From positions 1,484,399 to 1,548,398 of the forward strand of contig JBFLYH010000001.1 of the NCBI GenBank assembly GCA_040756875.1: DNA of 64,000 nucleotides, given 5' to 3'. Source of the DNA: a candidate division FCPU426 bacterium. GTDB taxonomy: Bacteria; Oederibacteriota; JAAXVQ01; JAUVAV01. Positions 1 to 64,000 of the stretch are shown here, piece after piece. Made by a program: the position numbers and the translations under genes. The notes beneath the pieces were generated by a model. That model saw nothing but the letters and a program-made list of their open reading frames with translations. It was not told the DNA's origin and did no database searches. Position 1 is the stretch's first letter; the number at the start of each line of letters is the position of its first letter.

Positions 1-139
1 CGCGGGAGCCCGCGCCCAATTCAAACGGGCTGTTGGTCCCGGCATCCGCGACCACGGCCGCGACCGGCAGGGGCGACAGCCACGCGGCTGCCAGCCACAG
101 CCCGCAGAGTAAGTGCTTTGTCCGTTTATCAACCGGCAT
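1..139 (-). CDS. PorV/PorQ-like outer-membrane beta-barrel protein, N-terminal part only (runs off the window start)
   Basis: Hand translation from ATG at 139: MPVDKRTKHLLCGLWLAAAWLSPLPVAAVVADAGTNSPFELGAGSR. This is a signal peptide followed by 'AGT..F.LGAGSR', like the GxGARxxGMG N-terminal motif of PorV-family barrels. Starts just after the stop of the upstream surface protein. Not in the ORF track. Confidence 0.6.
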   Translation of the reverse strand, partial: MPVDKRTKHLLCGLWLAAAWLSPLPVAAVVADAGTNSPFELGAGSR

Positions 140-148
140 GATGCATCC

Positions 149-3100
149 TCATTTGATCACCGCGATTTTCAGCATGTGCCGCTTGGTTTCCCCGCCGGCG
201 GCGGGGGTGATTTCGAGCACGGCAAAGTAGAGACCGTTGAGAACCACCTGACCGCTGCCATTGCGCCCGTCCCACGGGATGTGGCGCAGGATCGAAGCGC
301 CGGTCTGCGTTTCCTCGCCGACCAAAACCCGCACCAATTCACCCACGACGTTGTAGATCTTGAGGCTGACGCGGGCGTCACTTTCCAGGAAATAATCGAT
401 CGATGTGCTTTGCCGTCCGGCCGCGAACGGATTGGGATAATTGATGTAAGAAGAAGCCAGCGACCGCCGGGTGATGACCACTTCGTTCGAGAACATCGGG
501 AAAACATCCCCAAATGCCGGGCGCACCTGCATGCCCACGTCGTCCAGGAAGCGGCAATCCACCTCGGCGTCGGTGGAGACGCCCAGGCGCAAGGATTCCC
601 GGCTCGAGGCCGGGTTCAGGTTGACCTGAATGCGCAGAATGTGGGGTTCATCGGGCGCGATGGTCACCGCCAGCGCCGGGAAGCCGACGAACTGGCGGTC
701 CGTGGCGGACGTCACGTTGACCGAAACCAGTATGGCCGCCCCGTCCCAGACCGTGATGGTGGAAAGAATGTCATTCGCCGGAATGCCGGCTCCCAGGTGA
801 TCCTGAACGGTCAAAGTAACGCCGCGCAGTTGATACAAGGCCGATCCGGTGGAGTTGGGATTGGTGAATTCCAATTCCAGCATATCCACGCCCGGTTCGC
901 CGGTAATGGCGGTGATCGGCGCCAGCGAGGCGTGGCCGACATAAACGTAGGGATTGCCCGGCCGCGGACCCGTATCCACGGGTATCGGGTCCGTCACGCC
1001 GTCCAAAACGAACGTATTGGTCGTGTCCTGTGCGGTGATGGTGTAGGTCAGGTTCGGCTCCATGAACCGGACGTTGAACGTTGCTTCGCCGTTGGCCAGC
1101 GTGACCGTGGCCGGCAGATCCCGCACCTGGTTGGGGGCGGCGGAGGTGGAGAGCGCCAGGCTGTCGTTCAACGGCACGATCTGGTAGGTCGTCATGTTCA
1201 GGACCCTGACCGTGATGGAAACCAGGTAGCCGGCATCCACCGGCACAATGACGCCGGCCTTGCCCGGCGGAGTTCCGGGCGTGAAGAATTCGTTGGGCAC
1301 GATCAGCACCAGCTGGTACACCGGCGTCGGCGTCACGGTGGGCGTGATCGTGCTTGTCGGCGTAATGGTCTGGGTTTGCGTGGCCGTGGCGCTCGGCGTA
1401 GGCGTCGAGGTTTGCGTCGAGGTCATGGTCACAGTCTCGGTTTGAGTGAACGTTCCGGTCTGCGTATAGGTCAGCGTTTGCGTGCTGGTTCCGGTCTGGG
1501 TGGCGGTGACAGTATACGTCGGCGTCTGGGTGAACGTGGGCGTAGAGGTGGCCGTGTCGGTGGGCGTGGCCGTGAACACCGGCGTATCCGTCGGGGTCGC
1601 CGTAAAGGTGGCAGTATCCGTGGGCGTCACGGTAAAGGTCGGCGTTACGGTGGAAGTGGCGGTGATGACCGACACGTATTGCACCTTGGTCACCGTAGTC
1701 GTGGTTTGGTAGGTACCGTCGTTAAGATAAGAGCTCCAATAATAGACACCGCCCGTACCCGGCGCGGTGGCTGTAAGGGTTATGCTGTCGTAGGCGCCCG
1801 CCGACCAGGGCGAGGCGTACGTAATTTGGATTTGGCTTCCGGCAAATGAAACCAATCCGCCCAACACGTTCGAGGAGGGTGTCATGGGCACGGTCCAGCC
1901 GTTGGGAATGGATATATACACTTGGTTAATGTCTCCCAGCGAGCGCGCGATGACCGTGTATTCGAAGTTTTGCGTTTGATTGAGCAACACCGTATTGGGC
2001 TGAATATGAGCATCAGCCGCCGGCGTAATCGTCGAAGTGACGGTGGGTGTCGCGGTCACAGTCGACGTATCCGTCGGCGTAGGTGTAACGGTCGGAGTAT
2101 CCGTGGCCGTGGGTGTCGCGGTCTGGGTCGCGGTCGAGGTCGCCGTATCCGTCGGCGTGGATGTGAATGTCGCCGTGTCCGTCGGCGTGGATGTGAACGT
2201 CGCCGTGTCCGTCGGCGTCGCCGTGAACGTCGCCGTATCCGTCGGCGTCGCTGTGAACGTCGCCGTATCCGTCGGCGTGGCTGTGAACGTCGCCGTATCC
2301 GTCGGCGTCGCTGTGAACGTCGCCGTATCCGTCGGCGTGGCTGTGAACGTCGCCGTATCCGTCGGCGTGGCTGTGAACGTCGCCGTATCCGTCGGTGTCG
2401 CTGTGAACGTCGCCGTATCCGTCGGTGTCGCCGTGAACGTCGCCGTATCCGTCGGCGTCGCTGTGAACGTCGCCGTATCCGTCGGCGTGGCTGTGAACGT
2501 CGCCGTATCCGTCGGCGTGGCTGTGAACGTCGCCGTATCCGTCGGCGTCGCTGTGAACGTCGCCGTATCCGTCGGCGTCGCCGTGAACGTCGCCGTATCC
2601 GTCGGCGTCGCTGTGAACGTCGCCGTATCCGTCGGTGTCGCCGTGAACGTCGCCGTATCCGTCGGTGTCGCCGTGAACGTCGCCGTATCCGTCGGCGTCG
2701 CTGTGAACGTCGCCGTATCCGTCGGCGTCGCCGTGAACGTCGGGGTATGGGTGGATGTGGCGGTTGCAGTATAAACCTGTACATATTGCACTTTGCTCGC
2801 CGGCGTGGCAGCGGCATAAGCGCCGTTGTTTAAATATCCGCTCCAGTAATAGTAACCGCCTGTGCCCGGCGCGGTCGCCGTCAGCGTGATGCTGTCAAAC
2901 GCGCCGGAAGCCAGGGGCGGCGAATAGGTCACCATGATCCTTCCGCCGTTGAATGCCACGTTCCCCATCTGCACGTTCGAAACCGGCGTGCCTGGCACTG
3001 ACCAGCCCGCGGGAATTTCGATGTACAGCGTATCGACCACCCCGCCAGTGGTAATCAGCACATACTCAAAATCGCGGATTTGCCAGGGATCGCTGGCAAT

Positions 3101-5533
3101 CGGTTGAATATACGCATTCGCCTGCGGAATCGCGGTTGAAGTAGCTGTGGCCGTAGCTGTGAACGTCGGGGTCACAGTCGGCGTATCTGTCACAGTGAAC
3201 GTGGAAGTCACCGTAGCTGTCGGCGAATCCGTCGGGGTAGCGGTGAATGTCGGGGTGTCCGTTGGCGTCACCGTGAACGTCGGCGTATCCGTCGGCGTCG
3301 CCGTGAACGTCGGGGTGTCCGTCGGCGTCGCCGTGAACGTCGGGGTATCTGTCGGCGTTACCGTAAACGTCGGCGTATCCGTCGGCGTCGCCGTGAACGT
3401 CGGGGTATCTGTCGGCGTCGCCGTGAACGTCGGCGTATCGGTCGGCGTCACCGTAAACGTCGGCGTATCTGTCGGCGTTACCGTAAACGTCGGCGTATCC
3501 GTCGGCGTCGCCGTGAACGTCGGCGTATCTGTCGGCGTCGCCGTGAACGTCGGCGTATCTGTCGGCGTCGCCGTGAACGTCGGCGTATCTGTCGGCGTCA
3601 TCGTAAACGTCGGCGTGTCTGTCGGTGTCACCGTAAACGTCGGCGTATCTGTCGGCGTCACCGTAAACGTCGGCGTATCTGTCGGCGTCACCGTAAACGT
3701 CGGCGTGTCTGTCGGCGTCACCGTAAACGTCGGGGTATCCGTCGGTGTGACTGTAAACGTCGGGGAGTCCGTCGGCGTCACCGTAAACGTCGGTGTATCG
3801 GTCGGCGTCACCGTAAACGTCGGCGTATCGGTCGGCGTCACCGTAAACGTCGGCGTATCGGTCGGCGTCACCGTAAACGTCGGCGTATCGGTCGGCGTCA
3901 CCGTAAACGTCGGCGTGTCCGTCGGCGTCACCGTAAACGTCGGCGTATCTGTCGGCGTCACCGTAAACGTCGGCGTATCTGTCGGCGTCACCGTAAACGT
4001 CGGGGTGTCTGTCGGCGTCGCCGTGAAGGTCGGAGTATCCGTCGGTGTCACCGTGAACGTCGGCGTGTCCGTCGGCGTCGCCGTGAAGGTCGGAGTATCC
4101 GTCGGTGTCATTGTGAACGTCGGCGTGTCTGTCGGCGTCGCCGTATACGTCGGGGTGTCTGTCGGTGTCATTGTGAACGTCGGCGTGTCCGTCGGCGTCA
4201 TCGTGAACGTCGGCGTGTCCGTCGGCGTCATCGTGAACGTCGGTGTATCCGTCGGTGTGGCCGTAAACGTCGGCGTATCCGTCGGCGTGACTGTGAACGT
4301 GGCGGTAAACGTCGGGGTGTCGGTAAAACTGGGCGTGGCAGTCGACGTATCGGTATATGTCGGCGTGGCCGTGAACGTCGGGGTATCCGTGGAGGTTGCG
4401 GTGGCCGTGTAAACCTGGACATATTGATATTTACTCACCGGCGTCAATGCCACGTAAGCCCCGGTGTTCAGATACCCGGTCCAATAATAATAACCGCCCG
4501 TGCCCGGCGCGGTCGCCGTGAGCGTAATGCTGTCGAAAGAGCCTGCTGCCAACGGCGGCGAATAGGTCACTAAAATGCGTCCGCCGCTGATCACGACATC
4601 GCCCAATTGCACATTGGATACCGGCGTTTCCGGCACGGCCCAACCGCCCGGAATTTCGATGGACAGCGTGTCGAGCGTATCGCCGCCCTGGGTGATCAAG
4701 ACATATTCAAAGTCCCGGGTTTGCCAGGGATCGCTGGCGTTGGGTTGTATGTATCCATTGGCGCGAGGGAAAGGTGTGGCGGTCGGAGTGGGAGTGCTGG
4801 TGCTTGTGGGCGTGTCCGTGGGAGTGTCTGTGAACGAAGGGGTGTCCGTGGGCGTGACCGTATCCGTGGGCGTGTCCGTGGGGGTGTCCGTGTCCGTTGC
4901 CGTTGGTGTCGGGGTATCTGTCGCGGTATCGGTGGGCGTGATCGTGGAGGTCGGGGTATTGGTCGGCGTGGGCGTCACCGCGTCATCGCACACGCGCACA
5001 AAACCCACCTCGATGTATGTCCCGGCGGCCCCCTCCACGGATAATTGCACGTAAAATTGGTGCGAACCGGACCAGCCCGTAACCGCCGCATAGTCAAAAG
5101 CAAAGGTCCCGGTTTCAGCACTGGAACTGTTCAGGTCCCAGTAAGTGGAACTGCCGCCGATTTCCTGGATGCCGATTTTCCAGGTGGTGGAGGAAGAGAG
5201 GCCGGCGATATTGACTTCGACCATGTTATAGGTACTGACATCGCAGGTGAGGGCAGGCGAAAAAACCTTGCCCCAGGTATCTTCAGCTGTCCTAGTCACT
5301 GCCGCCAGGGAGGTGGTATAGGAAAAGGCGATGTCGGCGTTGTACGTATTGTCGTCGGTTTCATCGGTCCAGGCCACCGGTTGGTCGCCTGCGGTTCCTG
5401 TGAGGTCGTCAAACCAGAAATCAGCGGCTGCCGCTGAATGAGACAGGCCCCATCCGGCTGACAGCATCAGGATCGAAAGCAGCCGCACGCACCATCCGCT
5501 GCCAGACCGTCTTATCGGAGGCCGTATGGACAC
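149..5533 (-). CDS. 1794-aa secreted surface protein: N-terminal CBM-like domain, three copies of a ~115-aa beta domain separated by long Thr-Pro repeats, C-terminal FlgD-Ig/T9SS-like sorting domain
   Basis: GTG start after AAAGGA, with a signal peptide ending SAAAA. The domain 'YIQP...DFEY...IEIPxGWxVP...DSITLTATAPGTGG.YYW..YLN.G' occurs 3 times. C-terminus reads NYPNPF...KIYNVVGELVR...WDGRNGSG...NGLY...KIAVIK. Confidence 0.9.
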   Translation of the reverse strand: MSIRPPIRRSGSGWCVRLLSILMLSAGWGLSHSAAAADFWFDDLTGTAGDQPVAWTDETDDNTYNADIAFSYTTSLAAVTRTAEDTWGKVFSPALTCDVSTYNMVEVNIAGLSSSTTWKIGIQEIGGSSTYWDLNSSSAETGTFAFDYAAVTGWSGSHQFYVQLSVEGAAGTYIEVGFVRVCDDAVTPTPTNTPTSTITPTDTATDTPTPTATDTDTPTDTPTDTVTPTDTPSFTDTPTDTPTSTSTPTPTATPFPRANGYIQPNASDPWQTRDFEYVLITQGGDTLDTLSIEIPGGWAVPETPVSNVQLGDVVISGGRILVTYSPPLAAGSFDSITLTATAPGTGGYYYWTGYLNTGAYVALTPVSKYQYVQVYTATATSTDTPTFTATPTYTDTSTATPSFTDTPTFTATFTVTPTDTPTFTATPTDTPTFTMTPTDTPTFTMTPTDTPTFTMTPTDTPTYTATPTDTPTFTMTPTDTPTFTATPTDTPTFTVTPTDTPTFTATPTDTPTFTVTPTDTPTFTVTPTDTPTFTVTPTDTPTFTVTPTDTPTFTVTPTDTPTFTVTPTDTPTFTVTPTDTPTFTVTPTDSPTFTVTPTDTPTFTVTPTDTPTFTVTPTDTPTFTVTPTDTPTFTVTPTDTPTFTMTPTDTPTFTATPTDTPTFTATPTDTPTFTATPTDTPTFTVTPTDTPTFTVTPTDTPTFTATPTDTPTFTATPTDTPTFTVTPTDTPTFTATPTDTPTFTATPTDTPTFTVTPTDTPTFTATPTDSPTATVTSTFTVTDTPTVTPTFTATATATSTAIPQANAYIQPIASDPWQIRDFEYVLITTGGVVDTLYIEIPAGWSVPGTPVSNVQMGNVAFNGGRIMVTYSPPLASGAFDSITLTATAPGTGGYYYWSGYLNNGAYAAATPASKVQYVQVYTATATSTHTPTFTATPTDTATFTATPTDTATFTATPTDTATFTATPTDTATFTATPTDTATFTATPTDTATFTATPTDTATFTATPTDTATFTATPTDTATFTATPTDTATFTATPTDTATFTATPTDTATFTATPTDTATFTATPTDTATFTATPTDTATFTATPTDTATFTATPTDTATFTATPTDTATFTSTPTDTATFTSTPTDTATSTATQTATPTATDTPTVTPTPTDTSTVTATPTVTSTITPAADAHIQPNTVLLNQTQNFEYTVIARSLGDINQVYISIPNGWTVPMTPSSNVLGGLVSFAGSQIQITYASPWSAGAYDSITLTATAPGTGGVYYWSSYLNDGTYQTTTTVTKVQYVSVITATSTVTPTFTVTPTDTATFTATPTDTPVFTATPTDTATSTPTFTQTPTYTVTATQTGTSTQTLTYTQTGTFTQTETVTMTSTQTSTPTPSATATQTQTITPTSTITPTVTPTPVYQLVLIVPNEFFTPGTPPGKAGVIVPVDAGYLVSITVRVLNMTTYQIVPLNDSLALSTSAAPNQVRDLPATVTLANGEATFNVRFMEPNLTYTITAQDTTNTFVLDGVTDPIPVDTGPRPGNPYVYVGHASLAPITAITGEPGVDMLELEFTNPNSTGSALYQLRGVTLTVQDHLGAGIPANDILSTITVWDGAAILVSVNVTSATDRQFVGFPALAVTIAPDEPHILRIQVNLNPASSRESLRLGVSTDAEVDCRFLDDVGMQVRPAFGDVFPMFSNEVVITRRSLASSYINYPNPFAAGRQSTSIDYFLESDARVSLKIYNVVGELVRVLVGEETQTGASILRHIPWDGRNGSGQVVLNGLYFAVLEITPAAGGETKRHMLKIAVIK
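2139..2740 (-). repeat. Coding tandem repeat, 30-bp unit x ~20 (TPTDTATFTA)
   Basis: Near-identical + strand units gtcgccgtatccgtcggcgtcgctgtgaac. Confidence 0.95.
3229..4300 (-). repeat. Coding tandem repeat, 30-bp unit x ~36 (TPTDTPTFT[V/A/M])
   Basis: Repeated + strand units like gtcggcgtatctgtcggcgtcaccgtaaac, with synonymous variation. Confidence 0.95.
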
Positions 5534-5993
5534 TTAGGCTTCCTTTCTCACGCAAAGAATCGACGGCTGATACCCGGATGCCCCTGCCTCCGGCCGCTGA
5601 AAGCGTCCGGCCGGAAAAAAGCGAAAACAACCCGCATTACCCGCGGACAGGGCATGGGGCGCCGGAAGCAAGTTTTCAAATAAAAAAAACGCGACCACGC
5701 TCATGCCCATCCTCGACAACCGGGTCTAATATTTTTGAAAAAGACAAAAAATCCCTTAAAAATTAGACTTGGGACGTTTCATCGCGGTTCCAACTAATAA
5801 TATGGAATATACGGCACCGATAGAAACATCGTTTTTTGGCGGATATTCTCCCGGGCATCTTAAAAACTGACAAAATATCCGACCCAAAAAACACAGAATC
5901 CGCCTGTAATTAACGCATTTTACATTATACCCGATGCAAGTCCAACCGGCAAATGCAAAATATCAATTGTGAATCAGGTGGATTCTTGTCCAA

Positions 5994-6022
5994 TTGAAAT
6001 CTTTCGGCTATTGTGCTATTTT
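5994..6022 (+). promoter_or_regulatory. Sigma70-type promoter for 6S RNA
   Basis: TTGAAA (5994-5999), 17-bp spacer ending in TGc, TATTTT (6017-6022), ending ~7 nt before the predicted RNA 5' end. Confidence 0.6.
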
Positions 6023-6028
6023 TTATGT

Positions 6029-6200
6029 CGCCTGCGGTGTTGGTGATGGAGCCGCCAATCCCGAACCTACGAGCAGAAAAAGGGAGCCGTGTCCGGCAGG
6101 CCAGTGCGTTCTCCCCGATGGGAACGCCAAACCCTGCCCTTTGGTTCCCACCTGTATAACAGGGTTCAGTGCATGGCTGCTTCACACGGCATCGCGGGTT
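6029..6200 (+). ncRNA. ssrS: 6S RNA
   Basis: ~170-nt rod. The 5' CCTGCGGTGTTG pairs with the 3' CGGCATCGCGGG. Internal CCCGAACC...AAAAAGGGAGCC and GGTTCCCACCTGTATAACAGGGTTCA flank a central bubble, as in 6S RNAs. Lies upstream of rny, a common 6S context. Confidence 0.85.
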
Positions 6201-6241
6201 TATTTTTCCCAGCCGGACTATTGCGCCCCAGGGGTTGTTTC

Positions 6242-6270
6242 TTGACAACCTAGGGCACGAGGTTTATAAT
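6242..6270 (+). promoter_or_regulatory. Perfect consensus sigma70 promoter for rny-ymdB
   Basis: TTGACA (6242-6247), 17 bp, TATAAT (6265-6270). Confidence 0.85.
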
Positions 6271-6506
6271 TTCCTAAACCGGTCGTTCGATCGGATACTA
6301 TATATATCTGCAGCGGATGTGATGGACGCATGCGCTCCCGGGTGGGACGCGTGCAGGATAAAATGACGGGTGATAATAAAAAAATGGGTTTTTTCAGGGT
6401 TAGGTTTCGTTTATACGCAGTGAATACCATGAACGTATAGTCATTCACCCGTTTTTTTCCGTTTGTCCTTCCTCTGCCTCCGCTGCCGGTCAAGGAGGCT
6501 TTTCCC

Positions 6507-8063
<1,557 letters not shown>

Positions 8064-8091
8064 GCGCGCCTGACAGGCTGGTAGGACGGAT

Positions 8092-8895
8092 ATGCCGGAA
8101 CCAACCACCAGGATGCTATTGATCGGGGATGTGATGGGCGAACCCGGCCGCGAGGCCTTGAGCCGCTTGTTGCCGGGCCTCAAACAGGACCTGCGTCCCC
8201 ACCTGACCATCGTCAATGCCGAAAACGCCGCGGGCGGTTTTGGCCTGACCCCGGAAATCGCCCATGAGCTTTTCCGCCTGGGTGCGGATGCGCTGACCTC
8301 GGGCAACCACATCTGGGACAAGAAACAGATCCTGCCCTTTCTCGACCAGGAACCCCGGCTGCTGCGGCCGGCCAATTATCCCGAGGGCGCGCCTGGCCGG
8401 GGGTGGCAGGTATTTGAACCCATGGTAGGCGCCCCAAAAATCGGCGTGATCAACCTCGAAGGCCGGGTGTATATGCACACCCTCGACGACCCTTTCAGCC
8501 TGGGCCGCAAACTTCTGCAGAACGTCCGCCGCGAAACGCCGCTGGTCATCATCGATTTTCATGCGGAAATCACCTCTGAAAAACGCGCCCTGGGCTGGTA
8601 TCTCGACGGGTTGGCCACTGCGGTCATCGGCACCCACACCCATGTCCAGACTGCGGACGAGGAAATCCTTCCCGGCGGCACTGCCTATCTGACGGACGTG
8701 GGCATGACCGGCTCGCGTGACTCGGTCATCGGCGTGAAAAAGGAGGACGCCATTCACCGTTTTGTGAAGCAGACGCCCTCCCGTTTCACCCCGGCCACCG
8801 GGCGCTTATGGATCAACGCTGCGCTGGTGGAAGCGGATTCCGCCAGCGGCAAAGCCCTGCGCATCCAGCGGATCCAAAAGAGCCTGGAGGCCTGA
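8092..8895 (+). CDS. ymdB: YmdB/TIGR00282-family metallophosphoesterase
   Basis: IGDVMGEPG, NAENAAGGFG, TSGNHIWD, DFHAEITSEK, GTHTHVQTAD and TDVGMTG. Canonical position after rny. Confidence 0.95.
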   Translation: MPEPTTRMLLIGDVMGEPGREALSRLLPGLKQDLRPHLTIVNAENAAGGFGLTPEIAHELFRLGADALTSGNHIWDKKQILPFLDQEPRLLRPANYPEGAPGRGWQVFEPMVGAPKIGVINLEGRVYMHTLDDPFSLGRKLLQNVRRETPLVIIDFHAEITSEKRALGWYLDGLATAVIGTHTHVQTADEEILPGGTAYLTDVGMTGSRDSVIGVKKEDAIHRFVKQTPSRFTPATGRLWINAALVEADSASGKALRIQRIQKSLEA

Positions 8896-8898
8896 ACC

Positions 8899-9513
8899 CT
8901 AGCTTCCCTCCCCCGGTTGCTTAAGCACGATTTCCACCGCCTGCGCTGCGTTTCCTTGCCCGGAATAAGTCACTTGCGCCTTAGTCCCTGCCGCCAAACC
9001 CGCTAAAGTCTCCCGTGAACGGCGCAGTACCAAGGTCCTGGGCGTGCGCTCCACCCGGATCACCTGGCCAAAGCGGTTGCAAACCGTCAATGGTTCCGGC
9101 TTTTGGATGCGCGCCGTCAGGGAGGTGGTGCGGGCGCGGTCCGGATAGGCAGCACCGGTCCGCTGTTTTTTTGCCTCCTGCCAGCGGCTTTCTTCAGGCG
9201 CCAGACATTGAATGCGCGTGGCGGTAAAAACGTCGTTTTGACCGCGCCCGTTCATTCGTACCAGCATGCCGGCTGCGAGTTCGCCGGCCGCGAGTTCGCT
9301 TTCCTTCCAGATTTTGGTTTCGTCATTCACCCGGAACTGCAGCGCCTGACCTTTTCCTGGCATCCGCAGGCTCCACTCTCCCTGGCTGTTGGTCGTCAAT
9401 TCACCGGTCGCGGTACGCGTTTTTGCGGCTGCTGCCGCCTGGGTGCTCCAGGCGCACGCCCAACAAACCCCGGCCACCAAAACCATTCCCAGCCTCGACT
9501 TCCACTTTTTCAT
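8899..9513 (-). CDS. Secreted hypothetical protein with two OB-fold-like (DUF5666-like) repeats
   Basis: Signal peptide MKKWKSRLG...AWSTQAAA. Repeated 'T.I......L.AG..V...G......A..I' pattern. Confidence 0.55.
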   Translation of the reverse strand: MKKWKSRLGMVLVAGVCWACAWSTQAAAAAKTRTATGELTTNSQGEWSLRMPGKGQALQFRVNDETKIWKESELAAGELAAGMLVRMNGRGQNDVFTATRIQCLAPEESRWQEAKKQRTGAAYPDRARTTSLTARIQKPEPLTVCNRFGQVIRVERTPRTLVLRRSRETLAGLAAGTKAQVTYSGQGNAAQAVEIVLKQPGEGS

Positions 9514-9756
9514 TTTCCACCCCCTATATGAATTGAACTGCATCCTACTCATTGGACCGGGAGAAAATATTTTTCATGCGGTTTTTTTCAGGGGTGAATT
9601 TTATTAGTTTGAACACTCAGGGTCTGATTTCGCCGGGCGTTTCAGGCAAACCGGCACGAACACGCCAAGAGGAACGGAGGTCCTTCGGGCTTTTTCGTTA
9701 TGCGGGAGGATGCAAAGGAAGGCAAGCTTGCCCAGACAGCCACGGAAGGCCGCGGA

Positions 9757-10308
9757 TCAATCCCAGGTGATGAGCCACTTCCATTGGTTGGGATCCGCAT
9801 CATCCGGCGTGATTTGCACGTTCTTGACGCCGGTCAGATTTAATGCGCCCTTGAGATAGCCGGTCACGGTTTCCCTTGATTCCGCCGGCAGTTCGGGATA
9901 TTTTTCGACAAAGAGAGTGGCGCGTTTGGAGGCGTAGTCCGCTTCGGTCCTGGCTACGCCCCGCTTGTAATACTTGTCCCACAGTTTGGCCGTCTGATTG
10001 ACCAAGGCGGGTATGCTGATGACTTTCAACAGCACCCGGTATACCCCCTGCAGGTCGTACTCGGCTTCAGCAGCGCTCAAGCGCTGCAGCGGCGCCGGAT
10101 CACCGGGAAAAAGAATTTGTGCGCCCCGTTTCAGAATCCGGACGTAATTGTATATCGGCATCCAGGACACGGGCAGACAATTTTTATACTGCATGGTTTC
10201 TTCCGGGTTTAATTGGGAGAGGAATTCCTCTTCCTGGCCTGCGGCAGACTGCTTGAACAATTCGCGCATGAAAACAATTCCGGCGGCCTTCATTTCCATG
10301 GTCTCCAT
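9757..10308 (-). CDS. Hypothetical protein resembling the DUF2378/TIGR02265-like family
   Basis: SWMP, 'AEYDLQGVYRVLLK...LWDKYYKRG', GYLKGALNLTG and C-terminal ITWD. Directly follows the anti-sigma gene. Confidence 0.55.
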   Translation of the reverse strand: METMEMKAAGIVFMRELFKQSAAGQEEEFLSQLNPEETMQYKNCLPVSWMPIYNYVRILKRGAQILFPGDPAPLQRLSAAEAEYDLQGVYRVLLKVISIPALVNQTAKLWDKYYKRGVARTEADYASKRATLFVEKYPELPAESRETVTGYLKGALNLTGVKNVQITPDDADPNQWKWLITWD

Positions 10309-10320
10309 GTCCTGCTCCAA

Positions 10321-11247
10321 TCAGTCAAGCACCTGTTTTTTCCACCGGGTTTCCCAATTTCCGTCTCCACCCAGATCCTTGACCGCCTGCTGCAACCGCT
10401 CGGGTTCAGACTTCCCGGCCGAGCCATCCAGGCTGTTACGGAGCCGCCGCGCCACTTCAGCGGCGTTCGTTTGCGGCAGCTCCCCGCAGGCAGCAGCCAG
10501 CAAGCCGGGATGCAGGCGAAAATCCGCTGCCAGCTTGAGCAGAGCTGCGGGGCTGGCTTGCAACCCGGCCATTCGTTGCCCGGCCTCTTCCCTGCTCCAG
10601 GCGTCGAACCGCTCCAAGTCATAATGAGTATCGGCAGACAACGCAGGTAGATTGAGCTCAGTCAGGCCCGGCGTTCGCGAACCGGAAAGGTTGCCGGCTG
10701 ATCCGGAGATGTATGCCTGGCCGTCGAGACGCGCGGGCTGGCGACGCCGTGCATCCGGCAGTTTGCCGCTGCTTACGGATTGGATATCCCCCTCTGCCAC
10801 GCCCCTCACCTGTCCGCGATAGTCGGGTTGGGAACCCGGCGCAGGCGTTTCGACCTGTTCCAATGATTCCGCCGCTGGTTGCGGCTTCACCGCTTTATCC
10901 GTCCTGGCCGCCTGCCGGTCCATGGCCACGAACACGCCGATCAAGCCCAGCAGCACCAGGCCGGCGGCGGTCAGGCCTGCGCCCGGCGAGGAAAAACCGC
11001 CTCCAGGCCGTTGCGGGCCCTTGGCGCCGGTCTTCAGCCGCGCCATGATTTTTTCCCGGAATTCCGCAGGGACCTGCGCCAGGGGCGGCGCGGCGGCGTT
11101 TAGCTGTCCGGCCAGGGCGCGCAATCCCTCCAGCTCCACGCGGGCCTCGGGGTCGCGCGCCAGCAGTTCTTCGGCCTGGCGTCGCTGTTCAGGGCTGACC
11201 TGGTTGTCGAGATAGGCGGACAACAACTGTCTCTGTTCGTCGGTCAT
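10321..11247 (-). CDS. Transmembrane anti-sigma factor
   Basis: N-terminal [22 protein letters not shown] anti-sigma motif, a single TM helix, and ATGA overlap with the ECF sigma stop. Confidence 0.8.
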
Positions 11248-11849
11248 CGGCCGGGTCCCCCTTTTCTTCCGAGCAAACGCCGGAGGTTTTGGCGGGCGCG
11301 GTACAAACAGGACGCCACAGTGGTCAGGCGCAGTCCCATGACTTCGGCGATTTCATCATACCGCATCCGCTCGAAATGGCACAGAACAACCGCCTGCCTC
11401 TGTTCCGGCGGCAGGGCGGCGACCGCTTCTGCCACGCGGACAGCAAAATCTTTGCGGTCCAGGGCGTCGTCCGGCATTTCGGCCTTGGGGTCGCGCAGGA
11501 CCGGGGGCGGCGCCTCTTCCGTGCCGGCGTCCAGGGAAACGGTCCGCCGGTGGCGGTGACGTTCCAGAATGCTGAAGCAGTGGTTGGTCGTCACCCGGTA
11601 CAGCCAGGTCGAAAATGCCGAACGTCCCTTGAAGCTTTTGATCCGTTTAAACACCTTGAGAAATATTTCCTGCGCTTCATCCAGGGCGCTTTGATAATCC
11701 CGCAGGTAGCGCAGGGCCAGGGTCACGACGCGCTGTTCATAGCGGCTGATGAGCACGTTGAAGGCTTCGGTATCGCCCTTCTGGCAGCGGCTGATGATGT
11801 CCGCTTCGGGCAGTTGCGCGTAGTGGGGATCCAGGGGATAGGCGGCCAT
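11244..11849 (-). CDS. ECF RNA polymerase sigma factor
   Basis: DEAQEIFLK...[17 protein letters not shown] (region 2) and [11 protein letters not shown]...YDEIAEVMG...[10 protein letters not shown] (region 4). Confidence 0.95.
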
Positions 11850-11860
11850 GGCGTCCTACG

Positions 11861-12757
11861 CTACATTCCCTGCAGGAGGCGGATGATGATGGGTCCGAAG
11901 AGCACGAGAAAAACCACGGGGAAGATGAACAGAATGAGGGGAAACAAAAGCTTAACCGGGGCTTCCAGCGCCTGCTTCTCGATTTCCTGCGACCGCTTGG
12001 TGCGCAACTGCGCGGCCTGGTTCTTAAGGGTCGCGGCCACGCTGACGCCGAGGCGCTCCGCCTGGATCAGGGACGTGACGAAAGTGCCGAAGGTGGGGTC
12101 GTCCACGCGCTGGGCCATGGCTTCGAGGGCGTCGCGGCGCGCCTGGCCCATTTGAATGGCCCGTAGGAGCTCCCGGAACTCCACGGCCAGGTAGCCGCGG
12201 CGGCCGCGCTCCATGAACACGCCCACCGCCTGCTCGAAATTCAAGCCGGCTTCCATGCACGAGGCCAGCAGGTCCAGGGCCGATGGCAGTTCCTGCAGGG
12301 TTTTCCGGCGCCTGAGCTGATCCTGCTCCCGCAGCCAGAGATCCGGCAGGAAAAACGCGGCTGCTCCCAGCGCCAGGCTGGCCAGCCAGCCGGCGCCCAG
12401 CAGCCACCCCAGCAGCAGCCCTCCCAGCAGGCTCAGCTCCTTGGCCGCCAGCCATTCGGCGCCTGAGCGCTGCGCCCAACGCGGATAATAGACCAGCTTT
12501 TTCCTCAATTCGCGCTCCCAGGCCGGAGCCACCCAGCGCACCTGCCAGCCGGCCAGCACGGGAAGGGTGCGGAAAAACAAATCAACCAGCGGTTCCTTGC
12601 GGCGGGGCCCAGGGGCAGCCACTGCGGACCCGGCCACTTGCGAGCCAACGGCCACGGCTTCCCGCTGCAACCGGCCGGCCTGCAGCCGGCGCAGCAGGTC
12701 TTGGGCCAGCAGGAACACAGCGACAAAAATCAGCAGTGGAATCAGCCAAGCAAACAT
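11861..12757 (-). CDS. tadC: Tad pilus inner-membrane protein TadC (T2SS F family)
   Basis: ELPSALDLLASCMEAGL...LIQAERLGVSVAATL...APVKLLFPLILFIFP. Confidence 0.9.
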   Translation of the reverse strand: MFAWLIPLLIFVAVFLLAQDLLRRLQAGRLQREAVAVGSQVAGSAVAAPGPRRKEPLVDLFFRTLPVLAGWQVRWVAPAWERELRKKLVYYPRWAQRSGAEWLAAKELSLLGGLLLGWLLGAGWLASLALGAAAFFLPDLWLREQDQLRRRKTLQELPSALDLLASCMEAGLNFEQAVGVFMERGRRGYLAVEFRELLRAIQMGQARRDALEAMAQRVDDPTFGTFVTSLIQAERLGVSVAATLKNQAAQLRTKRSQEIEKQALEAPVKLLFPLILFIFPVVFLVLFGPIIIRLLQGM

Positions 12758-12764
12758 AAGAACC

Positions 12765-13670
12765 TCAGACCTCGATATTGACGATTTGTCTGATAAAAAA
12801 AGCGCCCACCAGTTCCAGCACCGCGCCCGCGGCCAGAATGACCCAGCCCAGCGGATGGCGGAGAAAATCAGTGATGAGCGGCGGATCCAAAACCGCGAGA
12901 ATCAGCAGCAGCCCCACGGGCAGGATGCCCACCACCCAGCCGGACAACTTGCCCTGCGCGGTCAGCGCGTCGATCCGGCCCTTAAGGCGGAAGCGCTCGC
13001 GCACGGTTTCCACCAGCCGGGCCGTGACTTCGGCCAGGTTGCCGCCTGTGCGCAAGGACACGCCAGCTGCGACCACGAACAGTTCCAGGTCAGCATGCGG
13101 CCAGCGTTTGAGCATTTTTTCCAGCGCCTCTTCCGGGGCCAGCCCCAGGCGGCAGTCCCGCACCACGGATAAAAATTCCAGGCGTATGGGCGACGGCGCT
13201 TCCTGCGCCACGACTTCCAACGCCTGGACCAGGGACAGTCCGGCGCGCAGGGAATTTCCCACCAGACTCAGGGCATCCGGAAGCTGCTGGCCCAGGGTCC
13301 GCAGACGCTGCTGTTTCCACAGCGCCACCAGAAGCGGCGGCAAATAGTAACCCAAGGTCATGCCCGCCACGGCCCAGAGCAGGCGCTCGACTTCGAGCCA
13401 GCCGCCGTTCGCCAGCAGGTAGCCGACGATCATGCCCGCCAGGGCGGTCTGGCTGCGCCGGCGCAGCCACTCCTCGGGATTCCGCCACCAGCGGATGGAT
13501 TGGACTTGAGCGCGGCCGGGAGCAGGCGCGGGTATTGCGGCGGACCGCCCGCGCTCCCAACGGCTCCTCAGCCTCTCCAGCCACTCCGGCCGCCATCCCG
13601 CGGCCAGCAGATAGACCGCGAAAAAGACGGAGGCAATGGCCAAGTATTTAACCGCCGGAAAGAGCGACAT
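12765..13670 (-). CDS. tadB: Tad pilus inner-membrane protein TadB
   Basis: QLPDALSLVGNSLRAGLSL...TGGNLAEV...IDALTAQGKLSG. Start refined to the ATG at 13670. Confidence 0.9.
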   Translation of the reverse strand: MSLFPAVKYLAIASVFFAVYLLAAGWRPEWLERLRSRWERGRSAAIPAPAPGRAQVQSIRWWRNPEEWLRRRSQTALAGMIVGYLLANGGWLEVERLLWAVAGMTLGYYLPPLLVALWKQQRLRTLGQQLPDALSLVGNSLRAGLSLVQALEVVAQEAPSPIRLEFLSVVRDCRLGLAPEEALEKMLKRWPHADLELFVVAAGVSLRTGGNLAEVTARLVETVRERFRLKGRIDALTAQGKLSGWVVGILPVGLLLILAVLDPPLITDFLRHPLGWVILAAGAVLELVGAFFIRQIVNIEV

Positions 13671-13680
13671 GGTCCGTATT

Positions 13681-15783
13681 TCAGCCTTTCCTGAATATCT
13701 TTTCGTCCAGCGCGATGCCGCGGCTGGCGAGTTCGGACACGAAGGAGGGCACGTACCCCGTGGCGCGGTAATCGCCCGCCACCTTGCCGCTTTTGTCCAC
13801 CCCGGTCTGTTTGAAGACAAACACATCCTTGAGCGCCACCTGGCCGTCCTCGATGCCCAGCACTTCCGCGATCTGCGTGATTTTGCGGCTGCCGTCCTGC
13901 AGCCGGGACTGCTGCACCACCAGGTGCACGGCGCCCGCGATCTGCTCGCGGATGGCGCGCACCGGCAGCTCCATGCCGGACATGAGCACCATGGTTTCCA
14001 GGCGGGAGACGGCGTCCTTGGGCGAATTGGCGTGGGCCGTGGTCAAGGAGCCGTCGTGCCCCGTGTTCATGGCCTGGAGCATGTCCAGGGCTTCGCCGCC
14101 TCGGCACTCGCCCACCACGATCCGGTCCGGCCGCATGCGCAGGCAGTTGCGCACCAGGTCGCGGATGGTGATGGCGCCCTTGCCCTCGATGTTGGCCGGC
14201 CGGGCCTCGAGCGTGACCACATGGGGCTGCGGCAGGTTCAGTTCGGCCGCGTCCTCCACGGTGATGATGCGTTCGTCCTCGGGAATGAAGGCGGCCACGA
14301 TGTTGAGCAGCGTGGTTTTGCCCGAGCCCGTGCCGCCGGAAATCACGATGTTCTTCCGGCAGCGCACGCTGGCGCCCAGAAAATCGGCCATCTCTTTCGT
14401 GAGGGAGCCAAATTTCATCAGGTCCTCCACGGTGTATCGCTGTTTGGAGAATTTCCGGATGGTCAGGGTGGGCCCCTTGAGGGCCAGAGGCGGAATGATG
14501 GCATTGACGCGGGAGCCGTCCGCCAGCCGCGCGTCCACGTACGGCTGGCTCTCGTCGATCCGGCGGCCCAGCGGGGCCACGATCCGTTCGATGACGGTCA
14601 TGAGCTGCTTGTCGCTGAGAAAATGCTTGTCGCTCCGCTCCAGGCGGCCGCGGCGTTCCAAATAAATCTGGTCAGCCCGGTTGACCATGATTTCCGTCAC
14701 CGAGGGGTCGCGGATCAGGTCTTCCAGGGGGCCCAGGCCCAGGGCCTCGTCCACCATTTCGCGCACCAGTTGCTCCCGGAGTTCGCGGTTGGTAAGCTCG
14801 GACGCTTCCTGAGCCATGAGCGAAGTGACCACGGCCTCCACCTTGTCGCGTAAAAAAGCCTGGCCCGCGGCCGTGCGCCCGGATTCGCTGGCCAGGTGCC
14901 GCAATTCGGGGTTCTCCAGCAACAAGCCGTGGATCCGTTCCTTCACCGCGGTCAGGTCCTCGCGCTTGTCCTGAGCCTGAGCCGGCTGGGTCTCGCCCTC
15001 CTCGGGCTGCCAGGTATCCGAGCGGTAGCGCGTGTCAACCGCCAGCAAAGCCTGGCTCATGGCCTTTACCTGTTTGGCAAAAGCCGCGTGGGGATAAAGC
15101 TGGATCAGTTCCCGGTGCTGGTTCACGGCTTCTGTGGCCTGATCCGCATACGGCAGGCTGGCCAGGACTTTGAAGCCAGGGAGGGTTTTTTCCAGGTCCT
15201 CGAGCCTCAGCGCGTGCGGAACGTCCGCGCGGTTGAGCACCAGGCTGATTTTGGCCGCCGGGAATTTCAGTTCCTGATAGCGCAGGGTGTCGGCCCGGGC
15301 CTGCCTGAGGCCCACCAGGTCAGGAGAACACACGAGCAGGATGCGGTCCGCGGCATCGAGCACGGACAGGGCCAGGCGGTCCCAGCCTGCCAGCCCGTCC
15401 ACTACAATCACATCATAAGCCTGCCGGAAGAGGCTCAGGCTGCGCAGAATCTGCTGGCTGCTCACGCCCAAGGCCCCGGCGGCATTGTCCGCCAGGGCGA
15501 TGACCTCCACCCCGGAGGCGGTCTGGGGAAAATACCCCCGCAGCGTGGCAGCGTCGAACCGGTTCAATTGGGCCGCGATCTCGGCGAGCGTGTTTCCGGC
15601 TCCCAGGTCGGCCCTCAGTTTTTGTTCGGACCGTGCCTGCACGTCCAGATCCACCAGGGCCACGGCCCTGCCGGTTTGCCGCAGCGAGGCCGCCAGGTTT
15701 TGGGCCAGCAGGCTTTTGCCCTCGCCCGCCTTGCCGCCGTGCAGAACCAGCATCAAACCTGCCGATTGGTCGGTAGCTGCCAT
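13681..15783 (-). CDS. cpaF: Fused CpaE/TadZ (MinD-like) and CpaF/TadA pilus ATPase
   Basis: N-terminal GGKAGEGKS, VDLD, YDVIVVD and LVLNR (CpaE-like). C-terminal GLGPLE, SGGTGSGKTT, LRMRPDRIVVGECRG and MNTGHDGS (TadA). Confidence 0.92.
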   Translation of the reverse strand: MAATDQSAGLMLVLHGGKAGEGKSLLAQNLAASLRQTGRAVALVDLDVQARSEQKLRADLGAGNTLAEIAAQLNRFDAATLRGYFPQTASGVEVIALADNAAGALGVSSQQILRSLSLFRQAYDVIVVDGLAGWDRLALSVLDAADRILLVCSPDLVGLRQARADTLRYQELKFPAAKISLVLNRADVPHALRLEDLEKTLPGFKVLASLPYADQATEAVNQHRELIQLYPHAAFAKQVKAMSQALLAVDTRYRSDTWQPEEGETQPAQAQDKREDLTAVKERIHGLLLENPELRHLASESGRTAAGQAFLRDKVEAVVTSLMAQEASELTNRELREQLVREMVDEALGLGPLEDLIRDPSVTEIMVNRADQIYLERRGRLERSDKHFLSDKQLMTVIERIVAPLGRRIDESQPYVDARLADGSRVNAIIPPLALKGPTLTIRKFSKQRYTVEDLMKFGSLTKEMADFLGASVRCRKNIVISGGTGSGKTTLLNIVAAFIPEDERIITVEDAAELNLPQPHVVTLEARPANIEGKGAITIRDLVRNCLRMRPDRIVVGECRGGEALDMLQAMNTGHDGSLTTAHANSPKDAVSRLETMVLMSGMELPVRAIREQIAGAVHLVVQQSRLQDGSRKITQIAEVLGIEDGQVALKDVFVFKQTGVDKSGKVAGDYRATGYVPSFVSELASRGIALDEKIFRKG

Positions 15784-15791
15784 AAGCCGCC

Positions 15792-16757
15792 TCAGCGCCC
15801 CACCAGCCGCGGGGTCACGAAGATCACCAACTCCGAGTTTTCGCGGATCAAGCGGGTGGATTTGAATAGATAACCCAGGATCGGGATATCAGAGAGAACC
15901 GGCAGGCCCTGGTGGTTCAGCTGGTTGGTTTCGTTGAGCAGGCCGCCGATGACCACCGTGGTTTCGGGTTGCACCTGGATCACCGTGGAGGCCCAGCGCG
16001 TTTTCAGCGAGGGATTGCCCTGGACCTGCTTGGTGAAGTCCGCGTCCGACACCTCGGCGCGCAGTTCCACGGTCACCAGACCGTTGTTCTGCGCCGTGGG
16101 CTGGACATCCAGGCTGACCCCGTATTTCTTCCATTCCACGTTGGACTGGCCGGTGGCGTTCACGGTCGCCACCGGGATCTCACCGCCCGAGGAAAAGCTG
16201 GCTTTGTGCCCGGACAAGGTCAACAGCTTGGGCCGCGCCAAAACTTTACCCTGTCCCTTTTCATCCAGCAGCTTGAGCAAAAGGTCCAGTTTGCCCCGCT
16301 CCAGAGTGCCGATGGCAGTCAACGGGCTCGTGGTCTCGAGCAGGCTCAATTTGCCCGCCGGGCCGACCAGGCGTTCCCAGTCCAGGCCCAGATTCTTGTC
16401 TTCGTTCTGGCGGATTTCCATGACCTGGACATCCACCTGGATCATGGTTTCCGCCACCCGGCCGGCGGTCACCACCACGGTGGAGGTGTCCTTGCGGTTA
16501 TCGCGGTCCCACACGATCAAAGTAGTGGCGCCCAGGGTCTTGCCGGTGATCAACAGTTCCTGATCGCTGATTTGCTTCACGTCCGCCACTTCGGGGTTGC
16601 CGATGGCCACCCGCAGCGGAGCCCGCACGCCCACCACCTGGGCCGCGCCCAGCATGACCTGGATTTCCTTCCCGGCCTGCGAAGTAGCCGGACAAACAAT
16701 TGCAATTGCGAGTATGCTCACTGCCAGGACGCGACGCATAAACCCCTCCGGAATCAC
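15792..16757 (-). CDS. cpaC: Tad secretin CpaC/RcpA
   Basis: N-terminal VAIGNPEVADV...ITGK..GATTLIVWD. Secretin domain LARPKLLTLSG...GGEIP...GLPVLSDIPILGYLFKS...ELVIFVTP. Confidence 0.9.
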   Translation of the reverse strand: MIPEGFMRRVLAVSILAIAIVCPATSQAGKEIQVMLGAAQVVGVRAPLRVAIGNPEVADVKQISDQELLITGKTLGATTLIVWDRDNRKDTSTVVVTAGRVAETMIQVDVQVMEIRQNEDKNLGLDWERLVGPAGKLSLLETTSPLTAIGTLERGKLDLLLKLLDEKGQGKVLARPKLLTLSGHKASFSSGGEIPVATVNATGQSNVEWKKYGVSLDVQPTAQNNGLVTVELRAEVSDADFTKQVQGNPSLKTRWASTVIQVQPETTVVIGGLLNETNQLNHQGLPVLSDIPILGYLFKSTRLIRENSELVIFVTPRLVGR

Positions 16758-16772
16758 GAATAGCAGCCCATG

Positions 16773-17579
16773 CTATTGCAGGCCGCGGATAATCTGGACC
16801 CCCCGCTTGGCAGGGGCGATGTCATCCTGTTTGGCCCGCAACAGGGGCCCCAACAGGGTCTTCAAGTTCTGCTCGGAAAGGTCGGCCACGTTCTCGTCCC
16901 CCACCGAACGCAGCATGATCTTCAAACTGCCCTCCGACTCCGCCAAGGACAGCCTGAGCGCGTCCTCCGGCGACACCGCCAGGCTGATGGTCAGACTGCC
17001 GCCGGAGGCCCCGGCCTCAGCGGATTTGGGCGCATCGGCCGTGGTTTCAGAACCCACGGAAGTCACCAGCAGGTTTTGCGCCAGCAGCACGGTGGTGATC
17101 CGTTTCTCGCCCCGGAATTGGTGTTCAAAGGTTCCGATCAAGTCCACGTGGTTGCCGGGCTTGATGTGCCCGCCCACCGCTGCCGCCGGATCAAAGCCCA
17201 GGGCAATGATGCGCATGCCTTCAGGCACCACTCCGGCGAATCCGGGCAGGATTTTGGAAAGTTTGTTGGGAAGGATCTGTTCGCCTTTGGCGATGGGGAC
17301 CACGGCAAACTGGCCTTTATAGGCTTTCCATTGCGCCAGCAAGCCTTCGCGGGTGGGCGAGGCAATGGCTCCGGGCATGACATAAGCCCCCGGGATTTCG
17401 TCCACCAAAATACGGTCACCGGTCAGCGCGGCGCCGCGGCCGATGGGTTTCTTGGCCACCAGTACCTTTAAAGGCGTGACATCGGCTTTGACTGCAGCCT
17501 CTTTTTCGGACAGATAGTAGTAAACCAGCAAAGCCGCCACTGCGGCCAAAAGCAATGCCACCAAGGTTTGTCGGTTCAT
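16773..17579 (-). CDS. cpaB: Flp pilus assembly protein CpaB/RcpC
   Basis: SAF domain (VLVAKKPI.RG), VPEGMR, VGGHIKPGNHVDLI and SLAVSPEDA. Confidence 0.9.
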   Translation of the reverse strand: MNRQTLVALLLAAVAALLVYYYLSEKEAAVKADVTPLKVLVAKKPIGRGAALTGDRILVDEIPGAYVMPGAIASPTREGLLAQWKAYKGQFAVVPIAKGEQILPNKLSKILPGFAGVVPEGMRIIALGFDPAAAVGGHIKPGNHVDLIGTFEHQFRGEKRITTVLLAQNLLVTSVGSETTADAPKSAEAGASGGSLTISLAVSPEDALRLSLAESEGSLKIMLRSVGDENVADLSEQNLKTLLGPLLRAKQDDIAPAKRGVQIIRGLQ

Positions 17580-17674
17580 GACCCCTCCTCAGGAATCGCG
17601 GCAGACAAGGATATCGATATATTTAATAGACCGGGAAACCGGAAAAACCATGCGTCTAAAATAATTTTTTTCAG

Positions 17675-18181
17675 TTATTGCAGGGGAACTTCCACTGCAC
17701 CGGATTTCCGCATGCGCTTTGCTTCGGGGTGCAGGCGGATATTCTCGGGATAAGGCAAGCGATCCCCCCGGTCCACGTAGATGATCTTGTAATTGCGTTC
17801 TTCGTCGCGGCCGAGGATAAAATGATAAATTTCATCCCCGCTGCGCTCATGCGTGACCCGGTAATAGAGCTGGATTTCGTCCCGGCCAGGCACTTCCTGA
17901 AAACTTTCACAGATCGCCCGGCGCAAGGGGCCGGCCTCTGTCAAAATCGCCTGGTAATCAGCCTGGAAGCTGGCCAAGTCCGAGCCCGGGCCCTGTTTGC
18001 TGGCATTGGCCAGGTACTGGTCGTAAATCCGGGAGTACTCGCCCAGGGACAAGCCGCGCAGAAATTGATTGGCCACGGCGATGGCTTGGTCTTCATTTTG
18101 GACGAACGCGGCGGGTTTGCAGGCAGGCAGCCAGCAAACAGCGAGGCTCAGCAATGCGAGGAGAGGGGCGAACGTGCGCAT
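17675..18181 (-). CDS. Hypothetical lipoprotein
   Basis: Hydrophobic signal with lipobox-like LPAC, followed by an NTF2-like alpha/beta pattern. Confidence 0.6.
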   Translation of the reverse strand: MRTFAPLLALLSLAVCWLPACKPAAFVQNEDQAIAVANQFLRGLSLGEYSRIYDQYLANASKQGPGSDLASFQADYQAILTEAGPLRRAICESFQEVPGRDEIQLYYRVTHERSGDEIYHFILGRDEERNYKIIYVDRGDRLPYPENIRLHPEAKRMRKSGAVEVPLQ

Positions 18182-18220
18182 TGGCACGCATTATACCAGT
18201 TGCCGGCAGCCGGATGAAGC

Positions 18221-18247
18221 GAAAAGCCCCGCACTTTTCGGGGCCCT
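18221..18247 (-). terminator. Possible intrinsic terminator after the histidine kinase
   Basis: GCCCCG/CGGGGC stem followed by TTTT on the minus strand. Confidence 0.4.
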
Positions 18248-19331
18248 AGCGGTGCGCATCGCCGGCCAGCGGGAACGTCACGGCCACCGTCGTTCCCCGG
18301 CCGGGTTCGCTGGTCAGCGCGATTTCGCCGCCCAAGAGATCCAGTAATTTCTTGACGATATACAGCCCGAGGCCATGCGAGTCCTCGCCGGCCGTGGGCT
18401 GACTGGAGGTTCGGCCGAAAGGTTTGAAGAGTTTCTCCTGGTCTTCGGGGCGGATGCCGACCCCATGGTCCTGCACGACGACGCACGCCACACGTTGTCC
18501 CGGCTGGAGGCGCACCAGTACTTCCGAGCCGGGGCTGGAGTAATTTATCGCATTGGAAATCAAGTTGTTGAAAACTTCCTCGAACCGGTGCGGATCCATG
18601 GCGAGGCGGACCGGTTCCTCCGGCTGTTCAAGCTGGAGCCGGATATTTTTAGCTTCGGCCGCAGCGGCGAAATTGGCCAGGCAGGTACGGAGCATCGGCT
18701 GGATTTCCACGGGTTCCAGACGCACCTCCACGGTCCCGTTCTCGATGCTCTTCGCATCCAGCATGTTGTTCACCAATTCCAGCGCGTACCGCGCCTGGCG
18801 CACGATGGGTTCGCTGATGGTCTGCAGATGCGGATCAGGATAACGGCCGAGTATTTGCGCGAAGGACCTGATGACCGCCAGTGGATTGCGCAGATCGTGC
18901 GCCAATATGCCCATCAGGCGGTCTTTCTGGCGGCCCAATTCTTCCACGGCCTTCCAATGGCTCACATCGCGGAACACTTCGATAGCGCCGATAACCTCCC
19001 CCCGGGAATTGCGCAACGCCCGGATATGGGTTTCCATAGGCACTTTTTCGCCGCGGGCGGTCATGGCATAGACGATTTTTTGGGCCGGTTCGCCCGTGCG
19101 CACGACTTTGTCCGCCGGGCACACCTGTTCGCACAATTTGCAGCCAGTTTCATCCTCGTGCTTGAGCGGCCCCTCATGGCAGAATTTTCCGACGATCCAC
19201 TCCGCCGGATATCCGGTCAGGCGCTCGGCGCCAAGGTTCCAGAACAGGATCCGCCGTTCCGGATCCACGATGTAGACGCCGTCGAACAGTTCATTTAAAA
19301 TCGCAGTGGTCTCCGGCGCTGTCCATTCCAT
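18246..19331 (-). CDS. Cytoplasmic PAS-domain histidine kinase
   Basis: PAS (WNLGAERLTGY), H-box AHDLRNPL, N-box NNLISNAINYS, DHGVGI and GLGLYIV. Confidence 0.93.
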   Translation of the reverse strand: MEWTAPETTAILNELFDGVYIVDPERRILFWNLGAERLTGYPAEWIVGKFCHEGPLKHEDETGCKLCEQVCPADKVVRTGEPAQKIVYAMTARGEKVPMETHIRALRNSRGEVIGAIEVFRDVSHWKAVEELGRQKDRLMGILAHDLRNPLAVIRSFAQILGRYPDPHLQTISEPIVRQARYALELVNNMLDAKSIENGTVEVRLEPVEIQPMLRTCLANFAAAAEAKNIRLQLEQPEEPVRLAMDPHRFEEVFNNLISNAINYSSPGSEVLVRLQPGQRVACVVVQDHGVGIRPEDQEKLFKPFGRTSSQPTAGEDSHGLGLYIVKKLLDLLGGEIALTSEPGRGTTVAVTFPLAGDAHR

Positions 19332-19480
19332 GTCATATCCCCGCTTGGTTTTGCCCCGGCAAGGGGCCCGGCCGGGGCTGGGAACGTCATAATGCTGGTA
19401 TTATCTATTAACGGAATATGCTATTTTGAGTTCAAGTTAAAACGGGCCCGTAAATGCCCGATTCCTCCCGGAGGCGCTTT

Positions 19481-20008
19481 ATGCGGCAGTGGCTGGCAGC
19501 TGTCATTTCGGTCTGGTGGATCGTTGGCAGCGCGTTGGCGGCCGAACCGCCGGCCGGATCCGCATCCGTGGAGAAAACCGACGAGGCGACGGCCGGTTTG
19601 GCCGAGCTCCAGCCCGAATCGCCGCTGCAACCGGGTAGCGGCCTGGCCCTCGAGGGCCGTCTGGTGGTCTGCGTTTATAAAATCCGAAACACCCGCGGGA
19701 ATGTCTGGGTGGGCGTGTTCGCCTCGCCCGCAGGCTTCCCGGATTTTAAACAGGCGCGCCTGCTGTCCGTAGCCAAAATAAAAAAAGGCAGCGCGGAAAC
19801 GACTTTCAACCGGCTGCCTTATGGAACCTACGCGCTTGCCGCCTTTCATGACGAGGACGGCAACTTGAAATTAACCACCAACTGGCGGGGCAAACCCAAG
19901 GAAGGCATGGGTTTTTCGAACAATCCGCTCAAGTCCATCTATCAGGACGCCTGTTTCGTTCTGGATGCGCCCGAATCCCGTTTGGTCATCAACTTGATCT
20001 ATCCTTGA
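19481..20008 (+). CDS. DUF2141 family exported protein
   Basis: Signal peptide, LPYGTYALAAFHDEDGN and PKEGMGFSNN. Confidence 0.88.
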   Translation: MRQWLAAVISVWWIVGSALAAEPPAGSASVEKTDEATAGLAELQPESPLQPGSGLALEGRLVVCVYKIRNTRGNVWVGVFASPAGFPDFKQARLLSVAKIKKGSAETTFNRLPYGTYALAAFHDEDGNLKLTTNWRGKPKEGMGFSNNPLKSIYQDACFVLDAPESRLVINLIYP

Positions 20009-20014
20009 CACCGC

Positions 20015-20308
20015 CTAGAACACATAATCCACCGAGGCGCGTTCCTCGACCAAATCCCGCACGTACGCGGCCACGGCTTGGTGCTCGGGGTGCACCCGGT
20101 AGGCCTCCAAATCCGCCAAATTGCGGAACTCCGTGCACAGCGCCACATCGTGGCTGGTATGCGGCGAAGCCAGATTGACGCCCACTTCCAGGTTCACCAC
20201 CAGCGGTATTTTTTCCTGCAGCGCCTCAAGCCGGCCGCGGAGTTCCTTGACCTTGGCCACCAAGCGGTTTTCCGGTTTGAGTTTCCACAGAACGATGTGT
20301 TTGATCAT
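20015..20308 (-). CDS. Dabb family stress-responsive A/B barrel protein
   Basis: MIKHIVLWKLK...LEAYRVHPEHQAV...VDY. Confidence 0.92.
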   Translation of the reverse strand: MIKHIVLWKLKPENRLVAKVKELRGRLEALQEKIPLVVNLEVGVNLASPHTSHDVALCTEFRNLADLEAYRVHPEHQAVAAYVRDLVEERASVDYVF

Positions 20309-20649
20309 ATTCGGCGTCTCCTCCGGCCCATCCGGATCAATTCAGCTTTAGCTGCGCGCGTCAAGCGCTTGATTTGCAGTTCACGCCTCATGGCCGCGCT
20401 TAAATCCGAGCAGGCCTCCTGATAGACCAGTTTCACCGGCTTATGGGAGGCGGTGTATTTGGCGCCCCGCCCCTGGTTGTGCTGCTTGATCCGATGCTCC
20501 ACATCCACCGTCAGGCCGGTGTAAAAGGACTTGTCACGGCAGCGGACGATGTAAACGAAAAAACGGCGTTTGGCTTTCCGCCGTCTTGCCAGCCGCTGTT
20601 TGGTTTTCAGTTTCTGTTCCTCCGCGCAACGGCTCTGCTCCGCGCCCAA
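20305..20649 (-). CDS. GIY-YIG nuclease (UPF0213-like); start uncertain, probably downstream of 20649
   Basis: FVYIVRCRDKSFYTGLT...RIKQHNQGRGAKYT...AMRRELQIK. Confidence 0.88.
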   Translation of the reverse strand: MGAEQSRCAEEQKLKTKQRLARRRKAKRRFFVYIVRCRDKSFYTGLTVDVEHRIKQHNQGRGAKYTASHKPVKLVYQEACSDLSAAMRRELQIKRLTRAAKAELIRMGRRRRRI

Positions 20650-20659
20650 GGCGCGGAGT

Positions 20660-21011
20660 TGGTGGAGGCGGCGGGAATCGAACCCGCGTCCGAAAGACTT
20701 CCTGCTGGCCCCTCTACATGCTTAGTCCCGATTTTCCAGCTCGCCTTGCGATCCTCCTCGGAACCGGATGGTCATAAGGCTATTCCCGGTAATTCTCGCC
20801 CGACCGCCCCAGGACCGAACGGCCAAGCCACCCTGCGAAGTGTCGCCCCATGGCCCCGGCAGGGTCGAAACCATGGAACGTGCAACCTAATTAGGCTGCG
20901 AGTGCGAACTCAGGTTCAGCAGTTAAAGGTTCCACCGTATTTAACGAGGTGAGATGGATTCCTCGGCATGCCAAGCCAACCAAAAGACTCCCGTCGAATC
21001 CAAGCGCCCCC
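20660..21011 (-). ncRNA. ssrA: tmRNA; tag peptide (A)AEPEFALAA* at 20920-20891
   Basis: 5' GGGGGCGCTTGGATTCGACGGG, 3' GACGCGGGTTCGATTCCCGCCGCCTCCACCA with a G3-U acceptor pair. Resume context TTAACT-GCT and a tag ending LAA-TAA. Confidence 0.97.
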
Positions 21012-21218
21012 AGTCTTTTCGCGAAGCGAAAAGACAGAGCAGTGGAGCAGGTGAACAGTGGAGCAGGTGAGCAAAAGCTCCACTGCGACCAAAGGAAGTC
21101 CCTTCAGGGACGGTCCACTGTTCTACTGCTCAACTGTTCAAGCCCTTTTGCCCCGCTTATTCACCCTCTTTGCTCCGGCCTGTTCTACTGGTCGTCGCCT
21201 CTTGCCATTTTCGCCCTT

Positions 21219-21247
21219 ATACTACCACCAAAACCGCAAAAGGGCAA
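21219..21247 (-). promoter_or_regulatory. Probable promoter for tmRNA (about 200-nt leader)
   Basis: Minus strand TTGCCC, 17 bp ending in TGG, TAGTAT. Confidence 0.5.
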
Positions 21248-21288
21248 ACAGTGCCGCACTCAGAGAGCAAAGGGCTGTTACCCAGGGC

Positions 21289-23823
21289 TCAATTGGCCAC
21301 GGCCAGGCGGCGCCGCAACTGCCGCCTGGTTCCATCCTGAAAGCGGACGTCCACATCCAGCACATAGACCCCGCTCCGCACACGCAGGCCTTGGTCATTT
21401 CGCCCGTCCCAGCCCAGGGCTTGCATGCCCGCGGAGCGGTTGTCGTCCAGCAGGGTTTTGACCGGCCGGCCCTGCAGGGTCAGGACGCGTAAAACGGCCT
21501 TTCCGGTTTGTTCCATATAAAAAGAAACCTGCACCGGACCGGCGCTTAAAGGGCAGGGGTTCGGATAAATCCGCAACGAGGAGGAAAGCTCAGGCTGCCG
21601 GATATGCAGAGGGCCGGCCAGCAGGGGATAATTCTTCCCGGGCACAGGCTCGGCATACGCCCGGCCGGCATTCAAGCTCTGGCCGTCGTTAAGCCCGATG
21701 AAAACCGTATCGTGGGCCGGCTGCGCGAGCATGTCCGCCGCAATGGCAAGCGACAGCGTGCCCTGATCCGGAATCACGACCGCAGGATTGAAGAAGAACC
21801 AGCCGGTGTTCAACTGGAGGGCAGCCGGCGCCCGCCCTTCGGTCTGCGCTTCCACCCGCTGGAAAACGCTGTTCCACGCGATCCGCTGGTGCTTGCCGTC
21901 CTGCAGGGCCAGGGAAAGCGAAGACAGTGTGAACGCCTGGCCGCTGACATTGCGCACTTGGACCGTGCCCAAAGCGATGTCCGCGGTTCCTTTCACCACG
22001 TTGACCGGCGCGTCCGGAATAAAATCCAGGTAATACCGGACCGTGGGTTGGATGGTTTGGGCCGTGCTGTTGATCAGGAGCGACCGGCCCAGCGGCGTGC
22101 CGACCTGGAACATTGCCGCGCCGATGAGCAAGGTGAATTGGCAGGTCCGGCCGGGCTGAGCCTGGGGCAGAACATCGGCCGTGATGAAGAGGTTATCCCC
22201 CTCCTGCAGGGTCTGGTTCGTGTCCAGGCCCCATTGGCGGGGCGAAGCTTCGTTCATGATTCCCAGCAAGGTGGACGTGCCTGGATCGAACACCGTGCCG
22301 CTGGGCGCGTACCACAGGCGCACGGCCGCCAGGTCGGCTAGGGCTTCCGCGGTGCCTGTGTTCTCCACGCTCAACGCCTGCAAGGTGTCCGGCGAGGTGG
22401 AATGGTAGCGCAGCTGCCCGACCAGGTTGTCAGAAGTGCCGAGATACAGGATCGTTTCAGTGGCGGATATCCACTCCAAGGCTGCCGAAGGCACGGGGTC
22501 CTCATCCGCGCCGATGTCCCAGGGCGCGGTGCGGGGCTCACCATCTATGTCGTCGGCCAGAGAGAGGTAAACGTCCGTACTCAAATCCTGCCCAGCGTCC
22601 CGGGCCTGAAGATCAGTGTGGGAGAGGTGGAAATCGAAATTGCCCGGGTCGATGAATGTTACCAGCGTGTTATTTTTGGAGTGGAGGCCGGGCGCCTCGT
22701 TCGGGAGATCCGAAATATTATAGTCCGAAGCAATGGAAAACGCCTGGCCGGCCTGGGTGTAGTAGCCCCGCGTGCAGCCTTGCGCCAGGTTGTTTTTGAC
22801 CACCATTTGGCCGTTCCACAAGTTGATGCCATAGGTACTGTTGATAAAGGTGTTGTTGTACATATAACAGGTAAAACTGGGCTGGTCGAGCTCCATGGCT
22901 TCGCTGTTGGCTGTAGAGCGAAAATTGAAAAACACGTTGTTCCACACACGCACCGTGCCGCTGCCCGCCGCGTCCCAAATCAGCAGGCCGATGTGCCAGT
23001 CATTGGTGGTGGAATCCACGCTGCGGAACAGGCAGTGCGACACCCGGACATCCGCCTGACCGTTGCAGCGGACCCAAACCTGGCCCGTGCCGTCAACAGT
23101 CACGTTGGTGTGGTAAAACTTCAAGCCTTCGATGCGGACATGGTTGGCGTATATCCGGACGCTAACCTCGTTGTCGATCTCCATGCAATATCCCTGGCCG
23201 TTGACCCAACGTCCGGTGTGGCGCTGGCTCACGCCCGCTTCCGTGGGCAGGACCGGGGTGAAAACGCGGATATAGTGGGTGCTGTCCGTCACCCAGCTGT
23301 CTCCCCACCACGCGGGCACCGTGTCCGGCGCGTCCGCGTAGCAGGCCACGTTCAGCACTTCGTCGGATCCGGCCTCGGTCAGGTTTTTAGGGCCGGGGTC
23401 AAAATCCCGCAAGGCCGGCTCCACCCCGGGATTTTCCGCTCCTTCGTCGATGTCGTCCATGCAGTCATACGCCCGAAAAACGGACCAGTCCTGGTCCCCA
23501 CTGCAGGCCGCGGGCGTGCCGCCGCTGGCGCTCCGCACCTGATAGGAAGTGCTGCTCGCGCGGCTGTGAATGAACGCCAGGGCATCCACGGTTCCGTCGC
23601 CATTCGCGTCGTACTGGATGACATCCCCCACGCCGATAGCATTGGGCAGGCCGGTCGCAAAAGCCGCGGTGGTTCCGGAAATGACGAGGTTATTGCTGCC
23701 GCCCGTGGCCAGGGGAAGGTTGTTGCCCGGCCCGACCGAACGATAGATGGGCGTAGCAGCCCAGGCCGGAGCGGCTGCAACCGCCAACATCAGGATCAGG
23801 CAGCACCGCGAGCTACGAAGCAT
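21289..23823 (-). CDS. Secreted protein with right-handed beta-helix region, Ig-like domains and C-terminal FlgD-Ig/T9SS-like domain
   Basis: Signal peptide (APAWA), beta-helix repeats (VWNNVF, MYNNTF, VKNNL), WDIGADE, and C-terminal IYPNP...LTLQGRPVKTL...WDGRNDQG..V.SGVY. Confidence 0.85.
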   Translation of the reverse strand: MLRSSRCCLILMLAVAAAPAWAATPIYRSVGPGNNLPLATGGSNNLVISGTTAAFATGLPNAIGVGDVIQYDANGDGTVDALAFIHSRASSTSYQVRSASGGTPAACSGDQDWSVFRAYDCMDDIDEGAENPGVEPALRDFDPGPKNLTEAGSDEVLNVACYADAPDTVPAWWGDSWVTDSTHYIRVFTPVLPTEAGVSQRHTGRWVNGQGYCMEIDNEVSVRIYANHVRIEGLKFYHTNVTVDGTGQVWVRCNGQADVRVSHCLFRSVDSTTNDWHIGLLIWDAAGSGTVRVWNNVFFNFRSTANSEAMELDQPSFTCYMYNNTFINSTYGINLWNGQMVVKNNLAQGCTRGYYTQAGQAFSIASDYNISDLPNEAPGLHSKNNTLVTFIDPGNFDFHLSHTDLQARDAGQDLSTDVYLSLADDIDGEPRTAPWDIGADEDPVPSAALEWISATETILYLGTSDNLVGQLRYHSTSPDTLQALSVENTGTAEALADLAAVRLWYAPSGTVFDPGTSTLLGIMNEASPRQWGLDTNQTLQEGDNLFITADVLPQAQPGRTCQFTLLIGAAMFQVGTPLGRSLLINSTAQTIQPTVRYYLDFIPDAPVNVVKGTADIALGTVQVRNVSGQAFTLSSLSLALQDGKHQRIAWNSVFQRVEAQTEGRAPAALQLNTGWFFFNPAVVIPDQGTLSLAIAADMLAQPAHDTVFIGLNDGQSLNAGRAYAEPVPGKNYPLLAGPLHIRQPELSSSLRIYPNPCPLSAGPVQVSFYMEQTGKAVLRVLTLQGRPVKTLLDDNRSAGMQALGWDGRNDQGLRVRSGVYVLDVDVRFQDGTRRQLRRRLAVAN

Positions 23824-23898
23824 CGAACTCCACCTTTAGGTTATGCTTCCGATATTTTCTTCCTGCCGGGTCAGACGGTCAAGGGGCCGGGGGCAAAA

Positions 23899-24639
23899 TC
23901 ACATGGACAGCCGTTTGAACATTGACTCGGGAATCGAACGGACGATCAGCATGATCCAGCGCCAATATCCGGGCAGGTAAACCACGTCCCGGCCCTGTTT
24001 GACCGCCCGTATAATCCCCGCGGCAATGGTTTCGGCTGAAGCGAAGAGCAGGCCCTTTTTAAGATGGCGGGTCATGGGCGTGTCCACGAAACCGGGCTTC
24101 ACGGTCAGCACGCGCACACGGCTTTTGTATAGCCGGTTGCGCAGCCCCTGTAAATAGGCGGAAAAACCCGCTTTGGCTGAACCGTAATAATAGTTGCTCT
24201 GGCGGCCGCGGTCCCCGGCCACAGAGGAAACGCCCACGATCAGGCCCTGCTTCCGGCGCTCCAGGTGCGGGACCAGGCGTTCCAGCACGGAGACTGCGCC
24301 CGTGAAGTTCGCGGCCAGCATGTCCTGGACCAGGCTGAAATCCTTCTGCGCCTCCTCCTGGGGATGCAGGATTCCGAAAAACAGGTATACTTCGTCCACG
24401 GCCTTGACCTTGCGCATGACCTCCTGCACGAAACGGTCGTGAGTGTCCGGGCGCAGGGCGTCGAAGCCCATGACCAGGGGTTCTGGCCCCTGGTTGCGCA
24501 CCGCCGCATCCGCCGCGGTCTTGCGCAGCTCGGCTGTGTTCCGGCTGGCGAGGATCAGCCGGTTGTCCGGCCCGGCCAGTTTCCGGATCAAGGCCTTGGC
24601 CATGCCCGAATTCGCGCCGAGAACGAGAACGGTTTTCAT
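23899..24639 (-). CDS. SDR oxidoreductase, DprE2-like (polyprenyl-phospho-2-keto-pentose reductase family)
   Basis: LGANSGMA, SSVAGDRGRQSNYYYGSAKAG and VKPGFVDTPMT. Paired with a DprE1-like gene. Confidence 0.85.
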   Translation of the reverse strand: MKTVLVLGANSGMAKALIRKLAGPDNRLILASRNTAELRKTAADAAVRNQGPEPLVMGFDALRPDTHDRFVQEVMRKVKAVDEVYLFFGILHPQEEAQKDFSLVQDMLAANFTGAVSVLERLVPHLERRKQGLIVGVSSVAGDRGRQSNYYYGSAKAGFSAYLQGLRNRLYKSRVRVLTVKPGFVDTPMTRHLKKGLLFASAETIAAGIIRAVKQGRDVVYLPGYWRWIMLIVRSIPESMFKRLSM

Positions 24640-24681
24640 ACGCTCCTCCACGTTTTAAATCGAATGATACCGGACGATCGT

Positions 24682-24819
24682 CGGAGGAGGAAGCCTTTCA
24701 TTGCTTGTTCAAACTGCCCCGGCATGCAAAAGCCGCGGGGTGGCAACTGCATGGGTCTAGGGAAATTTGAGCGACCGGGGCAAAACGTGATCACAAGCAA
24801 CGAAAGGCTCCCTCCTCCG
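24682..24819 (-). repeat. Nested-hairpin element E1 (27-bp terminal inverted repeat plus inner TGCCCCGG/CCGGGGCA stem)
   Basis: 24682-24708 is the reverse complement of 24793-24819 with 2 mismatches, both G-U pairs on the minus strand. Confidence 0.85.
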
Positions 24820-24859
24820 GCACTCCTAATCATTTTCTTCCCCACTACTCCTGTTGCTT

Positions 24860-25002
24860 GGCTCTGGAGGCGAAGAAAAATTTGCCGGCGTTCATGTTCT
24901 GCCCCTGTCGCCCGAATTCAAATTAACCAAGGCCAAACCTCACAAGTTCATTTGCATACAGGGGCAATTAACGCGTGCAAATTTTTCTTCGCCTCCAGAG
25001 CC
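24860..25002 (+). repeat. Nested-hairpin element E2 (perfect 26-bp terminal inverted repeat plus inner TGCCCCTGT/ACAGGGGCA stem); inverted homologue of E1
   Basis: GGCTCTGGAGGCGAAGAAAAATTTGC (24860-24885) is the exact reverse complement of 24977-25002. Confidence 0.9.
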
Positions 25003-25003
25003 T

Positions 25004-26371
25004 TCATCCCCCTACTAGCCCCAACCTCCGCCCCATATCCGAGGCGAACACGCCCTGGGGATCGTACTTGGCCCGCGCCCGTTTCCACTCCTTGAGGCGG
25101 GGGTACATGCGTTCGAAGGTCTTGCGCTGCATGCGGCTGTCCTTGGCCAGGTAGAGGCGTCCTCCGAACTTGAGCACCAGCCGGTCCCATTCGTCCATGT
25201 GCTTCAGGATCGACCCGTCGCCCACCGGAAAATCCAGGGCCAGGAAATATCCCGGTTCGGGAAAGGACAAGGGCGCCGGGTTTTTCATGGGCCCGAATTT
25301 TTTCAGCACGGCCAGGAAAGAGGCCTTGCCGGTTTTGGCGATCGCCTCCAGCACCGCGCGCACGCCTTCGAAGCTGTGCGGCGGCGGGATGAGGAATTGG
25401 TACTGCAGCATGCCGCGCCGGCCGTATCCTCGGTTCCAATGCAGGATCGAGTCCAGCGGATAAAAGAAGCTGTCGTAATCCATGATGGTTTCCAGCCGCC
25501 GGGGGTGCTTGCCGTAATAAACCAGGTTGAACGCGTGCATGCTGAGCGGATTGAGCGCCAGCTCCGGGAAATCGAAGGGCACCGCAATTTTAAGTTTGCG
25601 GGGCACGGCCAGGGGTTCGCGGCGCTGGCGGGCACTGGCGAGTTCGGACTGCTTGGCAAAACGGCCGCGCATGAGAATGCTGCGTCCCAGGCTGCGGCCC
25701 TGGGCCAGGCAGTCGATCCAGGCCACGGTCATGAGCTCGGCCGGGGTCTCTTCCAGCAGGCGGAAGATGCCCTCCAGGTTGGGCGCTTTCAAGCCTTCAT
25801 ATTTAACATAGCTGCTCTCGATCTTCATCAGGTCCAGTTCCACGCTGGTGATGACGCCGGTAAGCCCCATGCCGCCCACGGTCGCCCAAAACAGGTCGGG
25901 TTTCTCGGTGGGCGAGCAGGATACCTCCCGGCCGTCGGCCAGCACCAGGTGCAGCCGGCGCAGGTAGTGGCCGAGCGGAAAGCGGCTCTTGCCGTGCACG
26001 TCGCAGGCCACGCACCCGCCGAGCGTGGGATACTGCGTGCCAGGCGTCACCGGCATAAACCAGCCCCGCGGCACCAGGGTGTGCAGCACCTGTTCCAGCG
26101 TCACTCCGGCTTCGGCGTGCAGGCGGCCGCGCTGGGCGTCGAAACCCAAAAACCGGTCTGCGGGCACGCAGTCCAGGCACCAGCCGTCGCGGTTCAAGGA
26201 GGCGTCGCCGTAGCTCCGACCCTCGCCCCGCGCCAGCACCGGGCGGCCCTGGCGGCCGGCCAGCCGGCGCTGCACGTCTGATGCGGACCACACGGGCTCG
26301 ACCTGCGCCTGGCTCCTGGGATACCGCCCCCAGCCGCACAGGGTTTGCATGGGCACGCCCTTGGTTGTCAT
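25004..26371 (-). CDS. FAD-linked oxidoreductase, DprE1-like (polyprenyl-phosphoribose 2'-oxidase family)
   Basis: GWGRYP, ARGEGRSYGDASLN, PVTPGT..TLGGCVACDVHGK, FFYPLD, FLAVLKKFG and GGRLYLAKDSR. Confidence 0.9.
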   Translation of the reverse strand: MTTKGVPMQTLCGWGRYPRSQAQVEPVWSASDVQRRLAGRQGRPVLARGEGRSYGDASLNRDGWCLDCVPADRFLGFDAQRGRLHAEAGVTLEQVLHTLVPRGWFMPVTPGTQYPTLGGCVACDVHGKSRFPLGHYLRRLHLVLADGREVSCSPTEKPDLFWATVGGMGLTGVITSVELDLMKIESSYVKYEGLKAPNLEGIFRLLEETPAELMTVAWIDCLAQGRSLGRSILMRGRFAKQSELASARQRREPLAVPRKLKIAVPFDFPELALNPLSMHAFNLVYYGKHPRRLETIMDYDSFFYPLDSILHWNRGYGRRGMLQYQFLIPPPHSFEGVRAVLEAIAKTGKASFLAVLKKFGPMKNPAPLSFPEPGYFLALDFPVGDGSILKHMDEWDRLVLKFGGRLYLAKDSRMQRKTFERMYPRLKEWKRARAKYDPQGVFASDMGRRLGLVGG

Positions 26372-26375
26372 CCGA

Positions 26376-26843
26376 TCATTCCCTCCCCCGCTGCCGCAAC
26401 TGGCGGTCGGTTTCGCGCTTGATGTCCCGCTCCTTGAGCGCCTGCTTTTTGTCGTGAGTCTGCTTGCCTTTGGCCAGGGCCAGCTCCACTTTGACCTTGT
26501 TCCCTTTCAGGTAAATGGACAGCGGCACCAAGGTGCACCCCCGCTGCGCCACCTGACCGGCCAGTTTATGAATCTCGCGCCTGTGCATGAGCAGCCGGCG
26601 CGTGCGCGTGGGATCGGGGTTCTGGCGGTTGCCCTGGGGATAGGGGGAAATGTGCAGGTTCAGGAGAAACAGCGAACCCTCTTTCACCAGCCCGTAGCTG
26701 TCCACGAGGTTGCCCTCGCCGGCGCGCAGGGACTTGACCTCGCAGCCGACCAGGGCGATGCCCGCTTCGTGCTTCTCCAGGATGTGGTAGAGGTGCAGGG
26801 CCTTGCGGTTGCGCACCAGCACGCGGATCTCCGGCTCGCTCAC
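26376..26843 (-). CDS. smpB: SsrA-binding protein
   Basis: NRKALHLYHILEKHEAGIALVGCEVKSLR...RRLLMHRREI...LAKGKQTHDKK. Confidence 0.97.
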   Translation of the reverse strand: MSEPEIRVLVRNRKALHLYHILEKHEAGIALVGCEVKSLRAGEGNLVDSYGLVKEGSLFLLNLHISPYPQGNRQNPDPTRTRRLLMHRREIHKLAGQVAQRGCTLVPLSIYLKGNKVKVELALAKGKQTHDKKQALKERDIKRETDRQLRQRGRE

Positions 26844-29119
26844 AATCGCCTCCGGCCGCCCCGCTTCGCGACCCGCGGCGGATTGCGCCGTGCAGGCGCG
26901 GCAGGCGGCTCTTCGTCCAGGCGGAAATAAACGCGGCTCTCCGCCTGGTCCACGGCCGCCACCCGCACGCTGACCTTGTCCCCGGTCGCGAACAGCCGGC
27001 CGTGGTTGGCTCCCACCAGCACGCGCTTGCGGTCGTCGAAGTAATAATAGTCATCCAGAAGGTCCGGAATCCGCACCAGGCCCTCCACGAAAACCTCGTC
27101 CAGTTCCACGAAAAAACCGAAGTTCGCGACCGAGCCGATCACGCCGGAATACGTCCGCCCGATTTTATCCGACATGAACTCGGCCTGTTTGAGCTTCACG
27201 GCCTCGCGCTCCGCTTTTTCCGCCCGCCGCTCAGTGGCGGACAACTGCATGCCGAGCAGCTCCAGCCTGGCCAGGGCCAGCGGTTTGCCCGCCAGGCTGG
27301 CCACGAGCTGGCGGTGCACCAGCAAGTCCGGATAGCGCCGGATGGGCGAGGTAAAGTGCGTGTAACAGGCGCTGGCCAGGCCGAAATGCCCCTGGTTGCG
27401 CGGCGAGTAGACGGCCAGCTTCATGGCGCGCAGCAGCGACATGTTCAACAGCGGGGCCTCGGGTTTGTCCTGCCAGGACCGCAGCAGCTTTTGGAAAGCC
27501 TTGGCCGCTTCGCGGGGTTTGCCGAGCCTGAGCTCGTAGCCGTAGGCCGCGATAAACTCACGGAAATCCTCCAGCTTCTCGCCGTCCGGCGTCTCGTGGA
27601 TCCGATAGAGCGTCGGCAGGCTGTGCCGCTGCAGGTGGCGCGCCACGGCCTCGTTGGCCGCGAGCATGCAGTCCTCGATGAGCCGGTGGCTCGCGAGCTG
27701 CGGCCGGCGCTCGATGGTGGTAACCCGGCCGTCCGGGCCGAGCACCACGCGCGGGTCCGGCAGGTCGAAGTCCAGGCTGCCGCGGCCCATGCGCTGGCGT
27801 CGCAGGGCCTGGGACACGGCCCACAGGCGCTTGAGCTCGGGGATAAAGCGTCCGGCCGGGTCTTCGGCCGGCCGTCCGGCCAGCACCTCCTCCACGCCCT
27901 CGTAGGTCAGGCGGGCCGCACTGTGGATCACGCTCCGGCTGAATTCGGCGTGGGACACCCGGCCGTCCGGCTCCACGGTCAACAGTGCGCTCACGGCCAG
28001 GCGGTCGAGGTCCGGACGCAGGCTGCAAACTCCGCACGACAGCGGTTCAGGCAGCATGTGCAGCACCCGGTCCGGCAGGTAAACGCTGGTGCCGCGCTCC
28101 CTGGCCTCCGCGTCCAGCAGCGACCCCGGCGCCAGGTAATGCGCCACGTCGGCGATGTGCACGCCCAGATGCCAGCCGCCGCCCGGCCGGTCCGCGCAGG
28201 AGACCGCGTCGTCGAAATCGCGCGCATCCGCACCGTCGATGGTGAAGATGGTTTCTTTCCGCAGGTCCAGGCGGCCGCGGCAGGCTGCTTCGTCCGGTTC
28301 GCGGGCCGCGGCAGCGGCCTGCTCCCAGGCGGGCGCGGAAAAGCGGTCGGGAATCTCGAAACGCCGGATCAGGGAGGTGATGTCCACGCCCGGCTCGTCC
28401 GGCCGGCCGAGCACCTCTTCGACGTGGGCCTGCCCCGGCTCCAGGCCGCGCGGCCATACGGTCACGCGCGCCACGACTTTTTGCCCGGATTTGGCGCCCG
28501 TGCGCCGGTTGGCCGGCACGACCAGGTCGCTAGCCGTGAAGAATCCTTCGGGCTTGATCCAGGTCTGTCCCTGCCGCTCGCTGAGCACGCCCACCACGGT
28601 CTGTCTGGCCCGCTCCAGCACCCGCACGATCTGGCCGCGGCGCCGGGCCACTTCGCCCGGCCGCCGGCCGGGCTGGGTGAACACACGGACTTCGACCAGG
28701 TCCTCGGGCAGGGCGTCGAGCAGGTCCGGCCCGGCCACGTAACAATCCGTCTGGCCGGCATCCAGGGGAATGACGAAGCCGAACCCGGGCTGGCTCTGTT
28801 GCAGCCTCCCCCGCAGTATCGCGGCGGATGTGCCGCGGCGCTCGCGCGGGGCAGGCGCGGCTTTGGCCGGTTTGGCCGCCGACTGCTGCTTCTTAGCCCG
28901 AAATCCGGACGCCGGCAGACCGAACAGGCCACCGCGCAGCCGCACGATCTGGCCTTCGGACTGGAGAGATTGCAGACGGCCGGCCAGATCCCTGCGCCGG
29001 CCGGCAGGCAGGCGCAGGCGCTGCAGCAGCTGCCTCAGGGACAGCGGCCCGGCGTGCAAGTGGGACAGAATCGTTCCGGATAAAACCGCCGGGCCGGATT
29101 GAAATTTGCGTTTGGACAC
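26840..29119 (-). CDS. rnr: Ribonuclease R
   Basis: GFGFV cold-shock domain, TIDGADARDFDDA, HFGLAS..YTHFTSPIRRYPDL and C-terminal S1 domain. Adjacent to smpB. Confidence 0.96.
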   Translation of the reverse strand: MSKRKFQSGPAVLSGTILSHLHAGPLSLRQLLQRLRLPAGRRRDLAGRLQSLQSEGQIVRLRGGLFGLPASGFRAKKQQSAAKPAKAAPAPRERRGTSAAILRGRLQQSQPGFGFVIPLDAGQTDCYVAGPDLLDALPEDLVEVRVFTQPGRRPGEVARRRGQIVRVLERARQTVVGVLSERQGQTWIKPEGFFTASDLVVPANRRTGAKSGQKVVARVTVWPRGLEPGQAHVEEVLGRPDEPGVDITSLIRRFEIPDRFSAPAWEQAAAAAREPDEAACRGRLDLRKETIFTIDGADARDFDDAVSCADRPGGGWHLGVHIADVAHYLAPGSLLDAEARERGTSVYLPDRVLHMLPEPLSCGVCSLRPDLDRLAVSALLTVEPDGRVSHAEFSRSVIHSAARLTYEGVEEVLAGRPAEDPAGRFIPELKRLWAVSQALRRQRMGRGSLDFDLPDPRVVLGPDGRVTTIERRPQLASHRLIEDCMLAANEAVARHLQRHSLPTLYRIHETPDGEKLEDFREFIAAYGYELRLGKPREAAKAFQKLLRSWQDKPEAPLLNMSLLRAMKLAVYSPRNQGHFGLASACYTHFTSPIRRYPDLLVHRQLVASLAGKPLALARLELLGMQLSATERRAEKAEREAVKLKQAEFMSDKIGRTYSGVIGSVANFGFFVELDEVFVEGLVRIPDLLDDYYYFDDRKRVLVGANHGRLFATGDKVSVRVAAVDQAESRVYFRLDEEPPAAPARRNPPRVAKRGGRRRL

Positions 29120-29143
29120 GTTTCCTCGTTTCGGGCTTTGGGC

Positions 29144-29173
29144 TTGACAGTGGACAGAGGGGTGGGGTATATT
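29144..29173 (+). promoter_or_regulatory. Promoter for tRNA-Leu
   Basis: TTGACA, 18 bp, TATATT. Confidence 0.65.
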
Positions 29174-29184
29174 TCTGTCTCCCC

Positions 29185-29271
29185 GCGGAAGTGGCGGAAC
29201 TGGCAGACGCGCTAGATTCAGGGTCTAGTGAGGGCAACCTTGTGGGGGTTCAAATCCCCCCTTCCGCACCA
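29185..29271 (+). tRNA. tRNA-Leu(CAG)
   Basis: GCGGAAG/CTTCCGC acceptor stem, anticodon arm CTAGA-TTCAGGG-TCTAG, long variable arm, GGTTCAAATCC and encoded CCA. Confidence 0.97.
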
Positions 29272-29280
29272 GCCTTTTCT

Positions 29281-29312
29281 CCCCTGGGCCGAATGGCCCG
29301 GGGGTTTTTTTC
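29281..29312 (+). terminator. Intrinsic terminator after the tRNA
   Basis: CCCCTGGGCC-GAAT-GGCCCGGGG followed by a T run. Confidence 0.85.
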
Positions 29313-29459
29313 AACGCCACCTTGCCGCACCCTGCTGAACCGGGAGCATTTTCACATGTTCCCGACCGCTTGACAAGCCGCAAAATCCCACGCCCCGGCG
29401 GCAGGCGCGGCCCAGTTCCCGGGGCCCTTATGCCCCGCGCTTCGAGGAGACGGTTGATC

Positions 29460-30260
29460 ATGGCCGACTGGCTCTCGCCCGAAGAACGCTTTCAGGACCA
29501 CGTGGAAATCGTCGGCTACGGAACCGCGGGACTGGCCGGCATCGGGTTGGTGGTCTATTTCGGCGCGATCTTTTTCTACGCTCCGCTCCTGCACGCCTCG
29601 GCCGCGCAACATCTGGGCGTCCTCGGGCTGCTGGCGTCCATGCTGGTATTTTCCCTGTTCATCCCCCGCCAGGCAAACCCGGCCCGCATCTTTCTGCGCC
29701 TGCTCTTCATCGGCCTGGCTTTCACGGCCTCCCTGCGCCTGGCCGAAAGACTGCACTGGGCCTGGCTGTTGTCAGGCCTCTATGCCCTGTACGCGGCCTG
29801 GGTGCTGGGGCACCCGGTGGCTGTGCGTTTCTTCCGGCCCCTGCGGCCGGCGGAACAGCAGCGGCTTCCGGCCGCCGGGTGGCTGGCCTTTCACGGGCTG
29901 GTGCTGCTGCTCTATCTCCTGGGCGTGGCCTGGCGCGGCTGGCAGCGGCTGCTGCCCGAGTCCGGCGACCTGGCCGGAGAGACCGAGCTGGCCTTTCTGC
30001 AGGTGGTCGGCGCCATGGGCCTGGCCCTGCTCCAGATTTTCCTGATGCAAGCGCACAACTGGGCGCGCTGGCTCCTGGCCTGCGTGGCGCTCGCCATGGG
30101 ACTGGCCGCCCTGCCCGCCACCATGACCGGCGGGTTGGGCGACTACTGGCAGTACTGGCAGTCCCTGGCCCTGGCCGCCTATTTTCTCAGCCTGGCTGCC
30201 TATCTCGTTCTGGCGCCGTCCGCGCGCCTGGTTTTCGCCCCCCAACGCAAGGCCGCATGA
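29460..30260 (+). CDS. Hypothetical polytopic membrane protein (two similar 4-TM halves)
   Basis: GAGGAG RBS, about 8 hydrophobic segments, repeated 'N(P/W)AR' and 'P..R.F(F/A)' motifs. ATGA overlap with the next gene. Confidence 0.7.
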   Translation: MADWLSPEERFQDHVEIVGYGTAGLAGIGLVVYFGAIFFYAPLLHASAAQHLGVLGLLASMLVFSLFIPRQANPARIFLRLLFIGLAFTASLRLAERLHWAWLLSGLYALYAAWVLGHPVAVRFFRPLRPAEQQRLPAAGWLAFHGLVLLLYLLGVAWRGWQRLLPESGDLAGETELAFLQVVGAMGLALLQIFLMQAHNWARWLLACVALAMGLAALPATMTGGLGDYWQYWQSLALAAYFLSLAAYLVLAPSARLVFAPQRKAA

Positions 30261-31183
30261 CTTCGCTCCTGTGGTTTTACGGGATTTTCGGCGGCGCGCT
30301 GGGCCTGGGCCTGGGCTTGCGGCGATGGCAGGCTGCGGCGCCGGGATTGATGCGTTTCAGCATCCTCGCCCTGGACACGCCGCTCTTCATCTACAGCTAT
30401 TGGTCCGTGGATCTGGCCCGGGCGCGGTTGTATGCGCCCATCCCCATCATTGCCACTCTCCTGGTGGTGCTTACGCTTTGGCTTTCGCCCCTCTGGGCCA
30501 AACGCCTTTTGCCCGACGAGCGCAGCCAGGGCAGTTTCATCCTGACCGCGGCTTTTTCCAACATCGGCACCACGGGCGGCGCCTTCCTGTGCTATCTCTT
30601 TTTCGGATTGGAAGGCTTGTCCCTGGCCTATTTGTTCCTGCTGCCCTACCCCATTTTGATTTTCACCCTGGGATTCAACACGGCGCGCCGTTATTCCGGT
30701 TCCGGCCCGCTGCGGCCCCATGAATACCTGACCCGCCTGGCCTCGGACCTCATTTCCCTCGTGCCGCTCCTGGCCATTGCCTTGGGGTTGGGGTTGAATG
30801 TCGCCGGACTCAAACCGCCGGCGGCGCTGGCGACCGGCGTGGGCTGGTTCATGAAAGTGAGTTTGGCGTGCAACTGCCTGGCCATCGGCTTAACCCTCAG
30901 CCCCCGGGAACTCATTCCTCCGGTCAAGGCATTCCTGGCCGAGGCCAGCATAAAATTTCTGCTGTCTCCCCTGGCGGGCCTGATCCTGGCTTTGGCCGTT
31001 TACGGCTCCCTGGCTCCCTTGCCCAGCCGGATCATCCTGATCCAGTCGGCCATGCCGCCGGCGATGTACGCGGTCATCACCACGAACCTCTTTGGCTTGG
31101 ACCGCAAGTTGGCCAACAGCCTATGGCTCGCCCTGTCCCTGGGATTCCTGCCCCTGGCCGCTCTGGGGTGGCTGCTGCGGTGA
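30257..31183 (+). CDS. AEC (auxin efflux carrier/malate permease) family transporter
   Basis: FSNIG..G, IKFLLSPL and ILIQSAMPPA...FGLD. Confidence 0.8.
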   Translation: MTSLLWFYGIFGGALGLGLGLRRWQAAAPGLMRFSILALDTPLFIYSYWSVDLARARLYAPIPIIATLLVVLTLWLSPLWAKRLLPDERSQGSFILTAAFSNIGTTGGAFLCYLFFGLEGLSLAYLFLLPYPILIFTLGFNTARRYSGSGPLRPHEYLTRLASDLISLVPLLAIALGLGLNVAGLKPPAALATGVGWFMKVSLACNCLAIGLTLSPRELIPPVKAFLAEASIKFLLSPLAGLILALAVYGSLAPLPSRIILIQSAMPPAMYAVITTNLFGLDRKLANSLWLALSLGFLPLAALGWLLR

Positions 31184-32215
31184 GAGCGGCTTCACGAACG
31201 TAAACCGCGGACGCAGCTGGTCCGTCATCCCGAACTCGCCGCTGCCGGTCACCCATGCGGCCTGCAACGCCGGATGAGTGCGGCAATAGGCGCGGGTCCA
31301 GTCCGGGCCCTGGATGAAAAACGCCGTGGACCAGGCGTCCGCCAGCATGGGATCAACGGCCACCACGGTCACGCTCTGCATGCGTCCGGCCGGCCAGCCT
31401 GTGCGGGGATCAAGCAGATGGTGGTACCGCACTCCGGCTGCTTCGAAATACCGCTCGTAATCCCCCGAGGTGGACACCGCCTGGTTCTGCACTTCAAGCA
31501 CGCCGGTCAGGCCCGTTCCCCGGGGTTCCTGTATACCCACCTTCAGCGCCGTCCGGCCCATCCGCCCGATGACATAGAGGTTGCCGCCAAAATCCACCAA
31601 ACCCGCCCGGCAGCCCGCGGCCCGCAGCCGGTCCGCCGCCAGCTTGACCGCATACCCTTTGGCAATGCCGCCCAGATCGATCTGCACCTCGGGCCGCGCC
31701 TTGGTGATCCGGCCTCCGGCCACAACGATTTGCCGGTAATCGACCAGGGCGCGAAGCCGGGCGACTTCCGCTTCCGCGGGCACGCGGTTGGCCTCGCGCG
31801 CGGTTTTCCAGAGTTTGCTCAGCGGGTAAACCGTGATATCAAAGGCGCCCTGGCTCTCGCGCCCCACCTGCTGCGCGGCTTCAACCACTGCGATGATTTC
31901 AGGATCGGTAATCGGCTGGTTGCGGTCATTGAAGGCGAAAAGCGGGCTGTCCGGATTCCGGGGGTTGAAAACGACGTTCAGCCGGGCGACTTCATCCAGC
32001 GTGCGGTCCAGGACGGGCAGCCACTCAGGGCCGCCCTGAACTCGCAGGCTGCAAACGGTGTTGAGCAGAAAACGGGTGCGCTGCTGGACGCGGCCGGCCT
32101 GGCGGGAAACGCCCCACCAGATTCCGGCTGCAGCCATTCCCGCGGCCAGAGCCAGGACCAGCCAGCCGCGCAGCGCAGGAAAACGTCCTGTCGGTCCCGC
32201 GGCCCGGCGGGTCAC
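31121..32215 (-). CDS. apbE: FAD:protein FMN transferase
   Basis: SQGAFDITV.PL, IDLGGIAKGYAV, VSTSGDYERYF, YHHLLDPRTG and ADAWSTA. GTG start overlaps the stop of the TerB-family gene. Confidence 0.93.
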   Translation of the reverse strand: MTRRAAGPTGRFPALRGWLVLALAAGMAAAGIWWGVSRQAGRVQQRTRFLLNTVCSLRVQGGPEWLPVLDRTLDEVARLNVVFNPRNPDSPLFAFNDRNQPITDPEIIAVVEAAQQVGRESQGAFDITVYPLSKLWKTAREANRVPAEAEVARLRALVDYRQIVVAGGRITKARPEVQIDLGGIAKGYAVKLAADRLRAAGCRAGLVDFGGNLYVIGRMGRTALKVGIQEPRGTGLTGVLEVQNQAVSTSGDYERYFEAAGVRYHHLLDPRTGWPAGRMQSVTVVAVDPMLADAWSTAFFIQGPDWTRAYCRTHPALQAAWVTGSGEFGMTDQLRPRFTFVKPLSPQQPPQSGQGQESQGQGEP

Positions 32216-32688
32216 GAAGTGTGTTTGGAATCCTGCTGGTTCAGGGCTTGAATCTTCGCATCCAGTTTGGCCTGGATGAAATCCTTGTGGTCCACCCACA
32301 TCAACGCCGCGATCTTGCGGATGGTCTCCACCTCGTCGTGCGCCAGTTCGGAGTCGGCCCACGCCACGCGGAACAGGTCCTGCACCAGACGGACGCGGTC
32401 CGGATAGGTGAAGGTCTGGTTGATTTCCCAGGTAAAACCGTGCCAGTCGAGCTGGGTTTCCAGGGCCTGCTTGCCGGCCGTGAGGATCTGCCGTTGTTCC
32501 TCGGGATCAGTGAAACCCCGCTGGGCCAGGATCATCCGCTTGGCGGCCCGCTCCTGGTCGGTCACCAGGCCGTCCGCGCCGGCCACCAGGGTCAGCAAAG
32601 CGCCCAGGGCCACGCGGTAGGTCATCTGCGGATCCGAGGTCTTCGGCTGGTCGGTGACGAGTTTGGTCAATTGCTGCAAAATGCTCAT
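32212..32688 (-). CDS. TerB family protein
   Basis: VAGADGLVTDQE and LFRVAWADSELAHDEVETIRKIA. Confidence 0.85.
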   Translation of the reverse strand: MSILQQLTKLVTDQPKTSDPQMTYRVALGALLTLVAGADGLVTDQERAAKRMILAQRGFTDPEEQRQILTAGKQALETQLDWHGFTWEINQTFTYPDRVRLVQDLFRVAWADSELAHDEVETIRKIAALMWVDHKDFIQAKLDAKIQALNQQDSKHTS

Positions 32689-32725
32689 GGTCACTCCCCT
32701 TGCCCCGGCTGAACAGGCCTGCCGG

Positions 32726-33445
32726 TTATAGATTGCGCAATTCGACGTTTTGAACGTGCGGCCGGGCGAGATCGCGGAAGCGTTCCAGCACTTCCTGCGG
32801 ATAGGGCGGCCGCCGGGACAGCTCGGGATCGGTCACATAGGTGGGGACGAACTGCTGGAGGGCGTAGAGCGGCGCGCCGGAGATCAGACGCGCGATCTCC
32901 AGGACATCGGACTCCTGCACCAGGCCCGGCACGCAGGTCGTCCGGAACTCGTAAGCCAGGTCGGTCTGCGATTTGAGCCACGCCACGGTCTCCTGCAGGG
33001 CTTGAGCGGCGTCAGCCGGCGCACCCAGCTCGGTGGGATAGCGGTCGGGCGAGGTCTTCATGTCCACGGCCACGTAGTCGATCAGCCGCTCCTTGAACAG
33101 CACTTTGAGCAGCGTGGCGCGCAGGCCGTTGGTGTCGAGTTTGATGGACAGGCCCAGGGGCTTCAAACTCCGCAGCAGGTACGTGAGCTGGGGATGGACC
33201 GTGGGTTCGCCGCCGGTCACGACCACGCCGTCAATGAGCTTGCGCCGGCGGTCCAGGGCCTGCAGCAGTTCCTCGAGCGTCAGGTCCTCCAGCTCCGCAT
33301 CCACCTCCCGGCCCAGGAGCCGGCTGTTATGGCAGTAAGGGCAGCGCAGGTTGCAACCGCTGAGAAACACCACGGCCGCCACCCGACCGGGATAGTCCAG
33401 GAGCGACGTCCCCAGAAAGCCCTTGATGCCGTGGATCGTCCTCAT
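32726..33445 (-). CDS. nrdG: Anaerobic ribonucleotide reductase activating radical SAM enzyme
   Basis: SLLDYPG, GCNLRCPYCHN, VTGGEPT, KLDTNG and YEFRTT. Confidence 0.93.
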   Translation of the reverse strand: MRTIHGIKGFLGTSLLDYPGRVAAVVFLSGCNLRCPYCHNSRLLGREVDAELEDLTLEELLQALDRRRKLIDGVVVTGGEPTVHPQLTYLLRSLKPLGLSIKLDTNGLRATLLKVLFKERLIDYVAVDMKTSPDRYPTELGAPADAAQALQETVAWLKSQTDLAYEFRTTCVPGLVQESDVLEIARLISGAPLYALQQFVPTYVTDPELSRRPPYPQEVLERFRDLARPHVQNVELRNL

Positions 33446-33591
33446 TGCCCGCGTTTGTTCTCCTTGGGCAGCACGAATTCCTCGCGGGCCTTGAACTCCG
33501 CCTGCTTGCCCTTGTTCCACTGCTGCACGGGCCGGAAATATCCGACCACGCGGGAATACACTTCGGTTTTTTCCTGGCATTTCTTGGTCAT
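33442..33591 (-). CDS. Stand-alone 49-aa glycyl-radical domain of NrdD
   Basis: Hand translation: MTKKCQEKTEVYSRVVGYFRPVQQWNKGKQAEFKAREEFVLPKENKRGQ*. AAGGGAG RBS, and the TGA overlaps the nrdG ATG. Not in the ORF track. Confidence 0.9.
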   Translation of the reverse strand: MTKKCQEKTEVYSRVVGYFRPVQQWNKGKQAEFKAREEFVLPKENKRGQ

Positions 33592-33648
33592 GGGTTCTCC
33601 CTTCCTTGCCTGAAGATACCGGCGGCCGGTTTTTCCCGGGCCGGATGG

Positions 33649-34089
33649 TTATTCCGTCACCCGCCTGGCCAGCAAACAGTTCCGGTTCCGGCAGGCCACG
33701 CACATCTTGACTCTGATATCAAGGGTTGCCGCCAAAAGCAGCAGCCAAAAAAGCGCCAACGCGCCCGGTTGTCTCCACAACCACAACTGCGGCAAACCGA
33801 CCAGCGCCAGGCCGGGCAGGACCGTGCCCAGGTAATCCAGCCAGCGGTAGGGACCTGGCTGCCGTTCCGGCAGCATGCGGGTCAACCAGCCGGGAATCAC
33901 GTGCCCGCAGTCCCCGCGGTTGCTGCATTTGGCGCAGTAGGAAAAAATAACCAGCGGCGCAGAAACGGCCATCACGCCCAGGTACATCCACGCCATGCGC
34001 GGGTCGGCTTTGGCCATGGCCCCCCACCCGACCGCCAAAGCCGCCGTGGCCAGCCCTAAAGACAGCAAACCGTGAAACCGGGTTTTCAT
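33649..34089 (-). CDS. Hypothetical 4-TM membrane protein with two Cys clusters
   Basis: YCAKCSNRGDCGH and MCVACRNRNC motifs between and after TM pairs. Confidence 0.7.
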   Translation of the reverse strand: MKTRFHGLLSLGLATAALAVGWGAMAKADPRMAWMYLGVMAVSAPLVIFSYCAKCSNRGDCGHVIPGWLTRMLPERQPGPYRWLDYLGTVLPGLALVGLPQLWLWRQPGALALFWLLLLAATLDIRVKMCVACRNRNCLLARRVTE

Positions 34090-34106
34090 TGCTTAGGCCC
34101 GCTTTC

Positions 34107-36194
34107 TCACCGCTGCGAAGTCAGGATCGGCGCCTCGGCCTGCGCCGCTGTCCGCAAATCCGCGCTCAGCACATCGAGTTGGTGCGACGGTTGGCTGTGG
34201 GGCGCCTCTTCGCGGTCATACGGGCAGACATGGTGCTCGCCGCGGATGTAGCCGTGCACCGGGCAGATGGAGAAGGTCGGCGTCAGGGTGAAATACGGCA
34301 GATGGTAGCCTTCGGCGATCTTGCGCACCAGGTTGCGCACCTGCCAGGGATCTTCCACGCTCTCCCCCAGGAAGATGTGCAGCACCGTGCCGCCGGTGTA
34401 GCTGCACTGGAGCGCGTCCTGGTGCTCCAGCACTTCGAAGAGGTCCGTGCTGCCGTCCACCGGAAACTGGGTGGAGTTGGTGTAGAACGGCTCCTCCTCG
34501 CCCGAGGCGATAATGTCCGGAAACTCGCGCCGGTCCAGGCGGGCGAAGCGGTAGGACGTGCCTTCGGCCGGAGTGGCTTCCAGATTGTACAGCTCCCCGT
34601 CCTCGTCCTGGTACTGCTGAAGGCGCTCCCTCAGGCGGGCCAGGGTGCGCAGGGCCAGATCGCGGCCTTCGGGCGTCTCAATGCCCTTGCCCAGCAGGTT
34701 GAGCAGCGCTTCGTGCATGCCGAGGACGCCGATGGTGGAAAAGTGGTTGGACCAGTACTGGCCGGTCCGCTGCTTGACGCTGGACAGATAGAACTTGGAG
34801 TACGGATACAAGTCGTGCTCGGTGTAGCGCTCCACGATTTTGCGCTTGGTCTGCAGGCTTTCGCGCGCCAGGTCCATGAGGTTGAGCAAGCGGGCGTGGA
34901 ACTCCTCCTCGCCGCGCGAGAGATAGGCGGCCCGCGGCAAGTTGATGGTCACCACGCCCAGGCTGCCGGTCAGGGGGTTGGAGCCGAACAGGCCTCCCCC
35001 GCGCTTGCGCAGCTCGCGGTTGTCCAGGCGCAGGCGGCAGCACATGGAGCGGGCGTCGTCCGGGTCCATATCGCTGTTGATGAAATTGGCGAAGTACGGG
35101 ATGCCGTACTTGGCGGTCATGACGAAGATGTCCTTCACCACCGGGCCATCCCAGTCGAAGTTTTTACTCAGGTTGTAGGTGGGAATGGGAAAAGTGAAGA
35201 TCCGGCCGCGCGCGTCCCCGCGCAGCATGACTTCGCAGAAAGCCCGGTTGAGCAGGTCCATCTCGGCCTGGAATTCGCCGTAGGTCCGTTCCTGCAGCTC
35301 CCCGCCGATCACCACGGGCTCGTTGCGCATGCGCTCGGGCACCTGCAGGTCGAGCGTGATGTTGGTGAAGGGCGTCTGGAAGCCGACGCGCGTGGGTACG
35401 TTCACATTGAAGATGAATTCCTGCATGCACTGCAGAACCTCGGGATAGGTCAGCTGGTCATAGGCGATAAAGGGCGCGAGGTAGGTGTCGAAGTTGGAAA
35501 ACGCCTGCGCGCCCGCAGCCTCGCCCTGCAGAGTGAAGAAAAAGTTACAGATCTGGCCCAAGGCCGTACGGAAATGTTTGGCCGGCCCGCTTTCAGTCTT
35601 GCCGTAGGCGCCCTGCAGACCCTTGAGCAGCACATCGTGCAAGTCCCAGCCGCAGCAATAGACGGAGAGCGAACCCAGGTCGTGGATGTGAAAATCGCCG
35701 CTCATGTGCGCCTGGCGCACGCGTTCCGGGTAAATCTCCTCCAGCCAGTATTGGGAGACCAGAATGGCGGTGATGTGGTTGTTCAGCCCCTGAAGGGAGT
35801 AGCTCATGTTGGAATTCTCTTTGATGCGCCAATCGTTTTTGCCGAGGTAATTGTCGATGATCTCGTTGGCCGAGGAGAAGAGCTCGCGGGTCTGGCGCAG
35901 TTTGCTGTGCTGGGCGCGGTAAAGGATATACTGTTTGGAGACATCTTTGAAGCCGCTGTCCATGAGCGTGGTTTCGACCACGTCCTGGACATTTTCTACG
36001 GTGGGAACCTGGCCTTCTTTGTATACGGCCTTGAGGAGGTTGTGCACCCGCCGGGCGACGTTCTGAGCCTGCTCCAGATCATGCTGCCCCACCGCATCCA
36101 TGGCCCGGAAAACGGCGTTGACGATTTTCTGTTCGTCAAAAGGCACCAGGCGTCCATCACGCTTGCGGATTTGGCGAATTCCTTGGTTTTCCAT
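34107..36194 (-). CDS. nrdD: Class III (anaerobic) ribonucleoside-triphosphate reductase, lacking its C-terminal glycyl-radical segment
   Basis: ATP cone (IRKRDGRLVPFD), HIHDL, SMCCRL, NLEATPAEGTSYRFA, YTGGTVLH and FSICPVHGY...CPY. No RVxGY motif before the stop. Confidence 0.95.
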   Translation of the reverse strand: MENQGIRQIRKRDGRLVPFDEQKIVNAVFRAMDAVGQHDLEQAQNVARRVHNLLKAVYKEGQVPTVENVQDVVETTLMDSGFKDVSKQYILYRAQHSKLRQTRELFSSANEIIDNYLGKNDWRIKENSNMSYSLQGLNNHITAILVSQYWLEEIYPERVRQAHMSGDFHIHDLGSLSVYCCGWDLHDVLLKGLQGAYGKTESGPAKHFRTALGQICNFFFTLQGEAAGAQAFSNFDTYLAPFIAYDQLTYPEVLQCMQEFIFNVNVPTRVGFQTPFTNITLDLQVPERMRNEPVVIGGELQERTYGEFQAEMDLLNRAFCEVMLRGDARGRIFTFPIPTYNLSKNFDWDGPVVKDIFVMTAKYGIPYFANFINSDMDPDDARSMCCRLRLDNRELRKRGGGLFGSNPLTGSLGVVTINLPRAAYLSRGEEEFHARLLNLMDLARESLQTKRKIVERYTEHDLYPYSKFYLSSVKQRTGQYWSNHFSTIGVLGMHEALLNLLGKGIETPEGRDLALRTLARLRERLQQYQDEDGELYNLEATPAEGTSYRFARLDRREFPDIIASGEEEPFYTNSTQFPVDGSTDLFEVLEHQDALQCSYTGGTVLHIFLGESVEDPWQVRNLVRKIAEGYHLPYFTLTPTFSICPVHGYIRGEHHVCPYDREEAPHSQPSHQLDVLSADLRTAAQAEAPILTSQR

Positions 36195-36238
36195 CCTTTG
36201 CACCCCTCCTGTAATCATCCTACGGCCGGATCGGGGAA

Positions 36239-36301
36239 TCACTATATATTGTGATCTTGCCGACGAAAATATACTATATATTTGATTTTTCTTTATGTCA
36301 A
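36239..36301 (-). promoter_or_regulatory. nrdD promoter with tandem NrdR boxes
   Basis: Minus strand TTGACA (36301-36296), 17 bp, TATAGT (36278-36273). Boxes TCACTATATATTGTGA (36239-36254) and ATACTATATATTTGAT (36271-36286) are 32 bp apart, and the second overlaps the -10. Confidence 0.85.
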
Positions 36302-36509
36302 CGCCTTTTTCCAAAACTATTTTTAGAGAATCGAGAGGCTTCGAATTAATAACAATTCCTGACAATAATCCTATTGGCTTACTGTATATAGGAATAGATG
36401 TGGGAGGATTACCCCCTTCGCCAACACCTCCACCCCGCTGCCAAGGATACGGCGGGTCTTAAGGCTCAGGGGTGACATTCGGATACCGCGCAGATCGCTG
36501 CGCGTAAAT

Positions 36510-37889
36510 TCATCTCTTCTTTTTCGTCTTACGAACTGCCTTGGGTTTTGATCCGGTCTTCTTCCGGCGTACCGTGGTTTTAGGCTGGCCCTTTTTCTTG
36601 AAAGCCGGCACAGAGGGCTTCCAACCCGCGCCCGCTGGTTTGACTGTCTGGACCGGAGCCGGAGCCGGCAGGGTCGCGGAACTCGGTGCGGTCGCGGGCT
36701 GGACATGCGATTTACGAACCGGGCCCGCGGTTGCCGCAGGCGCCAGGGCCGGTTCCTGGAAGTTACGCACCAGCCACAAGGCGCCCAAGCCGGCGAACAT
36801 CACCAGCACTTCCAGGAGGGTGCCCACCACGGGTATCAATTGCAGCACGGCCAGCAGGGTCAAGCCCAGGAAAAACGCGAGCAGATTTTTCCCGCGTTCC
36901 TCAGGCTGGGCTTTCACCAGCAACAAGCCCAAGGTATACCCCACGCCGATGGAGGAGAACAACATGGCGAAAAAAGTCAGGACCAGCAGGATCAGGGCGA
37001 TAGGAATGCCGAGCAGGGAGACAACCAGCAAACCCAGGACCACGGCCAGCCCCAAAACCGTCAGCAATCCCCACCCCAGGCTTTGCCAGGGCTGGTGCCT
37101 GATAACAGCGGCATAGCGCCGCACAGGCTGGGGCACGGCCAAGAGCAGCAGGCACCCCATGGCCAGCAATCCCAGGTACAGGGTCAGGCGGTAAAGCGCC
37201 TTTCCTAACCAAACCAGGCTCTGCCAATCGAACGCTTCGGCGCCCGGCGTGGCACCGGCAGCCGGCGCGGCTGTGCGTTGCACGGGCTGCTGCACCTGGG
37301 CGCCGAGGTCAATCTGGATTTCCTGCGGGGAATGATACTGCAGGCGGCCCAAAACGCGGGCACCGGCTTCCAGACGGATGCGGTCCGCCTCGAGCTGGAC
37401 CGGGCCGGTCACCGCGCCGTCCAGGATGATTTCCTTGGCCGCGACTTGCAGCGGTCCGTTGATGGTTCCAGACAGGCGGACTTCTCCGCCGCGGATGGCC
37501 ACGTCGCCTTCCAGCAGGCTCTGGCGCTGCTGGGTCACGCGTCCGGCCAGGATCAGGGTGCTGCCGGCCACGCTGCCCGCGAGTTTGACCTGCGAGGCGA
37601 AGACGCGCAAATCATCGCCCACTTTGGCGTTCACTTCCGCGTCTACGGCCGCGATGTTGAGGTCCTGCACGACCGTGCCGGCCACGGTGGCCACATTGGA
37701 GGCGGCGATGTAAGCGTCCTGCAGGGCGTTGCCGAGGAAGGTCACGCTCTCGCCCGCGGCGTACAAGTCTTCATCCGCCAGTTCATTCTGGCTGAGATAC
37801 AGGTTGGTCTCGGCTTTAAACTGCATGGCCCAGGCCGGCGCGCTTGCCAGCGCCAGCAGAGAAACCAGCACGATGGGGGAGGTTTTCAT
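36510..37889 (-). CDS. Exported bactofilin-like beta-helix protein with C-terminal multi-TM region and basic tail
   Basis: Signal peptide, repeats like 'V.GD.....G.V.L.G.V.G', 6 TM helices (IPVVG) and a Lys/Arg tail. Confidence 0.75.
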   Translation of the reverse strand: MKTSPIVLVSLLALASAPAWAMQFKAETNLYLSQNELADEDLYAAGESVTFLGNALQDAYIAASNVATVAGTVVQDLNIAAVDAEVNAKVGDDLRVFASQVKLAGSVAGSTLILAGRVTQQRQSLLEGDVAIRGGEVRLSGTINGPLQVAAKEIILDGAVTGPVQLEADRIRLEAGARVLGRLQYHSPQEIQIDLGAQVQQPVQRTAAPAAGATPGAEAFDWQSLVWLGKALYRLTLYLGLLAMGCLLLLAVPQPVRRYAAVIRHQPWQSLGWGLLTVLGLAVVLGLLVVSLLGIPIALILLVLTFFAMLFSSIGVGYTLGLLLVKAQPEERGKNLLAFFLGLTLLAVLQLIPVVGTLLEVLVMFAGLGALWLVRNFQEPALAPAATAGPVRKSHVQPATAPSSATLPAPAPVQTVKPAGAGWKPSVPAFKKKGQPKTTVRRKKTGSKPKAVRKTKKKR

Positions 37890-37980
37890 GGTCCGCTCCT
37901 GGAAGGAGGAAATCATCTCTTGCCTGGGAGCCATTATAAGGGCAACTTTGGGGAAGGAAAAGAAATATTTGGCAGGCTGG

Positions 37981-38952
37981 CTAGGGCGTGAAATCTTTGG
38001 CTTCCTTCAGCAGGTTCTTACCCTGGTATTCCGGGATTTCATACAGCACGGCTTCGCCTTTGCGCTGCACCAGATACTGGCGCGTGTCGGCGAGGAAGCG
38101 GATCACTTCCAGCGCATATTCCTTGTCCGCGGTGGCCACGGCCACCACGGCCAGTGGCTTGCCAGAGGCCGGAGCATTGTCCGCGATGCGGGCAGCCGAA
38201 AGCCGGGTGAAGGCGTTGAGGAACTGGTTGACCGCCGGATCGGGCAGGGCTTTGCCGTCAGTCTGGTTTTTCCAGACAATGCGGGTCGTCATGGCCGGGG
38301 GCGTCGTGCCCTGGGGCGTGTCCGCAACGATTTTAGCCTCGGTTTCCTGCTCCTTGGTGAACTCGAACGCCGGCTGGCCGGACTGGCGGATGGAGACGCG
38401 CAAAGCCTGGTCCGTGGAAAAATCGAAAATCTGCAGGGAACGCCACTCGGTCGCGGGCCGGGACAACTGTTGGGTGATGTCGCCGAGCACCTGGTACACT
38501 TTGGGGTCGCCGGGCAGCTGCACGTAGGTGTGGGTCTGGTTGGCGTCGGTTTGCCCCACGCGCAGTTCCCAGGCCTGCTGGTTTTCGCCGCTGACCCGCA
38601 GCGTTGACGCGGTGGGCGTGGTGAGCCCGAAATCCGCCGCAGCTTCGGGCCGTTCCGAAGTCAGGCCTGTGATGCGCAATTCGCCCAGCAAGCGCGTCAG
38701 GCTGTCCAGCTTGTTTTTGTCCGCGGCAAAAGCGATGGGCGAGGTAATCTGCCAGGCGGCCGGCTGCTTCTCAAAAATCACAGAACCCGCCGGGGTCGTG
38801 ATTTCGATCTTGGTCAATTTTTCGGCTTTAATCTGCGGCAGGACGGGAAGGTTCAGCGTATTAAAGCCGCGGTCCCCGGTCTGGGTGAAAAGCACATAGG
38901 CCAGGAGCAGAAGGAAAACACCTCCGGCGATGTATAAGGAACGTTTGGACAT
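37981..38952 (-). CDS. DUF4340 family protein
   Basis: TM anchor, W.ITSP..F.AD, FGL..P, L.VG and YVQ..G...VY. Follows the GldG-like gene. Confidence 0.8.
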   Translation of the reverse strand: MSKRSLYIAGGVFLLLLAYVLFTQTGDRGFNTLNLPVLPQIKAEKLTKIEITTPAGSVIFEKQPAAWQITSPIAFAADKNKLDSLTRLLGELRITGLTSERPEAAADFGLTTPTASTLRVSGENQQAWELRVGQTDANQTHTYVQLPGDPKVYQVLGDITQQLSRPATEWRSLQIFDFSTDQALRVSIRQSGQPAFEFTKEQETEAKIVADTPQGTTPPAMTTRIVWKNQTDGKALPDPAVNQFLNAFTRLSAARIADNAPASGKPLAVVAVATADKEYALEVIRFLADTRQYLVQRKGEAVLYEIPEYQGKNLLKEAKDFTP

Positions 38953-39043
38953 TCTTTTATCCTCCCACCAAGTGTAAATAAACCTCACTGCTTAAAAAGG
39001 TTTCCCCCTCCCTTGCGGGGAGGGGATAAATATCCTGACAGGA

Positions 39044-40669
39044 TTACTGCGTCTTGGCGCCGCCGGCATACCGCTGGGCCAGGGCCAATTGCCTGGCAGC
39101 CTGGCGCCGCCACATGACCAACCCGGCCAAGACCACCAGCAGCGGCAGGCCCAGCCAGTTGAAATACTTCACGGCCTGGCGGTGGGCCTCGCCCACCTGC
39201 CCCAGAGCCGGCGGCGTGGTTTCCTTGCCGCGGATCTCAATTAGGGCCGAGTCCTGCGCGACCCAATCCACCAGGTTTTGTGCTAGCTGGATCACGTCGC
39301 CCTGGCGCCGGGGATCGATGAAGTCATTGGTGAGAAAATCCGCACCGCCCACGACCACCAGGCGGCTGGGCTTGGCTTCGGCCGCAAAGGGCGGCAGGGG
39401 CGCGTCCGAAGGCGAACCGGACGCAGGCACTTTGTCCGCCGCGAAGGCGCCGGGGAATTTTCCGCTCACAGTCACCAGCAGGGGGAACTGTTTGGGCTCC
39501 TGGCCCTGGGGCGGTTGGATGAATTGCGGGGAAAGCATGAAAAAATTCTGCTGCGCCCAGGCGCGGGGCGAACTCTTGGCCACCACCTGGCAGTCCAACT
39601 GGTTTTGTTTGCACACCGCCTCGTTGGGACTGACTTCGCTCACGAACGGGAGGGTGAACGATTCCAGGTTCTTCACCATCAGGTGCTTGGCGTTGATGTT
39701 GGTCACCAGGGGGAACGGCGGGTAAGCCACGATGTTCTGCATGATGAAGCCCGGCCCGCGCTGGGCCACGGCGATCTTCTGGCACTGGACGTCGTAAATC
39801 AGGTTGGGGGCCACGTTCACGCCCCAGGCCGCGGCCAGCTCGTTGAGGTGTGTCATGAGCGGCCGTCCCTGCATGGTGGAGCGGGCGTCTGCCTTGATCA
39901 TTTGGACCATGAGCGCCAGGCTCCGGCCCGAGCGCAGGAAGTGGTCCAACCGGTAACGCGAGACCTCGTCCAGCGCCTCGGTCGGGCCGGGAACCACCAG
40001 CGCGTCCACGCGGTCCGGGATGGCCTCGCCGCCGAGGTGGACCGGCACCACCTCGTAATTGCCCGAAATGATCTGGCTGAAATTGCTGAGGTCGGATTCC
40101 AGGGCCGGTTCCCCGTGGCCCTGGGTGATGCCCAGCACCTTTTTCTTTTCCTGCATCAGCTTCTTGATCATGCTGGAGAGCTGGTACTCCAGACCGCTGG
40201 TGTCCTGCAAAAGCGGCAGGACTTCCTGGCGGTTGCCGTAGAACATGGCCAGCCCCATGAAACCGGTTTTTTGTTCAAACTTGTCCCGCGCCACCGCGGT
40301 CAGCTGGATTTCGTAGACGCCCAGCGTGCGGGCCTCGCGCTGCAGGGCCGGGTCCTCGGCCGGGTCCACGAACTGATAGTTGAAGCGGCCGCGGGAATAA
40401 ATGCGGTAGTCCTCCAGCAGGTCCCGCAGGTAGCGGGCATTGGCGTTGTAGGGCGGCGGCAACTGCTGGCTGAAAAACGCCTTGACGGTCAGCGGATCCT
40501 TGAGGTTGCGCATATATTGTTTGGACACGGCGGACAGCGAATACGCGTGGCTCCTGGTGAGGTCGAGGCGGAAAAACGTCCGCACGGAAAAGAGGTTGGC
40601 CAGGACCAGGATGCCGGCCACGATCAAATACAGGCTTAAGCGGTTGCGACCCTGCTCGTTCAGGCGCAT
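39044..40669 (-). CDS. GldG-like ABC transporter auxiliary component
   Basis: RLDLTRSHAYSLS, FVDP, LEYQLSSMI, QGHGE and NLVDW...LIEIRGK. Confidence 0.88.
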   Translation of the reverse strand: MRLNEQGRNRLSLYLIVAGILVLANLFSVRTFFRLDLTRSHAYSLSAVSKQYMRNLKDPLTVKAFFSQQLPPPYNANARYLRDLLEDYRIYSRGRFNYQFVDPAEDPALQREARTLGVYEIQLTAVARDKFEQKTGFMGLAMFYGNRQEVLPLLQDTSGLEYQLSSMIKKLMQEKKKVLGITQGHGEPALESDLSNFSQIISGNYEVVPVHLGGEAIPDRVDALVVPGPTEALDEVSRYRLDHFLRSGRSLALMVQMIKADARSTMQGRPLMTHLNELAAAWGVNVAPNLIYDVQCQKIAVAQRGPGFIMQNIVAYPPFPLVTNINAKHLMVKNLESFTLPFVSEVSPNEAVCKQNQLDCQVVAKSSPRAWAQQNFFMLSPQFIQPPQGQEPKQFPLLVTVSGKFPGAFAADKVPASGSPSDAPLPPFAAEAKPSRLVVVGGADFLTNDFIDPRRQGDVIQLAQNLVDWVAQDSALIEIRGKETTPPALGQVGEAHRQAVKYFNWLGLPLLVVLAGLVMWRRQAARQLALAQRYAGGAKTQ

Positions 40670-40670
40670 G

Positions 40671-41462
40671 TCATTTCCTCCCTTCCAGCACCAGGCGCGT
40701 GCCCAGGAAAGCCGTCACGCTGATGGAGGCGTAGTATACGAGGTCCTTGGAATCGATCACGCCCCGGGCGAAGTTCTGGAAATGATAATCCGATCCCAGG
40801 TACTCGAACAGGCCCACCAGGAAGGACGGCACGAACATCAGGATTTTGTCCATCAGGTAGAGGGCGAAGCAAAAGGCGAACCCGAGGATGAAGGCCACGA
40901 TCTGGTTGCGGGTCAGGGCCGAGGTCAGGAGCCCCAGGCTCAAATAGGTGGCGCCCAGGCACAGCAGCCCGAGGTAGCCGCCCACGACCGGCCCCCAATC
41001 CAGGGGGCCCAGGGTGGCCAGGGTCAGCGGGTAGCTGAACGAAATGCCCAGGATCACGGCCAGGAAGCCGAGCGCGGCCAGACCCTTGCCCAGCAGCATT
41101 TCCGTAAGCGACAGCGGCAGGGTCATGAGCATTTCGTAGGACCCGGTGTTGAACTCTTCGGACAGCAGCCGCATGGTGATGGCCGGCGCCAGGAACATCA
41201 AGAGCAGGGGCGCGGTGGCGAAGTAGGTCCGCATTTCCAGCACGCCGAACAGAAAAAAGCGGGAAAAGAAAAACCAGCCCGCGAACAGGAGGTAAATGAC
41301 CATGACGACATAGGCGATGGGCGAGAAAAAGTAGGCGTACAATTCCCGTCGCGCGAGGGCGACGATCCGGCCGAGGGCCCGGTTGCCGGCCGGTGCGGCT
41401 CCTGGCCGGGCCGCGGTTTCGGCCGCAGGCTGGGCTGGTTCGGATGTTTTGACGCTGGTCAT
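40671..41462 (-). CDS. GldF-like ABC transporter permease
   Basis: RELYAYFFSPIAY, PAITMRLLSEE..TGS.E.L.TLP and HFQNFARGVIDSKD. Confidence 0.9.
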   Translation of the reverse strand: MTSVKTSEPAQPAAETAARPGAAPAGNRALGRIVALARRELYAYFFSPIAYVVMVIYLLFAGWFFFSRFFLFGVLEMRTYFATAPLLLMFLAPAITMRLLSEEFNTGSYEMLMTLPLSLTEMLLGKGLAALGFLAVILGISFSYPLTLATLGPLDWGPVVGGYLGLLCLGATYLSLGLLTSALTRNQIVAFILGFAFCFALYLMDKILMFVPSFLVGLFEYLGSDYHFQNFARGVIDSKDLVYYASISVTAFLGTRLVLEGRK

Positions 41463-41482
41463 GCCTTCAACCTCCCTAGGGA

Positions 41483-42418
41483 TTAATTCGCAGTCAGACG
41501 GCGGAACACGTCTTCCAGGCTCAGAACTTCGCGGTGCATTTCATACAAGGTCCAGCCTTCGCGGCCGGCGAGACGGAAGATTTCCGGCCGCAGGTCGTGG
41601 TCAGGCTGGTAGCGGACCAGGTATCCGTGGATGTCGCGGCCCTCGTCCTCGGTGCGCTCCGCGTTCAGCACGTGGGGGAGTTTTTTCAGTTTTTCGAGCA
41701 CGGTCCGGCTTTCGCCCTCGCCGATCCGCAGGTGCAGGCGCGCTTCGTCCACGGCCTGCCGCTGCAGATCGCGGGGATTGCTGTCCGCCACCACCCGGCC
41801 CTGGTGGATGATCACCACCCGGTCGCAGGTGGCCTCGACCTCGCTCAGGATGTGAGAGGAAAGGATCACGGTCTTCTCCCGGCCCAGGCGCTTGATCAGG
41901 TCGCGGATCTCGCTGATTTGGTTGGGGTCCAGACCGGCCGTGGGTTCGTCCAGAATAAGGTATTCCGGATCGTGGATCATGGCCTGCGCCAGGCCCACGC
42001 GCTGCCGGTTGCCTTTGGACACTTCGGAAACCTTTTTATGCACAATGCCGGCCAGCCCGCAGACCGCGATCATGTCGTCGACCCGGCTCTGGCGCCGGGC
42101 CTGCGGCAGTTCGCGCATGGCGGCCACGAAGTGCAGATAGTCGTACACCAGCATGTCCTGGTAGAGCGGGTTGTATTCGGGCAGGTAGCCGATCAGGTCA
42201 CGTATGGGCTGGCGCTCATCCAGCGCATCCAGCCCGCCGACCGTGATTTTTCCGCCGTCCGGCCGCAGGTAGCCGGCAATCAGGCGCAGGGTCGTGGTCT
42301 TGCCTGCGCCGTTGGGCCCGAGCAGCCCGAGAATCTCACCCGGCTTCACCTGGAAGCTGACACGGTCCACGGCCGCGACCGCGCCGAAACTTTTCGCCAA
42401 ATCCTCAACCCGTATCAT
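41483..42418 (-). CDS. GldA-like ABC transporter ATP-binding protein
   Basis: GPNGAGKTT, SKGNRQRVGLAQA, LILDEPTAGLDP and SSHILSEV. Confidence 0.95.
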   Translation of the reverse strand: MIRVEDLAKSFGAVAAVDRVSFQVKPGEILGLLGPNGAGKTTTLRLIAGYLRPDGGKITVGGLDALDERQPIRDLIGYLPEYNPLYQDMLVYDYLHFVAAMRELPQARRQSRVDDMIAVCGLAGIVHKKVSEVSKGNRQRVGLAQAMIHDPEYLILDEPTAGLDPNQISEIRDLIKRLGREKTVILSSHILSEVEATCDRVVIIHQGRVVADSNPRDLQRQAVDEARLHLRIGEGESRTVLEKLKKLPHVLNAERTEDEGRDIHGYLVRYQPDHDLRPEIFRLAGREGWTLYEMHREVLSLEDVFRRLTAN

Positions 42419-42453
42419 ATGCCGCAGACCTCCTGGGAACTAAAAACTTTGAA

Positions 42454-42482
42454 ATGATAAGAAAAGCCGTTTTTATTGTCAA
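42454..42482 (-). promoter_or_regulatory. Promoter for the ABC operon
   Basis: Minus strand TTGACA, 17 bp, TATCAT. Confidence 0.7.
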
Positions 42483-42630
42483 GCAGAACCACAGGACGAA
42501 TGGCGAGTAAATCGGCTTTTAGACCCCGCCGGGCCGCATAGGTTCTCTTTTATGGGTGGAAAGTGGGCGGCGCTCCAATCCAGGCAGAAGGCCTCTCCAG
42601 GCAAAGGACCGCCAGCTATCCGGCTCCCTT

Positions 42631-43137
42631 TTATTTCAGCGCTTTCTCATACACCTTCCTCACCCCGTTATTCTTCTCCCTTATGATGATCCCCTTGATC
42701 TTCCCCTCCAACGTCTTCCTGGCCTTGGGATGGTGACGCAGAAGAGCGGCGAGGGCGTAGGCAGCGCACCAGCGTACGACTGTACTGGGGTCTTGCGCGT
42801 TGATCAACAGGTTCGGGATGGCTTTGGCGACTTGTTCCGGGTACTTCTCAGCCAGATTGCCCAGGGCTTCGGGTACGCCCCATTTGACGCGGTTGACCCG
42901 GGAAGTAACACAAGGGATCAGGTCAGGAATAAAAGGCCCCAGGAGTTCGGGGTGTTCCGCGGACAAGTGCTTCATCACATCCGCGCAGGAGCCCTGGTCC
43001 TGGTCCCGGGCGGTTTTAAAAAAAACCATGAACTCCTTGGCAGAGATTTTTTTCCGCCCCAGCGCTTGGGTCAGGATTTCGGTTTTTTCCTTGGGTTTGC
43101 GGGCGGATTGAAGGATATCCAGAATAGCTTGACTCAT
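42631..43137 (-). CDS. HEAT-repeat-like hypothetical protein
   Basis: RVKWGVPEALGNLA and VVRWCAAYALAAL. Confidence 0.7.
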   Translation of the reverse strand: MSQAILDILQSARKPKEKTEILTQALGRKKISAKEFMVFFKTARDQDQGSCADVMKHLSAEHPELLGPFIPDLIPCVTSRVNRVKWGVPEALGNLAEKYPEQVAKAIPNLLINAQDPSTVVRWCAAYALAALLRHHPKARKTLEGKIKGIIIREKNNGVRKVYEKALK

Positions 43138-43199
43138 GCGTTGACCTCGGCTGTGCGATCCCGCTCACTTCATATTAAAGCAGGCGTGTTTTGAATCCT

Positions 43200-43934
43200 T
43201 TACCGCCTCTGGCGGCGTTTAGGACCCGCAGGCGGCAGGCTGGGCGCGGAGACGGGCTGGGGCGCGTCGGCATGCAGGTGTTCGTCCTCCGTGGGGCTGG
43301 AAACCAAGCCCAGCGTGGCGATCAGTTTCAGGGCCTGCTCGGCTGACATGGGCAGGATGCGCACGTCCTTCGCGGGCACCAGCAGCATCACGCCCTGGCT
43401 GGGGATCGGCGCCGCAGGCAGGAACACAGTGAGCATTTTCTTGCGGATGATTTGCTCGGCGGCCGCGAAGGCCGGGACCGTGAGAAAGCCCACGGTCCAG
43501 ATGCCCTTGCGGGGAAATTCGAACAGGACAGCCGTGCGAAAAGCCGTAGAACCGCCGGCGGAAAACGCCTTGACCAGCTGCCGGATGCTGCCGTAGACGT
43601 TGCTGACCAAGGGGATGTTGCGGATGATGCGGTCCCCGAAGCGGAGCACGCGCCGGCCCAGATAGTTCGAGGCCACCAAACCGGTCAGCATGGTCAGGAC
43701 CAGCGTGGCCAGAATGCCGAAGCCCGGGATGCGCTTCAGTTCCGGCGGAAGCTTGAATCCCAGCGCACGCAGGAACTGGCCGCCCATGGGCGCCAGCCAG
43801 CCGTCGAGCAGATTGAAGAGAAACACCAGGATCAGGATCGTGGCCGCGAGCGGGATCATCACCAGCAGGCCGGAAATGAAGATCCGGCGCAGGGTGATGG
43901 GATGGTCTTTGTGGGGATGGGGTTCAGGCACCAT
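43200..43934 (-). CDS. DUF502 family membrane protein
   Basis: FISGLLVMIPL, IPLVSNVYGSIRQL, EFPRKGIWTVGFLT and MSAEQALKLI. Confidence 0.9.
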   Translation of the reverse strand: MVPEPHPHKDHPITLRRIFISGLLVMIPLAATILILVFLFNLLDGWLAPMGGQFLRALGFKLPPELKRIPGFGILATLVLTMLTGLVASNYLGRRVLRFGDRIIRNIPLVSNVYGSIRQLVKAFSAGGSTAFRTAVLFEFPRKGIWTVGFLTVPAFAAAEQIIRKKMLTVFLPAAPIPSQGVMLLVPAKDVRILPMSAEQALKLIATLGLVSSPTEDEHLHADAPQPVSAPSLPPAGPKRRQRR

Positions 43935-43993
43935 GCCAGACTCCGCAAAAGGTATGCAAGCAGGACAGAGTATGCCTGGAGGCGAACGGCTTG

Positions 43994-44722
43994 TCAAGGC
44001 TGTCCCGCAGCGTACTTGCCCCCTTCTACCCCCGCCAGCCAAGCGGCCAGCTTGTCCTGCTCCGTGAAATCCGCCAGCACCAGACCGGCCTTGCTGGCCG
44101 CGAGCTGGGCCGGAGTAAAGGGTCCGGTGGCCACGGCCACAGTGCGCGCGCCGATGGCCATGCCGGCCGCCACGTCGTGCGGTGTGTCGCCGACCACGAT
44201 CACGCGTTCAGGCGGCAGGGGCGCGCCCCGCAGGGTTTCGCCGCGCGCGACGGCCTTGCGCAGCAAGTCCACGCGGTCCACGGCGTCCGAACCGAAGCCG
44301 CCGAAGCGGAAATAGCCGTCCAGGCCGCCGCGCTTGAGCTTGAGCTGGGCGCCGAATTCCAGGTTGCCGGTGCCGAGCCCCAGCCAGGTATCCGGCCGCG
44401 CTTGCGCCTGTTCCAGGAATTCGCGGATCCCGGGCAGCACCCTGAACGCCGGGGCCGCGGCCAGGGTTTGCTCCAGCAACTCCAGGTAGCGGCCGAAGAC
44501 CCGCTCCATTTCCGCCTCGCTCATGCCGCGGCCGCGCTGCTTTTCCGACACTTCGTGGACGATGGAGGGGTCCGTGCGCCCGGCCGGCGAGATGCCGGCC
44601 AGGGGTTCGCGCCAGCCCATGACCTCCGTGAAGGCCTGTTCCATGGCCTGCATGCCCGCGCCGCCGGTGCGCACCAGCGTGCCGTCCAGGTCGAACAGCC
44701 ACAGATAGCCCGCGGGGATCAA
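43994..44722 (-). CDS. HAD-superfamily hydrolase
   Basis: LFDLDGTL, LGTGN, GGFGSD and VVGDTPHD. TTG start overlaps the upstream stop. Confidence 0.9.
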   Translation of the reverse strand: MIPAGYLWLFDLDGTLVRTGGAGMQAMEQAFTEVMGWREPLAGISPAGRTDPSIVHEVSEKQRGRGMSEAEMERVFGRYLELLEQTLAAAPAFRVLPGIREFLEQAQARPDTWLGLGTGNLEFGAQLKLKRGGLDGYFRFGGFGSDAVDRVDLLRKAVARGETLRGAPLPPERVIVVGDTPHDVAAGMAIGARTVAVATGPFTPAQLAASKAGLVLADFTEQDKLAAWLAGVEGGKYAAGQP

Positions 44723-46320
44723 AACCGCACTCCCAGGCTGAATTGCAGTCCCAGGCCTGTGCCGGGAATGCCGACCCGGCCCGGTCCGGCTGCCACGGCC
44801 CGCTGCTGGAAGTCGTCCTCGTACCAGACCGCGGCCTGACAAAACGTTCCGCTCGGCCCGCCCCATTCCAGGCCCGCGTCAGCCGCGAGCGCAGGCCCCT
44901 GGTCCGTGTGGCTGAACGGCGCGAAGGACAGGCTGCGCTGGCGCCAGATAGGACCGGCCCCGAAGGAACCTTGTATCCGCCAACTGCCCCAGGACCAGCG
45001 GACCAGCCCCAGCAGCTCCGCGCCCAGGCCCCATTCCGTGGACCGCAGGGGATCGCGGAAAAGGTCCGGCGCCGTGGTTCGCGCCTGGGTGTAAACCAGC
45101 TTCAAGCGGGGCGCCACGGCCAGGGCCGCGGACAGGGGACCCTGCCCCGCGGTCTGCAGCACGCTGCGGCGGTAGCGCACTTGCCATCCCAGGTTGGCCA
45201 GTTCGTCGTCGCGGACCCAGCCTTGGCCGCGAAAACCTTCGTCCACCCCGCGCAGCTTGAGCAACAGCGAGATCTCCGCCTCGGAAGCCATGGGCTCGGC
45301 CGCGGGTTTGGGCCAGCTTAGCGGTTGAAACCGGCCCGGGCCCATGATGGGCGCCTCGAGCCGCTCCTGCAGGAACCGGTTGCGCTCCGCCCAGTTGCGC
45401 CGCTGGGCCAGCTCCCACACGCGTTCCGCGCTGCCCTGGTGGTTGAGAAACAGCAAGTTGGCGAAAATCGCCGCGCCGGTCAGGTTCTCCTGGCGTGATT
45501 GGTTTTGGCTGGCCACGGCAAAACCGACGGCGCCCGCCAGGAACAACAACTCCGAATACAACTGGCTCGAGGCTTCCCGCATCCCGGGTTCCAGCAATTC
45601 CTCGCCCCAGCCGGGCAGGAGGCTGGACCGCTGCGCCAGGCTGCGCGGATCGAAATGCGGAACCAGCGCGGCTTCCGCGGCTTCGGCGGCCAGGGGATGC
45701 TCGGGATGCCGGGCCCGCAGGGCCGCGAAGCCCGCGAGGTCGCCGTCCGTTTCCAGCCAATGAGACCAGGCTTGCAAATAAACGGCCCAGCCCGCGAACC
45801 TGGATTCCGGGAACTCGTTGACCAAAGCGGCGAAGTCGGGCAGCGCGCCGCCCTCGCCCACGGCCTGCAGCCAGGCCAGGCTGAGCGCCACGGCGGCGTC
45901 CAGGTCCAAAGCGTCCGTGGTTTCCTCCCGGCCCAGCCAGAGGTAGAACGCTTTGACCGTCCGGGACCAGGCCGGATCAGGCGTGAAATCGGACAGCAGC
46001 TCGCCCTCGGATTTCAGGGGCGGCAACAGGGGCAGAAGCGGGCTGCGGGGCCAGTAAGCCGCGAGATACCGGCGCACGCGCCGCGCCTCAAAACCCTGGT
46101 CTTCATAATCCAGCAACTCGGCCAGCCAAAAGAGTTCCAGGTCTTCCACGCGCCCCGTGGTTTTCATGGCCGGTGCGGCGGCCAGGGTTTGGCAGGCTTC
46201 CACCAGGCGGTCCGCCAAATCCGTCTCTACGGAGGCGACGGGTTCGGATTGGGCCAGCGCCAGACCGGCGTTCAGACCGGCAGCGGCCAGTGCGCCCAAG
46301 AGCCATGTCCAGGGTTTCAT
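44719..46320 (-). CDS. Exported protein: TPR-like helical N-terminal half and probable C-terminal beta-barrel
   Basis: Signal peptide, three 'W/F/H-P.S/H' TPR-like motifs, SSLLPGWG motif, and amphipathic strands ending SLGVRF. Confidence 0.6.
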   Translation of the reverse strand: MKPWTWLLGALAAAGLNAGLALAQSEPVASVETDLADRLVEACQTLAAAPAMKTTGRVEDLELFWLAELLDYEDQGFEARRVRRYLAAYWPRSPLLPLLPPLKSEGELLSDFTPDPAWSRTVKAFYLWLGREETTDALDLDAAVALSLAWLQAVGEGGALPDFAALVNEFPESRFAGWAVYLQAWSHWLETDGDLAGFAALRARHPEHPLAAEAAEAALVPHFDPRSLAQRSSLLPGWGEELLEPGMREASSQLYSELLFLAGAVGFAVASQNQSRQENLTGAAIFANLLFLNHQGSAERVWELAQRRNWAERNRFLQERLEAPIMGPGRFQPLSWPKPAAEPMASEAEISLLLKLRGVDEGFRGQGWVRDDELANLGWQVRYRRSVLQTAGQGPLSAALAVAPRLKLVYTQARTTAPDLFRDPLRSTEWGLGAELLGLVRWSWGSWRIQGSFGAGPIWRQRSLSFAPFSHTDQGPALAADAGLEWGGPSGTFCQAAVWYEDDFQQRAVAAGPGRVGIPGTGLGLQFSLGVRF

Positions 46321-46694
46321 GGTTGCCTCCCTGCCCTGACGCCGGGTTGCCACCACCACCAGGAGGACAGACACAGGGCCAGATACAGGCCGGCCAGCAG
46401 CCGGAAAATCCATAACGGCGCACCCCAATTGTCCACGTAAATGAGGCGTTCGATCCAGGAGCCGAGAAAGGAACCGTGATAGGAGAACCCCGGATCCGAC
46501 AGGCGCCGGAAATAGGTTTCAGCCACGGTCAGGGGGCAATACCAGCCGCATGCGGCCAGCAACAGATAGGAAGACAGGCCCGCGGCGTGGGCCAGGCGCA
46601 GGACCCGGCTTTTCAGCAGCAAGGCGAGGGGAAAACCGGACACCATGAACACCACCCATAAGAAGTGCAGGACCAGCAGGGCGTCCGCCGCCAT
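46317..46694 (-). CDS. DUF2784 family membrane protein
   Basis: ADALLVLHFLWVVF, WYCPLT.AE and GSF...IERLIY. Confidence 0.85.
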   Translation of the reverse strand: MAADALLVLHFLWVVFMVSGFPLALLLKSRVLRLAHAAGLSSYLLLAACGWYCPLTVAETYFRRLSDPGFSYHGSFLGSWIERLIYVDNWGAPLWIFRLLAGLYLALCLSSWWWWQPGVRAGRQP

Positions 46695-46704
46695 GCGCCG
46701 CGGC

Positions 46705-48018
46705 TCAGAGGATTTCCGCCGCCAGGGCCGCCAGGGGCGAGCGCTCGCTTTTGTTCAAGGTCACGTGCCCGAACAGCGGCTGGGCTTTGAAATGCTCGAC
46801 CAGGTAGGTCAGCCCGTTGGAATTGGAATCCAAGTAGGGATTGTCGATCTGGTAGGGATCGCCGGTCAGCACCACCTTGGAGCTTTCGCCCGCGCGGGAG
46901 ACGATGGTCTTGACCTCGTGCGGCGTGAGGTTTTGCGCCTCGTCCACGATGATGAACTGCTTGGGAATCGAACGGCCGCGGATGTAGGTGAGGGATTCGA
47001 GGACGATCTTGCCGCTTTCGTTCAGGTAGCGCAGCGTGCCCTCCCCGGTTTCCTCGGCTTCGCCGTTCTGGTCCATGAGAAATTCCAGGTTGTCGAAGAT
47101 GGGCTGCATCCAGGGCGCGATCTTTTCTTCTTTGGTGCCCGGCAGGTAGCCGATGTCCCGGCCCAGGGGGATGACCGGCCGCGTCACCAGGATGCGGCGG
47201 TAGCGGCGTTCGTCCAGGGTGACCCGCAGGGCCGCGGCGATCGCGAGCAGGGTCTTGCCCGTGCCGGCCGGCCCGAGCAGCGTCACCAGGGGAATGGCGT
47301 TGTCGAGCAGGAGCTCCAGGGCGAACTTCTGGCGCAGGTTCTTGGCCTTGATGCCCCAGATTTCCTGGTCGCCCTGCAGGAGCGGCACCAGGGTTTTGTC
47401 CTTCCAGTTGACCTTGCTGACCGCGCTTTGGCGCGAAGCGCCGCCCGCGTCGCGCAGGATCACGAACTGGTTCGGATGCATTTCCTGGTCGGTCAGCGGG
47501 AGTTTCTTGTCCGCATAGAACTGGTTGATGACCTCGGGCGTCACTTCCAGGTTGGTGACGCCCGAATACAGCTCATCAATATTGACCTTGTGGTGTTCGA
47601 AATCCTCGGCCATCACGCCGAAAACGTCGGCCTTGACCCGCAGGTTCACGTCCTTGGTGACCAGGCGCACGTTCTCCACGCCCCGCTGCTGCAGGGTCAT
47701 GGCCAGGGCCAGGATCTGGTTGTCGTTCTTGCTGTTGTCGAGGCCTTTCAGCTCCAGGTCCGGCATTTCCACCGGGATCTTCAGGATGCCGCCGTTGTCC
47801 ATGGCCACGCCCTTGGAGAGCGACCCCTTGCCGCGCATGCTGTCCACGAAGCGCGAGACCGCGCGCGCGTTCTTGCCCTTTTCGTCGTTGAGCTTTTTGA
47901 ATTTATCCAGCTCTTCCAGGGCGAGGATGGGGATGACGACGACGTTGTCCTCGAACATGCTCACGGCCTGCGGGTTGTGCAGCAGGACGTTGGTGTCAAG
48001 AATGAAGGTCTTTTGCAT
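46705..48018 (-). CDS. PIN-PhoH (PhoH2/YlaK-like) protein
   Basis: PIN domain (ILDTNVLLH, LEELD, NDNQIL, KDVNLR), GPAGTGKT, RGRS and DEAQN. Confidence 0.93.
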   Translation of the reverse strand: MQKTFILDTNVLLHNPQAVSMFEDNVVVIPILALEELDKFKKLNDEKGKNARAVSRFVDSMRGKGSLSKGVAMDNGGILKIPVEMPDLELKGLDNSKNDNQILALAMTLQQRGVENVRLVTKDVNLRVKADVFGVMAEDFEHHKVNIDELYSGVTNLEVTPEVINQFYADKKLPLTDQEMHPNQFVILRDAGGASRQSAVSKVNWKDKTLVPLLQGDQEIWGIKAKNLRQKFALELLLDNAIPLVTLLGPAGTGKTLLAIAAALRVTLDERRYRRILVTRPVIPLGRDIGYLPGTKEEKIAPWMQPIFDNLEFLMDQNGEAEETGEGTLRYLNESGKIVLESLTYIRGRSIPKQFIIVDEAQNLTPHEVKTIVSRAGESSKVVLTGDPYQIDNPYLDSNSNGLTYLVEHFKAQPLFGHVTLNKSERSPLAALAAEIL

Positions 48019-48043
48019 GGGTCACCTGATCGCAGGAATGGGC

Positions 48044-48964
48044 CTAGCGCACCGGGTCCAGCCAGCCGTGCTTGTCCGGTTGCTCGCCGCGCAGGATGCC
48101 GAAGAACGCGGCCTGGATCGCCTCGGTGATCGGGCCGCGTTTTCCATTCCCCACCTGGATGCGGTCCACCTGGGTGATGGGGGTGATCTCGGCCGCCGTG
48201 CCGGACATGAAGGCTTCGTCGGCCAGATACAGGCTTTCGCGCGGCAGCAGGTGCTGCTTGACGTTGTAGCCCAGGTCGCGTGCCAGCTGGAAGACGCAAT
48301 GGCGCGTGATGCCGGGCAGGATGCTGGAGGAGGAAGGCGGCGTGTACAACGTGCCGTTTTTCACGATGAACAGGTTCTCGCCCGAACCTTCGGAAATATA
48401 GCCGAACGCGTCCAGGGCGATCCCCTCGTCAAAGCCGTCGTTCATGGCTTCCAGCTTGATGAGCTGGGAATTCATGTAGTTGGAGGCCACCTTGGCCATG
48501 GCGGGCATGGTGTTGGGCGCCGGCCGGTTCCAGGAGGCGATGCGCACGGACACGCCTTTTTCCAGCGCCTCGGCGCCGAGGTACGGCCCCCATTCCCACG
48601 TCGCGATGGCCGTCACCACCGGGCACTTGAGGGGATTCAGCCCCAGGGAATGATAGCCCCTGAAAGCAAACGGCCGGATGTAGGCTTCCTTGAGTTCATT
48701 GGCCCGCAGGGTCTCCTTCACGGCCGCGCACAGCTGGTCCAGGGAATACGGGATGGGAATGCGGTAGATTTTGGCCGAATCGAACAGCCGCTGCATGTGT
48801 TCCCGCAGCCGCAGCACGAACGAGCCTTTGGGATTGGCGTACATGCGCAGGCCGTCGAAGGCGCAGGACCCGTAGTGCAGCGCATGGGTCAGCACATGCA
48901 CCTGGGCCTGGTCCCAGGGCACCAGTTTCCCGTCCATCCATATGAATTTTTCCGGAAATCCCAT
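48044..48964 (-). CDS. ilvE: Branched-chain amino acid aminotransferase
   Basis: THALHYG, AKVASNY, SEGSGENLF, ILPGITR and GTAAEITP. Confidence 0.96.
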   Translation of the reverse strand: MGFPEKFIWMDGKLVPWDQAQVHVLTHALHYGSCAFDGLRMYANPKGSFVLRLREHMQRLFDSAKIYRIPIPYSLDQLCAAVKETLRANELKEAYIRPFAFRGYHSLGLNPLKCPVVTAIATWEWGPYLGAEALEKGVSVRIASWNRPAPNTMPAMAKVASNYMNSQLIKLEAMNDGFDEGIALDAFGYISEGSGENLFIVKNGTLYTPPSSSSILPGITRHCVFQLARDLGYNVKQHLLPRESLYLADEAFMSGTAAEITPITQVDRIQVGNGKRGPITEAIQAAFFGILRGEQPDKHGWLDPVR

Positions 48965-49185
48965 GGTAAATCTCTCCATCCTGTCCTGCGTGGAGTCCCA
49001 ACCGCAGATGTTTTTTGGAGGATCATATTACCCCGGCCCAGGGGGATAAGCAAGTTTTTTTAGTCCGGCCGGACCCGGCCGACTTGCAATCAGCAGGCAA
49101 TCATGTAAACTTAATGATATATTCGTCAACCGTCGCGCTATTCATAATGTATTTGTTGGAAAAGGAATCGGATAAAGTGTCGGGT

Positions 49186-52100
49186 ATGCGTCTGACCAGA
49201 ATGATCGCGCTTGTGACCGCCTGCTGGATGCTGCTGCCGCACCTGCAATGGGCGTTTGCCGAAACCACTTATGCCCCGCCCGCAGATGCGTCCCTGCCTT
49301 CGGACGCGCCTCCGCCTTCGGTTTCATCCCTGCTCCTGAGCATTCCGCCTGCCTTGGGAACCATCGCCAGCCAATGGACGCCTGCGCCGGGCAAAACCAG
49401 CCGGCCCGGTTTGCTGGTCGTGCACATTCAGGACCTGCACTGCCATGCCGAGGCGCAAAAACGCATTGCGGATCTGCTTGCCTATCTGGCGCGGGTCAAC
49501 GGACTGGTCCTGGTGGGCGTGGAAGGCAGCGCCGGTGCGCTGGATGTCGGCAAGCTCGCTGCTTTTCCCGACGCCGGAGCCAAAAGCGAAATCGGGCTGG
49601 CCCTCCTCCGGCAAGGCCGGTTGAGCGGGCCTGAATTTGCCGCGGCGGCCGGTCCAGCAACCTTGCGCCTGGAGGGCGTGGAAAACGCCGCGCTGTATGC
49701 AGCCAGCGAATCCTGTCTGGACCAATTTCTATCCGAGGAATCCCAGGGAACCATCGCCGATCTGCGCGATGCGCTGGAATCGCTGAAAGCCCGGGAATTC
49801 AACCCCAACCTGGCAGACCTCGACCGCCAACGCTCCGCCTTTCTGCGCGGAAATCTTGACGGCCTCGCCTATGCCGAGTGGCTCAAGCGCGCGGCCCGTC
49901 AGGCGCCGGGACTGGAGCCTGACGCTCTGCAAACCGCCCTCGGCCTGCGGGCTCCGGACGGGCCGGAAAATGAAGAAGCCTTCCTGGCCCAGGCCGAAAC
50001 CGTGGACCAGGCACTGAGGCTGCGATGGTTCCAGCGGGACTTTGAACGGCAATTGGACGCTGCCGGCCGTTTTCTGGAAACCGCGGAAAAGCTGCTCGCC
50101 ATTTCCGCCACGGCGCGGGAACTGCGTTGGTTCAGACACCAGCCCTGGGAACGCAGCTGGCAGGAGCTGCAAAACCTGTGGACCGAGGCTCAGACAGGTT
50201 TGGGGGCGGAGTTGCCCGCGGCCAGGCGCGCGCTCGAGGCAGCCGATCGTTTTTACCGCCTGGCCGACCAGCGCAGCGATTACTTGGCGGACAATCTCGC
50301 GGCTGCCGCGCAGGGCCAGGGCGTCCGGCTGGCGGCCCTGGTCACCGGCGGTTATCACACCGAACAGGTGCTGGCCCGGCTGCGGGCCCACGGCATTGCC
50401 TATGCCAGCATCAGGCCGCGGCTGACGCGCTGGGAGGACCCATCGCCGTATTACTCGCTGCTGCGCCGGACTCCCGGACCCCTGGACCGCTTTCTCGGCG
50501 GGCAATCAGGGGCTTTTGCGCCGGCTTCCCTCTTCCCAACTGGTCCGGCGGAAAGCAGTGCGGCTGACGAGAACCTGCCGGAACCCAAACGCAGCCAGGC
50601 TTTGCGCCTGGACCTCGGGCTTAAACTCGCGGCCTTATGGTCCCTGGCCAGGCGCTGGGGCGCATGGGATCCCGACCGGGTCAAACGGGCCTTTCGCGGC
50701 CTGGTCTCCCGCTATCCGCGCAACAACCCGCGCCTTGTCCCCCGACTCGATGCCGCCCGCCAGGACGCAACTTCCCTGGCGGTTCCCTTCCAAATCGGCG
50801 ATTCACAGCTGTGGGCTGTGTTGGAGCCGCAGACGCAGGCGGAATCGCCTGCCGCCGAGCCCGCGCTCGAGGAGATGCGCGGCCCCGGCTTGCGGATTCG
50901 CCTGCTGGGCCGGCAGCCTGCTTTAGCGTCCTGGGCGCGCCGCAGGGCCGAGGTGGCCGCGCGCTTGCGCGCCTGGTGGGGCCAGACGCTGCGGCAAGCC
51001 CTGGACCTGGCCTGGTCCGCCGCCCTCATGGCGCCCTCGCTCGCCCAGCCCCTGCTTCTGTTCGGCCTGCTCTGGCTCGCTCCGTTCGACGACTACTCGG
51101 TTCCACTCGCCGCAGCCGGTCTGTTCCCCATTGCTTCGCTGAAGCCTGAACGGCCGTTCCAGCCGCCTGTGCTCAAGCCCGGCCTGCTCTTCCGGCTTCC
51201 CAGGCAGGGCGTATTCATCATCACCCGCGTGACCGCGTCTCCGGACCGGGTTGAATTCAAATCCATCTCCGGCCAGGGCCAGTCCGTGGTCAGGCCCTCG
51301 ACCTGGTTTTACAACCAGCCAGGCCTGGTTTTTTTCCCCGAACACTCCGCTTCATCGCGCTGGATCAACTGGGGGGCCTATGCGCTCTTTTTGCTGATCA
51401 TCGCCTGGATGCTGGTGTCATGGATCTTCGAGCGCCCGCAGATCAGCCAAAACCAGCGCCAGGAAACCGAAGTCCAAACCCAGGCCCCGGCCCAGGCGCC
51501 GCGGCAGGCAACCGCTCCCCGCGAGCCCGAAACCCTGCGCATCGCTCCCAGGCTTCCGGCTGAGCTCCAGCCGCTGGTTTCCTGTCCGGCCCTGCCTGAT
51601 TCTCTCCTGTCCCGCGAGAATCTGACCGGGCAGTTTTTTCCGGTCGAATACGTCATGTTGAGGGATCTTTTCGCGGTGTTGTGCAACCTCAACGCTTTGT
51701 CGCCCGACCGGACCCGGAAAGGCCTCAGCCTGATCGCCCGGATCGACGGAGCCATCAACCAGGTCAATTTCGAACCGGACTGGGAGCAGCATCGGGGTCT
51801 ACTGGAACTGACCCAGCGCTCGTACGCCGTCGAAATCCAGCCTGAGGAACCAAACCCCGCGCTTGACGAACTGTACGCCGTGCTGGCCAAGTCCATCGGC
51901 CAGTTGCGGGAACTCGTCACGACCGCGAACGCGGGAACGGAAATGGCCCAAGTCAATCAGGAACGGCGGGAAGCGGTCAGGCAGTTGCAGCGGGAGGAGA
52001 ACGAAATCAACGACGCGGAATACAAGCGCCTCAATCAGGAACTCACGGATCGCATCAACGACCTGCGCAGCCAGGGCATCGAAGACGCCTACATCGCCGA

Positions 52101-52785
52101 CCTGCTGGGCTTGAAAGGCATTGCCCGCAACCTGTTCCTGACCCTGGGATACATCCTGGACGGTCTGGAAAACAACCAGGCCCAATGGCGGCAGGCGGTG
52201 GCGTATCTGTACGAGCAGCGCACGCGGCGGCATTACCCAGGTTCCGAACAATTCTGGCCGGATGTCAACCGGCTCGCTGAGATCGTGTTGAATCCGCGGG
52301 CCACCCCGGAGCAGCTCCAGGAAATCAAAATGGAGCTCGATCTCTTTTTCACCGAAGTCAGTTTCGGTTACTGGAAAACGCCGGACAACCAAAGCTCCCT
52401 GCCCACCGCGCCCGGCCGCCAGCGGGCCTGGAACTCGCTCGGGGCGGTTTCACTGCCGTTCGTGACCGGCCTGGCGGCCCTTTTCACGGCTTGGTTCGGA
52501 CTGGCTCTGCCGCTCGGACTGTGGGCCGGGCTCGGCCTGCCGCTGTCCCTGGCTGCGGGTTTGGTGCTGGGCGGCGCCCTGGTGGGTGCCTGGTGGTCTG
52601 CCCTGAAGCGGGTTGATGCGCGGGAGGGGAAAGGATTGCAAACCGCGGTCTTGCTGCCGAAAGCGCCCTGGCTCGTACGCGCGGGCGGAGCGCTCTCGGG
52701 CTGGCGCCGGCTGCCCGGCGGCTGGTGGAACCGGCACCGCTTGCGCATGCCTTTTAAGCTGCGTTCGGTTGATCAGGCGATTTGA
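49186..52785 (+). CDS. 1199-aa exported membrane protein with N-terminal EreA/ChaN/TIKI-like domain
   Basis: Signal peptide. Motifs HIQDLHCH, VGVEG, LSGPE, GVEN..LY, RS..LA.N and TGGYHT. Internal and C-terminal TM segments. Confidence 0.7.
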   Translation: MRLTRMIALVTACWMLLPHLQWAFAETTYAPPADASLPSDAPPPSVSSLLLSIPPALGTIASQWTPAPGKTSRPGLLVVHIQDLHCHAEAQKRIADLLAYLARVNGLVLVGVEGSAGALDVGKLAAFPDAGAKSEIGLALLRQGRLSGPEFAAAAGPATLRLEGVENAALYAASESCLDQFLSEESQGTIADLRDALESLKAREFNPNLADLDRQRSAFLRGNLDGLAYAEWLKRAARQAPGLEPDALQTALGLRAPDGPENEEAFLAQAETVDQALRLRWFQRDFERQLDAAGRFLETAEKLLAISATARELRWFRHQPWERSWQELQNLWTEAQTGLGAELPAARRALEAADRFYRLADQRSDYLADNLAAAAQGQGVRLAALVTGGYHTEQVLARLRAHGIAYASIRPRLTRWEDPSPYYSLLRRTPGPLDRFLGGQSGAFAPASLFPTGPAESSAADENLPEPKRSQALRLDLGLKLAALWSLARRWGAWDPDRVKRAFRGLVSRYPRNNPRLVPRLDAARQDATSLAVPFQIGDSQLWAVLEPQTQAESPAAEPALEEMRGPGLRIRLLGRQPALASWARRRAEVAARLRAWWGQTLRQALDLAWSAALMAPSLAQPLLLFGLLWLAPFDDYSVPLAAAGLFPIASLKPERPFQPPVLKPGLLFRLPRQGVFIITRVTASPDRVEFKSISGQGQSVVRPSTWFYNQPGLVFFPEHSASSRWINWGAYALFLLIIAWMLVSWIFERPQISQNQRQETEVQTQAPAQAPRQATAPREPETLRIAPRLPAELQPLVSCPALPDSLLSRENLTGQFFPVEYVMLRDLFAVLCNLNALSPDRTRKGLSLIARIDGAINQVNFEPDWEQHRGLLELTQRSYAVEIQPEEPNPALDELYAVLAKSIGQLRELVTTANAGTEMAQVNQERREAVRQLQREENEINDAEYKRLNQELTDRINDLRSQGIEDAYIADLLGLKGIARNLFLTLGYILDGLENNQAQWRQAVAYLYEQRTRRHYPGSEQFWPDVNRLAEIVLNPRATPEQLQEIKMELDLFFTEVSFGYWKTPDNQSSLPTAPGRQRAWNSLGAVSLPFVTGLAALFTAWFGLALPLGLWAGLGLPLSLAAGLVLGGALVGAWWSALKRVDAREGKGLQTAVLLPKAPWLVRAGGALSGWRRLPGGWWNRHRLRMPFKLRSVDQAI

Positions 52786-52821
52786 ACCGGCGTTCCTGCG
52801 AAATTCCAAAATCCCGCGGTA

Positions 52822-53202
52822 TTAACTCCCCTGGTTGAGCCACAACTGCTCGAACCATTTCAGGAACTCGAGGGAATCGGGCGTGATGTCCGTGAACTCC
52901 AGGCCGGCTTTGAAGGGTTTGGGCGCTTGGGGAGGGTTTTCGGTGATCCAGACCACGCGGGCGTGCGCCTGGATAGTGCGGACGCTTTTGCCTTCGGACA
53001 GGGACAGGCTGAGGCTGAGGCGCTGGTTGATGTCCAATTTTTCCGACACGTAAATCTGCAAGCCGCCGCGCGAGGCGTCCTGGGTCAGGCCTTCGCCGAA
53101 GCGCGTATGGTCGTCCACCTGATAGCGGAAAGGCAGGTGGATGACAAAACGCGGAAAGGTGCGGCGTTCAAATTCGACTTCCCCGTATTTCGACTCGGTC
53201 AT
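52822..53202 (-). CDS. Stand-alone PilZ domain protein
   Basis: ERRTFPR, DASRGG, ARVVW and GLEF. Confidence 0.9.
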   Translation of the reverse strand: MTESKYGEVEFERRTFPRFVIHLPFRYQVDDHTRFGEGLTQDASRGGLQIYVSEKLDINQRLSLSLSLSEGKSVRTIQAHARVVWITENPPQAPKPFKAGLEFTDITPDSLEFLKWFEQLWLNQGS

Positions 53203-53278
53203 GTCCTGCTCCTGGATGCCACAGCATCGTTTGTTTGCGGCCGGGCCCTGACCCCCTCTGCGCCGAAACCCGCGGCCC

Positions 53279-53653
53279 TCAAGCCGGCTGCTCTTCCTGC
53301 CAATACTTGATGAATTGGCGCCACAAGCCTTCGGTTTCCGGGCTCAGGTCAATGAACTGCAGGCCGGCCTGACACATCCAGCCGCCCTCGAACTCGCCTT
53401 CCTTGACCCAGGCCACCTTGGCCCGCGCGCGGCACAGCTTCCGTTCCTCGCCGACCGGCAGCAGAATCGTAACTTCCAGGACGTCGCCCTGGGCCACCAG
53501 CTTGGGGAGCAGCGCCATAATCCCGCCGATGGACACGTTCTGGGAGACGCCTTCGGGCGTAAATGCGCCGGTGGATTGGTATGCCAGCGGAAGAGAAAAA
53601 TCCATGCGCGGATAGTGACGACGGTCGAATTGAGCGCTGCCGAACCCTTTCAT
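53279..53653 (-). CDS. Stand-alone PilZ domain protein
   Basis: DRRHYPR, NVSIGG, AKVAW and GLQF. Confidence 0.9.
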   Translation of the reverse strand: MKGFGSAQFDRRHYPRMDFSLPLAYQSTGAFTPEGVSQNVSIGGIMALLPKLVAQGDVLEVTILLPVGEERKLCRARAKVAWVKEGEFEGGWMCQAGLQFIDLSPETEGLWRQFIKYWQEEQPA

Positions 53654-53738
53654 GCCTTCCTCCCGGTCTTTTACAGGCAACCACAAAGGGCCTAGAGACC
53701 AACCGTCTCTCTGCGTTCTTTGGGGTCCGTTTTTAACC

Positions 53739-54182
53739 TCATGTATACAACTGCGAATTCGGCTGATCCAGCTGGAATTCCACCAGGAACTCCTTCAGCC
53801 ACTTGCGGTGATTCTGTTCCAAGTCCAGGAACTGCACGCCAGCCAAAAAGCCGTTGCTCGGCGCCGCGGCGCTCCACGCCACCCGCGAGAGGATTTCCAC
53901 GCGCTGGCATTCCTCCTCCGGGCAGGTGAGATGCTCCATGGCGGGCTGGCGCCGGTCCTGAGGAGGCAGAAACAGGGTCAGCATCAGGACCTGGTCCGCT
54001 TTCAGGGGCTGATGGGTGCGCAGCAGCAAGCCGCCTGCGCCCAGGTCTTCCGCCAGGTCCGAACGCACGGTTGAAACATGGTCGCGCTCCAGGCAGCGGT
54101 AAGTGACTTTCAACTTGATCGGCCGGCGCACGAATTTACGCCGCTCGGCGCCGGTCTCGCCGTTGAACACCGCATCAGGCAT
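53739..54182 (-). CDS. Stand-alone PilZ domain protein
   Basis: ERRKFVR, DLGAGG, SRVAW and GVQF. Confidence 0.88.
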   Translation of the reverse strand: MPDAVFNGETGAERRKFVRRPIKLKVTYRCLERDHVSTVRSDLAEDLGAGGLLLRTHQPLKADQVLMLTLFLPPQDRRQPAMEHLTCPEEECQRVEILSRVAWSAAAPSNGFLAGVQFLDLEQNHRKWLKEFLVEFQLDQPNSQLYT

Positions 54183-54195
54183 AGGCGCTTCCCTC

Positions 54196-57100
54196 CTACG
54201 GTTTGGGAGCCGGGGACCCCGATTCCGGCACGTCGGCGATCTGGAGCAACACGGCGCCCGACCATTGCCAATCACCTCCGGGCAGTTCGAGCACCAGACG
54301 GCCGTGATCTTTGGCCCATACCCAGTTCGGCCACGAACCAAGGCGGAACACATAAGGCCGCGCCACGGCCGAGGCCCGCAGGGTGAAGGTCACGCGCTGG
54401 CCGGAGTCTAAAGGCCCCCAGGCGAGCGTCGCAGTCCGGCCGGCCAGGGTTTCGGGCACCGCCAGCTTAAGGACCAGGACATTGCCTTTGGAATCGGCAT
54501 TGGCCGCGAGGTTCAAGGCCAGGCGCACCGGCGCACCGGACGGCCCGATGCTCAGACTCTCCGCTTCGGCGGTCACGGTCAGTCCGGCGGGTTCGACCGC
54601 TCCTGCACCCGCAGCCGGCGCGTAGCGGGCCAGCGCGCCGCCCTGGCTGGGATCATACTTGCTTTGCCCGCCCCAGTACGCGGGCAGGCCGAACAACGGC
54701 AGGGGCTTCATCCAGGCTGCCACCGCCGCCGGCTCGGGTCCGAATCCTTCCTGGCGGGGCAGCAACAGCACATTGTCGCCGACCACGGCCGACGGCACGT
54801 AGGTCTTCAGCAGGTATTCAGCCACCGCGTACTGCCGGACCACGGGTGAAACCGCATCCAGCGAAGCAGGGTCAGCCTCCGGCGGCGCCGTGATGACGGC
54901 CTTGACCGGCGAACTGCTCAAGGCCCTGATCACCTCCAGCTGTTGCGTCAGGCTGGCCTGTTCGAGGGTGGAGAGGGCGCTGACCACGGGCAGCCGCGGC
55001 ACCAGGAAATACCACAACGGCTGGTTGGAAAAATCGTAGAACGGCTCCCCGGTCCCGACCTGGCCTTCGAGGTACGATGCCACCTGGTCCAGGGCCTCGG
55101 CCTGCTTGGCCGGCAAAAAGGTTTTTTGCAGCCGCTCGGTCTTGCCCTGGCTCAATCCGTCCACGGTCAGGCGGGTTTTATCGGCAAAGCCGCCGATCCA
55201 GTCGACCAGCGGCCGGCCGCCCGGATAAGGCAGAAACGCCGGCACCAACGCCAGCGCAAAAACCAGGGACCTGAGCCGCCGCTGCCGGCGCGACAGTTGA
55301 TAGAGGAAAAATGCCAGCAACATGGCGGCCAGAGGCAGCGCGTCCTGCAGAAACGCCCAGTCGCCACGTCCGAGGAAGCGCATCCAAAACCAACCGGTCA
55401 GCACCAACAGCAGCAGCACGTTCCACGGCGGCGTCCCGCCTTCGTTCTGGCTGCGCCACTCGGCGAACCAAACCAGGACGCCCGTTGCCAGCAAAAGCGG
55501 GGGCAGCAGGAAGGCCAGTTGCGCCCCCAAACCGGGCGCCGCACCCCAGGCGGGCAGCGGCAGCCCGAAAACCGGGCCGTAAGCCTGCAGCACCCAGGCA
55601 AAGTTCTGGAAATACGCACCCAGGCTGCCGCTCATGGCCAGGTACAGCCACCACGGCAGGGAGATCACGGCCACGCCCGCCAGGTACAAACCAAAATGCA
55701 AGGTCCGTTCCCGCCATTCCTTCAAGCCTGTAAGCACATAAACGGCCAGCAGCACCACTTGCCCGCCGAAAGCCAGCAGGCCTGCGGTGTAGGACGCGAG
55801 CAGCGACAGGATCGTGAAGAGCGCGGACAGCAGCAGCACGGGCCAGCGCGGCCGCTGCAGGTAATAGAGGGTGAAGATGAACCCCACCAGCGGGAAAAAG
55901 AACCGCGCCTGGGGAATCGTACCCGCGGCGCCGGTGAGCATCACCAGCGCATACAGCAAGGCCCAGGGCCAGGGCAGGCAAAAAATGGAAAGCAGGTACA
56001 GCGCCATCAACCCGAACGGTGCCAGATAATTCAGCCACAGGCGGAACGCGCCTACCGTGGGGCCGAGCCAGCTGATCGCGGTCAGGCTGCTGACCACATC
56101 CGTCAAAAACCCGTGGCGCAGCAGGATTTCCTTGAACGGCAGGTGCCCGAGAAGCGCGGCTTGCGCGACCCCCAGGGCTTCCCCGTCCTTCCACAAATCC
56201 AGCGCTCCCAAGACTTTGGACTGACTGTAAGCTCCGCCCGCCGGCCAGAAAGCCACGGCCAGCAACAGGCAGGGAATGGCCAGGATCAGCATCAGGGCGC
56301 GGAACAGCTCTTCCCAGGCAGGTGACAATTCCACGGGCAGGCGCCGCAGCCGCAGCAAAGCCAGTATGAGCACGGCCAGCAGCCCCGCGCCGGCAGCCAG
56401 AAGCAGCCACAGGCCCAGCGAGCCGAGCGCATGCTGCCCCACTTCCTGGCCTTGCGCCAGATACTGCACGCCGCTGAAGGTATTGAGGGGAAGAATAGCC
56501 AGAGGCAGGAACGCCAGGGCCAGGGCCAGGTAGATTTGGTCAAACGTGTGGCGGCGAAACACCCAGCTCAGGACCCAGGCCAGGAGCAGCGAACCCAGCC
56601 AGCCCAGCAGCCCGAATCCGGCGGGCAGCCACAATCCCGGAACCGGAGCGTAGCCCAGGGATTGCACGAACCACCCTACGCCGCCGAACAGGGCGATGAC
56701 CGCTCCGAACGTAAACAGTCCCAGGGGATGATACTCCGTTTCCGTGGGATGAGCGATGAACAGTTTGCGCTTGTCCCGTTGTTCGCCCAGTGCAGCCAGG
56801 AAAAATCCCAGAACCAGCAGGGCGAAAGCCGCGGCTGAATAGGGAAGCTCGGAACGGCCTTGCAGCAGAAACGTGATCTGCGGGAAAAAAGCGGCGTACG
56901 CCATGGCGGCGCGCTTCAAAGCCGTGGCAGCAGGCAAAGGCGCGATCAAACGCTGAGTTTGCGCAATCAGCAGCCACAGCCATTGGGCCACCCAGGCGCC
57001 GGCAATGCCGGCTGCGATTAGGAGCCAGGCTTTCGCCGGACCGCCGGCCACGGGCAAGCCCAGGGCCGCAGGCCCTACGATCCCATCCTGATCCGGAACC

Positions 57101-57240
57101 GGCCATTGCCAGCCTGCGAACGCCATCCAACCCAGGGCGATGCCGGCCACCAAGCCGGCCACCAGCACGAGCCCGCGATGGATGAACAAATCCTCGGAAA
57201 AAGCGGTCTCCCGGATCGGGTGGGCAACGGTTTCGCTCAT
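54196..57240 (-). CDS. 1014-aa polytopic membrane protein, GT-C glycosyltransferase-like
   Basis: About 20 TM segments, loop 'D...DGE.......LL.G.LPFKE....HG', post-TM 'FYDFSNQPLWYFL' and a soluble C-terminal domain. Confidence 0.55.
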   Translation of the reverse strand: MSETVAHPIRETAFSEDLFIHRGLVLVAGLVAGIALGWMAFAGWQWPVPDQDGIVGPAALGLPVAGGPAKAWLLIAAGIAGAWVAQWLWLLIAQTQRLIAPLPAATALKRAAMAYAAFFPQITFLLQGRSELPYSAAAFALLVLGFFLAALGEQRDKRKLFIAHPTETEYHPLGLFTFGAVIALFGGVGWFVQSLGYAPVPGLWLPAGFGLLGWLGSLLLAWVLSWVFRRHTFDQIYLALALAFLPLAILPLNTFSGVQYLAQGQEVGQHALGSLGLWLLLAAGAGLLAVLILALLRLRRLPVELSPAWEELFRALMLILAIPCLLLAVAFWPAGGAYSQSKVLGALDLWKDGEALGVAQAALLGHLPFKEILLRHGFLTDVVSSLTAISWLGPTVGAFRLWLNYLAPFGLMALYLLSIFCLPWPWALLYALVMLTGAAGTIPQARFFFPLVGFIFTLYYLQRPRWPVLLLSALFTILSLLASYTAGLLAFGGQVVLLAVYVLTGLKEWRERTLHFGLYLAGVAVISLPWWLYLAMSGSLGAYFQNFAWVLQAYGPVFGLPLPAWGAAPGLGAQLAFLLPPLLLATGVLVWFAEWRSQNEGGTPPWNVLLLLVLTGWFWMRFLGRGDWAFLQDALPLAAMLLAFFLYQLSRRQRRLRSLVFALALVPAFLPYPGGRPLVDWIGGFADKTRLTVDGLSQGKTERLQKTFLPAKQAEALDQVASYLEGQVGTGEPFYDFSNQPLWYFLVPRLPVVSALSTLEQASLTQQLEVIRALSSSPVKAVITAPPEADPASLDAVSPVVRQYAVAEYLLKTYVPSAVVGDNVLLLPRQEGFGPEPAAVAAWMKPLPLFGLPAYWGGQSKYDPSQGGALARYAPAAGAGAVEPAGLTVTAEAESLSIGPSGAPVRLALNLAANADSKGNVLVLKLAVPETLAGRTATLAWGPLDSGQRVTFTLRASAVARPYVFRLGSWPNWVWAKDHGRLVLELPGGDWQWSGAVLLQIADVPESGSPAPKP

Positions 57241-57291
57241 AACCTATTCTCCCTTCGGGCTGTAGCCGATCGTTTTCTGTTCGGGATGGGA

Positions 57292-58185
57292 TTATTTAAA
57301 GACGTCGATTCCGGTATAAGCCTTAACATTGACCGGCATGCCGGCGACGAACAACTGATAATACAGGCGCTTCCCAACCGCCGCGCCCCCCGTGCTTCCC
57401 ACCGAACCCAGCCGGTCTCCGCGCATGACGGTCTGGCCGGCTTTAACGTCCAGATTCTTCAAGTGGCAATAAAGCGTGGCAAACGAAAAGCCGTGGTCGA
57501 TCAAAACCGTATTACCGAGCATGGGCAGGTTCTCTGCCAGCCGGATCAGCCCGTCGGCCGCGGCGTTGACTTCCACGGCCGTGGCGCTGACAGGGATGAT
57601 CTCCAGCCCTTCCAGCGCGACTTCGGCCTTGCCCGCGTACTCCCGGCGCATGCCGAACTCCGAAACGATCTCACCGCCCAGAGGCAGCAGCAGATCCTGC
57701 AGTTTGACAGCCTTGAATTTCGACTTGGCCAGCATCTGCTGGATCCGCATCCGGTCCACCACATATTGCTCGGCGTTGAACTTTTTGCCGGGAACCGTCT
57801 GGAGGGGGCGGGGCAGAAAATCAGGCAGGATTTGGATCTGAAATTCCTCGCGGACCTGTGCCGCCTTTTTTTCCCGCGGCCGGAAGGTAAAGGTCAGCGG
57901 ATAGGCACCGGGGTCCACCTTGGCCACGGGCACGAAGGCAGTGTAGGTTCCTGGCGCGAGATCGCGCCGGGGATAAAGCCGGTAGGTGCGGTCGATAAAC
58001 CGGAGGGACCCGTTGCGGATGTCCTGAGGCAGCACCACGCCCAGGCTCAGCACATCGCCGGGCGAGGCCTGGTCTTGGGGAATAATATATTGAATCTTCT
58101 GGGCCAGCCGCTCGCTGACCGAGGCGCAACCGGCAATAGCCGCCAAGGCCAGAACAACCAGGGTACGGAGAATATGGTTTCGCAC
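57292..58185 (-). CDS. M23/LytM-domain lipoprotein, catalytically degenerate
   Basis: Lipobox IAGC and GNTVLIDHG..TLYCHL..V..G..V.RGD.LG.VGSTG. The HxxxD and HxH motifs are absent. Confidence 0.85.
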   Translation of the reverse strand: MRNHILRTLVVLALAAIAGCASVSERLAQKIQYIIPQDQASPGDVLSLGVVLPQDIRNGSLRFIDRTYRLYPRRDLAPGTYTAFVPVAKVDPGAYPLTFTFRPREKKAAQVREEFQIQILPDFLPRPLQTVPGKKFNAEQYVVDRMRIQQMLAKSKFKAVKLQDLLLPLGGEIVSEFGMRREYAGKAEVALEGLEIIPVSATAVEVNAAADGLIRLAENLPMLGNTVLIDHGFSFATLYCHLKNLDVKAGQTVMRGDRLGSVGSTGGAAVGKRLYYQLFVAGMPVNVKAYTGIDVFK

Positions 58186-58378
58186 TTGGTGTGGACTCCT
58201 TCACCGGTATGTTTTTCGGCGGGCCGCTGCAGACCAGACGCCGCAAAACAAGCTGATTTTAAAGGATATTTCTCCGGCGGCAAGCAGCGCCCCCCGGCGT
58301 TTCAGTTCATTCGTTCCATAGTATTATATTCGGACGCCTGTGGCAAACGTCAAGTCCATTTTACCGCGTTTACAGGGT

Positions 58379-58762
58379 TTAATGTTCCTCTAATTCAATG
58401 GCTTTCTGGCGGTAATAGGAATCCATGACCGCCTTGACTTCTGTGCGCAAGGCGTGTTCGCGGGCTTTGGAGGAAGCCTCGAATTTCATGCCGTACTGGT
58501 ACATCAGCGGGCCGGCGTTCCGGACCCAGCGGACCATGCCGCGCACTTCCAGCGGTTCCCGGTTCTCCAGCGTGGGCAGAAAGATGGTAATGCGGTCGTT
58601 CACCTTGAGTTTCAAGGGCGATCGCAGCCCAATGCCATCCTCCGACAAGTTTTGTATATCCGCAAACACCGCCATGTGGATGTCCCCGGCCTCGGGCAGC
58701 ACTTCGGTCCGGACCCGAAAAGCCGGTTTCACGCGCAAGGATCGTCTGCGTTCCTCGCCCAT
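58379..58762 (-). CDS. Stand-alone PilZ domain protein
   Basis: ERRRSLR, NLSEDG, GMVRW and YGMKF. Confidence 0.9.
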   Translation of the reverse strand: MGEERRRSLRVKPAFRVRTEVLPEAGDIHMAVFADIQNLSEDGIGLRSPLKLKVNDRITIFLPTLENREPLEVRGMVRWVRNAGPLMYQYGMKFEASSKAREHALRTEVKAVMDSYYRQKAIELEEH

Positions 58763-58786
58763 GGAAACACCTCCGCTGACTGGCGC

Positions 58787-59950
58787 CTAGGCGGCCAGCT
58801 TCAGGATATCCGCGATCACCGGCGCGGTATAGCGCGCCATACCCCAGACTTCGGCTACGCGCCGGATATGCGGCACGATCCGGGGAATGTCCTCAACGGC
58901 GATGCCGGCGGCAGGCAGCCGGGTGGGCGCGCCGCGCTCCTGGCACCAGGTTTCGAACGCCCGGATGCCGGCTTCAGCCCGCTCGGAAACCGAACCGGAA
59001 TGCAGGCCGAACACCCGGCCGGCAAACTGCGCGTACTTTTCCGGCGCCTGACGGCTGGCATGGCGCATCCAGGCCGGGCCGACGATGGCCAGGCCCGCGC
59101 CGTGGGGCAGGTCGTACAGGGCGCTGAGCGGGTGCTCCAGCATGTGCATGGGAAAGCCGGTGTTGCCCGTACCGGCCTGGGTCAGGCCGTTCAAGGCCAG
59201 CGTGGCGCCCCACATCAGGCGGGCGCGGGCCGCATAGTGTTTGGGATCGCGGAGAGCCGCGTCCGCCGCTTCCAGCAGGGTCTGCACCAGGCCTTCGACC
59301 AGACGGTCCTGCAGCGGCAGATCGGGGTCCGAGCCGTTGAAGTACCCTTCCAGCAAATGGATGACCGCGTCCACGACGCCGAACACGGTTTGATCGCGCG
59401 GCACGGTAAAGGTGTTCTCCGGATCCAGGATGGAAACCCGGGGGAACAGCGCCGGCCCGGACAAATGCAGTTTCTCCTGGGTGGCCTCGTTGGTCAGCAC
59501 ACCGCCGCTGTTCATCTCAGATCCCGTGGCTGCCAGCGTAAGCACGGTGGTCACGGGCGCCGCGTCCCCGACTTCGGCTTCGCCGGTAAAAAAATCCCAC
59601 ACGTCCCCCGCGTAGCGAGCGCCCGCGGCCACGGCTTTGGCCGTGTCGAGCACGCTCCCGCCGCCGACCGCCACGACGGCGTCCAGCCCTTCCCGGCGGA
59701 AGCGGCCGATCGCCTCCCGGGCGAACACCAGCGTGGGATTGGGCCGGACGCCGCCCAGGTCCACCCATTCCACTCCGGCAGCCTTGAGGCTGTCCGTCAC
59801 TTTGTCCAGCAACCCGGACCGCCGCGCGCTGCCCTGCCCCGAAAGCAGCAGCACCCGCCGGCCGAACGGCGCCGTCGCCTTGCCGATGCGGGGCGTGGTC
59901 CCGCGTCCGAAAATCACCTGTGTGGGATTATGGAATTCGAAAGGAAACAA
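58787..59950 (-). CDS. Iron-containing alcohol dehydrogenase (BdhA/YqhD-like)
   Basis: NPTQVIFG, AVGGGSVLDTAK, TLAATGSEMN and HMLEHPLSALYDLPHGAGLA. Confidence 0.93.
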   Translation of the reverse strand: MFPFEFHNPTQVIFGRGTTPRIGKATAPFGRRVLLLSGQGSARRSGLLDKVTDSLKAAGVEWVDLGGVRPNPTLVFAREAIGRFRREGLDAVVAVGGGSVLDTAKAVAAGARYAGDVWDFFTGEAEVGDAAPVTTVLTLAATGSEMNSGGVLTNEATQEKLHLSGPALFPRVSILDPENTFTVPRDQTVFGVVDAVIHLLEGYFNGSDPDLPLQDRLVEGLVQTLLEAADAALRDPKHYAARARLMWGATLALNGLTQAGTGNTGFPMHMLEHPLSALYDLPHGAGLAIVGPAWMRHASRQAPEKYAQFAGRVFGLHSGSVSERAEAGIRAFETWCQERGAPTRLPAAGIAVEDIPRIVPHIRRVAEVWGMARYTAPVIADILKLAA

Positions 59951-59967
59951 AGGTCCTCCTTGCGCGC

Positions 59968-60273
59968 TCAGCCCTGTTCATCCAAATCGCGCACCCAGGC
60001 GCGCACATTCCGCTCCAGTTCCCGGGCGAGGACCCGCGGGTCCTCCCCCCCCTCTCCCAGTTCCCGGGCCAATGCGTCGCAGCCGGCCTGGAGGTTGACC
60101 TGCAAACTCCGGATCTGGCCCGGGCTTTGCGCCAGCCCCAATTGCAGGTGGGGATGCGGCGTGGACAAGAGCCGGTCCCAATCCGCCAGTTCCCGCAGCC
60201 GCCGGGCCAACTGCGGATCCCGCCGGGCCCGGTCCAGCAGCCGAAGACGGAACCGTCCGTTCGATTCGGGCAT
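59968..60273 (-). CDS. Small hypothetical helical protein
   Basis: ORF with AAGGAG upstream, co-oriented and close to the dehydrogenase gene. No recognisable motif. Confidence 0.5.
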   Translation of the reverse strand: MPESNGRFRLRLLDRARRDPQLARRLRELADWDRLLSTPHPHLQLGLAQSPGQIRSLQVNLQAGCDALARELGEGGEDPRVLARELERNVRAWVRDLDEQG

Positions 60274-60363
60274 ACGTGAAAGGCTCCTTGCCCCCACTAT
60301 ACCACCTGTCCGGTGATTGCCAAAGCGGGAATATCATTTGCAGGTTCACTCCGGGAAAAAGCC

Positions 60364-60393
60364 TTGACAGTGTTTTTGTCGCCTACATATAAT
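60364..60393 (+). promoter_or_regulatory. Promoter for the EF-G paralogue
   Basis: TTGACA, 18 bp, TATAAT. Confidence 0.75.
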
Positions 60394-60486
60394 TTAGCCC
60401 TACTTGTTCCGTCTTCAACCATGCGCGGCCTATCTTTTCAAACGCCCGGTTGGACCGGGCGTTTCAACCTACCTCGGAGGGACGGC

Positions 60487-62577
60487 ATGCTGCAAAATTA
60501 TCGGACCGAAAATATCCACAACCTTTTGATCGCCGGGCACGGCCAAACCGGCAAAACCTCGCTGACGGAATCCCTGCTGGTGGCAAGCGGCGCCCTGCCC
60601 GCGCCCGGGTCCGTGGATAAAGGCACGACGGTCTCCGATTTCGACGAGGAGGAAATCGCCCGAAAAATCTCGCTCAAACTCTCGCTGGCCTTCGTCGAGC
60701 ACCAGGGCCACAAGCTCAACCTGCTGGATGCGCCCGGATCCCCGGATTTCATCGGCGAATACCGCGCTGGATTGCACGTCGTGGACGCCTGCCTGATCCT
60801 GGTGGATGCGGAGGCCGGGGTGCAGGTCGAGGCCGAAAAGCACGCGCGCTACGCCCAGGACTTCCAGGTTCCCAGGCTGGCCCTGGTCAACAAGCTGGAC
60901 AAAGAGCACGCCAATTTCGACGCAGCGGTGGAATCGATCTCAAAAAAGTTCGGCAAGCCGGCAATTCCGGTCTGGCTGCCCCTGGGCCAGGGCGCGGCCT
61001 TTAAGGGCGCCATTGACCTCCTGCAGATGAAGGCCCTGACCTTCGAAGCCGGGGCCGCCAAACCGAAGGCGGGCGACATTCCGGCTGAAATGAAGGACGC
61101 GGCGGCCAAGGCCAAGGAAAAAGTAGTCGAAGCTGCGGCTGAAGGCGATGACCAGCTGACTGAAAAATTCCTCGAAGGCCAGGCTCTTTCCCCCGAGGAA
61201 ATCGCGCGCGGGCTGGGCGAATCGGTCCGAGCCGGCAACTGCATTCCCGTCCTGTGCGGCGGAGGCAACTCCCCCGCCTGCGCCTCGGCCCTGCTGGACG
61301 TCCTGATCCAGCTCGTTCCCCATGCCGGGCTGCGGGCGGACGCCAAAGGCTTCAAGCCCGGGGCGCCGGACCAGCCTCTGACCCGGCCGCCGCGCGAAGA
61401 CGCCCCCTTCTCGGCCTACGTCTTTAAAACTTTGATCGACCAGTACGCGGGCAAGTTCTCTTTCTTCCGCGTCATGTCCGGCAGCGTGGCCGCGGATCAG
61501 GACGTCTTCAATGTCAACCTGAACCGCAAGGAGCGGTTCAGCCACATCCTCAACCTCCAGGGGAAAAAGACGGTGGAAGTCCCCCGGGCCGTAGCCGGCG
61601 ACATTGCGGTCGTCGCCAAACTGGAAAGCACGCTCAGCGGGCAGACCTTCGCCGACCCGGCCCAGCCCATTCAATACCCGCCCCTGCACCTGCCCCAGGC
61701 CGTTTATTCCGTGGCCATCACCCCCAAGAAAAAAGGCGACGAGCAGAAACTCGCCACCGTGCTGGCCAAGCTTTGCGAAGAGGACCCCACCCTGAACTTC
61801 CACTTCGTTCCGGAGATCCAGCAATCCCTGCTGGCAGCCATGGGCGATATGCAAATTGAAATCACGCTGGCCAAACTGAAAAAGCGCTTCAACGTGGAAG
61901 TGGACCGGCAGGTGCCCCGCGTCCTGTATAAGGAAACCGTTCAGAAGCCGGGCAAAGGCCACCACAAGCATAAAAAGCAGACCGGCGGCCACGGCCAGTA
62001 TGGCGAGGTGTACCTGGACATCATCCCGCTGGAGCGCGGGACGGGATATGTGTTCGAGGACAAGACCGTGGGCGGCAGCATCCCCCGCAGTTACATTCCC
62101 GGCGTTGAAAAAGGCGTCAAGGAGGCCTTACTGCGTGGCGTATTGGCCAAGTATCCGGTCATCGACGTGGGCATCAAGGTGGTGGACGGTTCCTACCACG
62201 ACGTCGACTCTTCGGAAATGTCCTTCAAAATCGCAGGCCGCAAAGCCTTCTACGACGCCATGCAGAATTCCGGGCCGGTGCTGCTGGAACCGGTCATGAA
62301 AGTCGTTATCAACGCCTCGGATTCGTACATGGGCTCCGTCACCAGCGACCTGAACTCCCGCCGGGGCCGGGTCCTATCCATGGGCACCGAGCAAATCGAA
62401 GCCCACGTGCCTCAGGCCGAACTGCTCACCTACAGCCTGGACCTCAAGGCCATGACCTCGGGCACGGCCTCTTTCGAGATGGAATTCTCTCACTATCAGC
62501 CCATTTCCGGCCGGATTGCGGAAAATGTCATCAAGGCTGCGGCCGCGCTGCATGGCGAGGAGAAAGAGGAAGAATAG
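60487..62577 (+). CDS. fusA: Elongation factor G paralogue (EF-G2-like)
   Basis: GHGQTGKT, DAPGSPDF, NKLD, KKQTGGHGQYG, DGSYHDVDSSEMSF and LLEP. Not in a str operon. Confidence 0.93.
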   Translation: MLQNYRTENIHNLLIAGHGQTGKTSLTESLLVASGALPAPGSVDKGTTVSDFDEEEIARKISLKLSLAFVEHQGHKLNLLDAPGSPDFIGEYRAGLHVVDACLILVDAEAGVQVEAEKHARYAQDFQVPRLALVNKLDKEHANFDAAVESISKKFGKPAIPVWLPLGQGAAFKGAIDLLQMKALTFEAGAAKPKAGDIPAEMKDAAAKAKEKVVEAAAEGDDQLTEKFLEGQALSPEEIARGLGESVRAGNCIPVLCGGGNSPACASALLDVLIQLVPHAGLRADAKGFKPGAPDQPLTRPPREDAPFSAYVFKTLIDQYAGKFSFFRVMSGSVAADQDVFNVNLNRKERFSHILNLQGKKTVEVPRAVAGDIAVVAKLESTLSGQTFADPAQPIQYPPLHLPQAVYSVAITPKKKGDEQKLATVLAKLCEEDPTLNFHFVPEIQQSLLAAMGDMQIEITLAKLKKRFNVEVDRQVPRVLYKETVQKPGKGHHKHKKQTGGHGQYGEVYLDIIPLERGTGYVFEDKTVGGSIPRSYIPGVEKGVKEALLRGVLAKYPVIDVGIKVVDGSYHDVDSSEMSFKIAGRKAFYDAMQNSGPVLLEPVMKVVINASDSYMGSVTSDLNSRRGRVLSMGTEQIEAHVPQAELLTYSLDLKAMTSGTASFEMEFSHYQPISGRIAENVIKAAAALHGEEKEEE

Positions 62578-62632
62578 GGATCAGAATGGAGCCCCCCAGG
62601 CATCGTCCGGAGGGGTCTGCGTTGCGGGGATA

Positions 62633-62675
62633 AATAAAAAAGCCGCGGGGCCTCAAGGTCCCGCGGCTTTTTATT
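62633..62675. terminator. Bidirectional intrinsic terminator
   Basis: AATAAAAAAGCCGCGGG...CCCGCGGCTTTTTATT between convergent genes. Confidence 0.9.
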
Positions 62676-62681
62676 CGTTTT

Positions 62682-63692
62682 TTAGTTTGTGGCAGCCTGC
62701 CGCTTTCGTTGCGACTGGGTCGGATACGTGTGTTCGGCCTGACGTACGCAGTTGCGTCCCGCCCGCTTGGCCCGGTACAGCGCTTTGTCCGCCTGATCCA
62801 CCAATTCTTCGGACAAGTTTCCGTCGTCCGGGAAAGTGGCGGTGCCAATGGACACTGTCACGGGCAGCGGCAATCCCGGCGCCTTTCCCCCAAACTCCCG
62901 GTCCTTGAAATTGTTTTGCAGCCGAATGGCGAATTGCAGCGCCTCGGCGCGGTCGGTTTCAGGCAGAATCATGGCGAATTCGTCGCCGCCGTAGCGGGCC
63001 ACGACGTCCGCTTCCCGGCAGGAGGCTTTGAGGAAAGCCGCGATCTCCCGCAGCAGCAGGTCGCCGCGCATGTGCCCGAAATTATCGTTGTACGGCTTGA
63101 AGTAGTCCAAATCAATGAACAGGAGGCTGAATTGCCGGTGATACCGCTGGCAGCGGAGCAACTCCTCCCGCAGGTGTTCCTGAAAATAGCGGTGGTTGTA
63201 CAGGCCCGTCAAGCCGTCTTCGTTCACAAACAGCAGCAGGCAGTCCAAATCCTTGGCCGGCAACAGGTGAAAGTCCTTGATGCGTCCGGAATGGTTGTCC
63301 ATGTAATCCAGCACCGCCACCTTGATGCCGACATTGCGCCCGAGTTTCTCCGACATGAAATATTTGTGCACCAGGATTTCATTCCAGAGCTGCTTGGCTT
63401 CGCCGGCTGAAAAGCGGTTGTGGGTCACGGCCTGCAGCAAATCGATGTAAAGGTCGTCCCCTTTGTTGCTGCGGAGCTTCTCCATGGAATCCCACAGCTC
63501 GCGGGATAAATGATGCTTGTCGCCCGCGAAATAATCCAACACCGCCGAATCCTTGGACATCCAGCGCACAAAATCCTTCATCTCCTGCAAACGAGCCATG
63601 GCCGGCTGGCAGGCCGGCGCATTCACCCGCAAGGCGGGTTTCACCGCTGGCGCTTCCTTTTCCGGCACGTGGGCTTTCCGACGTTTCACCAT
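62682..63692 (-). CDS. Diguanylate cyclase (GGDEF) with N-terminal helical domain
   Basis: DGLTGLYNHR, DLDYFK.YND.FGH..GD, I-site READ, ARYGGDEF and ADKALYRAK. Confidence 0.93.
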   Translation of the reverse strand: MVKRRKAHVPEKEAPAVKPALRVNAPACQPAMARLQEMKDFVRWMSKDSAVLDYFAGDKHHLSRELWDSMEKLRSNKGDDLYIDLLQAVTHNRFSAGEAKQLWNEILVHKYFMSEKLGRNVGIKVAVLDYMDNHSGRIKDFHLLPAKDLDCLLLFVNEDGLTGLYNHRYFQEHLREELLRCQRYHRQFSLLFIDLDYFKPYNDNFGHMRGDLLLREIAAFLKASCREADVVARYGGDEFAMILPETDRAEALQFAIRLQNNFKDREFGGKAPGLPLPVTVSIGTATFPDDGNLSEELVDQADKALYRAKRAGRNCVRQAEHTYPTQSQRKRQAATN

Positions 63693-63821
63693 GAATATCC
63701 GCCTCATCCAACGTTTTGCCGCTTCACCGAACACCCCGCAGCTTATTCAGGGCAGTTTATTATCTCACAACGCCGTCACGCTGGCTATTTCTTAGACCCT
63801 GCGTCCGGCGTTTTATTTCCG

Positions 63822-64000
63822 TTATTTTTTACCGGCCTCGCGGATGGCCAGCATGCCGCCCTCCAGGTTGCGCAGGCGGGTGTACCCCTGGCTCTGCAGC
63901 CATTGGATGGCGCTGTGGGAACGCGAACCCGAGCGGCAGACCACCACCACTTCCCGGTCGCGGGGAATCTCCTCCATGCGTTCGGAAATCTGTCCCAAAG
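63822..64000 (-). CDS. Rhodanese-domain protein, C-terminal part only
   Basis: Hand translation: ...LGQISERMEEIPRDREVVVVCRSGSRS...GYTRLRNLEGGMLA...*. Confidence 0.85.
   Translation of the reverse strand, partial: LGQISERMEEIPRDREVVVVCRSGSRSHSAIQWLQSQGYTRLRNLEGGMLAIREAGKK

Follow-up and report, generated by a model that had tools for sequence, protein, structure and literature searches.

REP units are 20–40 nt long and carry a GTAG-type head, and REPIN populations comprise tens to hundreds of members. REP sequences located within 15 nt of a stop codon reportedly stall ribosomes, an effect said to have been described by Liang, Rudd and Deutscher in 2015. The Correia/NEMIS elements of Neisseria are hairpin MITEs of ~100–155 bp with terminal inverted repeats of ~24–26 bp; they are co-transcribed with their neighbors, and RNase III cleaves Correia-containing mRNAs at the inverted repeats (PMC2229807, PMC10969869). 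The ERIC/IRU elements of enterobacteria are imperfect palindromes of ~127 bp with an asymmetric interior, which lie in either orientation inside operons and have orientation-dependent effects on mRNA stability (PMC2229807).

The locus described here is a pair of nested hairpins, E1 and E2, lying between a dprE1-like and a dprE2-like gene. It is restricted to a single genus within an uncultured lineage from groundwater and opens no new class of biology. It stands out by how large its units are, by being fixed as one inverted pair and by how strongly its internal loops are constrained.

Two inverted nested hairpins in one intergenic gap

Unless a contig or locus is named, coordinates refer to the window, by which we mean the whole analyzed stretch of 64,000 nt. 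An inverted-repeat search confirmed the two long hairpins that a first-pass annotation, made from the sequence letters, had placed between the two genes: the arms of E1 are 27 nt long with 2 mismatches, and those of E2 can be extended to 36 nt at 92% pairing. The dprE1–dprE2 intergenic gap measures 364 nt, from the ATG at 24639 to the TGA at 25004–25006, and houses both elements. The features of the region are:

23899–24639, minus strand: dprE2-like short-chain dehydrogenase gene (246 aa), the downstream gene, with its ATG at 24639
24643–24649, minus strand: Shine–Dalgarno-like GGAGGAG of the dprE2-like gene, beginning 33 nt past the end of E1 on the mRNA
24682–24819, minus strand: E1, a 138-nt nested hairpin; this strand is homologous to the plus strand of E2 and is also the mRNA strand; 153 bits with R1, the covariance model built from E1 and E2
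24682–24708: left arm of the E1 outer stem, pairing with 24793–24819
24793–24819: right arm of the E1 outer stem; the two non-Watson–Crick pairs are G-U on the minus strand
24715–24722: arm of the E1 inner stem, a G+C-rich 8-mer pairing with 24775–24782; the adjoining unpaired blocks are conserved
24775–24782: second arm of the E1 inner stem
24820–24859: spacer between E1 and E2 (40 nt), poorly conserved, with 21/40 positions identical in the sister species
24860–25002, plus strand: E2, a 143-nt nested hairpin, inverted relative to E1, with its base 1 nt from the dprE1-like stop codon
24860–24885: left arm of the E2 outer stem, a perfect 26 bp with 24977–25002
24977–25002: right arm of the E2 outer stem
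24900–24907: arm of the E2 inner stem, pairing with 24959–24966
24959–24966: second arm of the E2 inner stem
25004–26371, minus strand: dprE1-like FAD oxidase gene (455 aa, FAD_binding_4 and ALO), the upstream gene, with its TGA at 25004–25006

Folding of each element on both strands gave energies of -74.5 to -80.5 kcal/mol (z -8.2 to -11.3), and none of 200 shuffles folded as well. We observed no consistent strand preference, and an assignment of the strand by folding energy was rejected because the energies are inconsistent. The modeled dprE1–dprE2 mRNA folds into both hairpins. The core motif occurs 2 times in the window against 0.30 expected, four G+C-rich boxes form inverted repeats within and between the elements, and no GTAG head was seen in the sequence of E1 or E2.

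Read on the minus strand, E1 aligns with E2 read on the plus strand with one gap only, as the first-pass annotation had claimed; the motif string and the inner regions of 56 and 55 nt that it gave are likewise correct, and so is its reading of the two E1 mismatches as G-U pairs on the minus strand. Counted by hand, 61 of 100 columns are identical in the core (columns 20–119) and 7 of 38 in the outer stem. The claim that the outer stems differ yet still pair holds as well: all 19 outer pairs form in both E1 and E2, and 18 of the 38 predicted pairs are changed on both sides between the two elements.

We then aligned four sequences, consisting of E1 and E2 from the genome of this DNA (G000) and from the sister species (G001), the sole same-genus genome compared. 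In this alignment 96.4% of the cells pair, compared to 80.1% in shuffles (0/500 as high), and 15 of 36 pairs are changed on both sides, which again was reached by none of 500 shuffles; controls with slid partners gave 42–55% pairing. A GGAGG/CCTCC block near the base of the outer stem and a TTGC/GCAA block at its top are kept in all four copies, from which it follows that the stems are homologous and diverged and were not built from local DNA.

Within a palindrome, covariation looks the same in RNA and in DNA and on either strand. The three wobble pairs of the outer stems are G-U without exception on the homology-sense strand (minus for E1, plus for E2), and the wobble pair in the E2 of the sister species becomes an A-C mismatch on the mRNA. 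As the two elements carry the same unpaired motifs in opposite orientation, their loops on one mRNA are complementary and not identical. One RNA-binding factor would account for these opposed motifs less well than a reader that acts on DNA or on opposite strands. A loop–loop pairing between E2 and E1 on one mRNA was rejected, since none of the three loop substitutions that separate the species has a compensating change in the other element.

One locus in one genus

Searching the 3.22-Mb, 100%-complete own genome with R1 returned only E1 and E2. No further copy was found there by nhmmer with filters off (--max), where the next best match had E = 0.58, and blastn located the arms of E1 and E2 nowhere else in this genome. 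Among 61 related genomes R1 matched the sister species alone, twice, at the syntenic site, and a second model built from all four sequences (R2) found only these two species in 99 genomes of the phylum. We further searched for a core pattern of two invariant blocks with a 25–55-nt gap, a pattern that diverged relatives would escape: 5 loci were found in 185,579 species genomes, of which only the record of the sister species scores with R1, 6 loci were found in metagenome contigs, none of them real by R1, and 0 loci in viral contigs. Comparing 24000–25600 with Rfam at E <= 10 gave chance matches only, the best overlap being a microRNA model with 20.3 bits against a gathering score of 85.

Within the reach of these searches, E1 and E2 are known as four sequences from one locus in one genus, and they are not a widespread RNA or DNA family. 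The first-pass annotation had proposed a new structured RNA/DNA family. Rfam indeed holds no match to E1/E2, but a broad family is not supported, since two covariance models, nhmmer and patterns give one locus in two species; the covariance-model search that the annotation had called for gave no copies beyond this locus in either the 61 or the 99 genomes.

An insertion behind the dprE1 stop codon

All 11 genomes of the family have a dprE1 homolog. In 6 of the 9 besides this genome and the sister species, the dprE1–dprE2 gap, measured from tblastn starts and ORF ends, is 19–31 nt (among them G007, G010 and G002 with 19 nt each, G008 with 22 nt and G005 with 31 nt), which provides the empty site in relatives that the annotation had asked about. 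The gap of G006 measures 160 nt with no recognizable element. In G009 it measures 212 nt and contains two short GTAG-headed palindromes in inverted arrangement, a REP-like doublet (L035:563-669). In G004 the contig ends within the gap, and a similar REP doublet (L040:1-56) stops 1 nt from the dprE1 stop. At the dprE1 locus of G003 no dprE2 homolog was matched. The E1/E2 pair is an insertion at the dprE1–dprE2 junction, and three lineages bear different palindromic inserts at this one junction, behind the dprE1 stop.

The hallmarks of mobility are missing for E1 and E2, as there is no further copy, no clear target duplication and no element with matching ends. The search for a target duplication yielded one 15-nt direct repeat (spacer versus right flank), which 57 of 2000 shuffles equaled or surpassed and which was not seen in the sister species. 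In the own genome, blastn found no parent insertion sequence with ends matching E1/E2. The contigs of one DNA run, possibly the source sample itself, showed no variants or joints at the E1/E2 region.

Sequence constraint between two sister species

The ortholog of E1 in the sister species lies at L028:1317-1454 and that of E2 at L028:1498-1641, with its base 0–2 nt from the stop. As only two species are compared, every figure on constraint given here is one pairwise comparison per element. The 5'UTR, the spacer and the two apical regions are each 50–54% identical between the species, and 5'UTR, spacer and apical loops pooled are identical at 78/149 positions (about 52%). For the flanking coding DNA we observed 79–82% identity, and for four-fold degenerate sites of the flanking genes 56–63%. 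The internal-loop and inner-stem blocks of the elements are 83–93% identical: 43 of 52 positions are shared in E1 (P = 5e-6 versus the pooled rate) and 50 of 54 in E2 (P = 1.6e-10 versus the pooled rate). The outer arms are identical at 32/50 positions in E1 (P = 0.065) and at 41/52 in E2 (P = 7e-5). Wherever an outer arm has changed, its partner arm has changed with it, E1 showing a 2-nt indel in both of its arms, and the apical 32–37 nt of both elements drift freely.

Judged from these alignments, the apparent constraint on the inserted pair is greater than that at the synonymous sites of the flanking genes. The comparison supports the view that E1 and E2 have been kept by purifying selection on the fold and on the inner bases, and that they do not reflect a recent duplication. 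The first-pass annotation had suggested selection on a fold, and no recent duplication, from this one stretch; a second species keeping perfect stems through compensated substitutions and a 2-nt indel, amid neighboring non-coding DNA of about 52% identity, bears it out. No open frame is conserved in the gap, as frames open in one species carry stops in the other. With no frame open in both species, a coding role was rejected.

Mobile hairpins elsewhere in the genome

By an inverted-repeat scan followed by blastn we found five dispersed families of 90–170-nt nested hairpins in the own genome:

Family A, 5 places, e.g. C2:1057750-1057885
Family B, 11 places, e.g. C1:1258940-1259064
Family C, 26 places, e.g. 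C2:460768-460905
Family D, 19 places, e.g. C3:168028-168144
Family E, 3 places, e.g. C1:157446-157537

Single-copy hairpins of like build were found at C2:611343-611487, C1:1231283-1231419 and C2:211787-211936, and ten other hairpin loci of this genome gave no match in Rfam. In the same scan, five runs of ~100 N showed up as false palindromes and are possible assembly gaps (C1:1116776-1116879, C1:1452296-1452402, C2:126426-126524, C2:702975-703079 and C3:424904-425009). In family B the stems that close the conserved three-way core are copy-specific and still pair, and a conserved core with a copy-specific covarying stem, as in E1/E2, is present in families A and B. By crude ORF calls, counted by eye, about 14 of 24 tabulated hairpin elements begin at most 18 nt from a stop codon.

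The hairpin repeats are mobile within the genus. A family A copy at C1:1314639-1314774, located between two tandem minus-strand genes, is absent from the syntenic site of the sister species (C2:436951-436954), where the flanks are 2 nt apart in the BLAST match, and hairpins G and H were not found at their syntenic sites in this species either. E1 and E2 differ from these in that they are retained and constrained, while the other hairpins of the genome turned over between the species. The locus is a palindromic insertion that was captured and kept, whereas other hairpin repeats of the genome come and go.

The genome also carries REP sequences proper. A 12-nt GTAG-headed REP motif has 53 matches compared to 4 for the reversed control; it is a perfect palindrome, usually paired 16 nt apart on opposite strands. 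Elsewhere it has 44 matches in G005 and 13 in the sister species, and altogether 10 of the 11 family genomes contain it. Two RAYT-like Y1_Tnp genes (PF01797), paralogs of 336 aa each, lie at C1:1033649-1034659 and C1:1039783-1040793, both on the minus strand. Reading the flank of one of them, we found heptamer-rich family D arrays directly upstream of the second gene. The two genes are candidate mobilizers of the hairpin repeats of this genome. A heptamer-word inverted repeat (GAACAGT/GAGCAGT type) is also present in the window at 21040–21140, between the tmRNA and FlgD_ig genes, and GAACAGT/GAGCAGT-like words recur in several inverted repeats across the genome.

The first-pass annotation had stated that no transposase or integrase lies in the window. 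This is correct for the four families searched (Y1_Tnp, TnpB-type, tyrosine recombinase and rve), yet the genome has the two RAYT-like Y1 genes about 470 kb away. TnpB-type and rve genes are absent from the genome in this search, and two tyrosine recombinase genes are present, neither of them in the window. The proposal that copies might lie near HUH/Y1 transposases was not borne out, as no E-like sequence was found beside either Y1 gene.

Transcript context and a possible role of the pair

Every gene neighboring E1 and E2 is on the minus strand. The search of the dprE1–dprE2 gap turned up no promoter-like site, and the sole terminator-like match in it is the start of the arm of E1. From the co-directional genes and the lack of a terminator or promoter consensus we infer that E1 and E2 are part of the dprE1–dprE2 mRNA. 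Further genes of the region are:

20305–20649, minus strand: small GIY-YIG gene directly downstream of the tmRNA gene, resembling UPF0213 (PDB 1zg2, 1ywl)
20660–21011, minus strand: tmRNA gene (tag peptide AEPEFALAA), ~5 kb downstream of the smpB and RNase R genes on the same strand
26376–26843, minus strand: smpB, upstream of the dprE1-like gene
26840–29119, minus strand: RNase R gene, upstream of the dprE1-like gene

Between the smpB and RNase R genes and the tmRNA gene lie the dprE1/dprE2 pair and a gene for an 844-aa FlgD_ig protein. smpB is found upstream of dprE1 in five other family genomes; a link of E1/E2 to trans-translation was dropped, since smpB was not found within ~1.5 kb upstream of the dprE1 of the sister species. 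The GIY-YIG gene has a putative basic N-terminal extension and no NCBIfam match. With regard to this gene we also considered the Ssn nuclease (cd10448), whose GIY-YIG gene would lie among SRM hairpin repeats, and rejected it: the published degenerate SRM expression has no match in E1/E2 or near the GIY-YIG gene (PMC11893778). This expression matches 28 times genome-wide, and 2 times in the first 500 kb of contig C1 compared to 3–11 times in five shuffles.

The explanation we prefer, although we rate it somewhat short of an even chance, is that E1 and E2 are a REPIN/MITE-like palindromic insertion that was co-opted as intercistronic mRNA hairpins. The pair would represent two inverted units of a lineage-specific palindromic insertion of the REPIN-doublet or hairpin-MITE kind, which probably landed directly behind the dprE1-like stop codon in the ancestor of the genus. 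An ERIC/REPIN-like mobile hairpin was among the options named by the first-pass annotation; as an account of where the pair came from, it has the best support of these options. REP-type palindromes appear to have been taken up independently at the same junction in at least two other genera. Selection would then act on three features: the pairing of the outer stems (26–27 bp), the G+C-rich inner stem, and the bases left unpaired in the asymmetric internal loop. If the pair is transcribed within the dprE1–dprE2 mRNA, both long hairpins would most likely serve as intercistronic processing or stability signals. Perfect 26–27-bp duplexes are the type of structure cut by RNase III, and an RNase III gene is encoded in the genome; the hairpins may be a substrate of such a double-strand RNase, or they may block 3' exonucleases. 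By analogy with Correia and ERIC, the insertion may also have replaced the tight translational coupling of the relatives, the dprE2-like gene now having its own ribosome-binding site.

Alternative explanations

Several observations fit a function in mRNA less well, namely the opposed loop motifs, the wobbles on the homology-sense strands and the lack of a strand preference, and they keep alive a reading in which E1 and E2 act as single-stranded DNA together with a Y1-type enzyme. A structure-specific DNA enzyme, for instance the two RAYT-like Y1/HUH transposases, would read each hairpin on that hairpin's own strand. The pair would then amount to a giant REPIN-like doublet in which the stems have to pair and nothing more, while the enzyme recognizes the loop bases. 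The inverted doublet architecture, the conservation of unpaired bases beside freely covarying stems and the outer-stem wobbles, 3/3 of which are G-T on the homology-sense strand of each unit, are consistent with this, as are the two Y1_Tnp genes with the GTAG-headed REP population in the genome and the REP doublets at the same junction in G009 and G004. We nevertheless consider it unlikely. There is one doublet per genome compared to the tens to hundreds of REPIN populations, the units of 138–143 nt are several times the known REP size of 20–40 nt, family D heptamer arrays and not E-like sequence lie beside the inspected Y1 gene, and no E-like sequence exists elsewhere in the genome. Moreover, selection for mobility cannot account for a single fixed syntenic copy kept for a long time.

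Somewhat less probable still is that E1 and E2 are a domesticated device of two hairpins, with conserved asymmetric internal loops that a specific factor reads on opposite strands. It could take the form of DNA hairpins that each strand extrudes in single-stranded form, a 'giant REPIN' class (~5x REP units), or of a new intercistronic RNA module setting the DprE1:DprE2 ratio. If this were true, selfish palindromic DNA would have given rise to a structured cis-element of a new type.

That the pair is a functionless relic, with stems kept perfect by arm-to-arm correction in replication or repair and not by selection, seems improbable to us. Covariation in a palindrome alone cannot separate selection from such copying, the 2-nt indel is mirrored in both arms of E1, and these arms are only slightly more conserved than neutral DNA (32/50, P = 0.065). 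However, the unpaired asymmetric loop blocks have no partner for correction and are still 83–93% identical compared to about 52% for neutral DNA, the arms of E2 are clearly conserved (41/52, P = 7e-5), and the three other hairpins that were checked (A3, G and H) were not kept between the species.

Slightly less credible again is the view that a regulator binds the conserved blocks as double-stranded DNA, its sites being four G+C-rich boxes arranged as two inverted pairs, and that the hairpins are incidental. It would explain why conservation is independent of orientation and why the boxes form inverted repeats within and between the elements, but it leaves unexplained how unrelated 26–27-bp arms stayed perfectly complementary through about a dozen compensated changes, and a place between co-transcribed genes without promoter-like sequence would be odd for an operator.

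Two free-standing structured small-RNA genes, divergent from the spacer, can be given very little credence, even though the wobbles suit both homology-sense strands and the folding z-scores are strong: the 40-nt spacer would need two promoters but is conserved at 21/40 positions with no promoter-like match, perfect 26-bp duplexes are atypical of stable bacterial sRNAs, the apical 32–37 nt drift freely and Rfam gives no match. Free-standing RNA genes, as one form of the ncRNA motif named by the first-pass annotation, have no support in view of the missing promoter-like site and the poorly conserved spacer.

Integron attC sites are marked by R''/R' boxes (consensus RYYYAAC ... GTTRRRY) at the foot of their hairpin, with an integron integrase close by. 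This identity was rejected, as the GTT/AAC pair of the elements lies inside the 26-bp outer stem in reverse order and neither tyrosine recombinase is in the window. A riboswitch was rejected since the apical 32–37 nt drift freely and the units face opposite ways.

The capture and retention of a palindromic insertion make the locus a workable test case for selfish hairpin DNA becoming a cis-acting part of an operon, and for the reader of the internal loops.

Comparison with known systems

As in REPINs with their RAYT genes, the two palindromic units E1 and E2 are homologous, inverted to each other and separated by a short spacer, and they are located in an intergenic gap directly behind a stop codon; their host genome has RAYT-like genes and GTAG-headed REP sequences, and in two other genera this junction is taken by true REP doublets. 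Unlike REPs, the units measure 138–143 nt, are nested hairpins and have no GTAG head, and the true REP of the genome is a different sequence. Furthermore, there is one doublet per genome and no population, and neither Y1 gene is flanked by E-like sequence.

With MITEs the pair shares terminal inverted repeats of 26–27 bp on a short non-coding element and an empty site in relatives. It differs from them in having only two adjacent copies, in this genome and likewise in the sister species, and no parent element with matching ends. The Correia/NEMIS elements are of similar size and have inverted repeats of similar length, but they exist in >100 copies with TA target duplications and conserved terminal repeats. 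E1 and E2, in contrast, are two adjacent copies without a clear duplication, and the sequence of the arms differs between the copies. The ERIC/IRU elements resemble E1/E2 as imperfect palindromes with an asymmetric interior inside an operon context. We found no sequence or Rfam relationship between them and E1/E2, and whereas ERIC is multi-copy and common to a bacterial family, E1/E2 are restricted to a single locus in one genus. Taken together, E1 and E2 are a genus-restricted, selectively retained variant of palindromic insertions of the REPIN/Correia/ERIC kind.
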